Source: Bacillota bacterium
GTDB lineage: Bacteria; Bacillota; Ch66; Ch109
Assembly (NCBI GenBank): GCA_050952625.1
Contig: JBMNLH010000001.1
Span: 832,001 to 896,000 of the forward strand
DNA: 64,000 bases
Direction of reading: 5' to 3'
Shown: piece by piece, positions 1-64,000 of the stretch
Layout of the letters: every line of letters begins with the position of its first letter
Numbering within the stretch: the stretch's first letter is position 1
The notes under the pieces: generated by a model
The model's input: only the letters and a program-made list of their open reading frames with translations
Database searches by the model: none
What the model was told of the DNA's origin: nothing
Program-made: the position numbers and the translations under genes

Positions 1-395
1 AAACGAGGATTTTTGAAAGAGTCGGGATGATTAATATCTGTATTCCATATATAACTTTAGAGCCTATTATATCTAAGTTGAGTGTCCAGTTCTGGTACTC
101 AAGTGCGCGAAAGGAGCAGACCCCGGAAAATTTTATTGGATTGCGCAAACGGATAGAAACAGCTCTTGTCCCGGTTAAGGTAGTATTAGGCCGTACCAGA
201 GTTACTTTAGCCGAATTATTAGAACTACAGCTAGGCGATGTAATTGCTCTGGATACCCGGGTTGATCAGGAACTGGAGGTGGTAGTTGGCCCTCAGACCA
301 AGTTTACTGGTCGTCCCGGTTTAATCGGTAATAGACTGGGAGTTCAAATAACGTCCCAAGTCCGGAATGATGATGGGGAGGACGAAAATGAGTAG
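1..395 (+). CDS. fliM: Flagellar motor switch protein FliM, C-terminal part (5' truncated by window)
   Basis: GMINICIPYITLEPIISKL motif and C-terminal SpoA domain (LQLGDVIALD...GRPG); directly upstream of fliY. Confidence 0.93.
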   Translation, partial: TRIFERVGMINICIPYITLEPIISKLSVQFWYSSARKEQTPENFIGLRKRIETALVPVKVVLGRTRVTLAELLELQLGDVIALDTRVDQELEVVVGPQTKFTGRPGLIGNRLGVQITSQVRNDDGEDENE

Positions 396-1572
396 TGGAA
401 TTTTATCTCAAGAAGAGATCGATGCCTTATTACGAGGCGAACCAGCATCGATAAATAAAGAATCTGATTCAGAGGACTTAGATGAAAAATTATCAGACAT
501 GGAAATAGATGCTATTGGGGAAATAAGCAATATTGGGATGGGTACTGCGGCAACCACCCTCTCGACACTTTTGGGCAAGCGGGTGTCGATCACCACGCCT
601 AGGGTAAAGCAGATTACCCGGCATCAATTGATAACGGAGCACGTTGTTCCCTATGTGATCATAACTGTTCGATACACTCAGGGGGTTGAAGGTGCTAATC
701 TCCTAGTCATGAAGGTTGTGGATGCTGCGGTTATAGCTGATTTGATGATGGGTAATGATGGTGCTAATCCACCCGCTGAACTGGATGAAATAATGCTCAG
801 TGCCGTAGGAGAAGCCATGAATCAAATGATGGGTTCAACTACTACATCGCTATCGACCATGTTTAATAAACGAATTGACATCTCTCCACCTAGCTTAGAA
901 GTTATTCAATTCTCAGATACTCGTTTCAATAGCCAAATGGACGAGCCCTTTGACAATCTGATCAAGATATCCTTCCGGATGGTGATAGAAGATTTAGTCG
1001 ATAGTGAAATAATGCAGCTTATTCCAGTGATTTACGCTAAAGACATGGTTGAAACCTTACTTGGTAAAATGAATGAAGAAATTGTATCAGCTGATCCAGG
1101 CCCCATCCCTGAAAGGCCTGAACCATCCGGAGCTGCTGAAACCGGCCCTCTGCCGACGGCTTCTACTGTACCGGTTACTCCGGCCAAAGAGATTCCAGTG
1201 GCTCCACCTTCTTTACAGCCTAGTGTTATGGAACAAGTGTCGTCTAAACCAAGTGTACCAGTTCAACCGGTACAGTTTGCTCCCTTAACTCCGAATATCG
1301 AGAGTAAGGAAATGGGTAATATCAGTTTACTAATGGATGTTCCATTAGAGATATCTGTGGAACTGGGCCGGACCCGCAAAACAATTAAGCAAATTTTAGA
1401 TTTAGGTCAAGGTTCAATAATTCAGCTTGATCGATTAGCTGGTGAACCGGTAGATCTTTTGGTAAATGGAAAATTAGTAGCTAAAGGTGAAGTTGTAGTA
1501 ATAGATGAAAATTTTGGCATCAGAGTTACGTCTATTGTTAGTCGAGTTGAACGGTTAGGCAATCTACAATAA
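388..1572 (+). CDS. fliY: Flagellar switch phosphatase FliY (CheC-like domains plus FliN domain)
   Basis: LSQEEIDALL N-terminus, DAIGEISNIGMG and GEAMNQMMG CheC motifs, C-terminal LLMDVPLEISVELG; start placed at ATG 388 after GGAGG. Confidence 0.93.
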   Translation: MSSGILSQEEIDALLRGEPASINKESDSEDLDEKLSDMEIDAIGEISNIGMGTAATTLSTLLGKRVSITTPRVKQITRHQLITEHVVPYVIITVRYTQGVEGANLLVMKVVDAAVIADLMMGNDGANPPAELDEIMLSAVGEAMNQMMGSTTTSLSTMFNKRIDISPPSLEVIQFSDTRFNSQMDEPFDNLIKISFRMVIEDLVDSEIMQLIPVIYAKDMVETLLGKMNEEIVSADPGPIPERPEPSGAAETGPLPTASTVPVTPAKEIPVAPPSLQPSVMEQVSSKPSVPVQPVQFAPLTPNIESKEMGNISLLMDVPLEISVELGRTRKTIKQILDLGQGSIIQLDRLAGEPVDLLVNGKLVAKGEVVVIDENFGIRVTSIVSRVERLGNLQ

Positions 1573-1592
1573 CTTGAAGGAGAGATACTTGA

Positions 1593-1955
1593 ATGGGAAA
1601 AAGAATATTAGTCGTGGACGATGCAGCCTTCATGCGAATGATGATTAAAGATATTTTAACTAAAAACGGTTATACGATAGTCGGGGAAGCAGAGAATGGC
1701 CTGGTGGCGATAGAACGTTTTCTGGAACTGCGTCCTGACCTGGTAACAATGGATATCACCATGCCTGAACTTGATGGAATTAGTGCTGTTCGTGAGATCA
1801 GAAAGATTGATCCCCAAGCCAAAATAATTATCTGTAGTGCGATGGGTCAGCAAGCAATGGTTATTGATGCCATCCAAGCGGGTGCGCGTGATTTTGTCGT
1901 TAAACCATTTCAACCCGAACGGGTTTTAGAGGCTATCGGTAAGGCACTGGGTTAA
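1593..1955 (+). CDS. cheY: Chemotaxis response regulator CheY
   Basis: VVDDAAFMRMMIKDIL, DITMP, KPF receiver motifs. Confidence 0.96.
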   Translation: MGKRILVVDDAAFMRMMIKDILTKNGYTIVGEAENGLVAIERFLELRPDLVTMDITMPELDGISAVREIRKIDPQAKIIICSAMGQQAMVIDAIQAGARDFVVKPFQPERVLEAIGKALG

Positions 1956-2599
1956 TGGAAGGCTGTCCAATGATCAGTAACTCTATTCGAATTCATTGGC
2001 TAAGATTTTTGCTTGTTAGCGTTATACTAGCCGGAGCATTAATAATCGGATTGGTGAATGCTGCTCAAGCAACATCAACTGATGAGAATCAGATAATTAA
2101 TTTGCCAGAATATCAAGAGCCTCAGGTGCAAGAACCCCCAGGTGTCGGGGGTCTCCTATTTAAAATACTGGTCAGCGTCTTAGTTATAGTCATACTTAGT
2201 TATGGTTTGATTCGTTTTTTTGGTAAAGGCTTCAAATTGCAAGGAGGAACTTGGATTAATATTCTTGATCATGTGTCATTAGGGCCAAACCGAGGGATTT
2301 ATTTGGTTGATATTGGGGGTAAAGTTTTGGTGCTGGGGATAACTGATCATAATATGGTAAAGATAATGGAAATCGAAGATGATGTAACAATTGCCGAAAT
2401 GAGACTATACCAGAGCAACTTAGATGATTCGGCGGTTAGGAAATGGAAACGACGGATAAACCGTTTTCGTTCATCGTCTAACAATCACCCAAGCATTGAC
2501 ACTCAAGATCAGCTTAAACAACGACTCGATTTTCATTCCGCCATCGAAGAACAGTTGAATCGGATGCAGGGTCTCTATAAGGATGATCGGCATGAATAA
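1955..2599 (+). CDS. fliO: Flagellar biosynthesis protein FliO/FliZ
   Basis: TM helices, ILDHVSLGPNRGIYLVDIGGKVLVLGITD FliO motif, position between cheY and fliP. Confidence 0.8.
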   Translation: MEGCPMISNSIRIHWLRFLLVSVILAGALIIGLVNAAQATSTDENQIINLPEYQEPQVQEPPGVGGLLFKILVSVLVIVILSYGLIRFFGKGFKLQGGTWINILDHVSLGPNRGIYLVDIGGKVLVLGITDHNMVKIMEIEDDVTIAEMRLYQSNLDDSAVRKWKRRINRFRSSSNNHPSIDTQDQLKQRLDFHSAIEEQLNRMQGLYKDDRHE

Positions 2600-3362
2600 G
2601 GTACCTAAGAAACGTTGCGTGCTTGTGCTCTTTGTGGTAACAGTTGTTAGTTTATTTGGGCTAGTTCATCCGGTTCAGGCTGAACCGTTTCCTTTTCCTC
2701 AGATTAGTCTGGGGATTGAAGGAGCGGAAGAACCTCTTGAAGTAGCGCAGAGTCTCCAGATCCTGTTTATACTGACCATACTTTCCTTGGCCCCGGCAAT
2801 TCTGGTGATGATGACTTCTTTTACGCGCATTATTGTGGTATTGTCATTTGTGCGCAGTGCCTTGGGAATTCAGCAGATGCCTCCCAATCAAATACTGATT
2901 GGGTTAGCTTTGTTTTTAACTTTGTTTGTTATGGCCCCTACCTGGCAAGAGATTAATCAAGAAGCTTTACAACCTTATTTAGCCGGCAACATGAGTCAAA
3001 CTAATTTTCTGCAGAAAGGCATGGAACCAGTTAGAAGCTTTATGTTTAAGCAGACTAGGGAGAAGGATCTAGCCCTTTTCGTTAATCTAGCTCAATTACC
3101 TAGACCTCAAACTTACTCAGATATTCCAAACCATGTCCTTATTCCAGCTTTTATAATTAGCGAACTCAAAACTGCTTTCCAAATCGGTTTTATTATTTTT
3201 ATACCCTTCCTAGTAATCGATATGGTAGTTGCTAGTGCCTTGATGTCAATGGGGATGTTAATGCTTCCGCCCATGATGATATCACTGCCCTTCAAAATTC
3301 TCTTGTTTGTTCTGGTAGATGGCTGGAATCTGTTGGTACGATCATTGGTTCTTAGTTTTTAA
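2583..3362 (+). CDS. fliP: Flagellar export protein FliP
   Basis: MMTSFTRIIVVL, QMPPNQIL, PAFIISELKTAF, LPFKILLFVLVDGW. Confidence 0.97.
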   Translation: MIGMNKVPKKRCVLVLFVVTVVSLFGLVHPVQAEPFPFPQISLGIEGAEEPLEVAQSLQILFILTILSLAPAILVMMTSFTRIIVVLSFVRSALGIQQMPPNQILIGLALFLTLFVMAPTWQEINQEALQPYLAGNMSQTNFLQKGMEPVRSFMFKQTREKDLALFVNLAQLPRPQTYSDIPNHVLIPAFIISELKTAFQIGFIIFIPFLVIDMVVASALMSMGMLMLPPMMISLPFKILLFVLVDGWNLLVRSLVLSF

Positions 3363-3420
3363 TCGGGCAGCCTTAAGAATCCGACTGGTCAATAAGGTTT
3401 TTCATTAAGGGGGAACCGAA

Positions 3421-3696
3421 GTGGCAGAGGAATTTATCATGTATCTAACCAAAGAAGCCCTTTACACCACCTTATTGTTGGCTGCTCCAATCCTTATCGG
3501 CAGTTTGTTGGTGGGTCTGCTGTTTAGTATTTTTCAGGCAACCACTCAGATTCAAGAGCAGACCTTGGCCTTTGTTCCCAAAATTATTGCGGTGATGATC
3601 ATAATAGTTTTTTTTGGGCCGTGGATGCTTAAAATACTAAATATCTTTGCGACAAATCTGTTTGCCAATTTACATAACTACACTTTTATTCATTAG
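3421..3696 (+). CDS. fliQ: Flagellar export protein FliQ
   Basis: FQATTQIQEQTLAFVPK. Confidence 0.97.
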   Translation: MAEEFIMYLTKEALYTTLLLAAPILIGSLLVGLLFSIFQATTQIQEQTLAFVPKIIAVMIIIVFFGPWMLKILNIFATNLFANLHNYTFIH

Positions 3697-3699
3697 GCT

Positions 3700-4488
3700 T
3701 TGACTATGGATGCTATTGGACTTTTTCTTAGCAAACTTGACTTATTTCTATTGGTATTGGCCCGAGTCAGCGGTGTATTTCAGATGGCCCCAGTTTTTTC
3801 AGGACAGAGGACCCCTCTTACTATACGGGCTGGTCTGGCGGCACTGGTCTCTATATTGGTAGTTATGGTCCTGCCCATAGCTTCAGATCAGATCCCACGT
3901 GACTTGCCTTCTTTTGTGATTAGCTTGGCTGGTGAGTTTATTCTAGGTTTTGCAATTGGTTACATAATTCATTTGGTTTTTGTAGCAGTGCAGGTAGCCG
4001 GTCAGTTCATTGATATGCAGATGGGTTTTGGCATTGTTAATGTTATGGATCCTCAAAGCGGCATTCAGATGCCGTTGCTAGGTAATTTTTTGTACATAAT
4101 TGCTTTGTTAGTCTTTTTGGGTATGAACGGACATCATTTAATCCTCTCGGCACTAGTTAATAGTTACGATTTTGTGCCTATTTTTGGTGTAGTTTATACA
4201 GGAGAAGTAACGGCCTTAATTGTCTCTCTTTTTTGTGGCATGTTTTTTACAGCGATGAAAATTGCCGTTCCGCTGGTGACCACTTTATTTGTGACTGACG
4301 TTGCTTTAGGTTTGGTAGCGCGAACCGTGCCCCAAATGAATGTGTTTATTGTTGGTCTTCCTTTAAAAATATTAGTTGGGCTGGCTATTTTAACTACAAT
4401 AATGACACTTTATGTCTGGATGTTAGGAGTATTGTTTACCCAAATCTTTGAAAATGTAGATCTGTTTTTGAGAATCCTGGCCAATTAA
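3700..4488 (+). CDS. fliR: Flagellar export protein FliR
   Basis: AGQFIDMQMGFG, ARTVPQMNVFIVGLPLK; hydrophobic. Confidence 0.96.
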   Translation: MTMDAIGLFLSKLDLFLLVLARVSGVFQMAPVFSGQRTPLTIRAGLAALVSILVVMVLPIASDQIPRDLPSFVISLAGEFILGFAIGYIIHLVFVAVQVAGQFIDMQMGFGIVNVMDPQSGIQMPLLGNFLYIIALLVFLGMNGHHLILSALVNSYDFVPIFGVVYTGEVTALIVSLFCGMFFTAMKIAVPLVTTLFVTDVALGLVARTVPQMNVFIVGLPLKILVGLAILTTIMTLYVWMLGVLFTQIFENVDLFLRILAN

Positions 4489-4510
4489 AAGATGCCTGAT
4501 TCCAGTTAAG

Positions 4511-5626
4511 GTGAAGAGAATGCCTGATTTTTTGACTTGGGGTAACTCGCGTCCCCTGAATTTACAGATGTTTGCCGGGGAGAAGACGGAAAAGGCTACC
4601 CCACGCAAACGACAGGAAGCCCGGAAAAAGGGTCAAGTATTAAAGAGTACTGAACTTAACTCAGCCTTGATACTTTTATTAACCTTCTTAGCTGTGTATT
4701 TATACCTGCCTTATATGTGGCAGGCAATTATAGATTTTACCGAGAAAGCCTATTTTGAGTATACCCGGGTAAGTCTGACGCCGGAATTCTTATCCAGCCT
4801 TATTGTTGAGTGCATTTTGCTAATCCTCCGGATGGTTTTACCGGTTGTCGCGGTTGCCATGATAGCCGGGATTACTGCTAATTATATCCAAGTAGGCTTT
4901 TTATTTACAACTGAAACCTTAAAAATTAAATTTGATCGTCTTAATCCACTAGAAGGATTTAAAAGGATATTTTCAAAACGAGCAATAGTAGAGTTGCTTA
5001 AATCCCTCTGGAAAGTTACTGCAGTTGGGTTTGTGACCTACTCAGTGGTATCGAATCATCTGAACCTTTTTCCGCAGTTAATTGACGCTGAACTATTCGG
5101 AGTTATCAGTTTTTTAAACAATCTGATTTTTAGTATTGCATGGCGAGTAGGCCTATTATTATTTGTCCTGGCCATTATTGATTACAGTTTCCAGTGGTGG
5201 GAGCATGAAAAAAATTTAAAAATGAGTAAACAAGAAATTAAGGATGAATACAAACAAATAGAGGGGGACCCTCAGGTCAGAGCTAGAATTAAAGAAAGGC
5301 AAAGACAGATGGCGATGCGACGCATGATGAGTCAGGTTCCGCAAGCGGATGTGGTGATCACTAACCCGACCCATTTTGCAGTCGCCTTAATCTATAAATC
5401 AGCTGAGATGACTTCACCAATCGTGGTGGCTAAGGGCCAGGATCTGATTGCGAAAAGAATACGAGAAATTGCTCAGGAACATGGGGTTGTAATTGTCGAA
5501 AACAAACCCCTGGCCCAGACTCTCTATCGGTCAGTGGAAATTGGACAGCAAATTCCCGCCGAGTTATATCAGGCAGTAGCCGAGGTACTGGCTTATGTAT
5601 ATCGTCTTAGACGCAGAGCATTTTAA
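4511..5626 (+). CDS. flhB: Flagellar export switch protein FlhB
   Basis: EKTEKATPRK, EGDPQVR, NPTH autocleavage motif. Confidence 0.97.
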   Translation: MKRMPDFLTWGNSRPLNLQMFAGEKTEKATPRKRQEARKKGQVLKSTELNSALILLLTFLAVYLYLPYMWQAIIDFTEKAYFEYTRVSLTPEFLSSLIVECILLILRMVLPVVAVAMIAGITANYIQVGFLFTTETLKIKFDRLNPLEGFKRIFSKRAIVELLKSLWKVTAVGFVTYSVVSNHLNLFPQLIDAELFGVISFLNNLIFSIAWRVGLLLFVLAIIDYSFQWWEHEKNLKMSKQEIKDEYKQIEGDPQVRARIKERQRQMAMRRMMSQVPQADVVITNPTHFAVALIYKSAEMTSPIVVAKGQDLIAKRIREIAQEHGVVIVENKPLAQTLYRSVEIGQQIPAELYQAVAEVLAYVYRLRRRAF

Positions 5627-5656
5627 TTTTATTAGTTATAAAGGAGGCCTGGAGGT

Positions 5657-7726
5657 ATGCCGGCTAAGGGTGCGACCTTGGCTGAGACAAGGATCGGTCG
5701 TTATAGTGACTTATTATTAGCCCTAGTGATCATTGGGGCAGTAATGCTAATGGTTATTAAGTTACCCCCGGTATTTCTGGATTTTTCACTAGTTTTCAAT
5801 ATTTCGTTTTCCCTAGTAATTTTACTAGTCGCCTTATTGACTTTGCATCCCTTGGAGTTTTCTATTTTCCCGTCCCTTCTATTAATTATGACCTTGTTGC
5901 GTCTGTCGTTGAATGTGGCTTCAACACGATTGATTTTGTCCGAAGCCAATGCGGGTGAAGTGATTAAAGCTTTTGGCAGTTTTGTTATTGGCGGAAATCC
6001 AGTGGTCGGCTTTATCATGTTTTGTATTTTAGTGGTTATTCAGTTCATTGTTATTACTAAGGGTGCTGAACGGGTCTCTGAGGTAGCAGCCCGGTTTACC
6101 TTGGATGCAATGCCCGGCAAACAAATGAGTATTGATGCGGATTTAAATGCTGGTTTAATTGATGATAAACAGGCTCGGCAACGGCGAGAAAATATTCAAA
6201 AACAAGCCGACTTTTATGGGGCAATGGATGGAGCGACCAAGTTTGTTAAAGGAGACGCCATTGCTGGGATCGTAATTCTGTTAATCAATATCCTGGGCGG
6301 TTTTGTTATTGGTGTGGTGCAACGAAATATGGAAATGACGGAGGCTCTGCATACATATACCATTTTAACTGTCGGGGATGGCTTGGTTACCCAGATTCCG
6401 GCTCTCTTAATTTCAACTGCTGCCGGTATTGTCGTTACGCGGGCTACTTCGGAATCACATCTGGGACAGGAATTGCTTGGTCAGATCTTAACCCGTCCGC
6501 AGGTCTTAATTATCGCTGCTGCTGTATTGGTATTAATGGGGTTAATCGGGCTGCCGGCCTTACCGTTGTTTGTCATGGCTGGTTTCTTAACTGTCATCTC
6601 GCTAAGTTATCAGCGGGTGCTTAAGCACTCGGTAGTTCAAGAAGCAGCAAAGGAAAAAGAACAGGAGATCGAAGAGATTAAAAAACCGGAAAATGTAATT
6701 TCTTTACTTCAGGTAGATCCAATGGAGTTAGAAATGGGTTATGCTCTAATTCCTCTGGTAGATGCCAATCAAGGCGGTGACTTATTGGATAGAGTAGTTA
6801 TGATCCGGCGTCAATGTGCTCTGGAGTTAGGTTTGGTAGTCCCTCCTATTCGAATCAGGGATAATATGCAGTTGCGACCCAATAGTTATATTATTAAGAT
6901 CAAAGGCGTTCAGGTGGCTCAGGGGGAAATAATGATTGACCATTACCTGGCTATGAGTCCCGGGATTGAGGACCCAGGCATTCAAGGGATTAATACCAAA
7001 GAGCCAGCTTTTGGCTTACCAGCCAAATGGATTAACTCGGGAATGCGCGAAAAAGCAGAACTATCCGGCTATACGGTGGTAGATCCTCCGTCCGTGGTGG
7101 CGACTCATTTAACTGAAGTGATCAAGAGTCATGCTCACGAGATCCTCGGACGGCAGGATGTTCAAACTTTACTGGATAATGTGAAGCAGAATTATCCAGC
7201 AGTGGTTAACGAATTAATTCCAGATATGCTATCAGTCGGTGAGGTTCAAAAAGTATTAGCCAATTTATTACGAGAGCGGGTCCCGATTAGAGATTTGGTA
7301 ACCATCTTAGAGACTCTGGCTGACTATGCTCGAATAACTAAGGATATTGATGTTTTAACTGAGTATGTTCGTCAGGCACTGGGAAGACACATTAGTAAGC
7401 TTTTTGCGAATGAGGATAATACCTTGTCGGTGATCACCTTGGATCCGGAAATTGAACAACTGATTCGCGATTCATTGCAAACCTCTGATTATGGAACCTT
7501 TGCTGCCTTGGAACCCCAACAGGCCCAGAAGTTAATCCAGCGGATCAGTCAACAGGTTGAACAGGCTGTGCAGCACGGACATCAACCAATAGTATTATGC
7601 GCCCCGGTTATCCGTTTGTATCTTCGTCGTCTAATTGAACGAGTTATCCCAAATTTAACTGTACTTTCCTATAATGAGTTGGACGCTCAAATCGAAGTTC
7701 AATCTATTGGGATGGTGACGCTCTAA
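5657..7726 (+). CDS. flhA: Flagellar export gate protein FlhA
   Basis: RVSEVAARFTLDAMPGKQMSIDADL, FYGAMDGATKFVKGD. Confidence 0.98.
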   Translation: MPAKGATLAETRIGRYSDLLLALVIIGAVMLMVIKLPPVFLDFSLVFNISFSLVILLVALLTLHPLEFSIFPSLLLIMTLLRLSLNVASTRLILSEANAGEVIKAFGSFVIGGNPVVGFIMFCILVVIQFIVITKGAERVSEVAARFTLDAMPGKQMSIDADLNAGLIDDKQARQRRENIQKQADFYGAMDGATKFVKGDAIAGIVILLINILGGFVIGVVQRNMEMTEALHTYTILTVGDGLVTQIPALLISTAAGIVVTRATSESHLGQELLGQILTRPQVLIIAAAVLVLMGLIGLPALPLFVMAGFLTVISLSYQRVLKHSVVQEAAKEKEQEIEEIKKPENVISLLQVDPMELEMGYALIPLVDANQGGDLLDRVVMIRRQCALELGLVVPPIRIRDNMQLRPNSYIIKIKGVQVAQGEIMIDHYLAMSPGIEDPGIQGINTKEPAFGLPAKWINSGMREKAELSGYTVVDPPSVVATHLTEVIKSHAHEILGRQDVQTLLDNVKQNYPAVVNELIPDMLSVGEVQKVLANLLRERVPIRDLVTILETLADYARITKDIDVLTEYVRQALGRHISKLFANEDNTLSVITLDPEIEQLIRDSLQTSDYGTFAALEPQQAQKLIQRISQQVEQAVQHGHQPIVLCAPVIRLYLRRLIERVIPNLTVLSYNELDAQIEVQSIGMVTL

Positions 7727-7727
7727 T

Positions 7728-8939
7728 ATGCAAGTTAAACGTTTTGTAGCCAGCACTCTTCAAGAGGCGATATTAAAAGTAAAAAAAGAAATGGGTAAAG
7801 ATGCGGTCATTTTACATACGCGTAAGTTTAAAGAGGGAGGAATTTTCGGCTTTTTTTCCAAGGAAATGGTGGAAGTGACCGCAGCCTTGGATAATTCACC
7901 ACTCACAGTTATTGAACCAAAATTACCATCCAGACCTGAAATAACCACCCCAAACCCGAGTTCACCTAGGCAACAACAGAAGGACGAGGCATCGGTGAAC
8001 GATCAAGTCGGTCACATCAATGACTATAAGGAATTATCTTTAGTTCGAGAAGAACTTCGAGATATGAAACATTTAATGAATCGGGTACTAAAGGGAGTAG
8101 AGTTCAGGCAGCGGAATGGCTTAGAGAATTACCCTCCCGGCTTTGGGCAGATCTTTGATTATCTTTGCAGTCGCGATATAGAAGAAGAATTGGCTAGACG
8201 TTTAGTAAAGGCAATGGCGAACCAATTGCTTGCCAGTGACCTTGACAATAAACCCAAAATACAGGAATGCTTGGATAAATTAGTTTGTGATCTCTTTCAA
8301 GAACCTCTCCCTATTCAACTATCTTCGCGGGAGAGACCCCAGGTCGTTTCTTTAGTTGGCCCTACCGGTGTTGGAAAGACCACGACAATTGCCAAATTGG
8401 CGGCACGTTATTCCTTAATCGAGAAAAAACGACTTGCCTTAATCACTATAGATACTTACCGCATTGCCGCGATTGAGCAATTAAAAACCTACGGTAAAAT
8501 CATGGATATTCCAGTAGAAGTTGTTTTTACCCCGGAAATCCTTCGCGAGACAATCGAGCAATTTAAAGATAAGGAATTGATTTTACTTGATACAGCCGGT
8601 CGTAGTCCGCAAAATGATACCCATATGAAAGAATTAAACATCTTTTTAAACCAAAAAAATATCTCAGAAAACTACTTGGTAATCAGTGCCGGTACGCGTT
8701 ACCGGGATATGCTCAATATCTACAAGAGTTTTAGTAATGTGGTTTCGATTGATAAACTGATATTTACTAAACTAGATGAAACAGAATATTTAGGACCTTT
8801 GTTAAGTTTGGTTACCTATACCCGAAAGAACCTCTCATATGTTACTACCGGGCAAAATGTTCCTGATGACATTGAAGTACCCAGCCCACGGAGACTAGCC
8901 AGGATGATTGTTGGGGAGATAGGAGAGAACAAAATATGA
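7728..8939 (+). CDS. flhF: SRP-family GTPase FlhF
   Basis: GPTGVGKTTTIAKLA, DTYRIAA, DTAGRS, TKLDET, GQNVPDDI. Confidence 0.96.
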   Translation: MQVKRFVASTLQEAILKVKKEMGKDAVILHTRKFKEGGIFGFFSKEMVEVTAALDNSPLTVIEPKLPSRPEITTPNPSSPRQQQKDEASVNDQVGHINDYKELSLVREELRDMKHLMNRVLKGVEFRQRNGLENYPPGFGQIFDYLCSRDIEEELARRLVKAMANQLLASDLDNKPKIQECLDKLVCDLFQEPLPIQLSSRERPQVVSLVGPTGVGKTTTIAKLAARYSLIEKKRLALITIDTYRIAAIEQLKTYGKIMDIPVEVVFTPEILRETIEQFKDKELILLDTAGRSPQNDTHMKELNIFLNQKNISENYLVISAGTRYRDMLNIYKSFSNVVSIDKLIFTKLDETEYLGPLLSLVTYTRKNLSYVTTGQNVPDDIEVPSPRRLARMIVGEIGENKI

Positions 8940-9820
8940 ATGATCAGGCAGAAAGGCTTCGTTGGTTAGCTAAGAGTCTGAAGGAACAAGTGAATGCTGA
9001 GATAAAAGGGAATTCTGTTTCCTCAAGGATTTTTGCCGTAACTAGCGGAAAAGGGGGGGTTGGGAAAACAAACTTATCCCTTAATCTAGCCTTGGCTATG
9101 ATTGAATATGGCAAGAAAGTCGTTCTAATGGATGCAGATATGGGCACGGCGAACATAGACGTAATTCTCGGCGTTTTTCCCCAATACAACTTATTTCATG
9201 TGGCTGAAGGGAGCAGAAAACTGAACGAAATAATTCTGGAAGGGCCCAGAGGGCTCCGCATCATACCCGGCGTCTCGGGCATAAGGAACCTGGCCAATTT
9301 ATCAACTCAGCGATTTGAGCAACTGATGGCAGAACTGCGGGAATTCGAGCAAAACACGGAATTAATGATTATTGATACCGGCGCAGGGATTTCTGATAAT
9401 GTCATCAAATTCCTCCTGGCAGCAGATGAGGTTGTTGTCGTCACCACTCCTGAGCCGACCTCTTTAACTGATGCCTATGCGCTCATTAAAATTGTCGCTC
9501 AAGAAAACAATAATCCGACAATCAGTTTGATTATCAACCGGGTCAACAATGAAAAGGAAGGTTTATTTGTCGCTAATAAACTAAAACAGGCTACCCAGAG
9601 ATTTTTAAATCTCGATATAAATACTTTAGGTTATGTAGTTAATGATTCCGCAGTTGTTGAATCGGTTAAGAAGCAACAACCATTTTTACTAACCTACCCA
9701 AAAGCGCCTGCTACTACCTGCGTCTATCATATAGCTGCTCAGCTTTGTCAACAAAATTGCTTTAAGCCTAAGGCATCGGGCGGTTTCTTTAATAGGGTAA
9801 TGAGATTACTAAGACGATAG
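8936..9820 (+). CDS. flhG: MinD-like ATPase FlhG/FleN
   Basis: MNDQAERLR start, SGKGGVGKTN, TPEPTSLTDAYA; follows flhF. Confidence 0.93.
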   Translation: MNDQAERLRWLAKSLKEQVNAEIKGNSVSSRIFAVTSGKGGVGKTNLSLNLALAMIEYGKKVVLMDADMGTANIDVILGVFPQYNLFHVAEGSRKLNEIILEGPRGLRIIPGVSGIRNLANLSTQRFEQLMAELREFEQNTELMIIDTGAGISDNVIKFLLAADEVVVVTTPEPTSLTDAYALIKIVAQENNNPTISLIINRVNNEKEGLFVANKLKQATQRFLNLDINTLGYVVNDSAVVESVKKQQPFLLTYPKAPATTCVYHIAAQLCQQNCFKPKASGGFFNRVMRLLRR

Positions 9821-9852
9821 AAATATATCCTTTGGGAGGATTGTTATATAGA

Positions 9853-10551
9853 ATGGTGGGTAAGAAATTTATTCCTTTAACACCCGATGATTTCAAGTTA
9901 AATCAATTAGCAGAAATCATTGTTAATGAGGATGGGTATAAAGGAGTTTATGCTAGTCGAATTGAAGAAGTAAACGATACCACGCTTACTCTTGCCATGC
10001 CTTTTTATCGAGGACAAATAGTACCTTTACGACCGGGCCTTAATATCAAGGTGAGTTTTTCCAAAGAGAGAATCGTGTATTCATTTGAAACTACAATTCT
10101 TAAACGAGTGCGGACCCCTCTTCCCCTACTAATTGTGAAAAAGCCAGTCGAGGCAGAACGCCGGCAGCGCCGGGCGTGGGTGCGGATTGAGCTTAGCATT
10201 CCAGTCAAGTATCGACGCTGGAAACTGGGAGACAGCCTGCAATCGAATAGCGATAGTACCGCCGATTTTACAGAAACCAGTTCCATTGATATAAGCGGGG
10301 GCGGAATGATGTTTACAACCAATGAGAAACTGCAACAAGGGGATTTATTGTTCGTATCCTTGGAAATTCCCGATTTTGGGCCTCTAAATGTAAAGTCTCG
10401 AATTACTCGCATTAGCCGGACTCCCCCGGCAGCTAAAGCAAAATACTTTGTGGGAGTAGAATTTTTGGATTTACGGGAAAATGACCAGGACCGGATAGTT
10501 AAAATTGTTTTTGATCGCCAGCGTGAGTTAATTAAGAAGGGGCTTTTATAA
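9853..10551 (+). CDS. Flagellar brake protein, YcgR/PilZ type (c-di-GMP binding)
   Basis: QRRAWVR (RxxxR) and DISGGG (DxSxxG) PilZ motifs; start codon uncertain. Confidence 0.9.
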   Translation: MVGKKFIPLTPDDFKLNQLAEIIVNEDGYKGVYASRIEEVNDTTLTLAMPFYRGQIVPLRPGLNIKVSFSKERIVYSFETTILKRVRTPLPLLIVKKPVEAERRQRRAWVRIELSIPVKYRRWKLGDSLQSNSDSTADFTETSSIDISGGGMMFTTNEKLQQGDLLFVSLEIPDFGPLNVKSRITRISRTPPAAKAKYFVGVEFLDLRENDQDRIVKIVFDRQRELIKKGLL

Positions 10552-10605
10552 AGTTGGGTTATGCTGGCTATGGGGGTTATTCAGTATTACTAGGGAGGCA
10601 AAAGG

Positions 10606-11811
10606 GTGACAAAAGTTCGGGTTTTAGTTGTAGATGATTCGGCATTTATGCGCAAGGTTATATCCGATATTATTACGTCCGACTCCCAAATGAAAGTCGT
10701 CGGGTTGGCCCGTAATGGTCAAGAAGCAATTCAAAAGGTTCAGGAATTAAGGCCAGATGTGATAACGCTGGACATTGAAATGCCGATAATGGATGGACTT
10801 ACTGCTTTGGAACAAATAATGAAAGTAAGGCCGACCCCAGTCGTGATGTTATCCAGTTTAACTCAAGCCGGGGCGGAGGCTACATTGGGGGCTTTGCAAC
10901 GAGGGGCTGTCGATTTTATTGCTAAACCGTCTGGATCTATTTCTTTGGATCTTGCCAAATTACAGGACGAGATAAGGCTGAAGATCAAAATAGCCGCTAT
11001 TGCCCGGATTTCCCGAATTCCCTTGCCGACCTCTAACACCAAAAACTCTCTGCCGATAAGAGATGCCGAGAGGTCAAGAACTGTTGGGACCAAGGCGAAT
11101 TTAATGCTTTCCCAATCAATGCCCAACTTCGATGAAGCAAAAGTTGAAGCACGAATTCAGGCAGATGTAGGAACGAAAAGTAATTCTGCTGGAATACCCT
11201 TTGAAGCTAATTCAGACTCAAAAGGCTCTCTAAATCGTTTAGTGTTAATCGGTACCTCAACTGGAGGCCCTAAAGCACTTAATGAAATAGTGCCGGCTTT
11301 ACCGCTAAATCGGGGGATGGCAGTCTTAATTGTCCAACATATGCCACCCGGCTTTACTAAATCTCTTGCCGAACGGTTAGACAGCGTTTCTGCTTTGCAC
11401 GTTAAAGAGGCAGTCGATGGAGAAGAAATCGTAGGAGGAACTGCTTACATTGCCCCAGGTGATTACCACTTGATGGTAAGGGTTGGTCGGGCTGGCTCAT
11501 CGCCCCGACTTTATGTAAGGTTAACCCGTGAGCCTCAGGTCTCAGGGCATCGACCTTCGGTGGATGTCATGCTGACCTCGGTTGCCGAAAATTTTTGGGG
11601 ACATATGGTGGCAGTGATTCTAACCGGGATGGGACAGGATGGGACCAAGGGGATGAAAGCGTTGAAATTAAAACAGTGTCGAACTATCGCTGAAGATGAG
11701 TCTACTTGCGTGGTGTTTGGTATGCCTAAATCGGCAATTGAGGCGGGAGTAGTGGACCGGGTTGTCCCATTACATCGGGTGGCTGCTGAAATAAAGAAGA
11801 TGTTATATTAA
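10606..11811 (+). CDS. cheB: Chemotaxis methylesterase CheB
   Basis: Receiver domain plus GTSTGGP, QHMPPGFT, HRPSVD, LTGMGQDG. Confidence 0.97.
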   Translation: MTKVRVLVVDDSAFMRKVISDIITSDSQMKVVGLARNGQEAIQKVQELRPDVITLDIEMPIMDGLTALEQIMKVRPTPVVMLSSLTQAGAEATLGALQRGAVDFIAKPSGSISLDLAKLQDEIRLKIKIAAIARISRIPLPTSNTKNSLPIRDAERSRTVGTKANLMLSQSMPNFDEAKVEARIQADVGTKSNSAGIPFEANSDSKGSLNRLVLIGTSTGGPKALNEIVPALPLNRGMAVLIVQHMPPGFTKSLAERLDSVSALHVKEAVDGEEIVGGTAYIAPGDYHLMVRVGRAGSSPRLYVRLTREPQVSGHRPSVDVMLTSVAENFWGHMVAVILTGMGQDGTKGMKALKLKQCRTIAEDESTCVVFGMPKSAIEAGVVDRVVPLHRVAAEIKKMLY

Positions 11812-11851
11812 GTTGATCGCTATACGGACGTGGTAAGGGAGGTAGGAAAAG

Positions 11852-13852
11852 ATGGATTTATCTCAGTATATGGATATTTTCTTGATCGAGTCTAAAGAAC
11901 ACTTATTGAACCTTAATCAATCTTTGCTAGAATTGGAATCAAACCCACAGAATAAAGTAATCTTGGATGAAATTTTTCGAGCAGCCCATACCCTGAAAGG
12001 GATGGCGTCCACTATGGGATTTGAGAATGTGGCAGACCTTACGCATGTGATGGAAAACGTTCTCTCTGGTTTGCGCAATCAAGAAGTCACTATAAGCAAT
12101 CAACTCATTGACCTATTGTTTCAATGCCTGGATTCCTTACAAAATATGATTGAGTCTATCGAGGCTGGAAAGAATGACAACCTTCCGGTAAATCAACTGA
12201 TTCAGCTATTACAAGATGCAGCTAATGGTCTGAATATAAATGAGCAACCAGAGACAGAAGCTAATCCCATTAAACTGGTGGCTCATGAGTTGGAGCTCAA
12301 TGATTATGATGTTAATATGATTGTCGAGGCCTATCAAAAAGGGTTCAGGGCTTATCATATTGGAATTGAGGTCGCTTCTGATTCACTGATGAAATCAGTC
12401 CGGGCTTTTATGGTGTTCAGGAACCTGGAAGAAGTGGGGGAAATCATAAAATGCAACCCTCCAGCGCAAGTGCTTGAAGAGGGTAATTTTGAAAATGGGT
12501 TTGATCTTATTCTGATAACTAAAGAAGGAGCCGCATCAATTACCGAACGGGTACACACGATTTCTGAGATTAAACTGGCGAAGTGTGCTTTACTTGAATT
12601 GCCGCCTGAAGAGCTAGGACAGGAAAATAATGACGTCCAGTCCGACCAGGCTAGACAAAATATGGATTTGACCGAAGACCAGCCTAATTCGTTACGACAG
12701 CCGGCCAAAGTCCGTCAGACAGTTAGAGTAGATATTGAGCGACTGGATAAATTAATGAATCTAGTTGGGGAATTAGTAATCAACAAAACCCGCCTGCAAC
12801 AGATTGGGCAAGCCAATAATTTGATCGAGCTTAATGAAACTGTGGAACAGTTTGATCGAATATCTACTGATTTACAGAGTCTAGTGATGAAGGTTCGCAT
12901 GGTTCCGGTAGAGCAGGTATTTAATCGATTTCCGCGGATGGTTAGAGACTTGGCTAAAGATCTGGGCAAAGAAATTAGATTTGTTATTGAAGGAAAAGAA
13001 ACTGAACTTGATCGGACCGTTATCGACGAAATTGGCGATCCGCTGGTCCATTTATTAAGAAATTCAATCGACCATGGAATAGAAGGTTCCGATGCCCGGA
13101 AAGCAGCTGGTAAAAGTAGTGAGGGATTTGTTCGCTTGGTGGCCCGGCATGAGGGTAATAATGTAATCATTGAGGTAGAAGATGATGGTCGAGGGATTGA
13201 CCCTGAACGGGTTCGGGCCCGCGCAGTCTCTTTAGGACTACTTAATAAAGATTCCGATCTAGCGGATGACAGTTCCATTCTTAATTTTATTTTTCAGCCG
13301 GGGTTTAGTACCGCTGAGCAAATAACTGAATTATCAGGCCGAGGTGTCGGGTTGGATGTGGTCCGCTCCAAAATTGAAGCCCTCAGTGGAACAGTTACCG
13401 TAGAAAGCAAACTTGGAGCCGGGGCTAAGTTTAAGGTGCGCTTACCATTAACCTTGGCGATTATTCAGGCATTATTAATTAATGTTGCGCAAGAAACCTA
13501 TGCGATTCCTTTAAGCGCGGTTGATGAGACAGTGGCTATTACCCTAGAGAATATCAAACAAGTCCAAAATCAGGAAGTAGTCGTGCTGCGAGGGAAAGTC
13601 CTGCCAGTTATTCGCCTGCACAATCTACTAAATATAGCAGATCGTATTAATGGAGAGCGAGTCTTTCATGTTGTTATTGTACGAAAAGGTGATAAACAAG
13701 CCGGCTTAATTGTTGACTCGCTGATCGGCCAACAGGAGATTGTCATAAAATCTCTGGGCAAATTATTAACCGGTATACCTGGACTAGCTGGAGCAACTAT
13801 TCTAGGCAACGGAGAGGTTTCTTTAATACTCGACGTGGGAACCTTGTTTTAG
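11852..13852 (+). CDS. cheA: Chemotaxis histidine kinase CheA
   Basis: Hpt FRAAHTLKG, HLLRNSIDHG, DDGRG, SGRGVGLDVV, CheW domain. Confidence 0.98.
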   Translation: MDLSQYMDIFLIESKEHLLNLNQSLLELESNPQNKVILDEIFRAAHTLKGMASTMGFENVADLTHVMENVLSGLRNQEVTISNQLIDLLFQCLDSLQNMIESIEAGKNDNLPVNQLIQLLQDAANGLNINEQPETEANPIKLVAHELELNDYDVNMIVEAYQKGFRAYHIGIEVASDSLMKSVRAFMVFRNLEEVGEIIKCNPPAQVLEEGNFENGFDLILITKEGAASITERVHTISEIKLAKCALLELPPEELGQENNDVQSDQARQNMDLTEDQPNSLRQPAKVRQTVRVDIERLDKLMNLVGELVINKTRLQQIGQANNLIELNETVEQFDRISTDLQSLVMKVRMVPVEQVFNRFPRMVRDLAKDLGKEIRFVIEGKETELDRTVIDEIGDPLVHLLRNSIDHGIEGSDARKAAGKSSEGFVRLVARHEGNNVIIEVEDDGRGIDPERVRARAVSLGLLNKDSDLADDSSILNFIFQPGFSTAEQITELSGRGVGLDVVRSKIEALSGTVTVESKLGAGAKFKVRLPLTLAIIQALLINVAQETYAIPLSAVDETVAITLENIKQVQNQEVVVLRGKVLPVIRLHNLLNIADRINGERVFHVVIVRKGDKQAGLIVDSLIGQQEIVIKSLGKLLTGIPGLAGATILGNGEVSLILDVGTLF

Positions 13853-13864
13853 GAGGGATTTAGG

Positions 13865-14326
13865 GTGAGTAATGATCAAGCCGGATTCAGTAATGAACTA
13901 CAACTGGTATCCTTTATCTTAGGCCAGGAAGAGTATGCTCTCGATATTTTGTTGGTTCAAGAAATTATCCGCATGTTGCGAATTACCCGGGTACCCAGGG
14001 CACCGCATTATATTGAGGGTGTGGTTAATCTGCGCGGAAATGTGATCCCGGTTTTTGATTTGCACCGGCGTTTTGGCCTGTCAGAACGAGTAAATAGTGA
14101 GCGGACCCGGATCATCGTGGTTAAAGTGCAGGAAATTACTGCTGGTTTAGTTGTCGACGGAGTATCCGAGGTACTCCGTTTACCCCAGGCCGCGGTTGAG
14201 CCCGTTTCTTCGCTGGTAACTGCTGTAGACACAGATTATATCCAGGGAATCGGCAAAAAAGATAATCGGCTTTTAATCATGTTAAACATTAACCGTGTAT
14301 TAGGGATTGAGGGCTTAGATTATTAA
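13865..14326 (+). CDS. cheW: Chemotaxis coupling protein CheW
   Basis: GVVNLRGNVIPV, GLVVDGVSEV. Confidence 0.96.
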   Translation: MSNDQAGFSNELQLVSFILGQEEYALDILLVQEIIRMLRITRVPRAPHYIEGVVNLRGNVIPVFDLHRRFGLSERVNSERTRIIVVKVQEITAGLVVDGVSEVLRLPQAAVEPVSSLVTAVDTDYIQGIGKKDNRLLIMLNINRVLGIEGLDY

Positions 14327-14358
14327 TTATCTTAGCGGGCGAATGAGGTGCTTAATCA

Positions 14359-14979
14359 ATGATTGATGAGTTTACTCAATTATCCGATTTTCAACTGGAT
14401 GCTCTAAGGGAGATTGGCAATATAGGTGCCGGTAATGCCGCTACATCTTTATCCATGATGATTAATCGTCGGATTGAAATGAGCGTACCTCAATTGACCG
14501 TACTGCCTTTTTCTGAACTGTCTTACGCAATCGGAGGACCTGAAACGCTGGTAGTCGGAGTGTATTTACAGGTACAGGGAATGTCTCCTTGCGGTATTTT
14601 GTTTCTACTTCCTCATGATAGTTCCCTAAAATTAGCGGAAATGTTATTGGATAAACCATCTGGTTCTATTAAAGTAATGGGAGAGATGGAACATTCTGCT
14701 TTAATGGAATTGGGGAATATTTTAGCTGGAGCCTATCTGAATGCGCTGGCCATGTTTACTGACTTGGAACTTTTTCCTTCGGTCCCTTCATTAGCTACTG
14801 ATATGTCTGGGGCGATTTTAAGTGCGGTTGTCTTTTCTCTGGGGGAGGTTGCTGATCATGCTCTACTAATCGAAACTAAGTTTACAGAGGATAACCAACA
14901 AGTTGTGGGGCATTTTCTTTTATTACCCGAACCAGGGTCACTTGATATAATCCTGGAACGGCTTGGAGTGAATATTTAA
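14359..14979 (+). CDS. cheC: Chemotaxis phosphatase CheC
   Basis: DALREIGNIGAGNAATSLS and SALMELGNIL motifs. Confidence 0.95.
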   Translation: MIDEFTQLSDFQLDALREIGNIGAGNAATSLSMMINRRIEMSVPQLTVLPFSELSYAIGGPETLVVGVYLQVQGMSPCGILFLLPHDSSLKLAEMLLDKPSGSIKVMGEMEHSALMELGNILAGAYLNALAMFTDLELFPSVPSLATDMSGAILSAVVFSLGEVADHALLIETKFTEDNQQVVGHFLLLPEPGSLDIILERLGVNI

Positions 14980-15464
14980 TGGCTAGAGTAGTTCAGGTAG
15001 GTATGGCAGATTATAAGGTAACGGTTAGTCCGAATACCTTAATGACTGCCGGGCTAGGTTCTTGCGTTGGGGTATGTTTATGGGATCCGGTAACGAGAAT
15101 TGGTGGATTAGCCCACATAATGCTGCCCTCAAGCGTTCAGGCGCGAAGAACTGATAGTAAAGGCAAATTTGCTGATACAGCCATTCTGGCGGTAATCCAG
15201 GAGATGAGTCGTTTGGGAGCTAACCCAACTCGTTTGGTAGCTAAAATCGCTGGCGGAGCCCAGATGTTTAATTTCGGTGGTACTACGGATATTATGCGAA
15301 TCGGCGATCGTAATGCACAGGCTGTTCAACAGGTATTGAAAAATGAAAAAATAAAGATCCTGTTTTCCGATACCGGCGGCAGTCATGGACGAACCATTTA
15401 TTTTATGACGGAAAATGGTAAACTCACTATTCGAACAATAGAGCATGGTGAGAGGGTTGTGTAA
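14979..15464 (+). CDS. cheD: Chemoreceptor glutamine deamidase CheD
   Basis: GLGSCVGVCL, GGLAHIMLP, KIAGGAQMF, DTGGSHGRT. Confidence 0.96.
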   Translation: MARVVQVGMADYKVTVSPNTLMTAGLGSCVGVCLWDPVTRIGGLAHIMLPSSVQARRTDSKGKFADTAILAVIQEMSRLGANPTRLVAKIAGGAQMFNFGGTTDIMRIGDRNAQAVQQVLKNEKIKILFSDTGGSHGRTIYFMTENGKLTIRTIEHGERVV

Positions 15465-15466
15465 TT

Positions 15467-16243
15467 ATGGCTGAACCTAAAATAAAACAACCCTGGCTTC
15501 GGTATAAACAGCAGGGGGATATTTCGGCAAGAGATAACCTGATTACCCAATATGTTTATTTGGTCAGGCAGGTAGCTGGTCGGTTAAGCATGGGACTTTC
15601 ATCCCAGGTTGAGCTGGATGATCTAATCGGGAACGGAGTTTTTGGATTATTGGATGCGATCGAAAAGTTCGATCCAACTAGAGGAGTAAAATTCGAAACT
15701 TACGCCGTTACCCGGATTAGGGGAGCAATATTAGACGGTCTGCGTGCTATGGATTGGGTCCCTCAATCAGTGCGCCAGAAAAGCAGAATGTTAGAGAAAA
15801 CATATCAAAAGCTGGAACAAGAATTAGCCAGGCCAGCGAGTGACCAGGAAGTTGCGCAAGCTTTAGGTCTAAACGATTTAGAATTTGATCGATTATTAGT
15901 GGAAGTGAGTCATACATCCTTATTCTACCTTGAGGATATGTGGCTCGGGGAGTCGAGCGACGATGATTCCCTCCGTATTATCGATACCCTGGAGGATCCA
16001 ACTATTGAAGAACCTACGGCCCGTTTAGAACATGAGGAGCTAAAAAATCTCCTGGCAGAAGCAATAGATAAACTGCCAGACCGAGAGAGACTAGTCATCT
16101 CACTATACTACTACGAAGCCCTAACCCTCAAAGAAATCGGAGCAGTCCTCGGATTATCCGAATCCCGCATATCTCAACTACATACCAAAGCCATCCTAAG
16201 ACTACGCGGCCGCCTAAGCCGACAAAAAAAACGGATATTCTAG
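15467..16243 (+). CDS. sigD: FliA/WhiG-family sigma factor (sigma-D)
   Basis: FETYAVTRIRGAILDGLR, DWVPQS, LTLKEIGAVLGLSESRISQLH; at the end of the fla/che operon. Confidence 0.95.
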   Translation: MAEPKIKQPWLRYKQQGDISARDNLITQYVYLVRQVAGRLSMGLSSQVELDDLIGNGVFGLLDAIEKFDPTRGVKFETYAVTRIRGAILDGLRAMDWVPQSVRQKSRMLEKTYQKLEQELARPASDQEVAQALGLNDLEFDRLLVEVSHTSLFYLEDMWLGESSDDDSLRIIDTLEDPTIEEPTARLEHEELKNLLAEAIDKLPDRERLVISLYYYEALTLKEIGAVLGLSESRISQLHTKAILRLRGRLSRQKKRIF

Positions 16244-16363
16244 GAGCACCGTATCTAAAAGTCAGGAAAGAACTGTACAAACAGAAGTAGAACTTTAGCA
16301 CCGCAGAAACTGTGCGAAAAGCAAGAGGTGCGACTATTAAAATAAAAGGAGCACCGTATCTAA
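16242..16363. repeat. 17-bp perfect direct repeat AGGAGCACCGTATCTAA (16242-16258 and 16347-16363) enclosing an 88-bp partly structured spacer
   Basis: Both copies read directly; spacer contains GCACC...GGTGC stem with internal hairpins. Confidence 0.9.
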
Positions 16364-16409
16364 CTATTTTTATTAAGGATAAAGTAACTGCCGGTAGGAG
16401 GTGGGCATA

Positions 16410-17810
16410 ATGAAGAAACCCTATATTGGCGTATCAATTGAACAAGACAGCATGGCAGCTTACTTACAGGTTGAGAACGATGATGAAGATAATTATAAGG
16501 GTGATATTCAGGAACTATTCGAAATGGCTTTAGAGCGTCTTCAAGAGAAAGGGGTAAAGTATGGGATTGATGAAGCGGCAGTGCGAGATGCGGTTTCTGT
16601 ACGACGTGGAGAAAAGATGCTAGTAGCGGTGGGCAAACCCGTTGAGGAAGGTAAAGATGCGAGTATTACTTTTCATTACTTATCCGATAAAGAAAAAGCA
16701 GGACGACCGCAGGAGCGAGAAGATGGAACTGTTAATTTTTGGGATTTAAACTTGATTAACAATGTTCGGGCCGGTGATATTTTGGCGACCAAAACACCAT
16801 CGGTTTCCGGAAGTCCAGGAATTACGGTTACTGGCCAGATTATAAAACCGAAGCCAGTTAAAAACGCGACTCTCCGTCGGGGCAAAAACACATCTTTGGA
16901 GAACAATGGTTTAAAGTTGATTGCTACCCGAGACGGACACGTGGTAACAACGGCCGATGGAGTAATTAGTGTTTTGCCTGTTTTAACCGTTAACGGAAAT
17001 GTGGATGTGGCTACTGGCAATATATCATTTATCGGTGATGTAGTAATCCAGGGTAGCGTAAAACCCGGTTTTGCGGTCCGGGCTGAGAAAAATATAGAAG
17101 TCATTGGCAATGTTGAAGGGGGTTCACTTTTAGCTGGTGAATCTATTACGGTTAAAGGAGGCATCATAGGGCAAGGAAAGCACCGTGTCGTGGCTGGTGG
17201 CAGCCTGAAGGCGCGATTTATCGAAAATGGTATGGTTCAGGCAAGAGGCGATATTTTAATTAATGACGCTATACTAAATAGTACAGTCATCGCTGGAGGA
17301 CGGATCCAAGTGGAGGGCCGGCGAGGAACAATTGTCGGGGGCGAGACGCGAGCCACCTTTGAAATAAAAGCGAAAAATATCGGGTCACCCTTAACGCCTT
17401 TGACTCAGCTTGAAGTTGGTGTTAAGCCTGAATGGAAGGAAGAATTAAAGAAGATACTGGCAGAATTAAAATCAAAAACCAAAAACTTGGAAAAAAGTCG
17501 ACAAGTATCCAATATGTTGGTTCAATTAAAAAAGAACAAAGGCGAGCTGCCGAAAGATAAGCGGGAAACCCTGGAACGCCTGCAGTTCACCGAACAGCAG
17601 TTAGAACAAGAGATTGCAGAAGGGCAGAAGCGTAAACGAAAGTTGGAAGAAAAACTGTCCATGCTCACAACCGGTAAGATTAAAGTTCAGGGAACAATCT
17701 ATCCTGGAGTAACCGTTGTTATTGGAAATATAACGATGAGTATCAATGATCCGCTCCAATATTGTCAATTAGTAATAGAAAATGACGAAATCAAAATCCG
17801 TCCTTATTGA
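16410..17810 (+). CDS. FapA (DUF342) family protein
   Basis: GVKYGIDE, GKPVEEGKDA, VDVATGNISFIGDV, beta-helix repeats, GTIYPGV; follows sigD; AGGAGG upstream of ATG 16410. Confidence 0.9.
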   Translation: MKKPYIGVSIEQDSMAAYLQVENDDEDNYKGDIQELFEMALERLQEKGVKYGIDEAAVRDAVSVRRGEKMLVAVGKPVEEGKDASITFHYLSDKEKAGRPQEREDGTVNFWDLNLINNVRAGDILATKTPSVSGSPGITVTGQIIKPKPVKNATLRRGKNTSLENNGLKLIATRDGHVVTTADGVISVLPVLTVNGNVDVATGNISFIGDVVIQGSVKPGFAVRAEKNIEVIGNVEGGSLLAGESITVKGGIIGQGKHRVVAGGSLKARFIENGMVQARGDILINDAILNSTVIAGGRIQVEGRRGTIVGGETRATFEIKAKNIGSPLTPLTQLEVGVKPEWKEELKKILAELKSKTKNLEKSRQVSNMLVQLKKNKGELPKDKRETLERLQFTEQQLEQEIAEGQKRKRKLEEKLSMLTTGKIKVQGTIYPGVTVVIGNITMSINDPLQYCQLVIENDEIKIRPY

Positions 17811-17868
17811 ATGATTCTTGAAGGTAGCGAAATCTTGTTGGTTAGGTATTTCAAAGGGGGTGTTGGTT

Positions 17869-18183
17869 TTGTCAGTTAAAATGGTGGATATGCAGGTTCT
17901 TATACCGAAAGTACAAGAGGTGGCGAAAACTCAGCAAATCCAGCAGCAGGGGCTACCGAACCAGCAAGCGAGCTTAGCGGCTCAGTTACGTCAAGAAGCA
18001 GCCCATAAGCAAAGTAGTGTTCAAGAAACTCCCCAAAGTGAAGAGAGTAAGATTCTTGATCAGGAAAAGGAGCGAAAGAATCGGGATGAGCCAAGAAACC
18101 GGAAAAAGAAAGATGAGAAACAACGGCTAGCTAGTTCATCTAAAGATCCTCGTTTGGGTAATAAAGTAGATATAATAATATGA
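17869..18183 (+). CDS. Conserved hypothetical protein
   Basis: VDMQVLIPKVQEVAK N-terminus and LGNKVDI C-terminus typical of the gene following fapA; SD AAAGGGGG before TTG 17869. Confidence 0.7.
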   Translation: MSVKMVDMQVLIPKVQEVAKTQQIQQQGLPNQQASLAAQLRQEAAHKQSSVQETPQSEESKILDQEKERKNRDEPRNRKKKDEKQRLASSSKDPRLGNKVDIII

Positions 18184-18241
18184 ATTAATGCGGTTTAACA
18201 ATTATCATATCATTTTAAGAGTGGCTACAGGGGGGCTTGGT

Positions 18242-19039
18242 ATGGTTTGGGCTTTATTAGTATTAGGCCTAGGCGGGGTTTTGTTAGCAATGATGTATAA
18301 GAATAAATCGGCTGCGCCAGAATCTCTGTCTCCAGAATTAAAAAGTCGGAAACTTAAAGATTTGGATCAATTGCTTGAAGAAAGTGTCTTAGTTAAGGAA
18401 GACCTGGAGAGACTTTTGGTTGAGGCGACCAGAGTCTCCAGTAAGATCCAAAATGAGCTTTCCAGACAGATTGAATTTCTACGGCAATTGGCAATTGATG
18501 AAACAAGACCGTTATCATGGTCAGAATCACATGATCAAGAAAATAGCGCACACAAAAATGTTGCTAGGGCAAAACGAAACCGGACTAGCCAGAGTCACAT
18601 GGAGCCCGGACAGAATTGCCTTAAACCAATGGAAGCTAACAGAGGTCGGGTGGTGGTTAAGTCGGTTCAATGGGCACCTTTTGAAAACCCCGAGACCGAC
18701 TATGCTCAGATGGATGAAAACAAGACGATTGCCGGTTCCCAAAGGATAGATCCTGATTTGATTAGACCGGGTACTTTAGAAGGAATGAGGCAAAAGAGAA
18801 CTGAGGAGAGAGAAAAAAATCCAGCAAACTCAGTCATCCATCTCTATCCGGCAGCAAAGACCCAGACTAGTCGGAGCAGTAGTTATGATCAAATCTGTAG
18901 AATGGCTAATGAAGGTTATTCAGCATTAAGGATTGCGGAAACAACTGGGATAGGTCTGGGAGAAGTTCAACTGGTTTTAGATATATATCGCAAGAATAGA
19001 GTGCCGGCAGGGATACCAGAAAGTTTTTCTACGATTTAG
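18242..19039 (+). CDS. Membrane-anchored coiled-coil protein with C-terminal HTH-like domain (DUF6115/SwrB-like position)
   Basis: N-terminal TM, C-terminal GYSALRIAETTGIGLGEVQLVL; last gene before rpsB. Confidence 0.7.
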   Translation: MVWALLVLGLGGVLLAMMYKNKSAAPESLSPELKSRKLKDLDQLLEESVLVKEDLERLLVEATRVSSKIQNELSRQIEFLRQLAIDETRPLSWSESHDQENSAHKNVARAKRNRTSQSHMEPGQNCLKPMEANRGRVVVKSVQWAPFENPETDYAQMDENKTIAGSQRIDPDLIRPGTLEGMRQKRTEEREKNPANSVIHLYPAAKTQTSRSSSYDQICRMANEGYSALRIAETTGIGLGEVQLVLDIYRKNRVPAGIPESFSTI

Positions 19040-19064
19040 TAAGATGGATAAGCATTTTAATTGT

Positions 19065-19093
19065 TTGCTTTCAAATATCTCATATGATAAACT
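19065..19093 (+). promoter_or_regulatory. sigma-A promoter of rpsB-tsf
   Basis: TTGCTT-N17-TAAACT with extended -10 TG. Confidence 0.75.
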
Positions 19094-19099
19094 AATAAA

Positions 19100-19205
19100 T
19101 GGTGCAAAAATACACACGTTGCCCAATCCTAGATCTGGTGCTTTTGTTTTTCAAAAGTAAGTCGGGAAATGCGGGGACGGAGGCAAAACCAGGAAGGAGG
19201 TGTGA
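19100..19205 (+). ncRNA. rpsB 5' leader (S2 autoregulatory RNA)
   Basis: ACACACG...GGTGC...CGGAGG elements recalled from rpsB leaders; position. Confidence 0.6.
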
Positions 19206-19210
19206 TCATC

Positions 19211-19924
19211 ATGGCAGTTATTTCAATGAAACAGCTTCTGGAAGCGGGAGTACACTTTGGCCATCAGACTAGACGCTGGAATCCAAAAATGGCCCCCTTT
19301 ATTTTCACCGAACGTAACGGGATTTACATTATTGACTTGCAAAAAACCGTTCGTAAGGTGGATGAGGCCTACGCTTTTATTCGCGATGTAATTGCCCAAA
19401 AGAAATCCGTCCTTTTTGTCGGGACAAAGAAACAGGCTCAGGAGGCAGTTCGCGAAGAAGCCCAGCGTTGTGAACAGTTTTATGTTAATGAACGTTGGTT
19501 GGGTGGTATGCTAACTAACTTTCATACTATTCAGAAGCGAATCCAGCGACTGAGGGAATTAGAGCGGATGGAGCAAGATGGAACTTTTGAGGTTCTTCCG
19601 AAAAAAGAAGTGTCTCGGTTGATGGGGGAAAAGGAAAAACTCGACCGATTCTTAGGCGGCATCAAGGACATGAAAGAATTACCCGGGGCTATGTTTGTGA
19701 TTGATCCGCGAAAAGAACGGATTGCAGTGGCAGAAGCTCGTCGGCTGGGCATCCCAATAGTGGCAATTGTCGATACTAATTGTGATCCAGATGAAATTGA
19801 TTACGTTATCCCAGGTAATGATGACGCAATCAGGGCAGTTAAACTGCTGACTGGAAAAATGGCTGAGGCGGTTCTCGAGTCCAAGCAAGGACAGCAGATG
19901 ACCGTGGAGGAGCAAACTGAATAA
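19211..19924 (+). CDS. rpsB: 30S ribosomal protein S2
   Basis: [27 protein letters not shown]; SD AAGGAGG. Confidence 0.99.
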
Positions 19925-19931
19925 GGTAATG

Positions 19932-19987
19932 AGTAGGGGTAGGGGTGACCGAGGGGAAAGATTTCCCTAACTCTTATCCCTACTTTT
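19932..19987 (+). terminator. Long stem-loop between rpsB and tsf (terminator/attenuator-like)
   Basis: AGTAGGGGTAGGGGT pairs with ACTCTTATCCCTACT (with G-U pairs), followed by TTT. Confidence 0.6.
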
Positions 19988-20043
19988 ATGTATAAGCCGA
20001 CGTTTTCAAACGTTTATTGATAAAGCCGGAGGTGGATAGTTCA

Positions 20044-21452
<1,409 letters not shown>

Positions 21453-21456
21453 AGAA

Positions 21457-22014
21457 ATGGCTGATGAATATCTTAAAGATGCGGAAGATAGAATGCAAAA
21501 GAGTGTCGAAAACCTCAAGCGGGAATTTGCTTCACTAAGAGCCGGCAGGGCTAATCCAGCTCTGCTAGAACGGGTGTTAGTGGATTATTATGGTACACCC
21601 ACTCCAATTAATCAGGTAGGAAATATCGGCGTTCCTGAGCCTCGATTGCTAGTTATCCAGCCCTGGGACCGCAGTCTAATTCCGGTTATTGAAAAGGCTA
21701 TTCTCAAGTCCGATCTTGGTATTACTCCGAGCAGTGATGGTAATGTAGTCCGGATCGCCATTCCCCAGTTAACCCAGGAACGACGTAAGGAATTAGTCAA
21801 AGTGATCAAAAAAAGGGCTGAGGAAGCACGGGTAGCAGTCCGGAACATTCGACGCGATGCGATGGATCAATTAAAGGCGCGGGAAAAAAAGGGAGAGATC
21901 TCTGAAGACATTATGCGCCGAGAACAGGATTCCCTGCAGAAGGTTACCGATAATACCATCAAAGTCATTGATAAACTAGCTGAGTCCAAAGAACAGGAAG
22001 TCATGGAAGTATAA
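21457..22014 (+). CDS. frr: Ribosome recycling factor
   Basis: [32 protein letters not shown]. Confidence 0.98.
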
Positions 22015-22015
22015 T

Positions 22016-22243
22016 ATGGACCGCGATCAACCCGATTTATTGGTACCGGATATAGTGGCCTGGGAAATTGAAGATGCAATACAAATATTAAAAGAAAGTG
22101 GCTTTAAGGTGCAACAGATAAAAGTTAATCCCGATAAAACTAATTCGGATGAATTCGATAACTGGCGAGTTTTACGTCAGAAACGACTATCTGATGAGGT
22201 TTTTCAACTTGTTGTAGCCCCATTTAAGAGTCTTAAGCCATAA
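22016..22243 (+). CDS. Small standalone PASTA-like domain protein
   Basis: VPDIVAWEIEDAIQILKESGFKV...RVLRQ...LVV resembles the PASTA pattern; coupled to frr. Confidence 0.6.
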   Translation: MDRDQPDLLVPDIVAWEIEDAIQILKESGFKVQQIKVNPDKTNSDEFDNWRVLRQKRLSDEVFQLVVAPFKSLKP

Positions 22244-22272
22244 TAATCTAGGGTTGTACATTTATTATCAAC

Positions 22273-22303
22273 ATAAACCCCCTCAATTATTTGGGGGTTT
22301 TAT
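22273..22303 (+). terminator. Intrinsic terminator
   Basis: AAACCCCC / GGGGGTTT hairpin with T tail. Confidence 0.7.
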
Positions 22304-22362
22304 CCTTGGTCTGTATATTTCCTTTGTCCGGTTAATCCTGTCTGAACTGGAGGGGGGTTAAG

Positions 22363-23142
22363 GTGGCGGGTTTTGATTCTTTTCTTAATCGTAAGTTTCG
22401 GGTAAAACGAGCAAAAGATAAATGGGAGTCACAAATTGATCATAATCATTTGCCACAACACATTGCTGTAATAATGGATGGAAATGGTCGTTGGGCTACT
22501 TTACGAGGTCTTCCCCGATATGCTGGTCATCGAGCTGGCATGTCAGCTTTGAAAGAATTAGTCACGATCTGCGGCGAGCTAGGAATTCAAGTGCTGACGG
22601 TGTATGCTTTTTCCACCGAAAATTGGAAGAGGCCGGCAGAAGAAGTTAGTTTTTTGATGAATCTGTTAGTGGAATATATGGAAAGGGAACTAGCAGAGCT
22701 TCACCACAAAGGAGTACAGGTGCGAGCTTTGGGTGAGCTTGCCGAGTTACCGCTGTTAGCTCAGCAAGCTTTGAATAAGGCCGAAAATGTTACCCACGGC
22801 AATCAAGGCATGAAATTTAATATTGCCTTGAACTATGGGGGGCGACGAGAAATTTTAAAGGCGGTCCACCAGATAGCCCAACAAGTACTGGCCGGAGAGA
22901 TTAAACTAGAACAGATTAATGAGGAACTAGTAAGTTGTTTTCTTTATACCAGGGACTTACCTGACCCAGATCTAGTTATTCGACCATCCGGCGAGCAACG
23001 TTTGAGCAATTTCCTGCTATGGCAGAGTGCTTACTCCGAGTTTTGGACCAGTTCAGTACTTTGGCCTGATTTTCGAAAACATCATTTGTTCGAAGCCATT
23101 GTCGATTATCAAAAGCGTCATCGTCGTTATGGCGGTTTATAA
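22363..23142 (+). CDS. uppS: Undecaprenyl diphosphate synthase
   Basis: HIAVIMDGNGRWA, YAFSTENWKRP, RLSNFLLWQ. Confidence 0.98.
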   Translation: MAGFDSFLNRKFRVKRAKDKWESQIDHNHLPQHIAVIMDGNGRWATLRGLPRYAGHRAGMSALKELVTICGELGIQVLTVYAFSTENWKRPAEEVSFLMNLLVEYMERELAELHHKGVQVRALGELAELPLLAQQALNKAENVTHGNQGMKFNIALNYGGRREILKAVHQIAQQVLAGEIKLEQINEELVSCFLYTRDLPDPDLVIRPSGEQRLSNFLLWQSAYSEFWTSSVLWPDFRKHHLFEAIVDYQKRHRRYGGL

Positions 23143-23165
23143 CTGAAAAGACAGAGGGAACTCAT

Positions 23166-23999
23166 ATGTTGAAACTACGGATATTAAGCGCAATTTTTGG
23201 CGTCCCCTTATTGCTTTTTATAGTTTGGACCGGGGGCTGGCTATTAGTCGCCGGCGTTGTTGTTCTGGCAGGTTTAGGGTGGAAAGAATTTATAGGTTTG
23301 ATAGAAAATGTTGGCTTAAGAGCAAGGGGAGGGCTAGGATGGCTAGTCCTATTATTTCCAATTGTTGCATATCTTGATTGTAGTGGATTTATCCCTGGCG
23401 GTTTTAGTTATTTACCGGTCGGCATTTTGTTAGCAACTGCATTCGGATTTATTATAAGTTATCCGGAGCGGAAATTGGCCGATGTAGCTGTAACCTTATG
23501 GGGCATTTTATATCTTGGAATGTTGTTTAGTTTTTGGGTCCTAGTCAGGGAATTAAACCAGGGCTGTTTCTGGATCGTACTGGCCTTAATCCTTACCTGG
23601 GCTAGTGATACCGGTGCCTATTTTATTGGCAGGAACTGGGGAAAACGGAAGCCTTGGCCACGTTTAAGTCCTGGCAAGACCCTTGAAGGTGCTCTAGGCG
23701 GGTTGTTTTTTTGCATTGTTACTTCATTAGCATTAACTAGTACTAGTGGGTTTTTTCGATGGGGTGGACCGGATTTGGGGTTAACCGGCTCAATTGTCTT
23801 AGGTTTAGTGGTTAGCGCAATGGCGCAGGCTGGAGATTTAGTTGAATCAGGCTTAAAACGTTCTGCCGGGGTTAAAGATTCAGGCTGTTTAATTCCCGGT
23901 CACGGTGGAATTCTCGATCGTTTTGACAGTTTATTATTCGTCATGCCTACAGTGTACTTCTTTGTTCAAATATATGCGAAATATGAGTTTTTTCAATAA
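23166..23999 (+). CDS. cdsA: Phosphatidate cytidylyltransferase
   Basis: SPGKTLEG, KDSGCLIPGHGGILDRFDS. Confidence 0.97.
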   Translation: MLKLRILSAIFGVPLLLFIVWTGGWLLVAGVVVLAGLGWKEFIGLIENVGLRARGGLGWLVLLFPIVAYLDCSGFIPGGFSYLPVGILLATAFGFIISYPERKLADVAVTLWGILYLGMLFSFWVLVRELNQGCFWIVLALILTWASDTGAYFIGRNWGKRKPWPRLSPGKTLEGALGGLFFCIVTSLALTSTSGFFRWGGPDLGLTGSIVLGLVVSAMAQAGDLVESGLKRSAGVKDSGCLIPGHGGILDRFDSLLFVMPTVYFFVQIYAKYEFFQ

Positions 24000-24081
24000 T
24001 TTTAGAAAATAGATAAATTTGTTGGCCGTAAGTATTATAATAGTCTTAATTTGAGCAAATTGGGGGTAAGAGGTGAAATAG

Positions 24082-25200
24082 ATGGACCCAACCCTCTTAA
24101 AACATGTCATAATCCTGGTCCGTTTTAGCATCATTACAGTTGGTCTGGTGGCTGGCTACCTGGCTTTATATTACGTTGTACCTTATATTTTTCACCTCAT
24201 AACTCAGATCCCAGTTTATTTTTCACCCTTTATTTTAGCATTGGTCATGTCATTATTGATTGAGCCTATAGTAAGGAGACTTCAGTTAAAGTTTAAATTA
24301 TCCCGGGGAATTGCTGTTTTATTTGCCCTGGTGGTTGTTTGGGGTACCGTAGCCTTAGTTCTGGCCGGTGTAGTAAGTCGCCTGGTACAAGAATTAATTG
24401 AGTTATACCGATTACTATCTTCCTCATCGGCCAGTCTGAGTCAGAGTATCGTCAGCCTAGTTGAGAATTGGCAAACCTTTTATCTTCGACTACCAATTCC
24501 ACCTCAAGTTGCAGAAACCCTGCAACAAAACGCGGGAAGTTTGGTGGAGGGAGTTCAAACCCTGGTTCAGGAGATTATGAATGCCCTTATTGGGTTTTTG
24601 GGGGCCTTGCCCGGTTTCTTTACCATTTTCTTAATTGCCACGATTTCGACTTTTTTTATTAGCCGAGATCGGGAACTAATTTACCAAACGCTTTTTGGTT
24701 GGGTTTCCTCGGATTGGTTCGACCGTGGACGAATCGTGATTAGAGATTTGGGTGGTGCTTTAGTCGGTTTTTTTAGAGCTCAACTGATCTTAATTTCTAT
24801 AACCGGAGTTGTAACGGTTATTGGTTTAAGGATCCTGGGAGTTGAGTACGCACTTACTATTGGTCTAGTTGGCGGACTGCTGGATATCTTGCCGATTATA
24901 GGTCCCGGAACTATATTCATTCCTTGGTCACTTTGGACAATTGCTATAGGAAATGTTAGCTTTGGTTGTAAACTGATGTTTCTTTATGCTATTATTTCGA
25001 TAGTACGCCAGTTATTAGAGCCAAAAATCGTCGCGAATAATATTGGGTTACATCCCTTAGCCACTTTGGTCGGCCTTTTTGTTGGACTAAAAGCCGGTGG
25101 TATTTTGGGTATGATTCTAGGACCAGTAACCCTTGTTGTTTTTCAGGCTTTGCGGCGGGCTGGAATAATTGCCAATTGGTCAACGAAAAATCATTGCTAA
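24082..25200 (+). CDS. ytvI: Sporulation integral membrane protein YtvI (AI-2E family)
   Basis: LLDILPIIGPG, RQLLEPKIV, GLHPLATL; multiple TM segments. Confidence 0.88.
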   Translation: MDPTLLKHVIILVRFSIITVGLVAGYLALYYVVPYIFHLITQIPVYFSPFILALVMSLLIEPIVRRLQLKFKLSRGIAVLFALVVVWGTVALVLAGVVSRLVQELIELYRLLSSSSASLSQSIVSLVENWQTFYLRLPIPPQVAETLQQNAGSLVEGVQTLVQEIMNALIGFLGALPGFFTIFLIATISTFFISRDRELIYQTLFGWVSSDWFDRGRIVIRDLGGALVGFFRAQLILISITGVVTVIGLRILGVEYALTIGLVGGLLDILPIIGPGTIFIPWSLWTIAIGNVSFGCKLMFLYAIISIVRQLLEPKIVANNIGLHPLATLVGLFVGLKAGGILGMILGPVTLVVFQALRRAGIIANWSTKNHC

Positions 25201-25315
25201 TTAGTCAGACAGTAATAATTTTTTCTACTGCAGGGCTATTCGGACAAGATTCTATACACCACTTAAAATGACAGCGAAGTATTAGGTTTATCAATTAGTG
25301 TTGTAGGAGTTTTCA

Positions 25316-26467
25316 ATGCGAAACGTGAAAAGGATTGTCATATTAGGTTCAACTGGTTCAATTGGCCGTCAAACTTTGGAAGTAGTTGAAGCCCATTCAG
25401 ATACTTTAAAGGTAATTGGTTTAGGAGCCGGCAGCAATTATCAATTGCTGGAGCAGCAGGTCAGGAGGTTTTGTCCCAGCTTTGCGGCTTTGGCTGATGT
25501 TGAGGCGGCTCAGATAGCGGCCAGCCATCTCCAAGATGAGACGGTTCAAGTATTAAGCGGTTTACAAGGGATAACCGATTTGGTGGAACTACCCAACGTT
25601 GATCTAGTGGTCAACGCCTTGAGCGGTTTTGCTGGACTTGAGCCGACTATCAAAGCAATTCGGCGTGGTATTCCAGTGGCGATAGCCAATAAGGAGCCAT
25701 TGGTAGTAGCCGGACATCTGATAATGGAAGAGTCTCGGCGTTGGGGTTCACCAATTCTGCCGATTGATAGTGAGCCTTCGGCTATTTTTCAATGCTTACG
25801 CGATGAAAAACGTTTTTTAAGTAAGTTGATTATAACTGCTTCAGGCGGTCCTTTTCGGGGTTGGACACAGGACCGATTGTCCAGTGTCACCCCTGAGTTA
25901 GCTCTGCGCCACCCTAATTGGTCAATGGGCCAAAAGATAACAGTTGATTCGGCTAACTTAATGAACAAGGGGCTTGAAGTAATTGAGGCGCATTGGTTAT
26001 TTAATGTTGATTACTCCCAGATTGAGGTGGTAGTTCACCCCCAATCCATAGTTCATTCTCTAATAGAGTTTATGGATGGTTCAATCCTGGCTCATTTGGG
26101 TCAACCAGATATGCGAGTACCGATTCAATACGCCTTATCCTATCCGGAACGCTGGGGAAGTCCCTGGCCGCGCCTAAGTTTGGTTGAGGCCGGGCAGTTA
26201 ACTTTTCAAGCACCGGATTTGATAAATTTCCCCTGTTTGGAACTAGCCTTACTTGCCGGAAAAAAGGGGGGTTCCATGCCCACTGTGCTCAGCGGGGCTG
26301 ACGAAGAAGCGGTTGATTTATTCCTCAAAGAAAAAATAGGTTTTTTGGATATACCCCGCCTCATAGAGGGAGCACTTGCTAGTCACCATCGGATTGATAA
26401 CCCTGACTTGGACACTCTTCAGGCAGTTGATCACTGGGCCCGTCGTTGGGTTCGCGAACACATTTAG
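25316..26467 (+). CDS. dxr: 1-deoxy-D-xylulose-5-phosphate reductoisomerase
   Basis: LGSTGSIG, LPIDSE, TASGGPFR, HPNWSMGQKITVDSA. Confidence 0.98.
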   Translation: MRNVKRIVILGSTGSIGRQTLEVVEAHSDTLKVIGLGAGSNYQLLEQQVRRFCPSFAALADVEAAQIAASHLQDETVQVLSGLQGITDLVELPNVDLVVNALSGFAGLEPTIKAIRRGIPVAIANKEPLVVAGHLIMEESRRWGSPILPIDSEPSAIFQCLRDEKRFLSKLIITASGGPFRGWTQDRLSSVTPELALRHPNWSMGQKITVDSANLMNKGLEVIEAHWLFNVDYSQIEVVVHPQSIVHSLIEFMDGSILAHLGQPDMRVPIQYALSYPERWGSPWPRLSLVEAGQLTFQAPDLINFPCLELALLAGKKGGSMPTVLSGADEEAVDLFLKEKIGFLDIPRLIEGALASHHRIDNPDLDTLQAVDHWARRWVREHI

Positions 26468-26478
26468 GGGGAGATTTT

Positions 26479-27513
26479 TTGATAACCTTTATCGCGGTTG
26501 TATTTGTTTTTGGACTGCTAGTGATGGTCCATGAAGCTGGGCATCTGGTAGCCGCCAAACGGGTTGGTATTGCAGTATATGAATTTAGTATGGGATTCGG
26601 GCCTAAATTGTTTGCTTTCACCCGGGGGGGAACCCTCTATTCAGTAAGAGCATTGCCATTGGGCGGGTATGTCAGGATGGCCGGCAGCGACGAGGGAGAA
26701 GCTGATCTTGAAGCTGCTTACCAGAATAAAACAGTCGGTCAGCGAGCGATTGTGGCAGCGGCCGGGTCAACCATGAATCTTGTTCTGGCGGTAGTTTTGT
26801 TTATCATAGTATTTTCAATCCTCGGTATTCCTTTTGCAACTGGGTCAAATGTGATTGGATCAACCTTACCGGGTTCTCCAGCCGCGGCTAACCTCCTCCC
26901 AGGGGACCAGGTAGTAGCGATTGATAATCAGCCAGTCCAAACTTGGGAGGAAATGGTTAAGATAATTCAGAGTTATCAACCGACTAAGGGACCGCTCAAT
27001 TTTCAGGTTGTACGGACTGGTGAGTCGTTGGAATTTGCCATAGTCCCCGAAATCAACCAACAGACAGCGATCGTTGGCATTCGACCGGAAATCGGGTACC
27101 ACCGGGTTGGTTTGATTACTGGTATCGGTATGGGATTTTCGCAAACAGTTGAATTAACTTGGGCAATGCTTCAAGGACTGGGCCAGATGTTTACTAAGGG
27201 TGTTGAACCGGGCGATTTGGCTGGTCCAGTCGGGATAGTTCAAATGATTGGCGAAGCGTCTCAGGGGGGATTAGCGAACCTTTTGTATTTCGCAGCTATT
27301 CTAAGTATTAATCTGGCGATCTTAAATCTTTTACCCATACCGGCATTAGATGGCAGTAAACTGGTTTTTCTGGCTGTCGAAAAGGTTCGTGGCCGTGGGG
27401 TTGAACCAGAAAGGGAGGGTTTCATCAACTTAATCGGTTTTGCTTTATTAATAACCTTGGTCTTGATACTTACTTATCAAGACGTTATGAGAATATTTGT
27501 TCAGAAAGGATAA
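26479..27513 (+). CDS. rseP: RIP metalloprotease RseP/RasP
   Basis: HEAGH, PDZ domain, NLLPIPALDG. Confidence 0.96.
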   Translation: MITFIAVVFVFGLLVMVHEAGHLVAAKRVGIAVYEFSMGFGPKLFAFTRGGTLYSVRALPLGGYVRMAGSDEGEADLEAAYQNKTVGQRAIVAAAGSTMNLVLAVVLFIIVFSILGIPFATGSNVIGSTLPGSPAAANLLPGDQVVAIDNQPVQTWEEMVKIIQSYQPTKGPLNFQVVRTGESLEFAIVPEINQQTAIVGIRPEIGYHRVGLITGIGMGFSQTVELTWAMLQGLGQMFTKGVEPGDLAGPVGIVQMIGEASQGGLANLLYFAAILSINLAILNLLPIPALDGSKLVFLAVEKVRGRGVEPEREGFINLIGFALLITLVLILTYQDVMRIFVQKG

Positions 27514-27557
27514 TTACTCTAAAACAAAACTTTTATAAACTGTCTGGAGGCAGGGCA

Positions 27558-28628
27558 ATGTCGGTTATTCCTCGCTGCTCTACTCGTCCTTTAAAGGTTG
27601 GTAGGGTGGTCATCGGTGGTGGTTCGCCGATTTCGGTTCAATCAATGACTAAGACGGATACCCGAGATGTGAAAGCAACGGTTAGACAAATATGTGAGCT
27701 AGAAGAGGCGGGCTGTGAAATTGTTCGTCTGGCGGTAGTCGATACTGAGGCGGCAGAGGCAATAAAAAAAATTCGACAGCACACTCAGCTTCCCTTAATT
27801 GCCGATATTCATTTTGATTACCGTTTAGCCTTAGAGTGTATCGAAAACGGTATTGATGGCTTGCGGATTAACCCCGGGAATATCGGTGATCGCAGTCGGG
27901 TTGAAATGATTACCCAACGAGCTTTAGATAAAAGGATTCCAGTTAGGATTGGAGTAAATGCTGGTTCGCTGGAAAGGCCTTTGCTTGACCGATATGGCGG
28001 GGTAACCGCTGAAGCCTTAGTTGAAAGTGCTTTGGGTCATATTCGGATTTTGGAGAGTCTGAGGTTTTATGATATCAAAGTATCCATCAAGGCTTCTGAT
28101 GTTCCGCTGATGCTGCAAGCTTATCGTCAACTGTCTCGAACCGTAAACTATCCTCTTCACCTTGGAGTAACAGAGGCCGGTACCCGTTATACCGGGACGA
28201 TAAAATCAGCCATTGGTATTGGCACCTTGCTAGCGGAAGGAATAGGCGACACCATCAGAGTATCTTTGACTGGTCCGCCAACGGAAGAAGTCCGCGTTGG
28301 TTTTGAGATCCTAAAAGCATTGGGTTTGCGCAGAAAGGGCGTTGAAATAGTCTCCTGTCCTACGTGTGGACGATGCCAGATTGACTTGTTGCCAGTTGTG
28401 GAAAAAATTGAGCAAGAGGTCTCAAGCATTAAAACCCCTCTCAAGGTCGCAATTATGGGTTGTGTGGTTAACGGTCCTGGCGAAGCCAGACAAGCAGATG
28501 TTGGTGTAGCCGGCGGCAAGGGGGTAGCTTTGCTTTTTAAGGAAGGAAAACCCCTTAAGAAGATTAAACAATCCGAAATGGCCGACGCTTTATTAGCAGA
28601 AATAAAAAATATGGACTTGCAGACATAG
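27558..28628 (+). CDS. ispG: HMBPP synthase IspG
   Basis: ISVQSMT, ADIHFDY, RINPGN, SCPTCGR, MGCVVNGPGE. Confidence 0.98.
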   Translation: MSVIPRCSTRPLKVGRVVIGGGSPISVQSMTKTDTRDVKATVRQICELEEAGCEIVRLAVVDTEAAEAIKKIRQHTQLPLIADIHFDYRLALECIENGIDGLRINPGNIGDRSRVEMITQRALDKRIPVRIGVNAGSLERPLLDRYGGVTAEALVESALGHIRILESLRFYDIKVSIKASDVPLMLQAYRQLSRTVNYPLHLGVTEAGTRYTGTIKSAIGIGTLLAEGIGDTIRVSLTGPPTEEVRVGFEILKALGLRRKGVEIVSCPTCGRCQIDLLPVVEKIEQEVSSIKTPLKVAIMGCVVNGPGEARQADVGVAGGKGVALLFKEGKPLKKIKQSEMADALLAEIKNMDLQT

Positions 28629-28713
28629 TTATTATACCTTAGGCGTTGGATTATTGATGATGGAAATATTATGAATCGTATGGGTTAATTATCTTTCGAA
28701 GGAGGAATACGCG

Positions 28714-30442
28714 GTGCGAACCTCTCAATTATTAGCACCTACGTTGAGGGAAGAACCAGCAGAAGCCGAAGTAATTAGTCATCGCTTAATGCTTCGGGCT
28801 GGGATGATTCGAAAAACTACTTCTGGTGTCTATACCTACCTCCCTCTTGCCCAGAGAGTGTTGTTTAAAATCGCAACAATTATTCGCGAAGAAATGAATA
28901 GAGCTGGTGGACAAGAGGTAGCACTGCCCATTATTCAGCCGGCCGAACTTTGGCAGGAAAGCGGTCGGTGGGCGGTATATGGGGATGAATTGTTTCGTCT
29001 GCAAGACCGTCATGACCGTGATTTTTGCTTAGGGCCTACCCATGAGGAGATTATTACTGATCTAGTAAGAGGAGAAGTTCATTCCTACAAGCAACTTCCT
29101 CAGCTTTTGTATCAAATCCAAAATAAATACCGAGATGAAAGAAGACCACGTTTTGGGTTAATGCGGGCCAGAGAATTCATTATGAAGGACTTATACTCTT
29201 TTGATCGGGATGCAGCTGGCTTAGAAATAAGCTATCAAAAAATGTATGAAGCTTATACGCGGGTATTCCAACGCTGTGGGTTAAAGTTTCGGGCGGTTGA
29301 GGCTGACCCGGGAGCCATTGGCGGCAATGCTAGTCACGAGTTTATGGTGTTGGCTGGTTCGGGTGAAGCGGTGGTCGTCTACTGCAGTGAATGCGGTTAT
29401 GCTGCTAATGTGGAAAAAGCTGAGGCTCAGCCAGAGTTATCGCAGGAAGACCTGGGGCCCTAGCGTTCTTGAACTGGTTTCCACGCCAGGGGTCCGGACC
29501 GTGGAGGATGGAACTGCTTTTTTTGGGATTACTCCAAAAGAGATCATTAAAACCCTTTTTTATGAAGTTGAATACGAGACCGGTCGAGAATTGGTAGCGG
29601 TGGTTATCCGGGGTGACCGGTCGATTAATGAGGTTAAATTATTAAACCGATTAGGGTGCTTAAGGGTAGAAATGGCCTCGGAGGCGAGGATTAAGGAAGC
29701 GACTGGGGCAAATCCCGGCTTTGTCGGACCAATAGGTTTACAAGGAATTCGCGTATTAGCTGATGCGGAAATACCCTTGATGGTGCAGGGAGTAGTTGGG
29801 GCTAATCAGGACAATTATCATTATCGGGGAGTTAACCCGGGCCGGGATTTCCCTTTGGATGACGTTGCTGATCTGCGGATAGTTGAAGCTGGCGAACCAT
29901 GCCCGAAATGTGGCCACCCTTTGGCAGAATCTTACGGAATTGAAGTCGGTCATATTTTTAAATTGGGAACAAAATATAGCTCCGCCATGAACGCTTACTA
30001 TTTAGATGATAAAGGACAGAAACAGTTAATGGTCATGGGTTGTTACGGTATTGGAGTTAGCCGAACTATGGCGGCAGCCATTGAACAAAATTATGACGCT
30101 AACGGGATTAAATGGCCGGTGGCTATTGCCCCTTTTCAGGTGATTGTTGTCCCGGTGAGTTATCAGGATGACCAACAAAGGCAAGTAGCTGAAATGTTAT
30201 ATGAACAATTACTCAACTTAGGAGTAGAGGTAATTCTTGACGATCGACTAGAGCGAGCAGGGGTTAAATTTAAAGATGCTGATTTGATTGGTTATCCTTA
30301 TCGCATTACGATTGGACCAAAAGCATTAAAGGAAGGTCAAATTGAAATTAGTTGTCGTTTCGCTGATCAATGTTCCCAGGTTAAAGTCGAAGAGGCTGCT
30401 GAATGGGTGGCAAATGAGATTCGCCAACAACTCCATTCTTAG
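28714..30442 (+). CDS. proS: Prolyl-tRNA synthetase (bacterial type with INS editing domain), interrupted by a +1 frameshift near 29454-29463
   Basis: ORF1 has LGPTHEE and [17 protein letters not shown]; ORF2 (+1 frame) has the INS domain, [18 protein letters not shown] and anticodon domain; joined length about 575 aa. Confidence 0.95.
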
Positions 30443-30590
30443 AGTAGCCTCTCATGCTTCTGGACAGCACTATTCAAAAGATGAAAACTATGACCGCGCC
30501 GTGTTTTTAAGAAGGTCAGCGATTGACGAATTTGCATCACACTTTAATTTGATTATTTTCAGAGTAGACCCTCATGCCGCGTTGCGGCAC
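30441..30590. repeat. Two REP-like units AGAGTAG-N3-CTCATGC followed by a hairpin, 120 bp apart
   Basis: agagtagcctctcatgc at 30441 and agagtagaccctcatgc at 30561; second continues into TGCCGC-GTT-GCGGCA. Confidence 0.65.
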
Positions 30591-30650
30591 AATTGGTGCT
30601 ATTCTAGATAACTTGCAAGGTAAAACGCAGGGGAATAGGGGGGATGGGCT

Positions 30651-31313
30651 GTGAGTGAATATGATATGGTTATTAGACTGGCACTTGCCTGTTTCCTGGG
30701 TGCATTGATTGGCTTAGAACGAGAGAGTTTAGCCCGTCCAGCCGGTTTAAGAACCTATACTTTGGTGTGTATGGGGTCAGCCCTAGCGATGATTGTCTCT
30801 CAGGAGATGTATTTTAAATATCATAATACAGTCACCGCTGATCCAGGAAGAATTGCTGCTCAGGTAATAAGCGGTATTGGTTTTCTTGGAGCCGGTACCA
30901 TTATGCGCGAAGGAGCCAACATTACTGGGTTAACTACCGCTGCCGGCTTATGGGTAGTAGCCTGTGTCGGTTTGGCCTGCGGAGCTGGATTGTACTTAGC
31001 GGCCGTTGCGACTACCGGTTTCATTCTGCTGGTTCTGGTCTACTTTTTTAAAGTAGAAGAGAAATTTAGCGGGATGCGGGAATACAAGCACTTTAAGGTT
31101 ATAGTCCATGACCGGCCCGGGGCTATTGGAAAAGTGGGTACTGCTTTAGGCGAAGATGGGGTGCATATTAAAAACCTTACCCTAAGTCACGCCGAAGGGG
31201 AACAGTTAGTACTGGATTTAATGCTGCGTATCCCACCCTTTATTAAACCCAAGTTAGTCGCGGACAAGCTATACGGTGTGCCTGGTGTTTTTAAAGTGGA
31301 ACACCAAGACTAG
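30651..31313 (+). CDS. MgtC/SapB family membrane protein with C-terminal ACT domain
   Basis: IGLERE, AGLRT, DPGRIAAQVISGIGFLGAG, GLTTAA; DRPG ACT motif. Confidence 0.93.
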   Translation: MSEYDMVIRLALACFLGALIGLERESLARPAGLRTYTLVCMGSALAMIVSQEMYFKYHNTVTADPGRIAAQVISGIGFLGAGTIMREGANITGLTTAAGLWVVACVGLACGAGLYLAAVATTGFILLVLVYFFKVEEKFSGMREYKHFKVIVHDRPGAIGKVGTALGEDGVHIKNLTLSHAEGEQLVLDLMLRIPPFIKPKLVADKLYGVPGVFKVEHQD

Positions 31314-31423
31314 ATTTTGCCAATTAGACTTTGGACGTTAAATCTCTACCACTTATAAACCCTACTAGATAAATCTTAGCTAATGTTTAAAACTAGTACC
31401 TAAAATGAGGGAGGGACTGGTTA

Positions 31424-34400
31424 ATGACCAGAAGTGGTCCTCAACCCCAGACAGAAGCCAGGGACGAAAGTCACTGGCTTAACAATTCATCTCTACCCAT
31501 TTCAATTCGGGAAGCTCTTGAAAAAAGCGAAGTAGACCAGGTTGAGGTGGATAGGAGGGCTCGAAGCTGGGCAGTACACTTGCTCTTACCGGGACCGATC
31601 GATGCGAGACATCTGCAACAGATAGTTGAGATCTGGCAGAAGCGAATTCCAGATCTCCAGCAGGTTCAGTGGAAAATACATTATCAGTATTCGCCGGACC
31701 GGGTAGTTAACTTATTAAGCAGAGATTGGCCGGGCTTTGTGAATCAGATTATAAAAGATATTCCTTCATTAAAAGGTTGGCTGGAAAATTCCTCTTGTCA
31801 TGTGACAGACAATAACCGGCTGGTAGTGGTGTTGTTTAGCCGATTAGCCTATCAGTGGTTGGAGGGTAAAGGTGCCCGGGGGTTGCTGACGAATTGGTTT
31901 CAGCGGCATTTGGGGTGGTCTCCCCAGGTATTCTGGGATGTCGATGAGACCGGTGTCCAACAACTACGAGAGACCGCAGAAGCTGATCAGCGTTATGTAG
32001 CAGAGATATTAGTTAAAGATAACCGAGGAGGAACGTCTAATAAGGAGATCGGGCGGGTACTAAAGTCAGAACAATCGGGGAAATCGGGGATAACAGACAA
32101 GGTTTGGTTTGGGCGGGAGATTAAATCAGAGGCAGTGCCGATTAAACATTTAATTGAAGAAGAAAAGTCGATTACTGTTCAGGGCCGAATATTTGATTTA
32201 TCAATTCGTGAATTAAGAAGTGGTCGGACCTTAGTGGTTTTTAATATTACAGATAATACCGATTCGATTACGGTCAAGATTTTTCTAGAAAGTAAGGACA
32301 AAGCTCGAGTGCTGGAGTATTTACGGGAAGATGCCTGGATATTAGTCCGAGGATCGGCACAGGTTGATCGTTTTTCTCAGGAACTTACCCTGATGGCGCA
32401 AGATATAAATGGCGCAAAGGCTCCAGAACGAAAAGATCTAGCCGAAGAAAAGCGAGTGGAACTACACTTGCACACGAAGATGAGTTCAATGGATGGACTG
32501 GTCAATATTAAAGATTTAATGAAGCAACTCGCTAAATGGGGGCATTCGGCTGTGGCCATTACTGATCATGGAGTTGTTCAGGCTTTCCCCGATGCTCATG
32601 AAGTGGCGGCGAAGTATGGGATTAAAGTGATTTTTGGAGTTGAGGGTTATCTTACTGAAGAAATAAAACCTAAAGCGGGGAAGAATAAAAATCGTTCGCG
32701 TTCTTATCACATAATTATTCTGGCCAAGAATCAGACTGGGCTACAAAACTTATATCGTTTAGTTAGTTTATCGCACCTGGAGAATTTTTACCGGCATCCG
32801 CGTCTAGCCAGGGAGAAAATTCAGCAGTATAGGGATGGATTGATCCTGGGCACCGCTTGTGAAGCTGGTGAATTAATTCAGGCATATTTAAGGGGAGAAC
32901 CTCGGGCAATTCTTGAAGAGATAGCCTCATTTTATGATTTTATTGAGATTCAACCGACCGGCAATAATGAGTTTCTTATCCGAAATGGTCAGATACCAAG
33001 CTTAGACGGTCTGCAAGACATGAATCGCAGCTTATTGGCGATCGGCGAAAAATTAGGGAAACCAGTGGTGGCAACGGGTGACGTTCATTTTTTAAACCCG
33101 GAAGATGAGTGTTACCGAAGAATACTTCAGGCGGGAAAAGGCTTTGAAGATGCAGAACTACAGGCACCCCTTTATTTACGAACTACCGAAGAAATGCTGG
33201 AGGAGTTTAGTTACCTGGGACAAGAAAAAGCTTATCAGGTCGTGATCGAAAACCCACAATTTATTGCTGCTTCGATTGAAGAACTACAGCCAGTCCCCGA
33301 AGATCTGCACGCCCCAAAAATTGAAGGGGCAGAGGAACAGATTACTGAAATGACTTATCAGCGAGCCAAGGAACTATACGGCGATCCCTTGCCCTCACTG
33401 GTTCAGGCTAGAGTAGAAAAAGAGTTAAATTCAATTATTAGTAATGGCTTTGCTGTCTTATACTTAATTGCTCATAAATTGGTCCGTAAATCCAATGAAG
33501 ATGGTTACCTGGTTGGATCTCGGGGATCGGTCGGTTCTTCTCTGGTGGCTACCTTGACTGGGATTACCGAAGTGAATCCGTTGCCACCGCACTATCGGTG
33601 CGGGCATTGCCGATACAGTGAATTTATAGTAGACGGCACGGCCGGGTGCGGTGCGGACCTGCCGGATCGTCAATGTCCAAGGTGTAAGACTATGTTAACG
33701 AAAGATGGTCATGAGATTCCTTTTGAAACTTTTCTTGGTTTTAAGGGAGATAAGGTACCGGATATTGATCTTAATTTCTCCGGTGAGTATCAAAGTCGGG
33801 CCCATCGCTATGTTGAGGAATTGTTTGGCAAGGATCATGTTTATCGGGCTGGAACTATTGCCACAATCGCGGATCGGACTGCTTATGGTTTTGTAAAAAA
33901 ATACCTGGACGAACACCAGATGCGGTCCCGCGAGGCCGAAATAATGCGATTAGTCAAAGGATGTACTGGGGTGAAAAGAACTACCGGCCAGCACCCGGGA
34001 GGTTTGATGGTTGTTCCCACGGGTAATGATGTGCATCAGTTTACCCCGGTTCAGCGACCAGCTGACGATACGGAATCAGAAGTTATTACGACCCATTTCG
34101 ATTACGAGGCGATCAGTAGTCGATTAGTTAAACTAGATATCTTGGGTCATGATGATCCGACAGTAATCAGGATGCTTCAGGATTTAACCGGTATTGATCC
34201 ACGCGTTGTCAAATTAGATGAACCAAGAACGATGCAACTTTTTTCCGGAGTAGAATCTCTGGGGGTTACTGCGGAACAAATCAGGTCTACCGTAGGCACT
34301 TACGGCGTCCCGGAATTTGGAACAAGATTTGTTCGGCAGATGCTAGAGGACACCCGTCCGAAAACGTTTTCGGATCTAGTGCGGATCAGCGGTTTTTCTC

Positions 34401-35182
34401 ACGGCACAGATGTTTGGCTGAATAATGCCCAGGATTTGATAAAAAATGGTCGTGTTAAACTGGGGGAAGCCATTTCAACCCGGGATGATATTATGACCTA
34501 CTTAATTCAGCGGGGAATGGAACCTTCTTTGGCTTTTAAGATTATGGAGGATGTTCGAAAAGGTAAAGGAGTTAAACCTGATTTTGAGGAACAAATGAAG
34601 GCCAACGGAATTCCTGATTGGTACATTGACTCTTGCAAGAAAATAAAATACATGTTTCCTAAGGCCCACGCTGTCGCTTATGTAATGATGGCGTATCGAA
34701 TTGCCTATTTCAAAGTCTATTATCCCGAGGCTTTTTATGCTAGCTTCTATACGGTCCGGGCTGATGAATTTGACGCCCAGTTAATTGTTGGTGGCAGTCA
34801 AAAAGTCCGCGCCAAAATTGAGGAGTTGGACCAAAAAGGAAACGATGCTACGGCCAAGGAGAAAAACTTGTTGACAATACTTGAGGTCGCTCTGGAGATG
34901 TATGAAAGAGGAATCGAACTGCTCAAAGTAGACTTAGCCAAATCCGATGCCCAACGGTTTCTGATTACTCCCCAAGGGCTATTGCCGCCGTTGGTTGCTT
35001 TACAGGGAGTAGGTTTATCGGCGGCTGCAAGTATCGTTGAGGCTCGTAAGCAACGCTTTTTTACCTCGATAGAGGATCTGCGCAACCGGGCCCGGCTGGG
35101 CAAGAATATTATTGATGTTCTCTCGGAACATGGCTGTTTGGATCGATTGCCTGAATCAGATCAGCTTAGTTTGTTTGATTGA
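31424..35182 (+). CDS. polC: DNA polymerase III PolC-type, without the inserted 3'-5' exonuclease domain
   Basis: OB fold, PHP (ELHLHT, TDHG, GTAC, GDVH), GSRGSVGSS, KVPDIDLNFSG, YMFPKAHA. Confidence 0.97.
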   Translation: MTRSGPQPQTEARDESHWLNNSSLPISIREALEKSEVDQVEVDRRARSWAVHLLLPGPIDARHLQQIVEIWQKRIPDLQQVQWKIHYQYSPDRVVNLLSRDWPGFVNQIIKDIPSLKGWLENSSCHVTDNNRLVVVLFSRLAYQWLEGKGARGLLTNWFQRHLGWSPQVFWDVDETGVQQLRETAEADQRYVAEILVKDNRGGTSNKEIGRVLKSEQSGKSGITDKVWFGREIKSEAVPIKHLIEEEKSITVQGRIFDLSIRELRSGRTLVVFNITDNTDSITVKIFLESKDKARVLEYLREDAWILVRGSAQVDRFSQELTLMAQDINGAKAPERKDLAEEKRVELHLHTKMSSMDGLVNIKDLMKQLAKWGHSAVAITDHGVVQAFPDAHEVAAKYGIKVIFGVEGYLTEEIKPKAGKNKNRSRSYHIIILAKNQTGLQNLYRLVSLSHLENFYRHPRLAREKIQQYRDGLILGTACEAGELIQAYLRGEPRAILEEIASFYDFIEIQPTGNNEFLIRNGQIPSLDGLQDMNRSLLAIGEKLGKPVVATGDVHFLNPEDECYRRILQAGKGFEDAELQAPLYLRTTEEMLEEFSYLGQEKAYQVVIENPQFIAASIEELQPVPEDLHAPKIEGAEEQITEMTYQRAKELYGDPLPSLVQARVEKELNSIISNGFAVLYLIAHKLVRKSNEDGYLVGSRGSVGSSLVATLTGITEVNPLPPHYRCGHCRYSEFIVDGTAGCGADLPDRQCPRCKTMLTKDGHEIPFETFLGFKGDKVPDIDLNFSGEYQSRAHRYVEELFGKDHVYRAGTIATIADRTAYGFVKKYLDEHQMRSREAEIMRLVKGCTGVKRTTGQHPGGLMVVPTGNDVHQFTPVQRPADDTESEVITTHFDYEAISSRLVKLDILGHDDPTVIRMLQDLTGIDPRVVKLDEPRTMQLFSGVESLGVTAEQIRSTVGTYGVPEFGTRFVRQMLEDTRPKTFSDLVRISGFSHGTDVWLNNAQDLIKNGRVKLGEAISTRDDIMTYLIQRGMEPSLAFKIMEDVRKGKGVKPDFEEQMKANGIPDWYIDSCKKIKYMFPKAHAVAYVMMAYRIAYFKVYYPEAFYASFYTVRADEFDAQLIVGGSQKVRAKIEELDQKGNDATAKEKNLLTILEVALEMYERGIELLKVDLAKSDAQRFLITPQGLLPPLVALQGVGLSAAASIVEARKQRFFTSIEDLRNRARLGKNIIDVLSEHGCLDRLPESDQLSLFD

Positions 35183-35250
35183 GTCCTAGTTATTGACAAT
35201 ATAGAGACAAGTAGAGATACGTTAACCGTCCCAATACGAAAATGACTAGT

Positions 35251-35368
35251 TTATCTGAATCAAAAGACTCCCTCTTCTATAAGTGGGGATACTTTGATTA
35301 ACATTTCAGATTGAGCCGAGTCTCCATCTGGAAGCCTCAGTGTTCTGCGAAGCTGAACCCAGTTTACT
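35251..35368 (+). mobile_element. ~115-bp dispersed repeat, copy A (resembles non-autonomous IS200/IS605-end-derived element)
   Basis: Shares TCTGAAT..AAAGACTCC..CTTCT.TAAG and AGTCTCCA.CTG..GCCTC..TGTTC.GCGAA.CTGAA with copy at 53431; CTCCCTCTT-CTAT-AAGTGGGG hairpin. Confidence 0.65.
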
Positions 35369-35430
35369 GTCCCGGCTATGAATACAATCTGTCCCCGTGT
35401 GCCATTAGCCGCCTTAATTTAAGCTAGCTC

Positions 35431-35459
35431 TTGTCAACCTAAAACAGCTATGTTATAAT
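35431..35459 (+). promoter_or_regulatory. sigma-A promoter of rimP-nusA-infB operon
   Basis: TTGTCA-N17-TATAAT with extended -10 TG. Confidence 0.85.
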
Positions 35460-35503
35460 AACCCTGTCATTGATTAAGATTTGCGGATAGTACAGGAGGA
35501 GGT

Positions 35504-35533
35504 AAAGAGTGGGTAAAAGCCCACTCTTTGTTT
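35504..35533 (+). terminator. rimP leader attenuator hairpin
   Basis: AAAGAGTGGG-TAAAAG-CCCACTCTTT then GTTT; matches the hairpin commonly found upstream of rimP. Confidence 0.85.
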
Positions 35534-35637
35534 ATGAATTCTGTTTGCCATAATGAGCCGCGTTTAAAAACGAAGCAGGAGGTGACCGGCGCATAATACT
35601 CTCTCAGCATAGGGGGGTACCCGGCGCCAAGTATTTA

Positions 35638-36186
35638 ATGAAGCAACGCTCAAAAGGGTCCCATAAATCGCATTCTCAAAAACAAGAGGCCAAGAGGGGG
35701 CTATTTTTTGGCGGAGCAGGAGGATCAAAGGATAGAATTGAAACTATAGTGACTCAAATGGTTGAGCCATTGGTTGAAGCAATGGGTTTGGAACTGGTTG
35801 AGGTCAATTATCTTAAAGAAGGTCCAAACTGGTACTTGCGCATTTTTATAGACAGACCGGAAGGTATTGACCTAGACATTTGTCAGGCTCTGAGCAATAA
35901 GATAGAGCCGGTCCTGGATGAAGCCGACTTAATCAGCCAGGCATATTATCTTGAAGTAAGCAGCCCTGGATTGGAACGTCCGCTGAAAAAAGAAGCGGAC
36001 TTTCAGCGTTATCAGGGAAATAAAATTCGGGTTACGACATATGCGGCGGTAGAGGGAAAGAAAGTCATGGAAGGTACCTTAAAGGGTTTATCGAATGGAC
36101 AAATCATGTTGGAATGGGAAGACAGAATCATTTCTGTACCTCTGAATATGATTGCGTCTGCCCGTCTAGCAGTAGATTTCGATTAA
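35638..36186 (+). CDS. rimP: Ribosome maturation factor RimP
   Basis: LRIFID, YYLEVSSPGLERPL; start codon uncertain. Confidence 0.95.
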   Translation: MKQRSKGSHKSHSQKQEAKRGLFFGGAGGSKDRIETIVTQMVEPLVEAMGLELVEVNYLKEGPNWYLRIFIDRPEGIDLDICQALSNKIEPVLDEADLISQAYYLEVSSPGLERPLKKEADFQRYQGNKIRVTTYAAVEGKKVMEGTLKGLSNGQIMLEWEDRIISVPLNMIASARLAVDFD

Positions 36187-36236
36187 CCATGGTCAGATGA
36201 GTCAATTTAAAACAGAATAAGGAGGACTACCTGCCA

Positions 36237-37337
36237 ATGAATCAGGAGTTTTTCCAGGCACTTCGTGATCTAGAAAAAGAGAAAGGAATCGGAGCGGAGA
36301 TCATATTAGAAGTTATAGAGGGGGCCTTGGTTTCAGCTTACCGTAAAAATTTCGGTTCGCTCCAAAATGTTCGAGTCGAAATTGATCCGGATTCTGGAAA
36401 AGTTAGAGTACTAGCTCGGAAACTTGTCGTTGATGAGGTTAAAGATTCCCGAGCCGAGATTTCTATCACGGAGGCTCAAAGACTTGACCCTCGGTATGAA
36501 CTCGAAGACGTGGTGGAAATTGAGGTAACTCCCAGAGATTTTGGCCGGATTGCTGCCCAAACCGCTAAACAAGTAGTCGTCCAACGGTTGCGTGAGGCGG
36601 AACGGGGAATGATCTTTGAGGAGTTTGCCAATCGAGAAGGGGATATTGTGACCGGTTTAGTCCAGCGTCAGGAACAGAGAAATATTCTGATTGACTTGGG
36701 TAAGACTGAAGCAATTCTTACTCCTTCGGAACAAATGCCGGGTGAAGAGTACCGGACAGGTGAACGAATAAAGATTTACATCGTCGAAGTAAAAAAGACG
36801 ACTAAAGGGCCCCAGATTTTAGTGTCCCGGACTCACCCAGGGTTACTAAAACGGTTATTCGAATTAGAAGTGCCGGAAATTTTTGAAGGTGTAGTCGAAC
36901 TAAAAAATGTCGCCCGGGAGGCCGGAGCCCGTTCCAAGATCGCGGTCCATTCCCGGGATGAGAATGTGGACCCGGTTGGGGCATGTGTTGGACCTAAAGG
37001 AATGCGGGTTCAGGCAATTGTCAATGAGCTGCGGGGAGAAAAAATTGATATTATAAAATGGAATTCAGACCCGACAAGATTTGTGGCAAATGCTTTGAGT
37101 CCGGCTAAGGTACTAACGGTAGAGATTCAGGAAAAAGATAAGATTGCTCGGGTCATTGTTCCGGATTATCAGCTGTCGCTAGCGATTGGTAAAGAGGGTC
37201 AAAATGCACGACTGGCGGCTAAATTAACTGGTTGGAAGATCGATATAAAGAGCGAATCACAAGCCGGTTATTACCTGGAAGAAGACTTTCTAGAAGAAGC
37301 GCATAATACGGAAAGTGATAATGATTACCAAGAATAG
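36237..37337 (+). CDS. nusA: Transcription factor NusA
   Basis: FGRIAAQTAKQV, LFELEVPEI, LSLAIGKEGQNARLAAKLTGWKIDI. Confidence 0.99.
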   Translation: MNQEFFQALRDLEKEKGIGAEIILEVIEGALVSAYRKNFGSLQNVRVEIDPDSGKVRVLARKLVVDEVKDSRAEISITEAQRLDPRYELEDVVEIEVTPRDFGRIAAQTAKQVVVQRLREAERGMIFEEFANREGDIVTGLVQRQEQRNILIDLGKTEAILTPSEQMPGEEYRTGERIKIYIVEVKKTTKGPQILVSRTHPGLLKRLFELEVPEIFEGVVELKNVAREAGARSKIAVHSRDENVDPVGACVGPKGMRVQAIVNELRGEKIDIIKWNSDPTRFVANALSPAKVLTVEIQEKDKIARVIVPDYQLSLAIGKEGQNARLAAKLTGWKIDIKSESQAGYYLEEDFLEEAHNTESDNDYQE

Positions 37338-37340
37338 GGG

Positions 37341-37616
37341 GTGAGCAAGATGGTCCGGGTGAAAAAAATCCCTCAGCGTAAGTGTGTCGGCTGTCAGGAG
37401 ATGAAGAATAAAAAAGATCTTATCCGAGTGGTTCGTACACCTGAGGGAGATATTATTGTTGACCCGACTGGTAAAAAGGCCGGTCGCGGAGCTTATGTTT
37501 GTCTATCATTAGACTGTTTAAACCAAGCCATCAAAGGCAAACATTTGGAAAAAGCACTTGCTCACCCAGTTGGTGCAGAAGTTTTAGAGTTGCTTCATGA
37601 GAAAGTGGTGACTTAA
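37341..37616 (+). CDS. ylxR: YlxR (RnpM) family RNA-binding protein
   Basis: PQRKCVGC, LIRVVR, GRGAYVC. Confidence 0.95.
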   Translation: MSKMVRVKKIPQRKCVGCQEMKNKKDLIRVVRTPEGDIIVDPTGKKAGRGAYVCLSLDCLNQAIKGKHLEKALAHPVGAEVLELLHEKVVT

Positions 37617-37622
37617 ATATTT

Positions 37623-37958
37623 ATGAGTTGCCATGCGGCAGAAAAATGGAAATCCTTAATCGGGTTAGGTTTTCGCGCCGGTAAGGTGATAACCGGGACC
37701 GAAGCGGTGTGGTCAGTTCTAAAAAAGAAAAGGGCTTACTTGGTAGTTGTCGCTGAAGATGCATCTGTCCGTACCAAGGCGGAGTTTCTCAGGGCCTGTG
37801 AAGAAATTGGAATTCCTTGTATTGTATTATCCAAAAAAGAAGTTTTAGCAAGTTGTACCGGTCAATCGCCCCGAGCAGTGTTGGCAATAACTGATCAACA
37901 GATGGCCAGAGCCGTTCTCAGGGTAGTTCGACCAGAATTTAGTTCCGCTAATGGTTAG
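37623..37958 (+). CDS. ylxQ: L7Ae/L30e family protein YlxQ
   Basis: [22 protein letters not shown]; between ylxR and infB. Confidence 0.9.
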
Positions 37959-37975
37959 ATTGTGGGGGTGATTCG

Positions 37976-40954
37976 ATGGCAAAAATTAGGGTGCATGAGT
38001 TGGCAAAAGAAATGGGACTTAATAGCCGGGACCTAGTAAACCGGCTCCTGGATCTAGGGATACAGGTTAAGAATCATTTCAGCACCCTCGAAGAAACAGA
38101 AGTAGCTAGGATAAAAAGTTATGCCCTGAAGCAAACTCATGTCTTAGAAAAAGCAGAAGCTGTTGTAAAAAAGAATGATCCGGCATTAAGTCAACAAGGG
38201 CTATTGACGACAAACTCTTTGGGCGTTAAAAATGCAGAAAGCGAAAAGAATAATAAACGGCCGGATAACCAAAATACAGCAGCTCAGCCCCAAGATAAGC
38301 GGGGTTTTGAACGTAAACCAGTTTCACGTACGGACGGTTCTAGAAAAACATCGGAACGTCCAGGAGGCCGTGAGCCTGATCGATCTGGAGCACAGCCCAG
38401 TTATCCTTCGGGAACAGACCGGAGGGGGCATAGGCCAGATCAGAGGGCGTTTAAATCCGAAGGTCAGCCAATTAGACCTAGTCAGCTTGATGGACCGAGT
38501 AGAAGTGATGGTCATATCCAAGACTCAGGTCACCGACCGGTCGCTAATACTGGACCCCGGAAAGATCGAGTGCCGGGACCCCGTAACGGTGAGCGGAATT
38601 TTGGGCGTCCAGAACATGGATCAGTTGATCGGAGACCAATTCAGGGGAGACCGTCGAGTGATCGACCCATGAATAGACTCCAAGGCGACCGTCCGCCAAT
38701 AAATAGACCCCAAGGTGATCGTCCGGCAATGAATAGACCCCAAGGGGACCGGCCACCAATGAACAGACCTCAGGGTGACCGATCACTAATGGGTAGACCC
38801 CAGGGTGATCGTCCAGGAGGAAGACCAGGTGATCGTAGTGGCGGAAGACCGGGTGATCGGGCAACCGGCAGACCGGTTGGTCAGGGTGTAGCCGGGTCCA
38901 AACCGATTGTTACATCATCGGCGATATCAGCTAAACCAAGTAGCCGAACGATAGACCGCGACAAGGCTAAAGTACTTGGCGATTCATTACCCGGGCGAGG
39001 GGCTAAAAAATCAATACCATCCAAAAAAACAGATCTGAAAAAAGCTCCGGTACGTCCTTTGACTGGCCGAGATAAGTTTGACGTCCACAGGATTATCGAA
39101 GATGATCACCTTGATTTAGGTCGGGGCCGTAAAAAAACTGGTCGGCATGGTGGCAAAGGGGCAGCTAAGAATAAGGCATCCCAGTCGATAACTGCACCAA
39201 GTTTGCCAAAATTAGTGACGATTGGCAAGGCGGTGACTGTTCAAGACCTAGCTAGTGCGCTAAATAAGACTGCAGCAGAGATAATCAAGCGGTTAATGGC
39301 TATGGGGGTAATGGTTACGGCAACTCAGACGATTGACTTTGATACAGCTGCGTTAGTTTGTAGTGAACTAGGCGTCGATGCTAAACCAGAGATTACTCAG
39401 GAAGAGGCGTTGCTGCGGGATATTGTTGATGACCCAACTGCTCAGGTAGAGAGACCGCCAGTTGTAACAGTCATGGGTCACGTTGACCATGGTAAGACGT
39501 CACTATTAGACGCGATCCGGCGGACCAAAGTCACGGAAAATGAGGCTGGGGGTATTACCCAACATATAGGTGCTTACCAAGTGGAGGTAAATGGGAAAAA
39601 GATATCTTTTATTGACACGCCCGGTCACGAGGCTTTTACCGCGATGAGAGCTAGAGGGGCCCAGGTAACCGATATAGCTATTTTGGTAGTAGCCGCAGAC
39701 GATGGAGTAATGCCGCAAACGATTGAAGCAATAAATCACGCGAAGGCAGCTAATGTCCCAATTATTGTGGCGATTAATAAAATTGATAAACCTACGGCCA
39801 ACCCAGATCGAATAAAACAGCAGTTAACTGAATATGGGTTACTAGCTGAAGACTGGGGTGGAGATACTATCTGTGTACCGGTATCTGCCCATACTCGGGA
39901 AGGTTTGGATACCCTGTTAGAGATGATTTTACTAGTCGCGGAAATGACTGAGTTTAAAGCCAATCCGGATCGAAATGCCAAGGGTACGGTTATTGAGGCT
40001 CAGTTAGATAAGGGACGTGGCCCAGTAGCCACAATGCTTGTGCAGCATGGCACTTTGCGCGTGGGGGACTCCATCTTAGTGGGGCTGACTTATGGCAAGG
40101 TTCGGGCTATGGTAGACCATCGGGGTGAATGGCTGAAAGAAGCAACTCCCTCAACGCCAGTTGAAGTACTCGGTTTAGACGAGGTGCCGATGGCCGGTGA
40201 TATTTTCCAGGTAGTTTCAGAGGAGAAGATTGCTCGTCAGATTACTGAAACCAGGCAGGATCAACGGCGAGAAGAGGAAATGCACAAAATGACCCGGGTT
40301 ACCCTAGACGATCTTTTTAAACAGATTAAAGAGGGTCAAATAAAAGAATTAAATCTGATTATTAAGGGTGATGTCCAGGGGTCAATTGAGGCCTTACGCC
40401 AGTCATTGGAGAAATTGAGTACGGATGAGGTAAGAGTAAACTTGGTGCATACCGGGGTCGGGACCATTACTGAAAGTGATGTTATGCTGGCTTCTGCCTC
40501 TAATGCAATTATTATCGGGTTTAACGTTCGGCCAGATCAGAATACCCGCCGGGCTGCTGAACAAGAACAGGTGGATATTCGGCTTTACCGGGTAATCTAT
40601 GAGGCAGTTGATGATATACGGGCCGCGATGAGCGGATTGCTTGATCCAGATTGGAAAGAAGTTGTCCTTGGACGAGCCGAGGTTCGGGCTACTTTTAAAG
40701 TACCCAAAGTAGGAATAATAGCCGGCAGTTATGTATTAGAAGGAAAAATTCTTAAGGGTGCTGAAGCAAGGGTAATTCGCAATGGGATAGTAGTTCAAGA
40801 TAGCAAAATCGATTCGTTGCGGCGTTTCAAGGACGATGTTAAAGAGGTAGCTCAGGGATATGAGTGCGGCATTGGTCTTGAGAATTTTCATGATCTCAAG
40901 GAAGGCGACGCTATTGAGGCTTATATTATGGAGAAAGTGGAACGTTCTCTTTAG
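37976..40954 (+). CDS. infB: Translation initiation factor IF-2
   Basis: [35 protein letters not shown]. Confidence 0.99.
38669..38875 (+). repeat. Coding tandem repeat in infB: five 30-bp units ([10 protein letters not shown]-like) then shorter GRPGDR units
   Basis: Units begin at 38669, 38699, 38729, 38759, 38789. Confidence 0.9.
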
Positions 40955-41019
40955 GAATCCTCAGACAATGAATATTACTCTCGGCGTTAGACTTGCGTGA
41001 ATCAGGGGGTGTTGATTTT

Positions 41020-41400
41020 ATGGGATTTCACCGGGCTAATCGGCTGGCTGAAGAAATGAAAAAAGAAGTTTCCCAAATCCTAAGGGAGGAGATCAAGGAT
41101 CCTCGGGTCGGCTTTGTAAGTGTTACCCGGGTAGAGGTATCCTCCGATTTGCGCTATGCCAAAGTATTTATCAGTGTATTGGGCAGTCAGGAGGAACGAC
41201 AAGAGGTAGCGCGGGCCTTAAAAAGGGCTGGCGGTTTTATTCGTTCGGAATTGGCTCGCCGGATTAGATTACGTTTTACCCCAGAATTAACCTTTAAAAT
41301 TGATGACTCAATTGAACACGGGGTGCGGATTGCTAATATTTTGGATCAAGTGAAGAACGACGACTTGAAATCAGGGGGGATGCCGGATGGAGAATCATGA
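41020..41400 (+). CDS. rbfA: Ribosome-binding factor A
   Basis: IKDPRVGFVSVTRVEVSSDL, LRFTPELTF. Confidence 0.98.
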   Translation: MGFHRANRLAEEMKKEVSQILREEIKDPRVGFVSVTRVEVSSDLRYAKVFISVLGSQEERQEVARALKRAGGFIRSELARRIRLRFTPELTFKIDDSIEHGVRIANILDQVKNDDLKSGGMPDGES

Positions 41401-42373
41401 GTCTCTAGTTGAGGTTCTCCGTCTTGCTGACCGAATTCTCATTGCGTCTCATGTAAATCCGGATGGTGATAGTATCGGTACCTTGATTGGTTTAGGTCTG
41501 GGGTTAGAGTCTCTGGGTAAAGAAGTGATTTTGGTAAATAGTGACAGAATCCCCTCTATGTATAGTTATTTGGATGGAGCAAGTCGGATACTTCGCCCAG
41601 AGCAAGTAGAAGAAGTGCCGGATACAGTTGTGCTGGTTGATTGTACTGATGTGGAGCGAGTTGGTCCGGGCTTAGCCGAACGGCTGAAAAAGGCGGCAGT
41701 TTTAGTCAATATTGATCATCATTTGAGCAATTCACGTTTTGGTCACTATAACTTAGTAGATGAGGAGGCAGCGGCTACGGCTGAGATTGTTACTAGACTC
41801 TTAGGTCCGTTGAAAATTAAGCTTAATCAATCGATTGCCACTGCCTTATATACCGGGTTAGTGATGGACACCGGTAGTTTTCGTTACTCCAACACGACTG
41901 CCGCTACCCACCGTTTAGCAGCTTATTTTTTGGAACAGGGAGTAAATCTAGATCAAGTTAGAGATAATTTGTTTGAAACTCGCCCCCTAGCCATGCTTCG
42001 CCTAATGGGCGAAGCGCTGCAGACGTTGAAAACTTCACCTGATGGCCGACTGGCTTGGGTGGAGATTACTCAAGAGATGCTTGACCGTACCGGGGCGCGG
42101 GATGAACATTGTGAAGAACTGATTAATTATCCACGTTCTGTGGCCGGCGTAAAAATAGGCATACTTTTTCGAGAGGTTTTCCCTGGAAAAGTAAAGGTGG
42201 GATTTCGTTCGAAGTGTGGTGCCGACGTAAATAAACTGGCGGGTCAGTTTGGCGGTGGCGGACATAGAAGTGCTGCCGGATGCGTAATTAACGAAAGGAT
42301 GCCTGAGGTGGTTAACCGGGTAATCTTGGCGGCGGAGGACCTCTTGAAACAAGATTTAAAGCAAGAGCTGTAA
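41387..42373 (+). CDS. nrnA: DHH family oligoribonuclease/pAp phosphatase NrnA
   Basis: HVNPDGD, IDHH, DTGSF, GGGGH. Confidence 0.92.
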   Translation: MENHESLVEVLRLADRILIASHVNPDGDSIGTLIGLGLGLESLGKEVILVNSDRIPSMYSYLDGASRILRPEQVEEVPDTVVLVDCTDVERVGPGLAERLKKAAVLVNIDHHLSNSRFGHYNLVDEEAAATAEIVTRLLGPLKIKLNQSIATALYTGLVMDTGSFRYSNTTAATHRLAAYFLEQGVNLDQVRDNLFETRPLAMLRLMGEALQTLKTSPDGRLAWVEITQEMLDRTGARDEHCEELINYPRSVAGVKIGILFREVFPGKVKVGFRSKCGADVNKLAGQFGGGGHRSAAGCVINERMPEVVNRVILAAEDLLKQDLKQEL

Positions 42374-42415
42374 AACGAATGTTTTATTAATGTATTCCGG
42401 TAGGATTGTGGTAAA

Positions 42416-43348
42416 ATGATAGGATTGATTAACCTTCTAAAACCCCCGGGGCCGACATCGCACGATATGGTAAACTGGCTTCGCCGACTATTGGGAATCC
42501 GTCAAATTGGTCATTTGGGAACCTTAGACCCTGGGGCAGCCGGCGTCTTACCGATTTGTGTTGGGCCAGCGACACGATTAGCAGAATATATGGCTGATTG
42601 GCTTAAAAAATATCGGGTCGAGGTACTGCTCGGAGTAGAAACAGACAGTCAAGATTTTTTCGGTAAGATAATCAATAATAATTTGAATTGTCAATTGACA
42701 GATGATCAAATAGCAAAGGGTCTAGAACAATTGATCGGCCAGCAAGAACAGATCCCGCCGATGTTCTCAGCGGTTAAACAAGGTGGGAAAAGATTATATA
42801 AATTAGCCCGAGAAGGCAAACAAGTGGTTAGAAAACCGCGTTCCATTATAATTCATGACATTCAGATTCAGCGAATTCAATTAACTCAGTATTGTCCTCG
42901 AGTACTATTTGATGTTACCGTATCTAAAGGAACCTATATCCGGACACTTTGCGCTGATTTAGGGGACAAGTTAGGTTGTGGTGGCTGTATGGGCTTTTTG
43001 ATCCGAACAGCATGTGGGCCTTTTACTATTAAAGAGGCCTTGACCACCATGGAGATAGAATCATCTTATAATCAAGGAGATATATCTTTCTTGATTCCTC
43101 CCCAAGTCGGGCTTGCCGATTGGCCAAAGTGGACGATCTGTCCGGAGGCTAAGACATCTTTGATAAACGGGGCTTCTCTGTATCAGAACGACTTTTTGGA
43201 GCCAGGTATTTTGGAAAAATGTTTGGGCACCTTAGGTTGTGTACAATCCCCGGAAGGAAAATTCTTAGCAGTTGGCCAGATCAAAGAAGATTCTTCTGGC
43301 AAGCGATATTGTCATCCGGAGAAGGTTCTGGTTGGTCGAAGCATATAA
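42416..43348 (+). CDS. truB: tRNA pseudouridine(55) synthase
   Basis: GHLGTLDPGAAGVL, PPMFSA, SKGTYIRTL. Confidence 0.97.
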   Translation: MIGLINLLKPPGPTSHDMVNWLRRLLGIRQIGHLGTLDPGAAGVLPICVGPATRLAEYMADWLKKYRVEVLLGVETDSQDFFGKIINNNLNCQLTDDQIAKGLEQLIGQQEQIPPMFSAVKQGGKRLYKLAREGKQVVRKPRSIIIHDIQIQRIQLTQYCPRVLFDVTVSKGTYIRTLCADLGDKLGCGGCMGFLIRTACGPFTIKEALTTMEIESSYNQGDISFLIPPQVGLADWPKWTICPEAKTSLINGASLYQNDFLEPGILEKCLGTLGCVQSPEGKFLAVGQIKEDSSGKRYCHPEKVLVGRSI

Positions 43349-43378
43349 AAGGTGATAAAAGGTGAGGAGAAGAATCAT

Positions 43379-44329
43379 ATGCAAGTCCTGAAGGATCCTC
43401 AGGAGATCAGTCGCAGATTAGGCCGGGTGGTAGTTGCTCTCGGTAATTTTGATGGTGTTCATATTGGACATCAGCGGCTCATTCGTCAAATGGTTAGTTA
43501 TGCCCGGAAAATTGAGGCAGCAGCAGTAGTCTGTACTTTTCATCCTCATCCTCTGCAAGTTTTATTTCCGGACAAGGCCCCGCGTCTTTTAATTAGTAAT
43601 GAAAGAAAGATCGAACTAATTTCCCGCCTAGGAGTTGATGCCTTATTAATGTTGCCTTTTGACCGCAGAATGGCCAAGCTATCACCCGAGTTTTTTGTTC
43701 ATGATGTTTTATACCGACAATTAGGCAGTCAAGGGGTATTTGTCGGTTTTAACTTTACTTTTGGCCATCGCGGTGCCGGTACACCTTCTCTCCTCCAAAA
43801 ATTAGGCAAAGAACTAGGGTTTGTAGTTGAGGTGCTTCCCCCGGTCCAGTTAGATGAGACGATTGTCAGTAGTACTGTCGTCCGCCAAGCCCTGGAGGAA
43901 GGTGATATTGGCCGGGCTCGCAGTTACCTCGGTTACTGGCCATCTCTTGAGGGGAGAGTGGTTCTGGGAGACCAAAGAGGGGGGAAAAAAATGGGCTTCC
44001 CTACTGCCAACCTGGATATTAGCCAAGATGTTTTAATCCCAGCTCGTGGAGTTTATGTCGCCCAGGTTAAGGTTGGTGATCAAATCTATGATGGAGTAGT
44101 TAATATCGGTGTTAAACCAACTATTGGCCCGGATTTGCCTCCTACCGTCGAGGTGCACATTCTAGAATTTGCCCAGGTTATTTATGGTGAATGGGTGCAG
44201 TTATCCTTACTGCATCGACTACGGAGTGAGAAAAGGTTTTCCAGTGTCACTGAACTAGTTTCACAAATTAAACGGGATATCGAAGCAGCTAGGACACTTA
44301 GAACTAGTGCTAGGTTTAGCCAGGCATAA
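43379..44329 (+). CDS. ribF: Bifunctional riboflavin kinase/FAD synthetase
   Basis: GNFDGVHIGH, VSST, GFPTAN, NIGVKPT. Confidence 0.97.
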   Translation: MQVLKDPQEISRRLGRVVVALGNFDGVHIGHQRLIRQMVSYARKIEAAAVVCTFHPHPLQVLFPDKAPRLLISNERKIELISRLGVDALLMLPFDRRMAKLSPEFFVHDVLYRQLGSQGVFVGFNFTFGHRGAGTPSLLQKLGKELGFVVEVLPPVQLDETIVSSTVVRQALEEGDIGRARSYLGYWPSLEGRVVLGDQRGGKKMGFPTANLDISQDVLIPARGVYVAQVKVGDQIYDGVVNIGVKPTIGPDLPPTVEVHILEFAQVIYGEWVQLSLLHRLRSEKRFSSVTELVSQIKRDIEAARTLRTSARFSQA

Positions 44330-44331
44330 GG

Positions 44332-44360
44332 TTTACATTTCCTGTACCCTATGGTAAAAT
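44332..44360 (+). promoter_or_regulatory. sigma-A promoter upstream of two small ORFs and rpsO
   Basis: TTTACA-N17-TAAAAT with extended -10 TG. Confidence 0.7.
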
Positions 44361-44402
44361 GAACTTCGGTAAAGGTTCCGAATCCTGGGGAGGGAGAGTA
44401 CG

Positions 44403-44628
44403 GGTGACTTTACCGGTAATGGATGAGCGACATCAGGAACTCAAAAGGATAGTCAGTTTAATTGCCCTTATCTGTTTGAGTGAAGAGTTTATGGCACTGC
44501 GTAAGGAGCTAGAATCTCTTTATCTTAAGCATGGCAATGAATCGGCCCCTGTTTTGGCCTTTCAAGACGCTCTTTATTCCTTGATAGCTCAGGAAGAAAT
44601 AGACTTTTTACGAGTTAAAGCGTTTTAA
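44403..44628 (+). CDS. Small helical hypothetical protein
   Basis: ORF with SD GGAGGGAG before GTG 44403; no recognised family. Confidence 0.65.
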
Positions 44629-44648
44629 ATAACCGGGGGTGATACCCG

Positions 44649-44870
44649 GTGAGAATTATTATTACTGAGCATGCCAAAAAAAGGCTACGCGATCTGCGAC
44701 AGGACCGGATTTTACAGTCAGACATAATGATCGCGGCACTAGAGATTCCCGGTCATATTCCGTCAGCTACTCGTTTTCGAGGGTTTATCGCCCGATCAGG
44801 TCGATTATTTGATTTGGTTGTCAAGGACATTCCAGGAGGAAGGTTAGTGATTACGATAATTGGTAAATAG
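44649..44870 (+). CDS. Small basic hypothetical protein, DUF4258/RelE-BrnT-like pattern
   Basis: IIITEHAKKRL N-terminus and LVVK...LVITI C-terminus; SD GGGGGTG. Confidence 0.6.
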   Translation: MRIIITEHAKKRLRDLRQDRILQSDIMIAALEIPGHIPSATRFRGFIARSGRLFDLVVKDIPGGRLVITIIGK

Positions 44871-44894
44871 ACATAAAGTTGGGAAGACTTTTCA

Positions 44895-44972
44895 CAATGG
44901 TGCTGAACCGTGATCTAGGGTTGCTGAATCTCCGGCGGCTTCCTTGGACACTGGCGATTTAAGAGAAGGAGG
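44895..44972 (+). ncRNA. Ribosomal protein S15 leader (Firmicutes type)
   Basis: AACC...CTAGG...GCTGAA.CTCCGGCGGC..CCTTGG...TGGCGATT before rpsO SD; matches recalled leader pattern. Confidence 0.7.
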
Positions 44973-44983
44973 TGACTTTACTG

Positions 44984-45253
44984 ATGACGCTTAGTCTCGA
45001 AGAAAAACAAGCCTTGATTGAGTCATATAGACTTCACGAGAATGATACCGGGTCACCAGAAGTGCAGATTGCTATCTTGACTCAACGAATCAACAGCCTG
45101 ACCGATCATCTGAGGATTCATCGCAAGGATCATCATTCACGGCGAGGTCTTTTGAAAATGGTTGGTCAAAGACGGGGCTTGTTAAACTATTTAAAGAATT
45201 CAGATGTTGAGAGATATCGAACGCTTATTGGCCGACTTGGGTTGCGCCGGTAA
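44984..45253 (+). CDS. rpsO: 30S ribosomal protein S15
   Basis: [30 protein letters not shown]. Confidence 0.99.
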
Positions 45254-45275
45254 ATTATGCAGACAATAACCTTCT

Positions 45276-45301
45276 AAAAAGGGCGGACAGCCGCTCTTTT
45301 T
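45276..45301 (+). terminator. Intrinsic terminator after rpsO
   Basis: AAAAAGGGCGG-ACAG-CCGCTCTTTTT. Confidence 0.85.
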
Positions 45302-45437
45302 AATTGTCTGGGTGAGGGATAGCATAAAGGTTAGAATTAAGGTTAATTAAATTGACTAATCGCTGGAAATACTACATATTAAAAACGCTGTAAAATTTCC
45401 AGGATAGTTAGAAAAAAGAATAGGGTAAAGGAGGAAA

Positions 45438-47567
45438 ATGTCCGTGGATACATTTTCCACAGTTTTAGGGGGACGTCCCCTAATTATTGAAGCGGGAAAA
45501 ATGGCCAAGCAAGCCAGTGGAGCAGTTCTGATACGTTACGGGGAAACGGTGGTTCTAGTAACTGCTACGGCATCTGCTGAACCTCGAGAAGGAATAGATT
45601 TTTTCCCCATGACAGTTGACTATGAAGAGAGACTCTACGCTGTTGGTAAGATTCCCGGTGGATTTATAAAACGTGAAGGAAGACCTTCAGAGGCAGCCAT
45701 TCTTTCGGCTAGGTTGATAGATCGACCACTGCGGCCTTTATTCCCCAAAGGGTTTCGGAATGACGTCCATATCGTCGCTACCGTAATGTCGGTTGATCAG
45801 GACAATGCACCAGATGTAACGGCCATGATTGGGGCTTCTTGTGCGCTTACTCTATCGGATATCCCGTTTATGGGCCCTATCGCCGGTGTTGCGGTCGGTC
45901 GAGTTGATGGTCAGTTTGTGATTAACCCGACTCAGGAACAGATTACTAAATCCGAGATGTACCTGGTCGTGGCCGGTACCAAAGACGCGGTAATGATGGT
46001 TGAAGCAGGGGCTAAAGAAGTGCCCGAGGAAATTATGTTGGATGCCATTATGTTTGGCCACGAAACTATTAAGGAATTGGTTGCTTTTCAAGAAGAAATG
46101 GGCATGGCTATTGGCAAGCCCAAACGACAAGTGCCGTTATATGAGATCCCCGAGGAGATTGATTTGGCGGTTCGGGAATATGCTGAAGAAAAGCTTAACC
46201 AAGCGGTTCGTAATTCAGACAAATTACTCCGGGAAGAATTAATTCAAGCAGTGAAAAAAGAGACAGTAGAGCATTTTTCTTTGGTTTTTCCAGAAAAGGA
46301 AAAACTGGTTAAGGATGTTCTGGAGAAGATCCTAAAACAACTGGTGCGAAAGATGATTACCCTGGAGCGGATTCGGCCAGATGGCCGTAAGCTGGATGAA
46401 ATCAGGAAGATAACTACCGAAGTAGGGATTTTGCCAAGAACACATGGATCGGGCTTATTTACCCGTGGACAAACCCAGGTATTAACGATTTGTACCTTGG
46501 GAGCATTGGGGGATATCCAAATATTAGATGGCTTAGGGGCGATTGAATCCAAACGGTATATGCATCACTACAATATGCCGCCTTACAGCGTTGGGGAAAC
46601 CCGGCCAATGCGGGGACCAGGCCGTCGGGAAATAGGCCATGGTGCTTTGGCCGAAAGAGCCCTTGAACCAATGATTCCTTCTGAGAATGAGTTTCCTTAT
46701 ACTATCCGTCTAGTATCAGAGGTAATTGAGTCAAATGGCTCGACCTCAATGGGCAGTGTCTGTGGCAGTACCTTGGCTCTACTGGATGCTGGGGTTCCGA
46801 TAAAAGCCCCGGTAGCTGGTATTGCGATGGGTTTAGTTAAAGAAGAAAATGAGTACGCAATTTTAAGTGATATTCAGGGAATTGAAGATGCCTTAGGTGA
46901 TATGGATTTCAAGGTGGCCGGTACGCAGACTGGGGTTACCGCTCTCCAAATGGATATCAAGATTGCCGGTGTTAGTCGGGAAATTTTAGAAACAGCCTTG
47001 CGTCAGGCGCGGGACGGTCGAATGTTCATTATGGGCAAAATGCTAGAAACAATATCTGAACCTAGAGCAGAATTGTCGACCTATGCTCCGCGAATTATCA
47101 GTTTTACGATTGACCCAGATAAGATTCGGGAAGTGATTGGTCCCGGGGGCAAGATGATTAAAAAAATCATCGAACAAACGGGTGTATCGATTGATATTGA
47201 GGATGACGGGCGAGTATTTATCGCTTCACCGAACCAGGTTGCCGCCGGTCAAGCAGCTTCAATTATTCAGAACTTAATTCAGGATGTTGAAGTTGGTAAA
47301 GTTTATCTGGGCAAAGTCGTCCGTTTAATGGATTTTGGAGCTTTTGTGGAGATTATTCCTGGAGTTATGGGAATGCAGGGCAAAGAAGGCCTCGTGCATA
47401 TTTCTCAGTTGGCGGAAGAAAGAGTCGCCCGGGTCCGAGACGTGGTCAAGGAAGGTGACGAAATACTGGTCAAAGTAACAGAAATCGATCGTCAGGGAAG
47501 AGTGAATCTATCTCGTAAAGAAGTCTTGCGGGGCCAGCGAAAGGCAAGAGATAAAGAAAAGCCGTAG
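45438..47567 (+). CDS. pnp: Polyribonucleotide nucleotidyltransferase
   Basis: [37 protein letters not shown] and S1 domains. Confidence 0.99.
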
Positions 47568-47625
47568 GATAAATCATTTTACTGCGACAATTAACTTACT
47601 CAGACAACCAATAGGTCCCCTATTA

Positions 47626-47657
47626 ATAAACCGAGTTTCTCGGTTTATATTTATTTT
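47626..47657 (+). terminator. Intrinsic terminator after pnp
   Basis: ATAAACCGAG-TTT-CTCGGTTTAT followed by T-rich tail. Confidence 0.75.
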
Positions 47658-47673
47658 CTGTATGGCATATACT
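47645..47673 (+). promoter_or_regulatory. sigma-E-type sporulation promoter
   Basis: TTATATT-N14-CATATACT upstream of the ylxY-like gene. Confidence 0.7.
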
Positions 47674-47695
47674 TGGGTAAGAGAGGTGGGGCCTG

Positions 47696-48427
47696 ATGGG
47701 AAGCCAGCAAGAAAAGAAAACAGCTGTTTTTTTATTACTAACGGTCATCCTGCTGTTGGTTGGTTCCAGTCTCGTCTGGCTCCGGCTTTCGAAAGAAATA
47801 ATGACTACCTCTAGTGGAGCTCAGCCGTTTTATAATGGTCGAACCGGCCAAAAAGTGGTTGCGCTGATGTTTAATGTTGATTGGGGCGAAGAATACCTAC
47901 CATCAATTCTTGAGATACTTAAGGAAAATCAAGCGGTAGCTTCCTTTATGCTTACCGGGCGTTGGGCGAAATTGCAGCCCGATCTCGTTCGAAGAATAGC
48001 GGTCGAAGGGCATGAAATTGGTAACCATAGTTATTCACACTGTCACCCAAATCAATTGGGCCGCAGTGAGTTAGAAGAGGAAATTCAACGAACCCAGGCC
48101 ATTATCAGTGAGATAACCGGTAAACTGCCACAGGTATTTGCTCCCCCTTACGGGGAGTATAATCAGCGTGTCTTAGATACAGCCAGTACCTTAGGTCTCC
48201 CGGTTATTATGTGGACTTTGGATACGATTGATTGGCGACGACCCAGTGCCTCTACTATTGTGGAACGAGTAACCGCTAGGGTTCAGCCAGATTGCCTCAT
48301 ACTCATGCATCCTACTGAACCAACTGTTCAAGCTTTACCCCATATCCTTACCTTCTTAAAAGAGCAGGGATACAATCTGGTATCTGTATCCGATATTATT
48401 GTGGAGGGAGGCCGAGTCAATCAATAA
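47696..48427 (+). CDS. Polysaccharide deacetylase family sporulation protein (YlxY-like)
   Basis: LMFNVDWG, HEIGNHSYSH, FAPPYGE, LMHPT; N-terminal TM; follows pnp. Confidence 0.88.
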   Translation: MGSQQEKKTAVFLLLTVILLLVGSSLVWLRLSKEIMTTSSGAQPFYNGRTGQKVVALMFNVDWGEEYLPSILEILKENQAVASFMLTGRWAKLQPDLVRRIAVEGHEIGNHSYSHCHPNQLGRSELEEEIQRTQAIISEITGKLPQVFAPPYGEYNQRVLDTASTLGLPVIMWTLDTIDWRRPSASTIVERVTARVQPDCLILMHPTEPTVQALPHILTFLKEQGYNLVSVSDIIVEGGRVNQ

Positions 48428-49616
48428 ATTTGATTATGTACTAAGGCGTTACCACTTATTTTGGTTTAGTTGGGTTTTTAAATTTATTTTTATTTCTTTG
48501 TATCTATTTACTTGGGTATTGGTCGGACCAGTTTTGGCTGAACCAGCAGTTTCAGAACAGCCGGCCTTAATGCCGCCGGCTCCTCGCTTAACCGCGGAAG
48601 CAGCCGTGTTGATTGAGGGATCAAGTGGTCAGGTAATCTTTGAAAAGAATGCCTATCAAGCTCGTCCACCAGCCAGTACGACTAAGATAATGGCCACCTT
48701 AATTGCTCTGGAAAGAGCCAACCTGAATGACTTAGTAACGATTGGGCCTCGCGCACCCCGAGCCGGTGGTTCGACTATTGGTTTACGCTCTGGACAAGTG
48801 TATCCTTTGGGGGAACTGTTAGAAGGAGCCCTAATTCCTTCCGGGAATGACGCTTGTGTGGCGATCGGCGAGTATATTGGGGAAAATGAAAGCCACTTTG
48901 TGCAATTAATGAACCAAAAGGCAATATCCCTGGGGGCCAGAAACACTTATTTTCGAAATACTAATGGAATGCCGGTAAAAGGTCACTACAGCACAGCCTA
49001 TGATTTAGCCCTTATCGCTCGTTACGCTTTGCGCAATTCTGAATTTGCCCGAATCGTAAGCAGTCAGTATGCAACTGTATCGCCGGTTGAGGATAGTAGT
49101 TCGGTTCAAAAAGGTGGGTTGTCCATTAAAAACACTAATGCTCTGCTTTGGAGTTATCCCGGAGCAGATGGGGTCAAAACTGGAACTACTCAGGCCGCTG
49201 GTAAATGCTTAGTCGCCTCAGCCACTCGAGACGGAAGACAATTGATTGCCGTGGTACTTAAGAGTCACGACCGGTTTGGAGATTCCGCCCGTCTCCTGGA
49301 TTATGGCTTTCAAAACTTCGTTCGAGTTGGCGTAATTAATCCGGGAGAGATTGTGGCTATAGTCCCGATCGAAAAAGGCAATCCCAGCACGGTAGAGGCG
49401 GTAGCTCAAGCACAGCTTGAGCTTACAGTTCCTAACCAGCAGGCTGGCCAGATAGAAACAGTTATTAATGTGGATGAGCACTTGCGGGCACCGCTTCAAG
49501 CAGGGACCAAAGTGGGGGAAGTCATTCTCACCTGTGAAGGAAAAGAATTGCAAAAGGTGCCGCTAATAACCAGTCAGACGGTAATGAAAAATGCCCCATG
49601 GTGGGAGCTTTGGTAA
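48399..49616 (+). CDS. D-alanyl-D-alanine carboxypeptidase (peptidase S11)
   Basis: PASTTK (SxxK), SGN, KTG, PBP5 C-terminal domain; start uncertain. Confidence 0.93.
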   Translation: MWREAESINKFDYVLRRYHLFWFSWVFKFIFISLYLFTWVLVGPVLAEPAVSEQPALMPPAPRLTAEAAVLIEGSSGQVIFEKNAYQARPPASTTKIMATLIALERANLNDLVTIGPRAPRAGGSTIGLRSGQVYPLGELLEGALIPSGNDACVAIGEYIGENESHFVQLMNQKAISLGARNTYFRNTNGMPVKGHYSTAYDLALIARYALRNSEFARIVSSQYATVSPVEDSSSVQKGGLSIKNTNALLWSYPGADGVKTGTTQAAGKCLVASATRDGRQLIAVVLKSHDRFGDSARLLDYGFQNFVRVGVINPGEIVAIVPIEKGNPSTVEAVAQAQLELTVPNQQAGQIETVINVDEHLRAPLQAGTKVGEVILTCEGKELQKVPLITSQTVMKNAPWWELW

Positions 49617-49683
49617 TAAAATGGGATTGAACTGGAACCCGGCTAACGCTATGATTAAGGAGAGTTAGAAGGAGGAAGGTTCA

Positions 49684-50970
49684 ATGTTGAATTACCGTAA
49701 AAATGTGCTGAATAACGGAGTCAGGATATTAACCGAAGAGATTCCGCATGTACGATCAATATCTTTAGGACTATGGGTTCGGTCAGGCTCTCGGGATGAA
49801 GACGAGGCGACGAGCGGCATCAGTCACTTTATTGAGCATATGATGTTTAAAGGTACTGAAAAGAGAACTGCCCGGCAAATTGGAGAAGCTTTAGAAGCGG
49901 TTGGTGGACAGTTAAATGCCTTTACCACTAAAGAGTATACTTGTTACTACGCTCGAGTATTGGACGAGCATCTGGATCTAGCTATTGATGTCCTGAGTGA
50001 TATGTTTTTTAATTCTCGTTTTAATCCTAATGATATCGACACAGAACGTCGAGTGGTTTTGGAAGAAATCAGTATGTATGAAGATTCTCCTGATGAATTA
50101 ATCCATGATTTATTCGCTCGGACGGTTTGGGCGGGTCACCCTTTGGGCCGGCCTATTCTAGGCTCAATCAAGACTGTTCAATCTATTACTCGGGAGACCT
50201 TGCTGGAACACTTGAATTATCATTATTCCCCTAATCGTTTGGTAATTGCGGCGGCTGGACGAGTTACTCACGATTCACTAGTTGAGAAACTTCAACCTCT
50301 ATTTGAGAGTTGGAATCCGCCAAATTTAACCCCGGTGAACCAGAAAGCACCCCGACCTCAAGCCGGGCTGGTTAATCAGAAAAAAGATACAGAACAGGTC
50401 CATTTATGTTTGGGAGTCCCTGGTTTACGGCAAGACGATAAACGGCTTTATACCTTACACGTCCTCAATAATGTACTGGGAGGCGGAGTAAGTTCCCGGC
50501 TTTTCCAGGAGATACGAGAACAGCGGGGATTAGCCTATTCAGTTTTTTCGTATCACTCAGCCTACCGTGATAGTGGTCTATTGGGAATCTATGCTGGAAC
50601 CAGCCCAGCTAATGTTGAGCAGGTTCTTGATCTGTTGATTCGGGAAATCAGCCAAATCCGGAGCCAGGGAATTAAGCTTGATGAACTTCAACGAACTAAG
50701 GATCAAATCAAAGGCAGCGTGTACCTTAGCCTGGAGAGCGTTAGCAATCGCATGACCCGACTAGGGAAAACTGAATTATGTCTTGATCGAGTCATTGATC
50801 CGGACGAAGTTATCGAGAAAGTTGACGCTATCCAACAAGAAGATGTGCTTGCCTTAGCGGCTGAGATTTTTAAACCAGAAAATTTTGCGGCAGTGACTAT
50901 TGGTCCAGAGGACCAGCTCATTAGTTTAAGTCGATTTCAGTCGGGTCAAACAATCGGTAAAAATCGGTAA
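49684..50970 (+). CDS. M16 family zinc peptidase
   Basis: HFIEHMMFKG (HxxEH), NAFTTKE, SSRLFQEIREQRGLAYSV. Confidence 0.95.
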   Translation: MLNYRKNVLNNGVRILTEEIPHVRSISLGLWVRSGSRDEDEATSGISHFIEHMMFKGTEKRTARQIGEALEAVGGQLNAFTTKEYTCYYARVLDEHLDLAIDVLSDMFFNSRFNPNDIDTERRVVLEEISMYEDSPDELIHDLFARTVWAGHPLGRPILGSIKTVQSITRETLLEHLNYHYSPNRLVIAAAGRVTHDSLVEKLQPLFESWNPPNLTPVNQKAPRPQAGLVNQKKDTEQVHLCLGVPGLRQDDKRLYTLHVLNNVLGGGVSSRLFQEIREQRGLAYSVFSYHSAYRDSGLLGIYAGTSPANVEQVLDLLIREISQIRSQGIKLDELQRTKDQIKGSVYLSLESVSNRMTRLGKTELCLDRVIDPDEVIEKVDAIQQEDVLALAAEIFKPENFAAVTIGPEDQLISLSRFQSGQTIGKNR

Positions 50971-50996
50971 TAATATTGGCCAAGTTTTCATAAGCT
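50968..50996 (+). promoter_or_regulatory. Possible sigma-E promoter of ymxH
   Basis: TAATAAT-N14-CATAAGCT. Confidence 0.5.
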
Positions 50997-51055
50997 CTAA
51001 TCATAAGGGAACCGTTTCCTAAAGAAGATATTAGATTGCGGTGGGGGTTGGTCGA

Positions 51056-51325
51056 ATGAGGATGAGTGAGTTGATTGGCAAAGAGATAATTAATCTCTAT
51101 GATGGCGGTCGGCTTGGTACAGTAGGAGAATCAGATCTAGTCATTGATTTAGAGTCGGGTCGAGTTCAGTCTTTAGTCCTGCCCAGTAAAACTAATATCT
51201 TGAGTTTTTGGGGCGACCAGCAGCAAATGATAATTCCCTGGGAAGCGGTCAAGAAGATTGGCTCAGAAGTGATTATTGTTGAACTTGACCGGACCAATTT
51301 ACGCGGAAAACGGTATATGTTGTAA
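51056..51325 (+). CDS. ymxH: YlmC/YmxH family sporulation PRC-barrel protein
   Basis: MRMSELIGKEIINL..G.RLG, IPWEAVKKIGSEVIIV. Confidence 0.9.
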   Translation: MRMSELIGKEIINLYDGGRLGTVGESDLVIDLESGRVQSLVLPSKTNILSFWGDQQQMIIPWEAVKKIGSEVIIVELDRTNLRGKRYML

Positions 51326-51362
51326 ACCTGTTCAGTATTATTAACCGATTTGAAGTCGGATT

Positions 51363-51396
51363 AATAACCCGGAATAAATACCGGGTTTTTTATTTT
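51363..51396 (+). terminator. Intrinsic terminator after ymxH
   Basis: AACCCGG / CCGGGTT hairpin plus T run. Confidence 0.8.
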
Positions 51397-51398
51397 AT

Positions 51399-51427
51399 TT
51401 GACAAGATACAGCAATTATACGACAAT
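51399..51427 (+). promoter_or_regulatory. sigma-A promoter of dapB
   Basis: TTGACA-N17-GACAAT. Confidence 0.6.
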
Positions 51428-51459
51428 TAAAAATTGAAGATTATCTAGGAGGAAAAAGC

Positions 51460-52266
51460 ATGGGAGACAAAATAAGGGTAGTCGTGGCGGGTGCCTATGG
51501 CAAAATGGGTCGAGAAGTTGTCAAGGCGGTTTTACACGACAAAGCTTTAGAACTGGTTGGTGCGGTTGATGTTAAAGGTCGAGGAACTGATTTGGGTACT
51601 CTGGTAGGGGAAGCTCCGATTGGCCAGGAGATATCCGGAGAATTAGAAATTTTATTAAAACAGAACCGCCCTCATGTGCTTATTGATTTTACCAATCCTC
51701 AATCTGTATTGCGAAATATTCATACAGCTCTTGACAATCAAACATGCTCAGTGGTGGGAACTACCGGACTGACTGCTGAAGAATTACAAGAGATTGACCA
51801 TAAAGCCAAAGAGAAAGCTCTGGGCGTATTCGTCGCACCTAATTTTGCTTTAGGAGCTGTTCTAATGATGAAGTTTGCTCGGGAGACGGCTCGCTATTTC
51901 CCTCATGTTGAGATAATCGAATTACATCATGACCAAAAAGTAGATGCTCCATCCGGAACCTCTTTGCGGACAGTGGACCTTATCTCAGAAAAACGACCGG
52001 TTTTTCGTCAAGGGGCAATCAATGAATATGAAAAGGTAGCCGGGGCCCGAGGTGGAGAAATCAACGGAATTCGGGTACACAGTGTACGTCTCCCCGGTTT
52101 TATCGCCCATCAAGAAGTTATTTTTGGTGGTCTTGGTCAGATTCTTACCTTACGGCATGACTCAATTAATCGAGAATGTTTTATGCCAGGAGTACTGTTA
52201 GCTGTTCATAAGGTTGGACAATTACACGGTTTAGTGGTTGGCTTGGAAGAGTTGTTAGATGATTGA
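51460..52266 (+). CDS. dapB: 4-hydroxy-tetrahydrodipicolinate reductase
   Basis: GAYGKMG, VGTTG, ELHHDQKVDAPSGT. Confidence 0.98.
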   Translation: MGDKIRVVVAGAYGKMGREVVKAVLHDKALELVGAVDVKGRGTDLGTLVGEAPIGQEISGELEILLKQNRPHVLIDFTNPQSVLRNIHTALDNQTCSVVGTTGLTAEELQEIDHKAKEKALGVFVAPNFALGAVLMMKFARETARYFPHVEIIELHHDQKVDAPSGTSLRTVDLISEKRPVFRQGAINEYEKVAGARGGEINGIRVHSVRLPGFIAHQEVIFGGLGQILTLRHDSINRECFMPGVLLAVHKVGQLHGLVVGLEELLDD

Positions 52267-52293
52267 TATTTAAGAAGGCTATTTGTGAATTGA

Positions 52294-52324
52294 GTCACCG
52301 TTTTGGTCAGATTGCCATATACTG
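52294..52324 (+). promoter_or_regulatory. sigma-K-type promoter of dpaA
   Basis: GTCAC-N17-CATATACTG fits AC-N16/17-CATANNNT. Confidence 0.7.
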
Positions 52325-52428
52325 CTTATGAGAGTTGGTTAGCTAAGTGATAGCCAGGGTCAGTCGCAATGTGTTGTAACATTACATTTACTAGATTCAC
52401 ATGGCTTTAGTTAAGGGAGGCAACCGTT

Positions 52429-53346
52429 TTGAACCTAAAAGGGATTCAAGTAGCGGTTTTAGGTGGAGATGACCGCGAATTGATACTAATACCGGAATTG
52501 GTTAAAATGGGAGCTAGAGTAATGGTAGTCGGATTTCCTCAACGCCCTGAACTGGCCGGCGCGCAGCTAGTAGACACACTGGAGGAGGCTCTGATAGGAG
52601 CCCAAGCTGTAGTTATGCCGATGCCAGGGACTGATGATAAAGGAAATATTCGAGCTGTTTATTCGGAAAAGAAACTAGAGTTAACAGAAAAATTGGTAAG
52701 AAGGCTTCCGCCGCAGACAACAGTAATAATCGGGGTGGCCCGATCTTTTTTAAAAGAGTGGGCGGTTAAGTACCGTCTAAACTTAATAGAGATTGCAGAA
52801 ATGGACCATATCGCTATTTTAAACTCTATTCCGTCCGCCGAAGGGGCTATTCAGATTGCTATGGAAAATGTACCGATTACCATACACGGTAGTCAATCCT
52901 GGGTATTAGGGTTTGGCCGGGTAGGAAAGACATTGGCCCGAATGCTTCAAGGATTAGGAGCATTTACAACGGTTTGTGCTCGAAACCCAGCTGATTTGGC
53001 GCGGATCTGGGAAATGGGTTATCGGGGGATTACTTTTGATCAAATGTCGGAAAAAATCGAGAAAGCCGATATTATCTTTAATACTGTGCCAGCTATGGTA
53101 TTAAACAAGGAAGTGCTATTAAAGTGTAGCCCGGAAGTAGTAATTGTTGATTTGGCTTCGCAGCCTGGCGGAACTGACTTTCAGTGGGCAGATAACTTAG
53201 GAATTAAAGCGATTTTGGCCCCTGGTTTGCCGGGAAAAGTAGCTCCCCGAACAGCCGGTAAAATACTAGCCCAAGTAGTTCCGGATCTAATAATTGAGGG
53301 TGTTAGACAAAAATTAGAAAGGCATACGGTATCTGAAGCAACCTGA
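52429..53346 (+). CDS. dpaA: Dipicolinate synthase subunit A (SpoVFA)
   Basis: LGGDDRE, NSIPSAEGAI, GFGRVG, DLASQPGGTDF, LPGKVAPRTAG. Confidence 0.96.
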   Translation: MNLKGIQVAVLGGDDRELILIPELVKMGARVMVVGFPQRPELAGAQLVDTLEEALIGAQAVVMPMPGTDDKGNIRAVYSEKKLELTEKLVRRLPPQTTVIIGVARSFLKEWAVKYRLNLIEIAEMDHIAILNSIPSAEGAIQIAMENVPITIHGSQSWVLGFGRVGKTLARMLQGLGAFTTVCARNPADLARIWEMGYRGITFDQMSEKIEKADIIFNTVPAMVLNKEVLLKCSPEVVIVDLASQPGGTDFQWADNLGIKAILAPGLPGKVAPRTAGKILAQVVPDLIIEGVRQKLERHTVSEAT

Positions 53347-53407
53347 TGTTTTCCAAGATTTGTTTTTCAGAGGTAAAAAAGTTCGTTATCTTGAATCCGT
53401 TTTTTTC

Positions 53408-53432
53408 GACACTCAACTGGGTGTCTTTTTTT
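53408..53432 (+). terminator. Intrinsic terminator after dpaA
   Basis: GACACTC-AACT-GGGTGTC followed by T7. Confidence 0.75.
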
Positions 53433-53544
53433 GTCTGAATGTAAAGACTCCTACTTCTCTAAGGTGCGGTTTACCTTGTTTAAACTTCGGGTGGGTAAAG
53501 TCTCCAGCTGAGGCCTCGATGTTCAGCGAACTGAAGAGGTCACT
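53431..53544 (+). mobile_element. ~115-bp dispersed repeat, copy B
   Basis: Alignable by eye to 35251-35368; ends GATGTTCAGCGAACTGAAGAGGTCACT. Confidence 0.65.
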
Positions 53545-53681
53545 ACTTGTGCGCTCAGGACTTGTTTTCACAATAATGTAATGTATATATTGTGAAATAT
53601 TGTTCCTGCCAATGCAGGATTATTCATAATTGAAGTCAAAATGTATTATAGTAAATTGGCCATTGAAAAGGGGGTAAGCCG

Positions 53682-54530
53682 ATGCTTATTCAGATGACTA
53701 CCGGGGCTAAATCAGTGGCACCAATGTCTTGCACTGTTTTTTTGTCACACATTGTGGTTTGCCTGGAAGGAGATATCGGCAAGGAAGTCTGGTTTCAGAT
53801 AAAAGACCGAGGTCCTTGTCGATTTGGCCGAATTGATTACTGGGTTAACGGCGAAAGACAGTTTGTGGAAGGTCTATGCACTAAAGATGAACAGCCTTAC
53901 CTGCCGGTCAGTATAGAGGAGTGTGATTTGTTTATTTTAGTTGGCCAGACTGAGCAAATTCTAAAATATCGCGAGATAACCAGGGGTTCAAGGGTGATGA
54001 ATCTGATAATAACTCTAGACGAAGGGGATGATTATGTTCACCTTAAAGAAACATGGGGTTCAGAAAAAACTGTTTTTACGGGGATACAAGCCGATCCTCA
54101 ATCTAAAGAAGCGATTGATTGCTTAAGCTTGGTCTTAGACTCGTTGGTAGGGTTATTTAACTATTATGAATATGGATTGGTTCGATTTAGTTTGTATGAT
54201 CTCCGGCATATCTGGTCCGATGGTTCTGATTTAGGGATTGAGTACCATCAACTAAGGCTTAGTCAAATGGCCGGCGAAAGTAAGACGCCCCAACTAATAA
54301 GCCATTCAAGTTCGAGGTTAACCAAAACAGAGCCCGCTCAAGATCTTGATAGTCTTTTAATCGTTGTTCGCGGGCCTGAAGATCTTTCCCCGGAGCTCAT
54401 GGAGGTCGTGGTGCATACAACCCGGGCTGAAAGAGAAGGAATCGAAGGAATACATTGGTATGCAATAGGCTGTTCGACAAAATCCGAATGGGTTGAAGGA
54501 ATTGTTTTCTTATGCCATAAAAAGGGTTAA
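53682..54530 (+). CDS. Hypothetical protein, apparent highly degenerate FtsZ/tubulin-fold homolog
   Basis: SD AAAGGGGG; segments colinear with FtsZ (see findings); no GGGTGTG motif. Confidence 0.55.
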   Translation: [282 protein letters not shown]

Positions 54531-54635
54531 GGTTTTTTGTGTTTTGCTGTAGGCCTATTGTTATACGTAAGAAATTAGAATATAATGAATAAAGGAAATA
54601 ATATAATAAGATGCCAACCGAAAGGGGTGGTGGCC

Positions 54636-54890
54636 ATGATTAGAACCTGTAGTACGTGTGCTAGATCAGAGAGTCACCGCTGGTGTTGTATTCGGGAAAG
54701 GTTGAGGCTGGCTGGAAATGATTTATCCAGAGTTTTTTGGGAGAGAATGGAAGAAGTAGAGGCAGGTTTTTTAAGAGACCATGAAGTAGGGGTAAAATTT
54801 GGTGCGGACCTGTTGATTGATTTTCAAGTATATACATGTCCGAGGTGGATTGAACAAGAACAGAAGGAACTGAGTGCTAGTTTAGGTTAG
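54636..54890 (+). CDS. Small Cys-rich hypothetical protein
   Basis: SD AAAGGGGTG before ATG 54636; CSTC-x8-CC...CPRW. Confidence 0.65.
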   Translation: MIRTCSTCARSESHRWCCIRERLRLAGNDLSRVFWERMEEVEAGFLRDHEVGVKFGADLLIDFQVYTCPRWIEQEQKELSASLG

Positions 54891-55007
54891 CGTTTTTTTG
54901 TTTTTTACGCAAATAGTGATGAGTGGCAATTGGTGGTTAGAAAAAATAATTCCGGTTAATTCACAAAGTGTCTTCATTCTTGATTGTAGACCTCTAATAG
55001 ATGATCT

Positions 55008-55107
55008 TTATCTGTGTGCAAGGGCCCCTGCTCTTTATGAGCGGGGGTTTAGCTTTTTAATGCCTTAGGCTAATTAGCGTCTTCATCTGAAGCTTTGATG
55101 TTCGGCC
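55008..55107 (+). mobile_element. Dispersed repeat, copy C (more degenerate, 3' truncated)
   Basis: TTATCTG start, CCCCTGCTC-TTTAT-GAGCGGGG hairpin, GTCTTCATCTGAAGCTTTGATGTTC matches copies A and B. Confidence 0.55.
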
Positions 55108-55174
55108 AAATTTTATTTTTATCAACAATAGATCATCTGTCAAACAAGGACTGTATTTTGACTGAAGTCGTTTC

Positions 55175-55205
55175 AGCACCTCTCAGGGGTTTTTTTCATA
55201 TAGTA
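55175..55205 (+). promoter_or_regulatory. sigma-K-type promoter of dpaB
   Basis: AGCAC-N17-CATATAGTA. Confidence 0.65.
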
Positions 55206-55253
55206 CTAGTAGATAACAGGGGAGAACAAACGACCCGAAGAGAGGTGTATTAG

Positions 55254-55871
55254 ATGCGACTTGAGGGCAAGAGAATTGGGTTCGTTGTAACCGGTTCCCA
55301 CTGCACCATAGAAGAGGTACTACCAGAAATCACTCGTCTTATTGAAGAGGGTGCTGAGGTTTATCCGATAGTATCTGATTCAGTGAGTACTACCGATACC
55401 CGTTTTGGCACTGCGGAATACTGGAAAGAATCATTAGAGAAACGCACGGGACATCGGGTTATTAGTTCAATCGTCGAGGCTGAGCCAATTGGCACGCAGA
55501 AACGGTATGATCTAGTCATCATTGCCCCTTGCACCGGCAATACACTGGCTAAATTAGCCAACGGCATAACCGATACGCCAGCCTTGATGGCCGCCAAAGC
55601 TCATCTCAGGAATTTACGCCCGATAGTCCTGGCGATATCAACTAACGATGGTCTGGGGATCAATGCCAAAAATCTCGGCCTAATAATGAATATGAAAAAC
55701 ATTTATCTGGTACCTTTTGGACAGGATAATCCTTGGGAAAAGGCGAATTCTTTAGTAGCCCACCTTGACTTATTAATGGATACAGTAATCGCTGCCTTAG
55801 AGGGCAGGCAACTTCAGCCGGTTCTACTAAGTCCCAGAGCCGCTCGATCTTGTGTTGCTTCAATTGATTAA
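55254..55871 (+). CDS. dpaB: Dipicolinate synthase subunit B (SpoVFB)
   Basis: TGSHCT, APCTGNTLAKLANGITD, STNDGL, VPFGQD. Confidence 0.97.
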   Translation: MRLEGKRIGFVVTGSHCTIEEVLPEITRLIEEGAEVYPIVSDSVSTTDTRFGTAEYWKESLEKRTGHRVISSIVEAEPIGTQKRYDLVIIAPCTGNTLAKLANGITDTPALMAAKAHLRNLRPIVLAISTNDGLGINAKNLGLIMNMKNIYLVPFGQDNPWEKANSLVAHLDLLMDTVIAALEGRQLQPVLLSPRAARSCVASID

Positions 55872-56066
55872 ATTTATTTTGGTGTTACTAATTAATTCAA
55901 ATCATCGTATCCAGATAATGAAGCCGAACCGGTAAAGGAAAATAATAACCCGGCTAAACCCTCAAAAGTTTGTTCTTTAAATTTCTTTTCTCATGGTAGT
56001 TGCATTGTGCTAAAATGGTGAAAAATAATCAGGCTAGTCGGGCGGCCTGGACTGCAGGAGGTACTG

Positions 56067-57080
56067 ATGGTGAAGGAGTTAAAAGTAGCAGTAGTTGGAG
56101 CAACTGGAGCTGTTGGGCAAGAGATGTTAAGGGGTTTAGAAGAACGTAATTTTCCGATTACTAAATTGAAAGCATTGGCTGCTCCTGAAGAAGCAGGGAC
56201 CCTGGTTCGTTTTCGGGGTGAGGATCACGTGGTTGAAGCGGCAGCCCCAGAATCATTTGAGGGTTGCCAGATCGCTTTATTTGCCGCTGGAGAGGTTGTG
56301 CGGTGGCTCGGACCAGAGGCAGTTAAACGAGGAGCGGTAGTGGTCGATAACAGCAATACCTTTCGCATGGATCCCACGGTACCGTTGATCGTCCCGGAGG
56401 TAAATCCGGAAGATGTTCGTAATCACCAGGGAATTATCGCTAATCCTAATTGTTCAACGATTATTATGGTGGTCGCCCTTAAACCTTTACATGATGCAGC
56501 TCGTATCAAACGGGTAGTCGTATCTACCTATCAGGCGGTATCCGGGGCCGGGGTAGCCGGGTTAAAAGAACTGGATGTTCAGACCAGGCAGTTGTTGGCT
56601 GAGGAAAAAATAAAACCTGAGGTTTTTCAACACCAGATCGGTTTTAATTTAATACCCCATATTGATGTTTTTGAGGAAAACGGGTATACCAAGGAAGAGT
56701 TAAAGATGCTTTATGAAACCCGTAAAATCATGCATGAACCAGAAATGAAAGTAAGTGCCACGGCTGTACGAGTACCCGTTTTCCGCAGTCACTCAGAGTC
56801 AATTAATATTGAAACCGAGAAAAAACTGACCGCAGCGGAAGCTCGTCAGATTTTAAGCCGTGCCCCTGGGATTATTGTGCAGGATGATCCGGGTCAAAAT
56901 AAATACCCAATGCCGGTTTTTACCGCCCATACAGATGAGGTCTTTGTCGGGCGGATTCGGGAAGACTTGTCAATCGAGAATGGACTGAACTTTTGGGTAG
57001 CAGCAGACCAAATCCGTAAAGGAGCAGCTATTAACACCATTCAAATTGCGGAAATTTTAGTTAGAGAGAATCTGGTCTAA
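56067..57080 (+). CDS. asd: Aspartate-semialdehyde dehydrogenase
   Basis: GATGAVG, NPNCST, TYQAVSGAG, VRVPVFRSHSE. Confidence 0.98.
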   Translation: MVKELKVAVVGATGAVGQEMLRGLEERNFPITKLKALAAPEEAGTLVRFRGEDHVVEAAAPESFEGCQIALFAAGEVVRWLGPEAVKRGAVVVDNSNTFRMDPTVPLIVPEVNPEDVRNHQGIIANPNCSTIIMVVALKPLHDAARIKRVVVSTYQAVSGAGVAGLKELDVQTRQLLAEEKIKPEVFQHQIGFNLIPHIDVFEENGYTKEELKMLYETRKIMHEPEMKVSATAVRVPVFRSHSESINIETEKKLTAAEARQILSRAPGIIVQDDPGQNKYPMPVFTAHTDEVFVGRIREDLSIENGLNFWVAADQIRKGAAINTIQIAEILVRENLV

Positions 57081-57158
57081 TAATTAAATCTGAATACGCG
57101 ATAATCTTTGGCATTGGGCAGATTGCAGGTTCGTGAAATTTAATAGGAGCTGGTTTTT

Positions 57159-58379
57159 GTGCGAATTATCGTTCAGAAGTTTGGTGGCTCCTCGATGGCT
57201 TCGGTTGCCCAAAGGCAGAGAGTGTGTCAACGAATCAGTGAAGCGATTCAAGCCGGTTACTCTGTCGTCGTGGTTGTTTCCGCGATGGGACGGTCCGGTG
57301 ATCCCTATGCCACTGATACCCTGATTAATTTAATTCGCGAAGTATTTTCAGACTGCCCAAAGCGGGAACTGGATCTACTGATGTCGTGTGGAGAGATAAT
57401 TTCCTGTACAATCTTAGCCGCTAACTTGATGCAATTAGGGTATGATGTGGTAGCCCTTACTGGACGGGATGCCGGGATTATCACTGATAGCAACTTCGGT
57501 GACGCCCGGATCATTCGAATTATTCCAACCATTATCTTAGAGCATTTGAAAAAGAATAAAGTTGTTGTAGTGGCTGGTTTTCAGGGAGTATCTGAAGATG
57601 GTGACATTACCACCTTGGGACGAGGCGGAAGCGATACCTCTGCCTGTGCCTTAGGGGTCGCCCTGGGGGCTGAGGTAATTGATATCTTTACTGATGTCGA
57701 GGGGATTATGACCGCTGATCCTCGAATTGTAGAAAATGCACGTCTTTTGGAAATGGTAACCTATAATGAAATCTGCCATCTAGCTCAGCAGGGGGCTAAG
57801 GTTATTCACCCACGCGCGGTCGAGATCGCCATGCAAAAAAATATTCCGGTTCGAGTCCGCTCAACCTTTTCGGATAGTTTGGGAACCTTAGTCAGTAGTT
57901 TAAGTAAAAGGATGGAACTAGGAACGGATATTCGGAGTGATCAATTAATTACTGGCGTAACTCAGATTCCGAACGTTACCCAACTGAGCATAACCCTGGA
58001 TCAAGCGAACCCGTTAGAGGCTTCAGCAAGAATATTTGGTTGCTTAGCTCAGGCGGGCATTAGTGTCGATTTTATTAATGTTCACCCAGACGTAGTAATT
58101 TTTACGGTGGCTGAGGAAGTAGCGGAAAAAGCCGTTTGGATTCTGCGGCAGCATAATTTTGAACCCCGGATACGTTCTAGTTGTGCTAAAGTATCGGTTG
58201 TGGGGGCTGGGATGGCCGGGATGCCCGGGGTTATGGCCTCAATTGTTGAGGCACTTGCTCAGGAAGATATTCCTATTTTGCAGTCGGCTGATTCTCATAC
58301 GACCATTTGGTGTCTGGTTGAACGTCAATACATGGAAAAAGCAGTCCGGGCTCTCCACCGAGCTTTTCAGTTGGGTTGA
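57159..58379 (+). CDS. dapG: Aspartokinase I
   Basis: QKFGGSS, VSAMG..GDPYATDTL, LGRGGSDT, ILQSADSHTTIW; between asd and dapA. Confidence 0.95.
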   Translation: MRIIVQKFGGSSMASVAQRQRVCQRISEAIQAGYSVVVVVSAMGRSGDPYATDTLINLIREVFSDCPKRELDLLMSCGEIISCTILAANLMQLGYDVVALTGRDAGIITDSNFGDARIIRIIPTIILEHLKKNKVVVVAGFQGVSEDGDITTLGRGGSDTSACALGVALGAEVIDIFTDVEGIMTADPRIVENARLLEMVTYNEICHLAQQGAKVIHPRAVEIAMQKNIPVRVRSTFSDSLGTLVSSLSKRMELGTDIRSDQLITGVTQIPNVTQLSITLDQANPLEASARIFGCLAQAGISVDFINVHPDVVIFTVAEEVAEKAVWILRQHNFEPRIRSSCAKVSVVGAGMAGMPGVMASIVEALAQEDIPILQSADSHTTIWCLVERQYMEKAVRALHRAFQLG

Positions 58380-58429
58380 GTTAAGGATGAATTAAAAAAC
58401 AATAAGTATGATGGGGTGGTGAAAAACAA

Positions 58430-59311
58430 ATGAAGGATTTTGGCAGGGTATTGACCGCGATGGTGACCCCCTTTGACGATGAAGGTAAGGTTGATCTCGC
58501 TAGAGCTAAAACCTTGGCCAAGCACCTGGTGAAGAACGGCTCTGATGGTTTGGTGGTCACCGGGACGACTGGGGAATCGCCGACCCTTACCCACGAAGAA
58601 AAACTTCAAATGTATACCGCAGTCAAGGAGGCTGTAGGGGGAAAAGCCTCAGTGATTGCTGGTACCGGATCAAACAACACAGCATCAACGCTAGATCTGA
58701 CGAGAGAAGCCGAAAAACTAGGCGTAGACGGAGTAATGCTGGTTGCCCCTTATTATAATAAGCCGTCTCAAGAGGGAATGTACCAACACTTTCGGACGGT
58801 CGCTGAAAAAACAAATCTGCCGGTCATTCTATATAACGTGCCCGGGCGGACTTCTTCTAATTTATTGCCGCCAACTGTTGCTCGACTGGCCCAGATAGAT
58901 AACGTGGTCGCCGTTAAAGAGGCTTCGGGCAGTCTCGACCAAGTTTCTGAACTTATGAGCCAAATACCTAACGATTTTATCGTTTATAGTGGCGATGATT
59001 CTTTAACCTTGCCGATGCTGGCTTTGGGAGCCTACGGGATTATTAGCGTCGTTTCGCATGTAGCTGGTCGCGAAATCCAAGAAATGGTTCGGGCCTATGT
59101 CAGTGGGGATACCCAAAAGGCTAGGACCATGCATTTAATGCTTTTCCCCTTATTTAAAACAATGTTTATTACCACTAATCCTGTACCAGTCAAAGCAGCC
59201 CTAAACCTGCAAGGGCATCAGGTTGGTCGGCCGCGTCTGCCCCTGACTGAAGCCACAGCCGCAGAAATCGAGACCATTAGCAATGCCTTAAGGAGATTTG
59301 GGTTGCTATAG
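58430..59311 (+). CDS. dapA: 4-hydroxy-tetrahydrodipicolinate synthase
   Basis: GTTGES, PYYNKP, YNVPGRT, VKEASG. Confidence 0.98.
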
Positions 59312-59391
59312 TTGCCGGAGAAGAATTATACTAAGCCAGTTCATTTAAAAACAAGCCGTCCGGCCGAGCCCGCAATTAACAATTGGGGGCC

Positions 59392-59448
59392 CAGACTGTC
59401 GACAAACACCGTTTTCAAGCCGCAAGGCAGGAAAGCGGTGTTTCTTTT
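59392..59448. mobile_element. Solo IS1182-like terminal sequence fused to a terminator-like hairpin
   Basis: CAGACTGTCGACAAA resembles recalled IS1182-family ends; AAACACCGTTTTC / GAAAGCGGTGTTT stem. Confidence 0.5.
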
Positions 59449-59478
59449 AAATCAATGATTTATGAATAGATGAATGAC

Positions 59479-59507
59479 TTGCATCTTGTTTTTTGGGAGG
59501 TTATAAT
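59479..59507 (+). promoter_or_regulatory. sigma-A promoter of rnj
   Basis: TTGCAT-N17-TATAAT. Confidence 0.8.
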
Positions 59508-59774
59508 TATTTTTGAGTAGGTTGTTCGGTGTACCCTGATCGAGCATCCCGGAATCTCCGGGATTATTTATTTGGACGGAAATGCTTAAGACTAATTCTG
59601 TTTTGAAATATTGAGTTAACTCTGCTAGGGAACAGCATCGGAGATTACTACTTGAGCTTCAGCAGAGACTCAAAAGTGTCAAACCGGATTGGCTGGTAGA
59701 GAGGGGAGTCAACAATCAAAGTATATGGTTTCGTTTAAGATGGACGGGAAGCGAAGCCAGCAGGAGGTGGACTT

Positions 59775-61436
59775 TTGGCGACCAGTGAAAAACTAAATAT
59801 TATCCCGCTTGGAGGCCTTGGAGAGATCGGGAAAAATATGACTGTTATTAGGTACGGGCAGGATATTGTTGTGGTTGACTGTGGATTGAAATTTCCTGAA
59901 GATGAACTTTTGGGTATAGATGTGGTAATACCCGACGTTCAGTATCTCAAGGAAAACCGGGAACATGTGCGGGCAATTGTCCTAACTCATGGACATGAGG
60001 ATCATATCGGAGCGTTGCCTTATGTTCTCAGGGACTTATCCGTACCGGTATATGGTACGCAGTTGACTATTGGCATCCTGAAGCAGAAACTGCTTGAACA
60101 TGATCTTCCAGAAGTCGATCTTCGGGTCATTAAACCCCGCGATCTGGTAAGGCTAGGGTGTTTTAAAGTAGAGTTTTTCCGGGTCAGTCACAGCATTGCC
60201 GATGCCGTAGGGATTGCGGTGCACACCCCGATCGGAGTAGTTGTCCACACGGGTGATTTTAAGATGGACCAAACGCCGATTGACGGAGTGGTGATGGATT
60301 ATCATAAACTGGCCGAATTGGGGAATCAGGGTGTACTGGTTCTATTATCCGATAGTACAAACGCGGAGAAGCCTGGCTATACTAAATCCGAACGAGTTGT
60401 CGGAGAATCCTTTGAAGAGACTTTTCGGAATGCCTCGGGACGGATTATTGTAGCTACTTTTGCCTCCAATGTCCATCGATTGCAGCAAGCGATTACGATG
60501 GCGGAAAAGTATGGCCGTCGGGTAGCAGTCATAGGTCGGAGTATGGAAAACGTAGTCAGGATCGCTCATGAATTAGGATATTTACGCTTACCAGAGGGGA
60601 TTTTGATCGAAATGGGTGAGATTAATCGGATTGCTCCGGAACGCCTAGTTGTTTTAACTACTGGCAGTCAGGGAGAGCCGATGTCAGCTCTCACCCGGAT
60701 GGCCATGGCTGATCACCGTTGGGTGGAGATTGTCCCCGGTGATACAGTGGTTATTTCGGCTATCCCTATTCCCGGTAATGAGAAGTTAGTCGCCCGTACG
60801 ATCGACCTGTTGTTTAAAGAGGGAGCCGAGGTGATTTATGAGGCGGCAGCCGGGATGCATGTCTCCGGTCACGCCAATCAGGAAGAACTGAAATTGATGA
60901 TTAACCTGACCCGTCCCAGGTTTTTTGTACCAGTTCATGGAGAATATCGGCATCTAAAAAAACACGCTCAATTAGCTCAATGCGTCGGCATTCCGGCAGA
61001 AAATATTTTTGTCGCGGATAACGGACAGATTCTGGAGTTTACCCGGGACAAAGGTTATAAGAATGGACGAGTAGCGGCCGGTCGCGTTTTGGTTGATGGC
61101 TTGGGTGTGGGAGATGTCGGCAATATTGTCCTGCGTGACCGTAAACAGTTATCTGAGGAAGGAATCATGATTATCGTGGTTACTATCAGTAAGGAGTCAG
61201 GTATGGTTATGGCTGGGCCGGACATTGTGTCCCGTGGTTTCGTTTATGTTCGTGAATCAGAGGCTCTAATGGAAGAGGCCCGGGAACGGGTGCGTCAAGC
61301 CTTAGAAAAGTGTGAAATGCGTCAAGTAACGGAATGGGCGACCATCAAATCAAACATTCGGGAGGTATTAGGGAAATTTCTCTACGAGCGTACCCGAAGG
61401 CGTCCAATGATTTTACCGATTGTGATGGAGGTTTAG
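59775..61436 (+). CDS. rnj: Ribonuclease J
   Basis: PLGGLGEIGKNM, THGHEDHIGA, TGSQGEP, HVSGH, PVHGEYR. Confidence 0.98.
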   Translation: MATSEKLNIIPLGGLGEIGKNMTVIRYGQDIVVVDCGLKFPEDELLGIDVVIPDVQYLKENREHVRAIVLTHGHEDHIGALPYVLRDLSVPVYGTQLTIGILKQKLLEHDLPEVDLRVIKPRDLVRLGCFKVEFFRVSHSIADAVGIAVHTPIGVVVHTGDFKMDQTPIDGVVMDYHKLAELGNQGVLVLLSDSTNAEKPGYTKSERVVGESFEETFRNASGRIIVATFASNVHRLQQAITMAEKYGRRVAVIGRSMENVVRIAHELGYLRLPEGILIEMGEINRIAPERLVVLTTGSQGEPMSALTRMAMADHRWVEIVPGDTVVISAIPIPGNEKLVARTIDLLFKEGAEVIYEAAAGMHVSGHANQEELKLMINLTRPRFFVPVHGEYRHLKKHAQLAQCVGIPAENIFVADNGQILEFTRDKGYKNGRVAAGRVLVDGLGVGDVGNIVLRDRKQLSEEGIMIIVVTISKESGMVMAGPDIVSRGFVYVRESEALMEEARERVRQALEKCEMRQVTEWATIKSNIREVLGKFLYERTRRRPMILPIVMEV

Positions 61437-61551
61437 GCATTAGAGGCCTAGCTTTGCTAAACATGCTGTCTTGGAGTGTCCAATACTAATGTTAATTGAA
61501 ATTCCATGTATAGGGCTTATAGGGCGATGTTGTAAAGGTTGAGTTTCTGAT

Positions 61552-61585
61552 ACGACCGGGGATTAGATATCCTCGGTCGTTTTTT
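61552..61585 (+). terminator. Intrinsic terminator after rnj
   Basis: ACGACCGGGGA / TCCTCGGTCGT plus T5. Confidence 0.85.
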
Positions 61586-61794
61586 ACAGAGTACCGGATG
61601 TTTCTTGCCCCAACTTCTTTGAATTCCTCAAAATTGTATTCAATTTTTTCCAGAGTTAGAGCTAATAAACCTTCATTAGAACAGCAATCAGCATTTTTTG
61701 GTCCTTGTAGACTACAAATTTGGGTTTTAGTATTTTTCTTTTTTCTCGGGCAAATAATAACCAAAACATAACGAATGTAGTCAGGAGAAGAGTA

Positions 61795-62562
61795 ATGGAA
61801 GAACTAAAGCGGCAAGAATCACCTTTGGTTGAGGATGAGGGGGATAAACAACCAGCCCAGGCCCCAAAGGAGCGGAAGAAGCAGGTTGGCAAGAAGTTAG
61901 AAACTATTCGGGAACTAGGTCAAACCGAGATTCCAGAGATGAAGGGAAGTATCCACTGTTTGACCATTGTAGGACAGGTGGAAGGACATATCATTATGCC
62001 ACCGCAAAATAAAACTACTAAGTATGAACACGTGATTCCACAGTTGGTGGCGGTGGAACAAAATCCAGAAATTGAAGGGATGCTGGTCATCCTGAATACG
62101 GTCGGAGGAGATGTTGAAGGAGGGTTGGCGATTGCGGAAATGATAGTCAGTATGTCTAAACCCACAGTCTCCTTAGTTCTGGGCGGGGGACATTCGATCG
62201 GCGTGCCGATCGCTGTTGCCTCAGATTATTCTTTTATTGCCGAGACCGCCACCATGACTGTACATCCTATTCGTCTTACTGGTCTGGTAATCGGGGTACC
62301 CCAAACATATGAGTATCTGGATAAAATGCAGGATAGGGTGGTTCGCTTCGTAACTCGGCATTCAGGTGTTACAGATAAGAAATATCGAGAATTGATGTTT
62401 CGGACGGGCGAACTGGCTCGAGATATTGGTACGGTCCTGGTGGGTCGGGATGCAGTTGAATGCGGTTTGATTAATGAAGTTGGCGGATTGGGTCAAGCGG
62501 TGCAAAAACTAAAGGAATTGATTCATATTCAAAAAGAATCAAGGAGGGCACCTATTCAATGA
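61795..62562 (+). CDS. tepA: ClpP-like sporulation protein TepA
   Basis: [31 protein letters not shown]; followed by ylzJ; SD AGGAG before ATG 61795. Confidence 0.93.
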
Positions 62563-62801
62563 TCCATTACACACCATTGGATCCGCGGATCATCTGGACT
62601 GTTCCAGATGAAGCCGCCCCTATTATGGAGGAGCGAGTTTTAAATGGAGTGAGAGTCCTTTTACGCCAGGAAGAAGGACAGTTATGGAGTGTTGTCAAGG
62701 TTATCAGTACCAATCCTGACGATTTTCTCAGGCCAGAGCTACAGCCAGGACACGCTGTTCAATATACAATTTGTGCCCAATCTGATTCAGCGACTGAATG
62801 A
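62559..62801 (+). CDS. ylzJ: YlzJ-like protein
   Basis: MIHYT.., [17 protein letters not shown]. Confidence 0.9.
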
Positions 62802-62876
62802 ACTTGTTAAGTTTCGCCGTATTTACAAACCTTAAATTACGATAATTATAATTACGGATTGTCTATTTAAATATTG

Positions 62877-62906
62877 AAACGGCCGGTTGGCATAACGGCC
62901 GTTTTT
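62877..62906 (+). terminator. Intrinsic terminator after ylzJ
   Basis: AAACGGCCG / CGGCCGTTT plus T run. Confidence 0.8.
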
Positions 62907-63030
62907 GCTTTATTATTCTATAGGTCCCGTTTTACTGAAATCAAGCCTGTTGGAGAGGCATGGTCTTTATGGTATAATATACATTGATTTTTCATACCAT
63001 TAATTGGAATATAAAGGGAGGAAAAAAGAA

Positions 63031-63798
63031 ATGACCCTGGCCGAAGCAGTTCTGTTAGGTGTAATACAGGGATTGACTGAGTTTTTACCGGTCAGCAGCA
63101 GCGGACATCTGGTAATTATGCAGCATTTTTTAGGTTTTCAGGAACCACCTTTGACCTTTGATATATTAGTACACCTTGGAACAGTCTTGGCGGTTATAGC
63201 GGCATTTTGGACAGAAATAATAAATATTATTCGCCGGCCTACACAACGGTTGGTTGTAATGATCCTTGTGGCTAGTATACCAACGGGACTAATTGGAATA
63301 TCTTTCAAGACCATTTTTGAGGGCTTTTTCGCTTCTTTAACAGTGGTGGCAATTGGACTTCTGGTTACGGGTATTTTGATTTGGCTGGCAGAGCACTTGT
63401 CCTTTGGTTATAAAACTGTTAGAGAGATGACAATTGTAGATGCTTTATTTATTGGAACGATTCAGGGAGTGGCCATTACTCCAGGGATTTCTCGATCCGG
63501 TTCGACGATTGCGGCTGGGCTGTTTACTGGGCTTGATCGTGAACTGGCCGCCCAGTTTTCTTTCTTGCTTTCAATACCAGCTATTTTAGGTGCTGCTCTG
63601 CTAGAATGCCGGCACCTTATCGGTGGACAGATTGAAGTAGATCTATTACCTTTAATAATTGGGCCTCTGGTAGCGGCTATAACTGGATTTATGGCCACTA
63701 AAATTGTCATTAATCTGGTTAAAAAGGGGAGACTCAGTATTTTTTCTTATTACTGCTGGGTGGTTGCATTATTAATTTTAGCAGCAAATATTTTTTAA
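63031..63798 (+). CDS. uppP: Undecaprenyl-diphosphate phosphatase
   Basis: QGLTEFLPVSSSGHL, PGISRSGST, FSFLLSIP. Confidence 0.96.
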   Translation: MTLAEAVLLGVIQGLTEFLPVSSSGHLVIMQHFLGFQEPPLTFDILVHLGTVLAVIAAFWTEIINIIRRPTQRLVVMILVASIPTGLIGISFKTIFEGFFASLTVVAIGLLVTGILIWLAEHLSFGYKTVREMTIVDALFIGTIQGVAITPGISRSGSTIAAGLFTGLDRELAAQFSFLLSIPAILGAALLECRHLIGGQIEVDLLPLIIGPLVAAITGFMATKIVINLVKKGRLSIFSYYCWVVALLILAANIF

Positions 63799-63813
63799 CG
63801 GAAGGTGAGACCG

Positions 63814-64000
63814 ATGGCTAAAACCCTCAAGTCGAACCGATCAATATCGGAAACGGCACCCATGAGGGATAGTCGTAAGTACGAATTTACGGGAATTTTG
63901 CTGTTGGCTACTGCTTTATTGAGTATAGTGAGTCTTTATTTTGCTCCAGCTAATAATATTACTCCCTCAACTACTGGAGTCTTGGGCAATTTATTAGCGC
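63814..64000 (+). CDS. ftsK: DNA translocase FtsK/SpoIIIE, N-terminal TM part (truncated by window)
   Basis: Open frame MAKTLK...KYEFTGILLLATALLSIVSLYF...GVLGNLL; conserved tepA-ylzJ-(uppP)-ftsK order. Confidence 0.7.
   Translation, partial: MAKTLKSNRSISETAPMRDSRKYEFTGILLLATALLSIVSLYFAPANNITPSTTGVLGNLLA

Follow-up and report, generated by a model that had tools for sequence, protein, structure and literature searches.

A repeat-linked, one-sided tract of A/C-ending codons at the 3' end of sigD in a Bacillota genus

Locus organization and codon usage of sigD

The window, the whole stretch of 64,000 nucleotides that was analyzed, contains a gene for a SigD/FliA-type sigma factor within a che/flagellar cluster. 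The relevant features, numbered as in the window, are as follows.

15467 to 16243, plus strand: sigD/fliA-type sigma factor gene, 258 aa (open reading frame; Pfam Sigma70_r2 and Sigma70_r4)
16076 to 16240, plus strand: tract of A/C-ending codons, comprising the last 55 sense codons (204 to 258) and spanning sigma region 4
16241 to 16243, plus strand: sigD stop codon TAG, whose AG forms the first two bases of the repeat
16242 to 16346, plus strand: one repeat unit of 105 nt, purine-rich, with GGA/AGGAG motifs (nhmmer E = 1.6e-23; copy alignment)
16242 to 16258, plus strand: first copy of the 17-mer AGGAGCACCGTATCTAA, the 3' half-site of the unit-junction hairpin, here without its 5' partner
16327 to 16355, plus strand: unit-junction hairpin, GGTGC-GA-CT ... 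AG-GA-GCACC
16347 to 16363, plus strand: second (terminal) copy of the 17-mer, which closes the array
16237 to 16265, minus strand: sigma-70-like promoter match CTGACT-17-TAGAAT (9/12 matches), directed into the sigD tail
16410 to 17810, plus strand: fapA (flagellar assembly protein A), the downstream gene without the codon bias (Pfam FapA_N and FapA)

The Sigma70_r2 and Sigma70_r4 domains occupy residues 25 to 97 and 199 to 247 of the sigD product, respectively. Fifty-one of the last 55 codons have A or C in third position; GAG, TCT, CAT, and CGG are the exceptions. Outside the tail, the same holds for 15 of the first 40 codons, 10 of the 18 immediately upstream of the tract, and 98 of the 203 codons in the rest of the gene. 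Leucine in the tail is encoded by seven CTA, two CTC, and one TTA codon, and all three tyrosine codons are TAC. The counts made by hand in a preliminary description of this DNA were all reproduced, and the tract is real. Counted back from the stop codon in bins of 10 codons, the number of A/C-ending codons was 9, 9, 9, 10, 10, 7, 5, and 5.

The number expected from the amino acids of the tail and the codon usage of the genome was 26.2 ± 3.7, which corresponds to a P(≥51) of 5.3e-13 and a z of 6.8. In a scan of 648,922 windows of 55 codons from 2535 crude ORF-genes, the sigD tract was the top window, and all windows with at least 45 A/C-ending codons lay inside sigD. The runner-up gene was pheS (44 of 55), behind which the same repeat is found. 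A third-position skew scan of this kind, set against the repeat motif, had been proposed beforehand; the tract co-locates with AGGAGCACCGTATCTAA in fixed orientation.

The bias ends at the stop codon. As stated in the preliminary description, fapA is unaffected, with 24 A/C-ending codons among its first 54 (z = -0.1). No general 3'-end trend was seen across the last 120 codons of 1422 genes, in which the A/C-ending fraction (AC3) was flat at 0.447 to 0.462. The claim that the recoding is silent also held: conserved residues were replaced at 2 of 56 positions in the tail compared with 39 of 168 in the remaining protein. The sigD product is two to three residues shorter than those of relatives. 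A pyrrolysine reading of TAG was rejected, with no tRNA-Pyl among 54 tRNAs, as was an overlapping gene. The other frames hold no ORF of at least 60 aa, and the frame left open by the A/C rule, some 72 codons long, has no start in the list and ends within the repeat unit.

In a second species of the genus (G001), an independent assembly with about 4% DNA divergence, the sigD tail contains 52 A/C-ending codons out of 55; the tract is thus not a product of chimeric assembly, a concern raised in the preliminary description. The remaining 28 of the 30 sigD orthologs were ordinary, with 15 to 33 of 55. Repeat-less orthologs of two further genes discussed below were ordinary as well, with 17 to 27 of 55 for pheS and 18 to 29 for a FakA-like gene, so that the suggested ortholog comparison found relatives lacking the repeat to be without the bias. 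Closer sigD relatives were not found in genome and metagenome contig collections, in which the best match was 66%.

A tandem repeat of about 107 nt begins at the sigD stop codon

The overlap of the stop codon with a 17-bp direct repeat, noted earlier, was confirmed: TAG shares its last two bases with the first 17-mer copy, and the second copy, which is degenerate in G001, follows at 16347 to 16363. This 17-mer is the start of a tandem repeat of about 107 nt that occurs at seven loci in the genome. The elements are non-coding and 105 to 560 nt long, the array between pheS and pheT being 560 nt, and repeat copy numbers differ between close relatives. Sense copies are all co-directional with the leading strand. 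The left junctions at the seven loci have no common target sequence; a TAGGAG junction is common to sigD, pheS, and the FakA-like gene.

Pairing within the unit-junction hairpin was assessed over 14 copies. It was present in 93.5% of cells, compared with 12 to 52% when the partner columns were slid, and both-sided changes occurred at three pairs. The G.U pairs of the hairpin in the pheS array favor the plus strand. Each unit contains two ACAGGAAAG-type motifs and one AGGAG, which sits in the hairpin stem region. RNAs that sequester CsrA, with whose consensus the repeat motifs were compared, are bound by this protein and show many GGA motifs in loops; the genome has two csrA genes.

The repeat was absent from 39 other relatives by blastn, for which the sole match was 27 nt of noise in one genome (G025), and from 399 other genomes of the phylum by pattern search. 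It was also unmatched in plasmid and phage collections. Judging from these comparisons, the repeat appears to occur only in this genus. No known RNA family could be assigned to it: Rfam 15 gave no match to a curated covariance model at E ≤ 10 between positions 15400 and 16800, and the sole match over five other repeat loci was an L20 leader distinct from the repeat. The preliminary description had pointed to a trans-acting factor near other copies. This was not borne out, as no HUH nuclease or reverse transcriptase (RT) gene adjoins a copy. Matches to Y1_Tnp lie at C1:1584 kb and C5:74 kb, away from every repeat copy. The two RVT_1 matches are likewise distant from the copies: at C1:515 kb lies a group II intron RT with a frameshift, and at C1:1279 kb a fragment.

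The recoding recurs upstream of other sense-oriented copies

Five sense-oriented copies of the repeat lie behind a gene. Three of them are full copies starting in the stop codon, and their upstream genes, sigD, pheS, and the FakA-like gene, showed z values of 6.8, 5.3, and 4.3, respectively, with A/C tails of about 55 codons in each. Ordered among 2535 genes by the highest-scoring window of 55 codons, these three come 1st, 2nd, and 13th. A sigma factor, PheS, and a FakA-like protein have no function in common. In rpsF, where the repeat begins 7 nt past the stop codon, 27 of the last 40 codons end in A or C, and this gene is weakly affected (z = 1.2); the gene upstream of a 36-nt stub of the repeat is unaffected (z = 1.1). 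Genes downstream of the repeat displayed no mirror-image bias, with z values of their 5' ends ranging from -0.9 to 0.6. The flanks upstream of two inverted copies, one of which is non-coding, were unbiased as well (A+C of 0.54 and 0.58), which runs against the earlier proposal of mutagenesis from a cis-acting site.

The sigD tract is the strongest case of a genus-specific, repeat-linked, one-sided recoding. The repeat of about 107 nt was inserted in the sense direction exactly at the stop codons of unrelated genes, and in the stem lineage of the genus about 55 upstream codons were driven to C/A-ending, G/T-poor forms while the proteins stayed intact. Amino acid change is not elevated in the A/C tails.

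A repeat of any kind at a stop codon was rejected as the cause. In 52 genes, a repeat of some kind begins no more than 5 nt from the stop codon; of these genes, five reached z ≥ 3, and the median was -0.07. The mean z was 0.19 for 181 genes with other downstream repeats and 0.00 for 1228 genes without (P = 0.05).

Proposed selection on the mRNA tail

Silent sites are usually deemed near-neutral; here about 50 in a row were pushed one way, in several unrelated genes and next to one repeat. As the cause, we favor selection on the mRNA, tied to the repeat, for a single-stranded tail that is poor in G/U and rich in C/A; we assign this explanation a probability of about 0.4. According to this explanation, a tail with little base-pairing would precede the stop codon and a purine-rich, Shine-Dalgarno-like repeat RNA, and may provide a single-stranded stretch of naked RNA that some factor binds or loads on. 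With a supply of mutations biased toward transitions, the CTA/NNA/NNC outcome seen in sigD would follow, as G>A plus T>C predicts.

The sigD tail itself agrees with this explanation. Its folding energy was -21.3 kcal/mol compared with -39.9 ± 5.4 kcal/mol in synonymous recodings, none of 100 controls being as weakly folded, and its self-pairing was below that of 40 out of 40 controls. With C at 0.32 and G at 0.15, its C-G skew of +0.37 ranks 5th among 2535 gene tails. No terminator-like site was found between positions 15900 and 16500, and a rho gene is present in the genome. As described in PMC6061677, rut sites are unstructured, C-rich, and G-poor, about 80 to 90 nt long and located more than 100 nt upstream of termination. 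By that description, the best-fitting known factor for sigD would be Rho. The tail is C-rich, G-poor, and weakly structured over at least about 80 nt, longer than the 80 to 90 nt of that description, and it lies upstream of a region in which no intrinsic terminator was found.

The sigD tract differs from rut sites in several respects. It is entirely within a translated ORF, consists solely of synonymous sites taken to saturation, and is depleted of U as strongly as of G. It is also located upstream of the repeat hairpins, whereas the same paper (PMC6061677) places the rut signal of E. coli downstream of REP or stem-loops. Furthermore, the same recoding is found before pheT within an operon and before a gene with its own terminator. 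A Rho entry site ahead of pheT would be harmful because an essential co-transcribed gene would be cut off; a search of the 560-nt array between pheS and pheT, and of the sequence behind it, gave no promoter-like site. The start of pheT shows an apparent frameshift. The FakA-like gene has its own terminator-like hairpin and T run beyond the repeat. The logic of Rho termination is thus compatible with the operon for sigD only, and the benefit of a single-stranded zone for pheS and the FakA-like gene, where Rho termination would be harmful or unnecessary, is not explained.

The unstructured or Rho-loading transcript named as an alternative in the preliminary description fits sigD and no other tail. 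In pheS, the tail does not stand out from its controls in lack of structure, 34 of 100 and 17 of 40 of them being as weakly folded. C-G skew is +0.14 in pheS (rank 137) and +0.12 in the FakA-like gene (rank 158), and pairing between tail and repeat was unreduced in all five genes (z from -0.7 to +0.2). No single RNA property suits all tails, which counts against selection. In addition, strong selection would have to act on every site to produce a 93% bias over 55 of them, in a genome without codon selection elsewhere.

Three further RNA- or promoter-based candidates were rejected. Displacement of an intrinsic terminator does not distinguish sigD, as three relatives also have no nearby same-strand terminator, yet are without an A/C tail. 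An antisense promoter carried by the repeat is matched at sigD only, partly by sigD codons, and the pheS array lacks such a match. When the first 17-mer was assessed for long-range pairing to the upstream boundary of the tract, it did no better than shuffled motifs in pheS (75/200) and the FakA-like gene (41/200); in sigD, 6 of 200 shuffled motifs did as well, but the pairing lies at -293 nt and not at the tract boundary.

If selection for a single-stranded tail is the cause, a mobile 3' UTR or intercistronic repeat imposes a strong RNA demand on its upstream gene. This would represent a new host-repeat interaction in Bacillota, possibly via Rho or another single-stranded RNA-binding factor, and would call for caution in codon-based inference.

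A possible past mutation pressure and divergence of the tails

A past, repeat-linked, polar mutation pressure is the main alternative, which we consider somewhat less likely than selection. It would require that in the stem lineage the minus strand of about 165 nt upstream of the repeat was resynthesized in an error-prone manner, with the coding strand as template, G.T and T.G mispairs, and some excess dG insertion. Transcription or lagging-strand stalling at the repeat, or mobility of the repeat, would have been the trigger. Purifying selection would have removed non-silent hits, and the process would have largely stopped, leaving tails that decay almost neutrally. The one-sided, one-stranded nature of the effect, the shared orientation of all sense copies with the leading strand, and the lack of a common function among the affected genes, for which no coherent selective benefit was found, all favor such a history. 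So do the amino acid replacements in the tails: in most of them (F>L, Y>H, V>I, and S>T) a G or T at the first or second codon position has become A or C, with K>R as a contrary case.

Base composition points both ways. The four-fold sites of the sigD tail hold 14 A and 14 C, and G>A plus T>C alone predicts 14.8 and 15.2. Leucine codons there are C-initial in nine out of ten, with a CTA:CTC ratio of 7:2 compared with about 7.9:2.1 predicted from genome leucine usage. In pheS, the shift is to C rather than A: its four-fold sites hold 2 A and 19 C compared with a transition-only prediction of 12.4 and 13.6, and leucine is encoded by CTC where outgroups use CTG, CTA, or TTA. The one-strand deamination pattern put forward in the preliminary description thus describes the outcome in sigD and fails in pheS.

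Divergence between the two species was used to compare models. Third positions differing between A/C and G/T numbered 23 of 275 in five tails (8.4%) and 112 of 1320 in the rest of the same genes (8.5%). A "neutral relic" model, with 24.9 differences expected, gave the best fit to the 23 seen, and a selection equilibrium (17.0 expected, P = 0.09) was not rejected. An equilibrium under ongoing mutation bias (40.7 expected, P = 0.0018) was rejected, and because of this a lost trans-acting factor must be assumed if mutation was the cause. The four weaker tails diverge at the neutral rate, with 22 differences compared with about 15 under selection. The sigD tail has four differences between the species, two of them A/C exchanges and one between A/C and G/T; about 4.7 of the latter type would be expected at the 8.5% baseline and about 9.6 under live hypermutation. 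This low count in sigD is in keeping with selection.

Several observations weigh against past mutation. G or T bases private to one species are unequal, with 6 in the genome studied (G000) and 17 in G001, an imbalance not predicted for a pure relic. Bias is absent from the non-coding flank of an inverted copy and from the gene ahead of the stub, and it is weak in rpsF. None of the copies has an RT, HUH nuclease, or similar gene next to it. Moreover, the mutational bias would have had to be at least about 16-fold locally and to persist for long. It is possible, if less likely than not, that the non-coding repeat acts, or acted, as a cis, polar, strand-specific mutator of about 165 nt of the upstream gene, through repeated recopying biased from G/T to A/C, from sense-direction copies at stop codons and with only silent changes surviving. 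We know of no bacterial counterpart to targeted local mutagenesis by such a repeat; if mutation is the cause, bacteria would have a cis-directed mutational process of a new kind.

Other explanations

The order of events may have been the reverse, with A/C tails arising independently in the genus and the repeat then inserting or surviving behind them. Tails of this kind do exist elsewhere. In a flagellar-rod gene, 42 of the 55 tail codons (37 in G001) end in A or C, and in the L25 gene 41 do (39 in G001). Both tails are genus-specific, with 23 to 34 in relatives, and have other, unrelated repeats behind them. Windows reaching z ≥ 4 also show enrichment toward 3' ends (9 of 35 genes). We consider this order improbable, given that the two most extreme tails of the genome both carry one repeat family that has five sense copies behind genes. 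The left junctions, moreover, share no target sequence, and the origin of the tails is left unexplained.

A currently active hypermutation site, operating by deamination or error-prone synthesis as the preliminary description had inferred from the co-location with the motif and the transition-like pattern in sigD, is very improbable. The tails diverge at the background rate, fewer differences were seen than such a site predicts, and amino acid change is not raised. The near-identical strains X10 and X12, represented by assembled contigs, showed no tract differences among the matches listed.

We also give next to no credence to a foreign 3' end brought by an integrative element, or to a chimeric assembly. 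The tract does end at the repeat and the product is slightly shorter than in relatives. The protein tail, however, is near-identical to those of relatives, with only the two conserved positions changed, no leftover original tail lies downstream, the repeat has no plasmid or phage match, three different genes behave alike, and the sequence recurs in G001 and in contigs of independent runs. No donor with such genome-wide codon usage is known to us.

A translational cause, either optimal Watson-Crick codons or a cluster of rare codons pausing ribosomes near the stop, is hardly credible: A/C-ending codons do pair in Watson-Crick fashion with U34 and G34 tRNAs, and CTA, ATA, AGA, and CGA are uncommon here, but AC3 is 0.455 in 31 ribosomal-protein, elongation factor, and neighboring genes (7117 codons) compared with 0.453 in the genome, CTA makes up 0.11 of leucine codons in that cluster as in the genome, NNG codons are avoided even though matching C34 tRNAs are present for Ala, Arg, Gln, Gly, Leu, Lys, Pro, Ser, Thr, and Val, and the tract mixes common (ACC and GCC) with rare (CTA) codons. 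The tract is thus no cluster of translationally preferred codons, and the effect acts at the nucleotide level rather than on decoding.

Comparison with known systems

REP/BIME, ERIC, BOX, and Correia elements are short bacterial repeats that are non-coding and structured, occupy transcribed intergenic regions, and often form tandem runs just after stop codons. In REP/BIME systems, numerous short palindromic copies, often alternating in orientation, accompany and flank a Y1 (RAYT) transposase. The present repeat resembles the REP/BIME type in its structured, intergenic tandem copies after stop codons and its variable copy number. It differs in having seven loci, a purine-rich unit of 107 nt, and direct rather than alternating copies flanked by the 17-mer. 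A REP/BIME system with a RAYT was rejected, as no RAYT-like gene lies nearby and the Y1_Tnp matches are away from the copies. A literature search for repeat-adjacent recoding found no such report, and we know of none in which REP-type repeats recode an upstream gene.

The variable repeats of diversity-generating retroelements (DGRs) span about 100 to 150 nt at the 3' end of a gene, with a hairpin-bearing cis site downstream, and are altered by adenine-templated copying of one strand that changes the protein. The sigD tract is similar in its location at the extreme 3' end, the downstream hairpin site, and the directional change. In DGRs, a template repeat located elsewhere, beside an RT gene, differs from the target at adenines. 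The sigD tract is unlike these targets in that the changes are silent, adenines are gained, and no template repeat was found; a DGR target was rejected on these grounds and because the RVT_1 matches amount to the frameshifted intron gene and the fragment described above.

Integrating elements such as e14 in icd carry replacement 3' ends. The likeness to sigD is a gene 3' end of about 165 nt with many silent changes abutting mobile sequence; the differences are that no integrase, prophage, or displaced original 3' end is present and that three genes changed in one compositional direction.

Occurrence in public sequence data

The organism is common in anaerobic digesters: at least half of the sampled words were found in 14 of the 24 listed runs. 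The four runs compared with the locus consist of assembled contigs. Among them, a contig from an RNA library covers positions 16104 to 16255 and shows presence only.

Third-position bias at the 3' end of sigD

The recoded 3' end of sigD, which is followed by fapA, was confirmed, and the case for it was strengthened. All of the hand counts of its codons in the preliminary description were correct on recount.

Features of sigD in the window
15467-16243, + strand: sigma factor gene sigD, a 258-aa ORF with Sigma70_r2 and Sigma70_r4 domains
16076-16240, + strand: A/C-ending tract of sigD, its last 55 sense codons

The third base was A or C in 51 of the final 55 sense codons, compared to 98 of 203 in the remainder of the gene. 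Given the amino acids and genome codon usage, the expectation for this tail is 26.2 ± 3.7 [P(≥51) = 5.3e-13]. Scanning 648,922 windows of 55 codons from 2,535 crude ORF-genes of the 2.9-Mb genome placed every window scoring at least 45 inside sigD, with the runner-up gene reaching 44. When A/C excess was conditioned on amino acids (z), sigD yielded 6.8 and the next gene 6.0, followed by a continuum from 4.7 downward. The signal sits at the third codon position; the A+C content over all positions (0.66) is merely in the top 0.18% of windows. No general trend toward A/C-ending codons at 3' ends was observed across this genome.

Among 30 sigD orthologs out of 41 related genomes, the tract was present in two, the genome under study (G000; 51 codons) and the one further species in its genus (G001; 52 codons), which is represented by an independent, fragmented assembly with approximately 4% DNA divergence. 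The remaining 28 orthologs contained 15 to 33 A/C-ending codons out of 55. The same sequence was also present on contigs from digesters and bioreactors, in several independent runs. The tract is lineage specific and not an artefact. In its protein tail, 2 of 56 outgroup-conserved positions were replaced, compared to 39 of 168 elsewhere. The recoding is therefore silent, as originally proposed, and native, which eliminates the foreign 3' end that had been offered as an alternative.

A genus-specific repeat follows three recoded tails

The 17-mer overlapping the sigD stop codon proved to be the opening part of an approximately 107-nt unit, detected by nhmmer at seven loci.

Repeat loci, with orientation, extent and, for sense copies, z of the last 55 codons of the upstream gene
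After sigD: sense, 1 unit plus closing 17-mer; z = 6.8
Between pheS and pheT: sense, 5 units plus 17-mer, 560 nt; pheS z = 5.3
After the FakA-like/DAK2 gene: sense, 1.5 units; z = 4.3
Between rpsF and ssb: sense, 2 units; rpsF z = 1.2, with 27 of the 40 final codons A/C-ending
After a crotonase-like gene: sense, 36-nt stub; z = 1.1
Upstream of the L20 leader/infC: inverted, 1 unit
Upstream of ispE: inverted, partial

The units are purine-rich and carry ACAGGAAAG and AGGAG motifs, and the TAG of TAGGAG serves as the stop codon of sigD, pheS, and the FakA-like gene. Each unit junction is spanned by a hairpin, RGYRC-GA-CUA ... UAG-GA-GYRYC, in which 93.5% of cells were paired over 14 copies versus 12 to 52% in slid controls, with both sides changed in three pairs. 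The extent of the repeat varies between the two species (1.5 versus 2.5 units after the FakA-like gene and 2 versus 1 after rpsF). Matches were obtained by blastn in 3 of 41 genomes, one being a 27-nt noise hit, and by pattern in 2 of 401 genomes of the phylum, whereas no Rfam family and no entry in plasmid and phage collections matched. Judged from these searches, the repeat appears to be found only in this genus. The inverted copy at G000:C1:530755-531136 (L194) lies just 5' of the L20-leader RNA (Rfam RF00558, 60.3 bits), where the infC operon has its promoter region.

The runner-up gene of the genome-wide window scan, pheS (44/55), is directly followed by the repeat, as is the FakA-like gene (41/55), and the A/C plateau extends over approximately 50 to 60 codons in these two genes and sigD. 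Relatives without the repeat have ordinary codons in all three: in four of them, pheS and FakA-like orthologs scored 17 to 27 and 18 to 29, compared to 41/38 and 41/39 in the two repeat-bearing species. The proposed tie between tract and motif is correct. Genes downstream of the repeat showed no bias at their 5' ends (z from -0.9 to 0.6). For the two inverted copies, A+C in the upstream flank on the element strand was 0.54 and 0.58, one flank being noncoding. All sense copies, but neither of the two inverted ones, point the same way as the leading strand; therefore, transcription and replication direction cannot be separated.

As a weak hint, ispE, antisense to an inverted copy, had a z of -2.3 when read in its own direction. 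At approximately 180 to 200 kb of G000:C4, both GC skew and gene orientation flip sign, suggesting a replication origin about 50 kb from the rpsF-ssb locus; the terminus is apparently near C1:1.32 Mb. An apparent +1 frameshift occurs approximately 70 nt into pheT, outside the window (G000:C1:536585-536700; L197:2079-2200), where an ATG with a Shine-Dalgarno sequence opens the frame MRVPLTWLKEYVDIKISPEEL... and the remaining PheT, LTMAGITVENID..., is read in the following frame. Possible causes are a misassembly and a genuine interruption of this essential gene directly after the 560-nt array.

Direction and age of the base changes

Every tail had lost T and G and gained C, with A increased in sigD and the FakA-like gene. 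Applying G>A plus T>C to the outgroup composition predicted A14.8/C15.2 at four-fold sites of sigD (observed, A14/C14), A9.4/C7.6 for the FakA-like gene (A5/C9), and A12.4/C13.6 for pheS (A2/C19). The deamination initially suggested thus matches sigD and misses pheS, which uses CTC for Leu at positions that carry CTG, CTA, or TTA in the outgroups. The tails as a group cannot be explained by transitions alone, and hence not by simple deamination.

Third-position A/C-G/T differences between the two species were counted in five genus-specific tails: sigD, pheS, FakA-like, flagellar-rod, and L25 (L001/L002, L191/L213, L204/L218, L244/L246, and L245/L250, respectively). They amounted to 23/275 (8.4%) in tails versus 112/1,320 (8.5%) in the remainder of the same genes. 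In a two-state model, an ongoing mutation-bias equilibrium predicted 40.7 (P = 0.0018), selection equilibrium 17.0 (P = 0.09), and neutral decay of a relic 24.9, the best fit. A live hypermutator at the motif, as first proposed, is therefore disfavored. The original reading of live mutagenesis and deamination is only partly tenable. Both selection and a past mutational episode are possible. The sigD tail alone contained 1 difference versus approximately 4.7 at the baseline rate. Species-private G/T third bases numbered 6 in G000 and 17 in G001 within the tails, and 61 and 51, respectively, outside them; the A/C state is better held in the window's species.

RNA properties and candidate explanations

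Ribosomal-protein, EF, and neighboring genes (31 ORFs, 7,117 codons) had a share of A/C-ending codons of 0.455, compared to 0.453 for the genome; therefore, such codons are not translationally preferred, and this explanation was discarded. NNG codons are avoided in the tails even though the 54 tRNAs include C34 species covering nearly all of them: the pressure is on nucleotides rather than decoding. Searches for an overlapping ORF, a consistent antisense promoter, and long-range pairing to the motif were negative. A sigma-70-like promoter match (window 16237-16265, - strand; CTGACT-17-TAGAAT) starts in the repeat and faces the sigD tail; the last sigD codons and the stop make up its -10 hexamer.

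When synonymous versions generated with the genome's codon usage served as controls, the sigD tail proved far more weakly folded (MFE of -21.3 versus -39.9 ± 5.4; 0/100 controls as weak), with self-pairing below all 40 controls. The FakA-like (2/100) and L25 (2/40) tails were mildly less structured; those of pheS (34/100 and 17/40) and the flagellar-rod gene (9/40) were not. Pairing of the tail with the downstream repeat was reduced in none of the five genes. By C-G skew, sigD, pheS, and FakA-like tails ranked 5th, 137th, and 158th among 2,535. The unstructured or Rho-loading transcript suggested earlier would fit sigD only. The genome encodes rho and two csrA genes. A Rho entry site would make sense at sigD, as no terminator-like site was found before fapA, but does not make sense before pheT or the FakA-like gene's own terminator. 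Relatives have neither a terminator near sigD nor the A/C tail.

We tentatively favor selection, tied to the repeat, for a naked-RNA tail that is poor in G/U and rich in C/A (probability of about 0.4); its best-matching known mechanism would be Rho loading, at sigD only. Past, polar, repeat-linked mutation pressure, consistent with the relic-decay fit and, for transitions alone, with the four-fold sites of sigD but not those of pheS, is somewhat less likely. Reverse causality between tail and repeat is improbable, and the leftover weight falls to minor rivals and to causes not considered here. Taken together, the facts do not match any known system, and a literature search of limited depth returned no description of such repeat-adjacent recoding.

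Other tails and repeats

Outside the window, genus-specific A/C tails were present in a flagellar-rod gene (G000:C4:46547-47392, - strand; 42/55, with 37 in G001 and 25 to 32 in relatives) and the L25/Ctc gene (G000:C4:318692-319345, + strand; 41/55, with 39 and 23 to 34, respectively). Each directly precedes a different repeat family, unrelated to that of sigD. Repeats abutting stop codons mostly lack a tail, with z of at least 3 in 5 of 52. The property may be common to several repeats, or some other cause may bring tails and repeats together.

The genome is repeat-rich: 7.5% lies in 14-mers occurring at least three times, and 184 genes are followed by a repeat at a distance of no more than 150 nt. 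One family, with the core GGGGACGGTTC, has approximately 100 matches at one mismatch or fewer. A group II intron-type reverse transcriptase ORF (G000:C1:515008-516420; L234:1150-2560), split over two frames and pseudogene-like, holds a high internal A/C window (42/55, z = 4.5). Regions of C2 and C3 with approximately 200 BLAST hits and spurious "MFRFR" ORFs may be CRISPR-like arrays.
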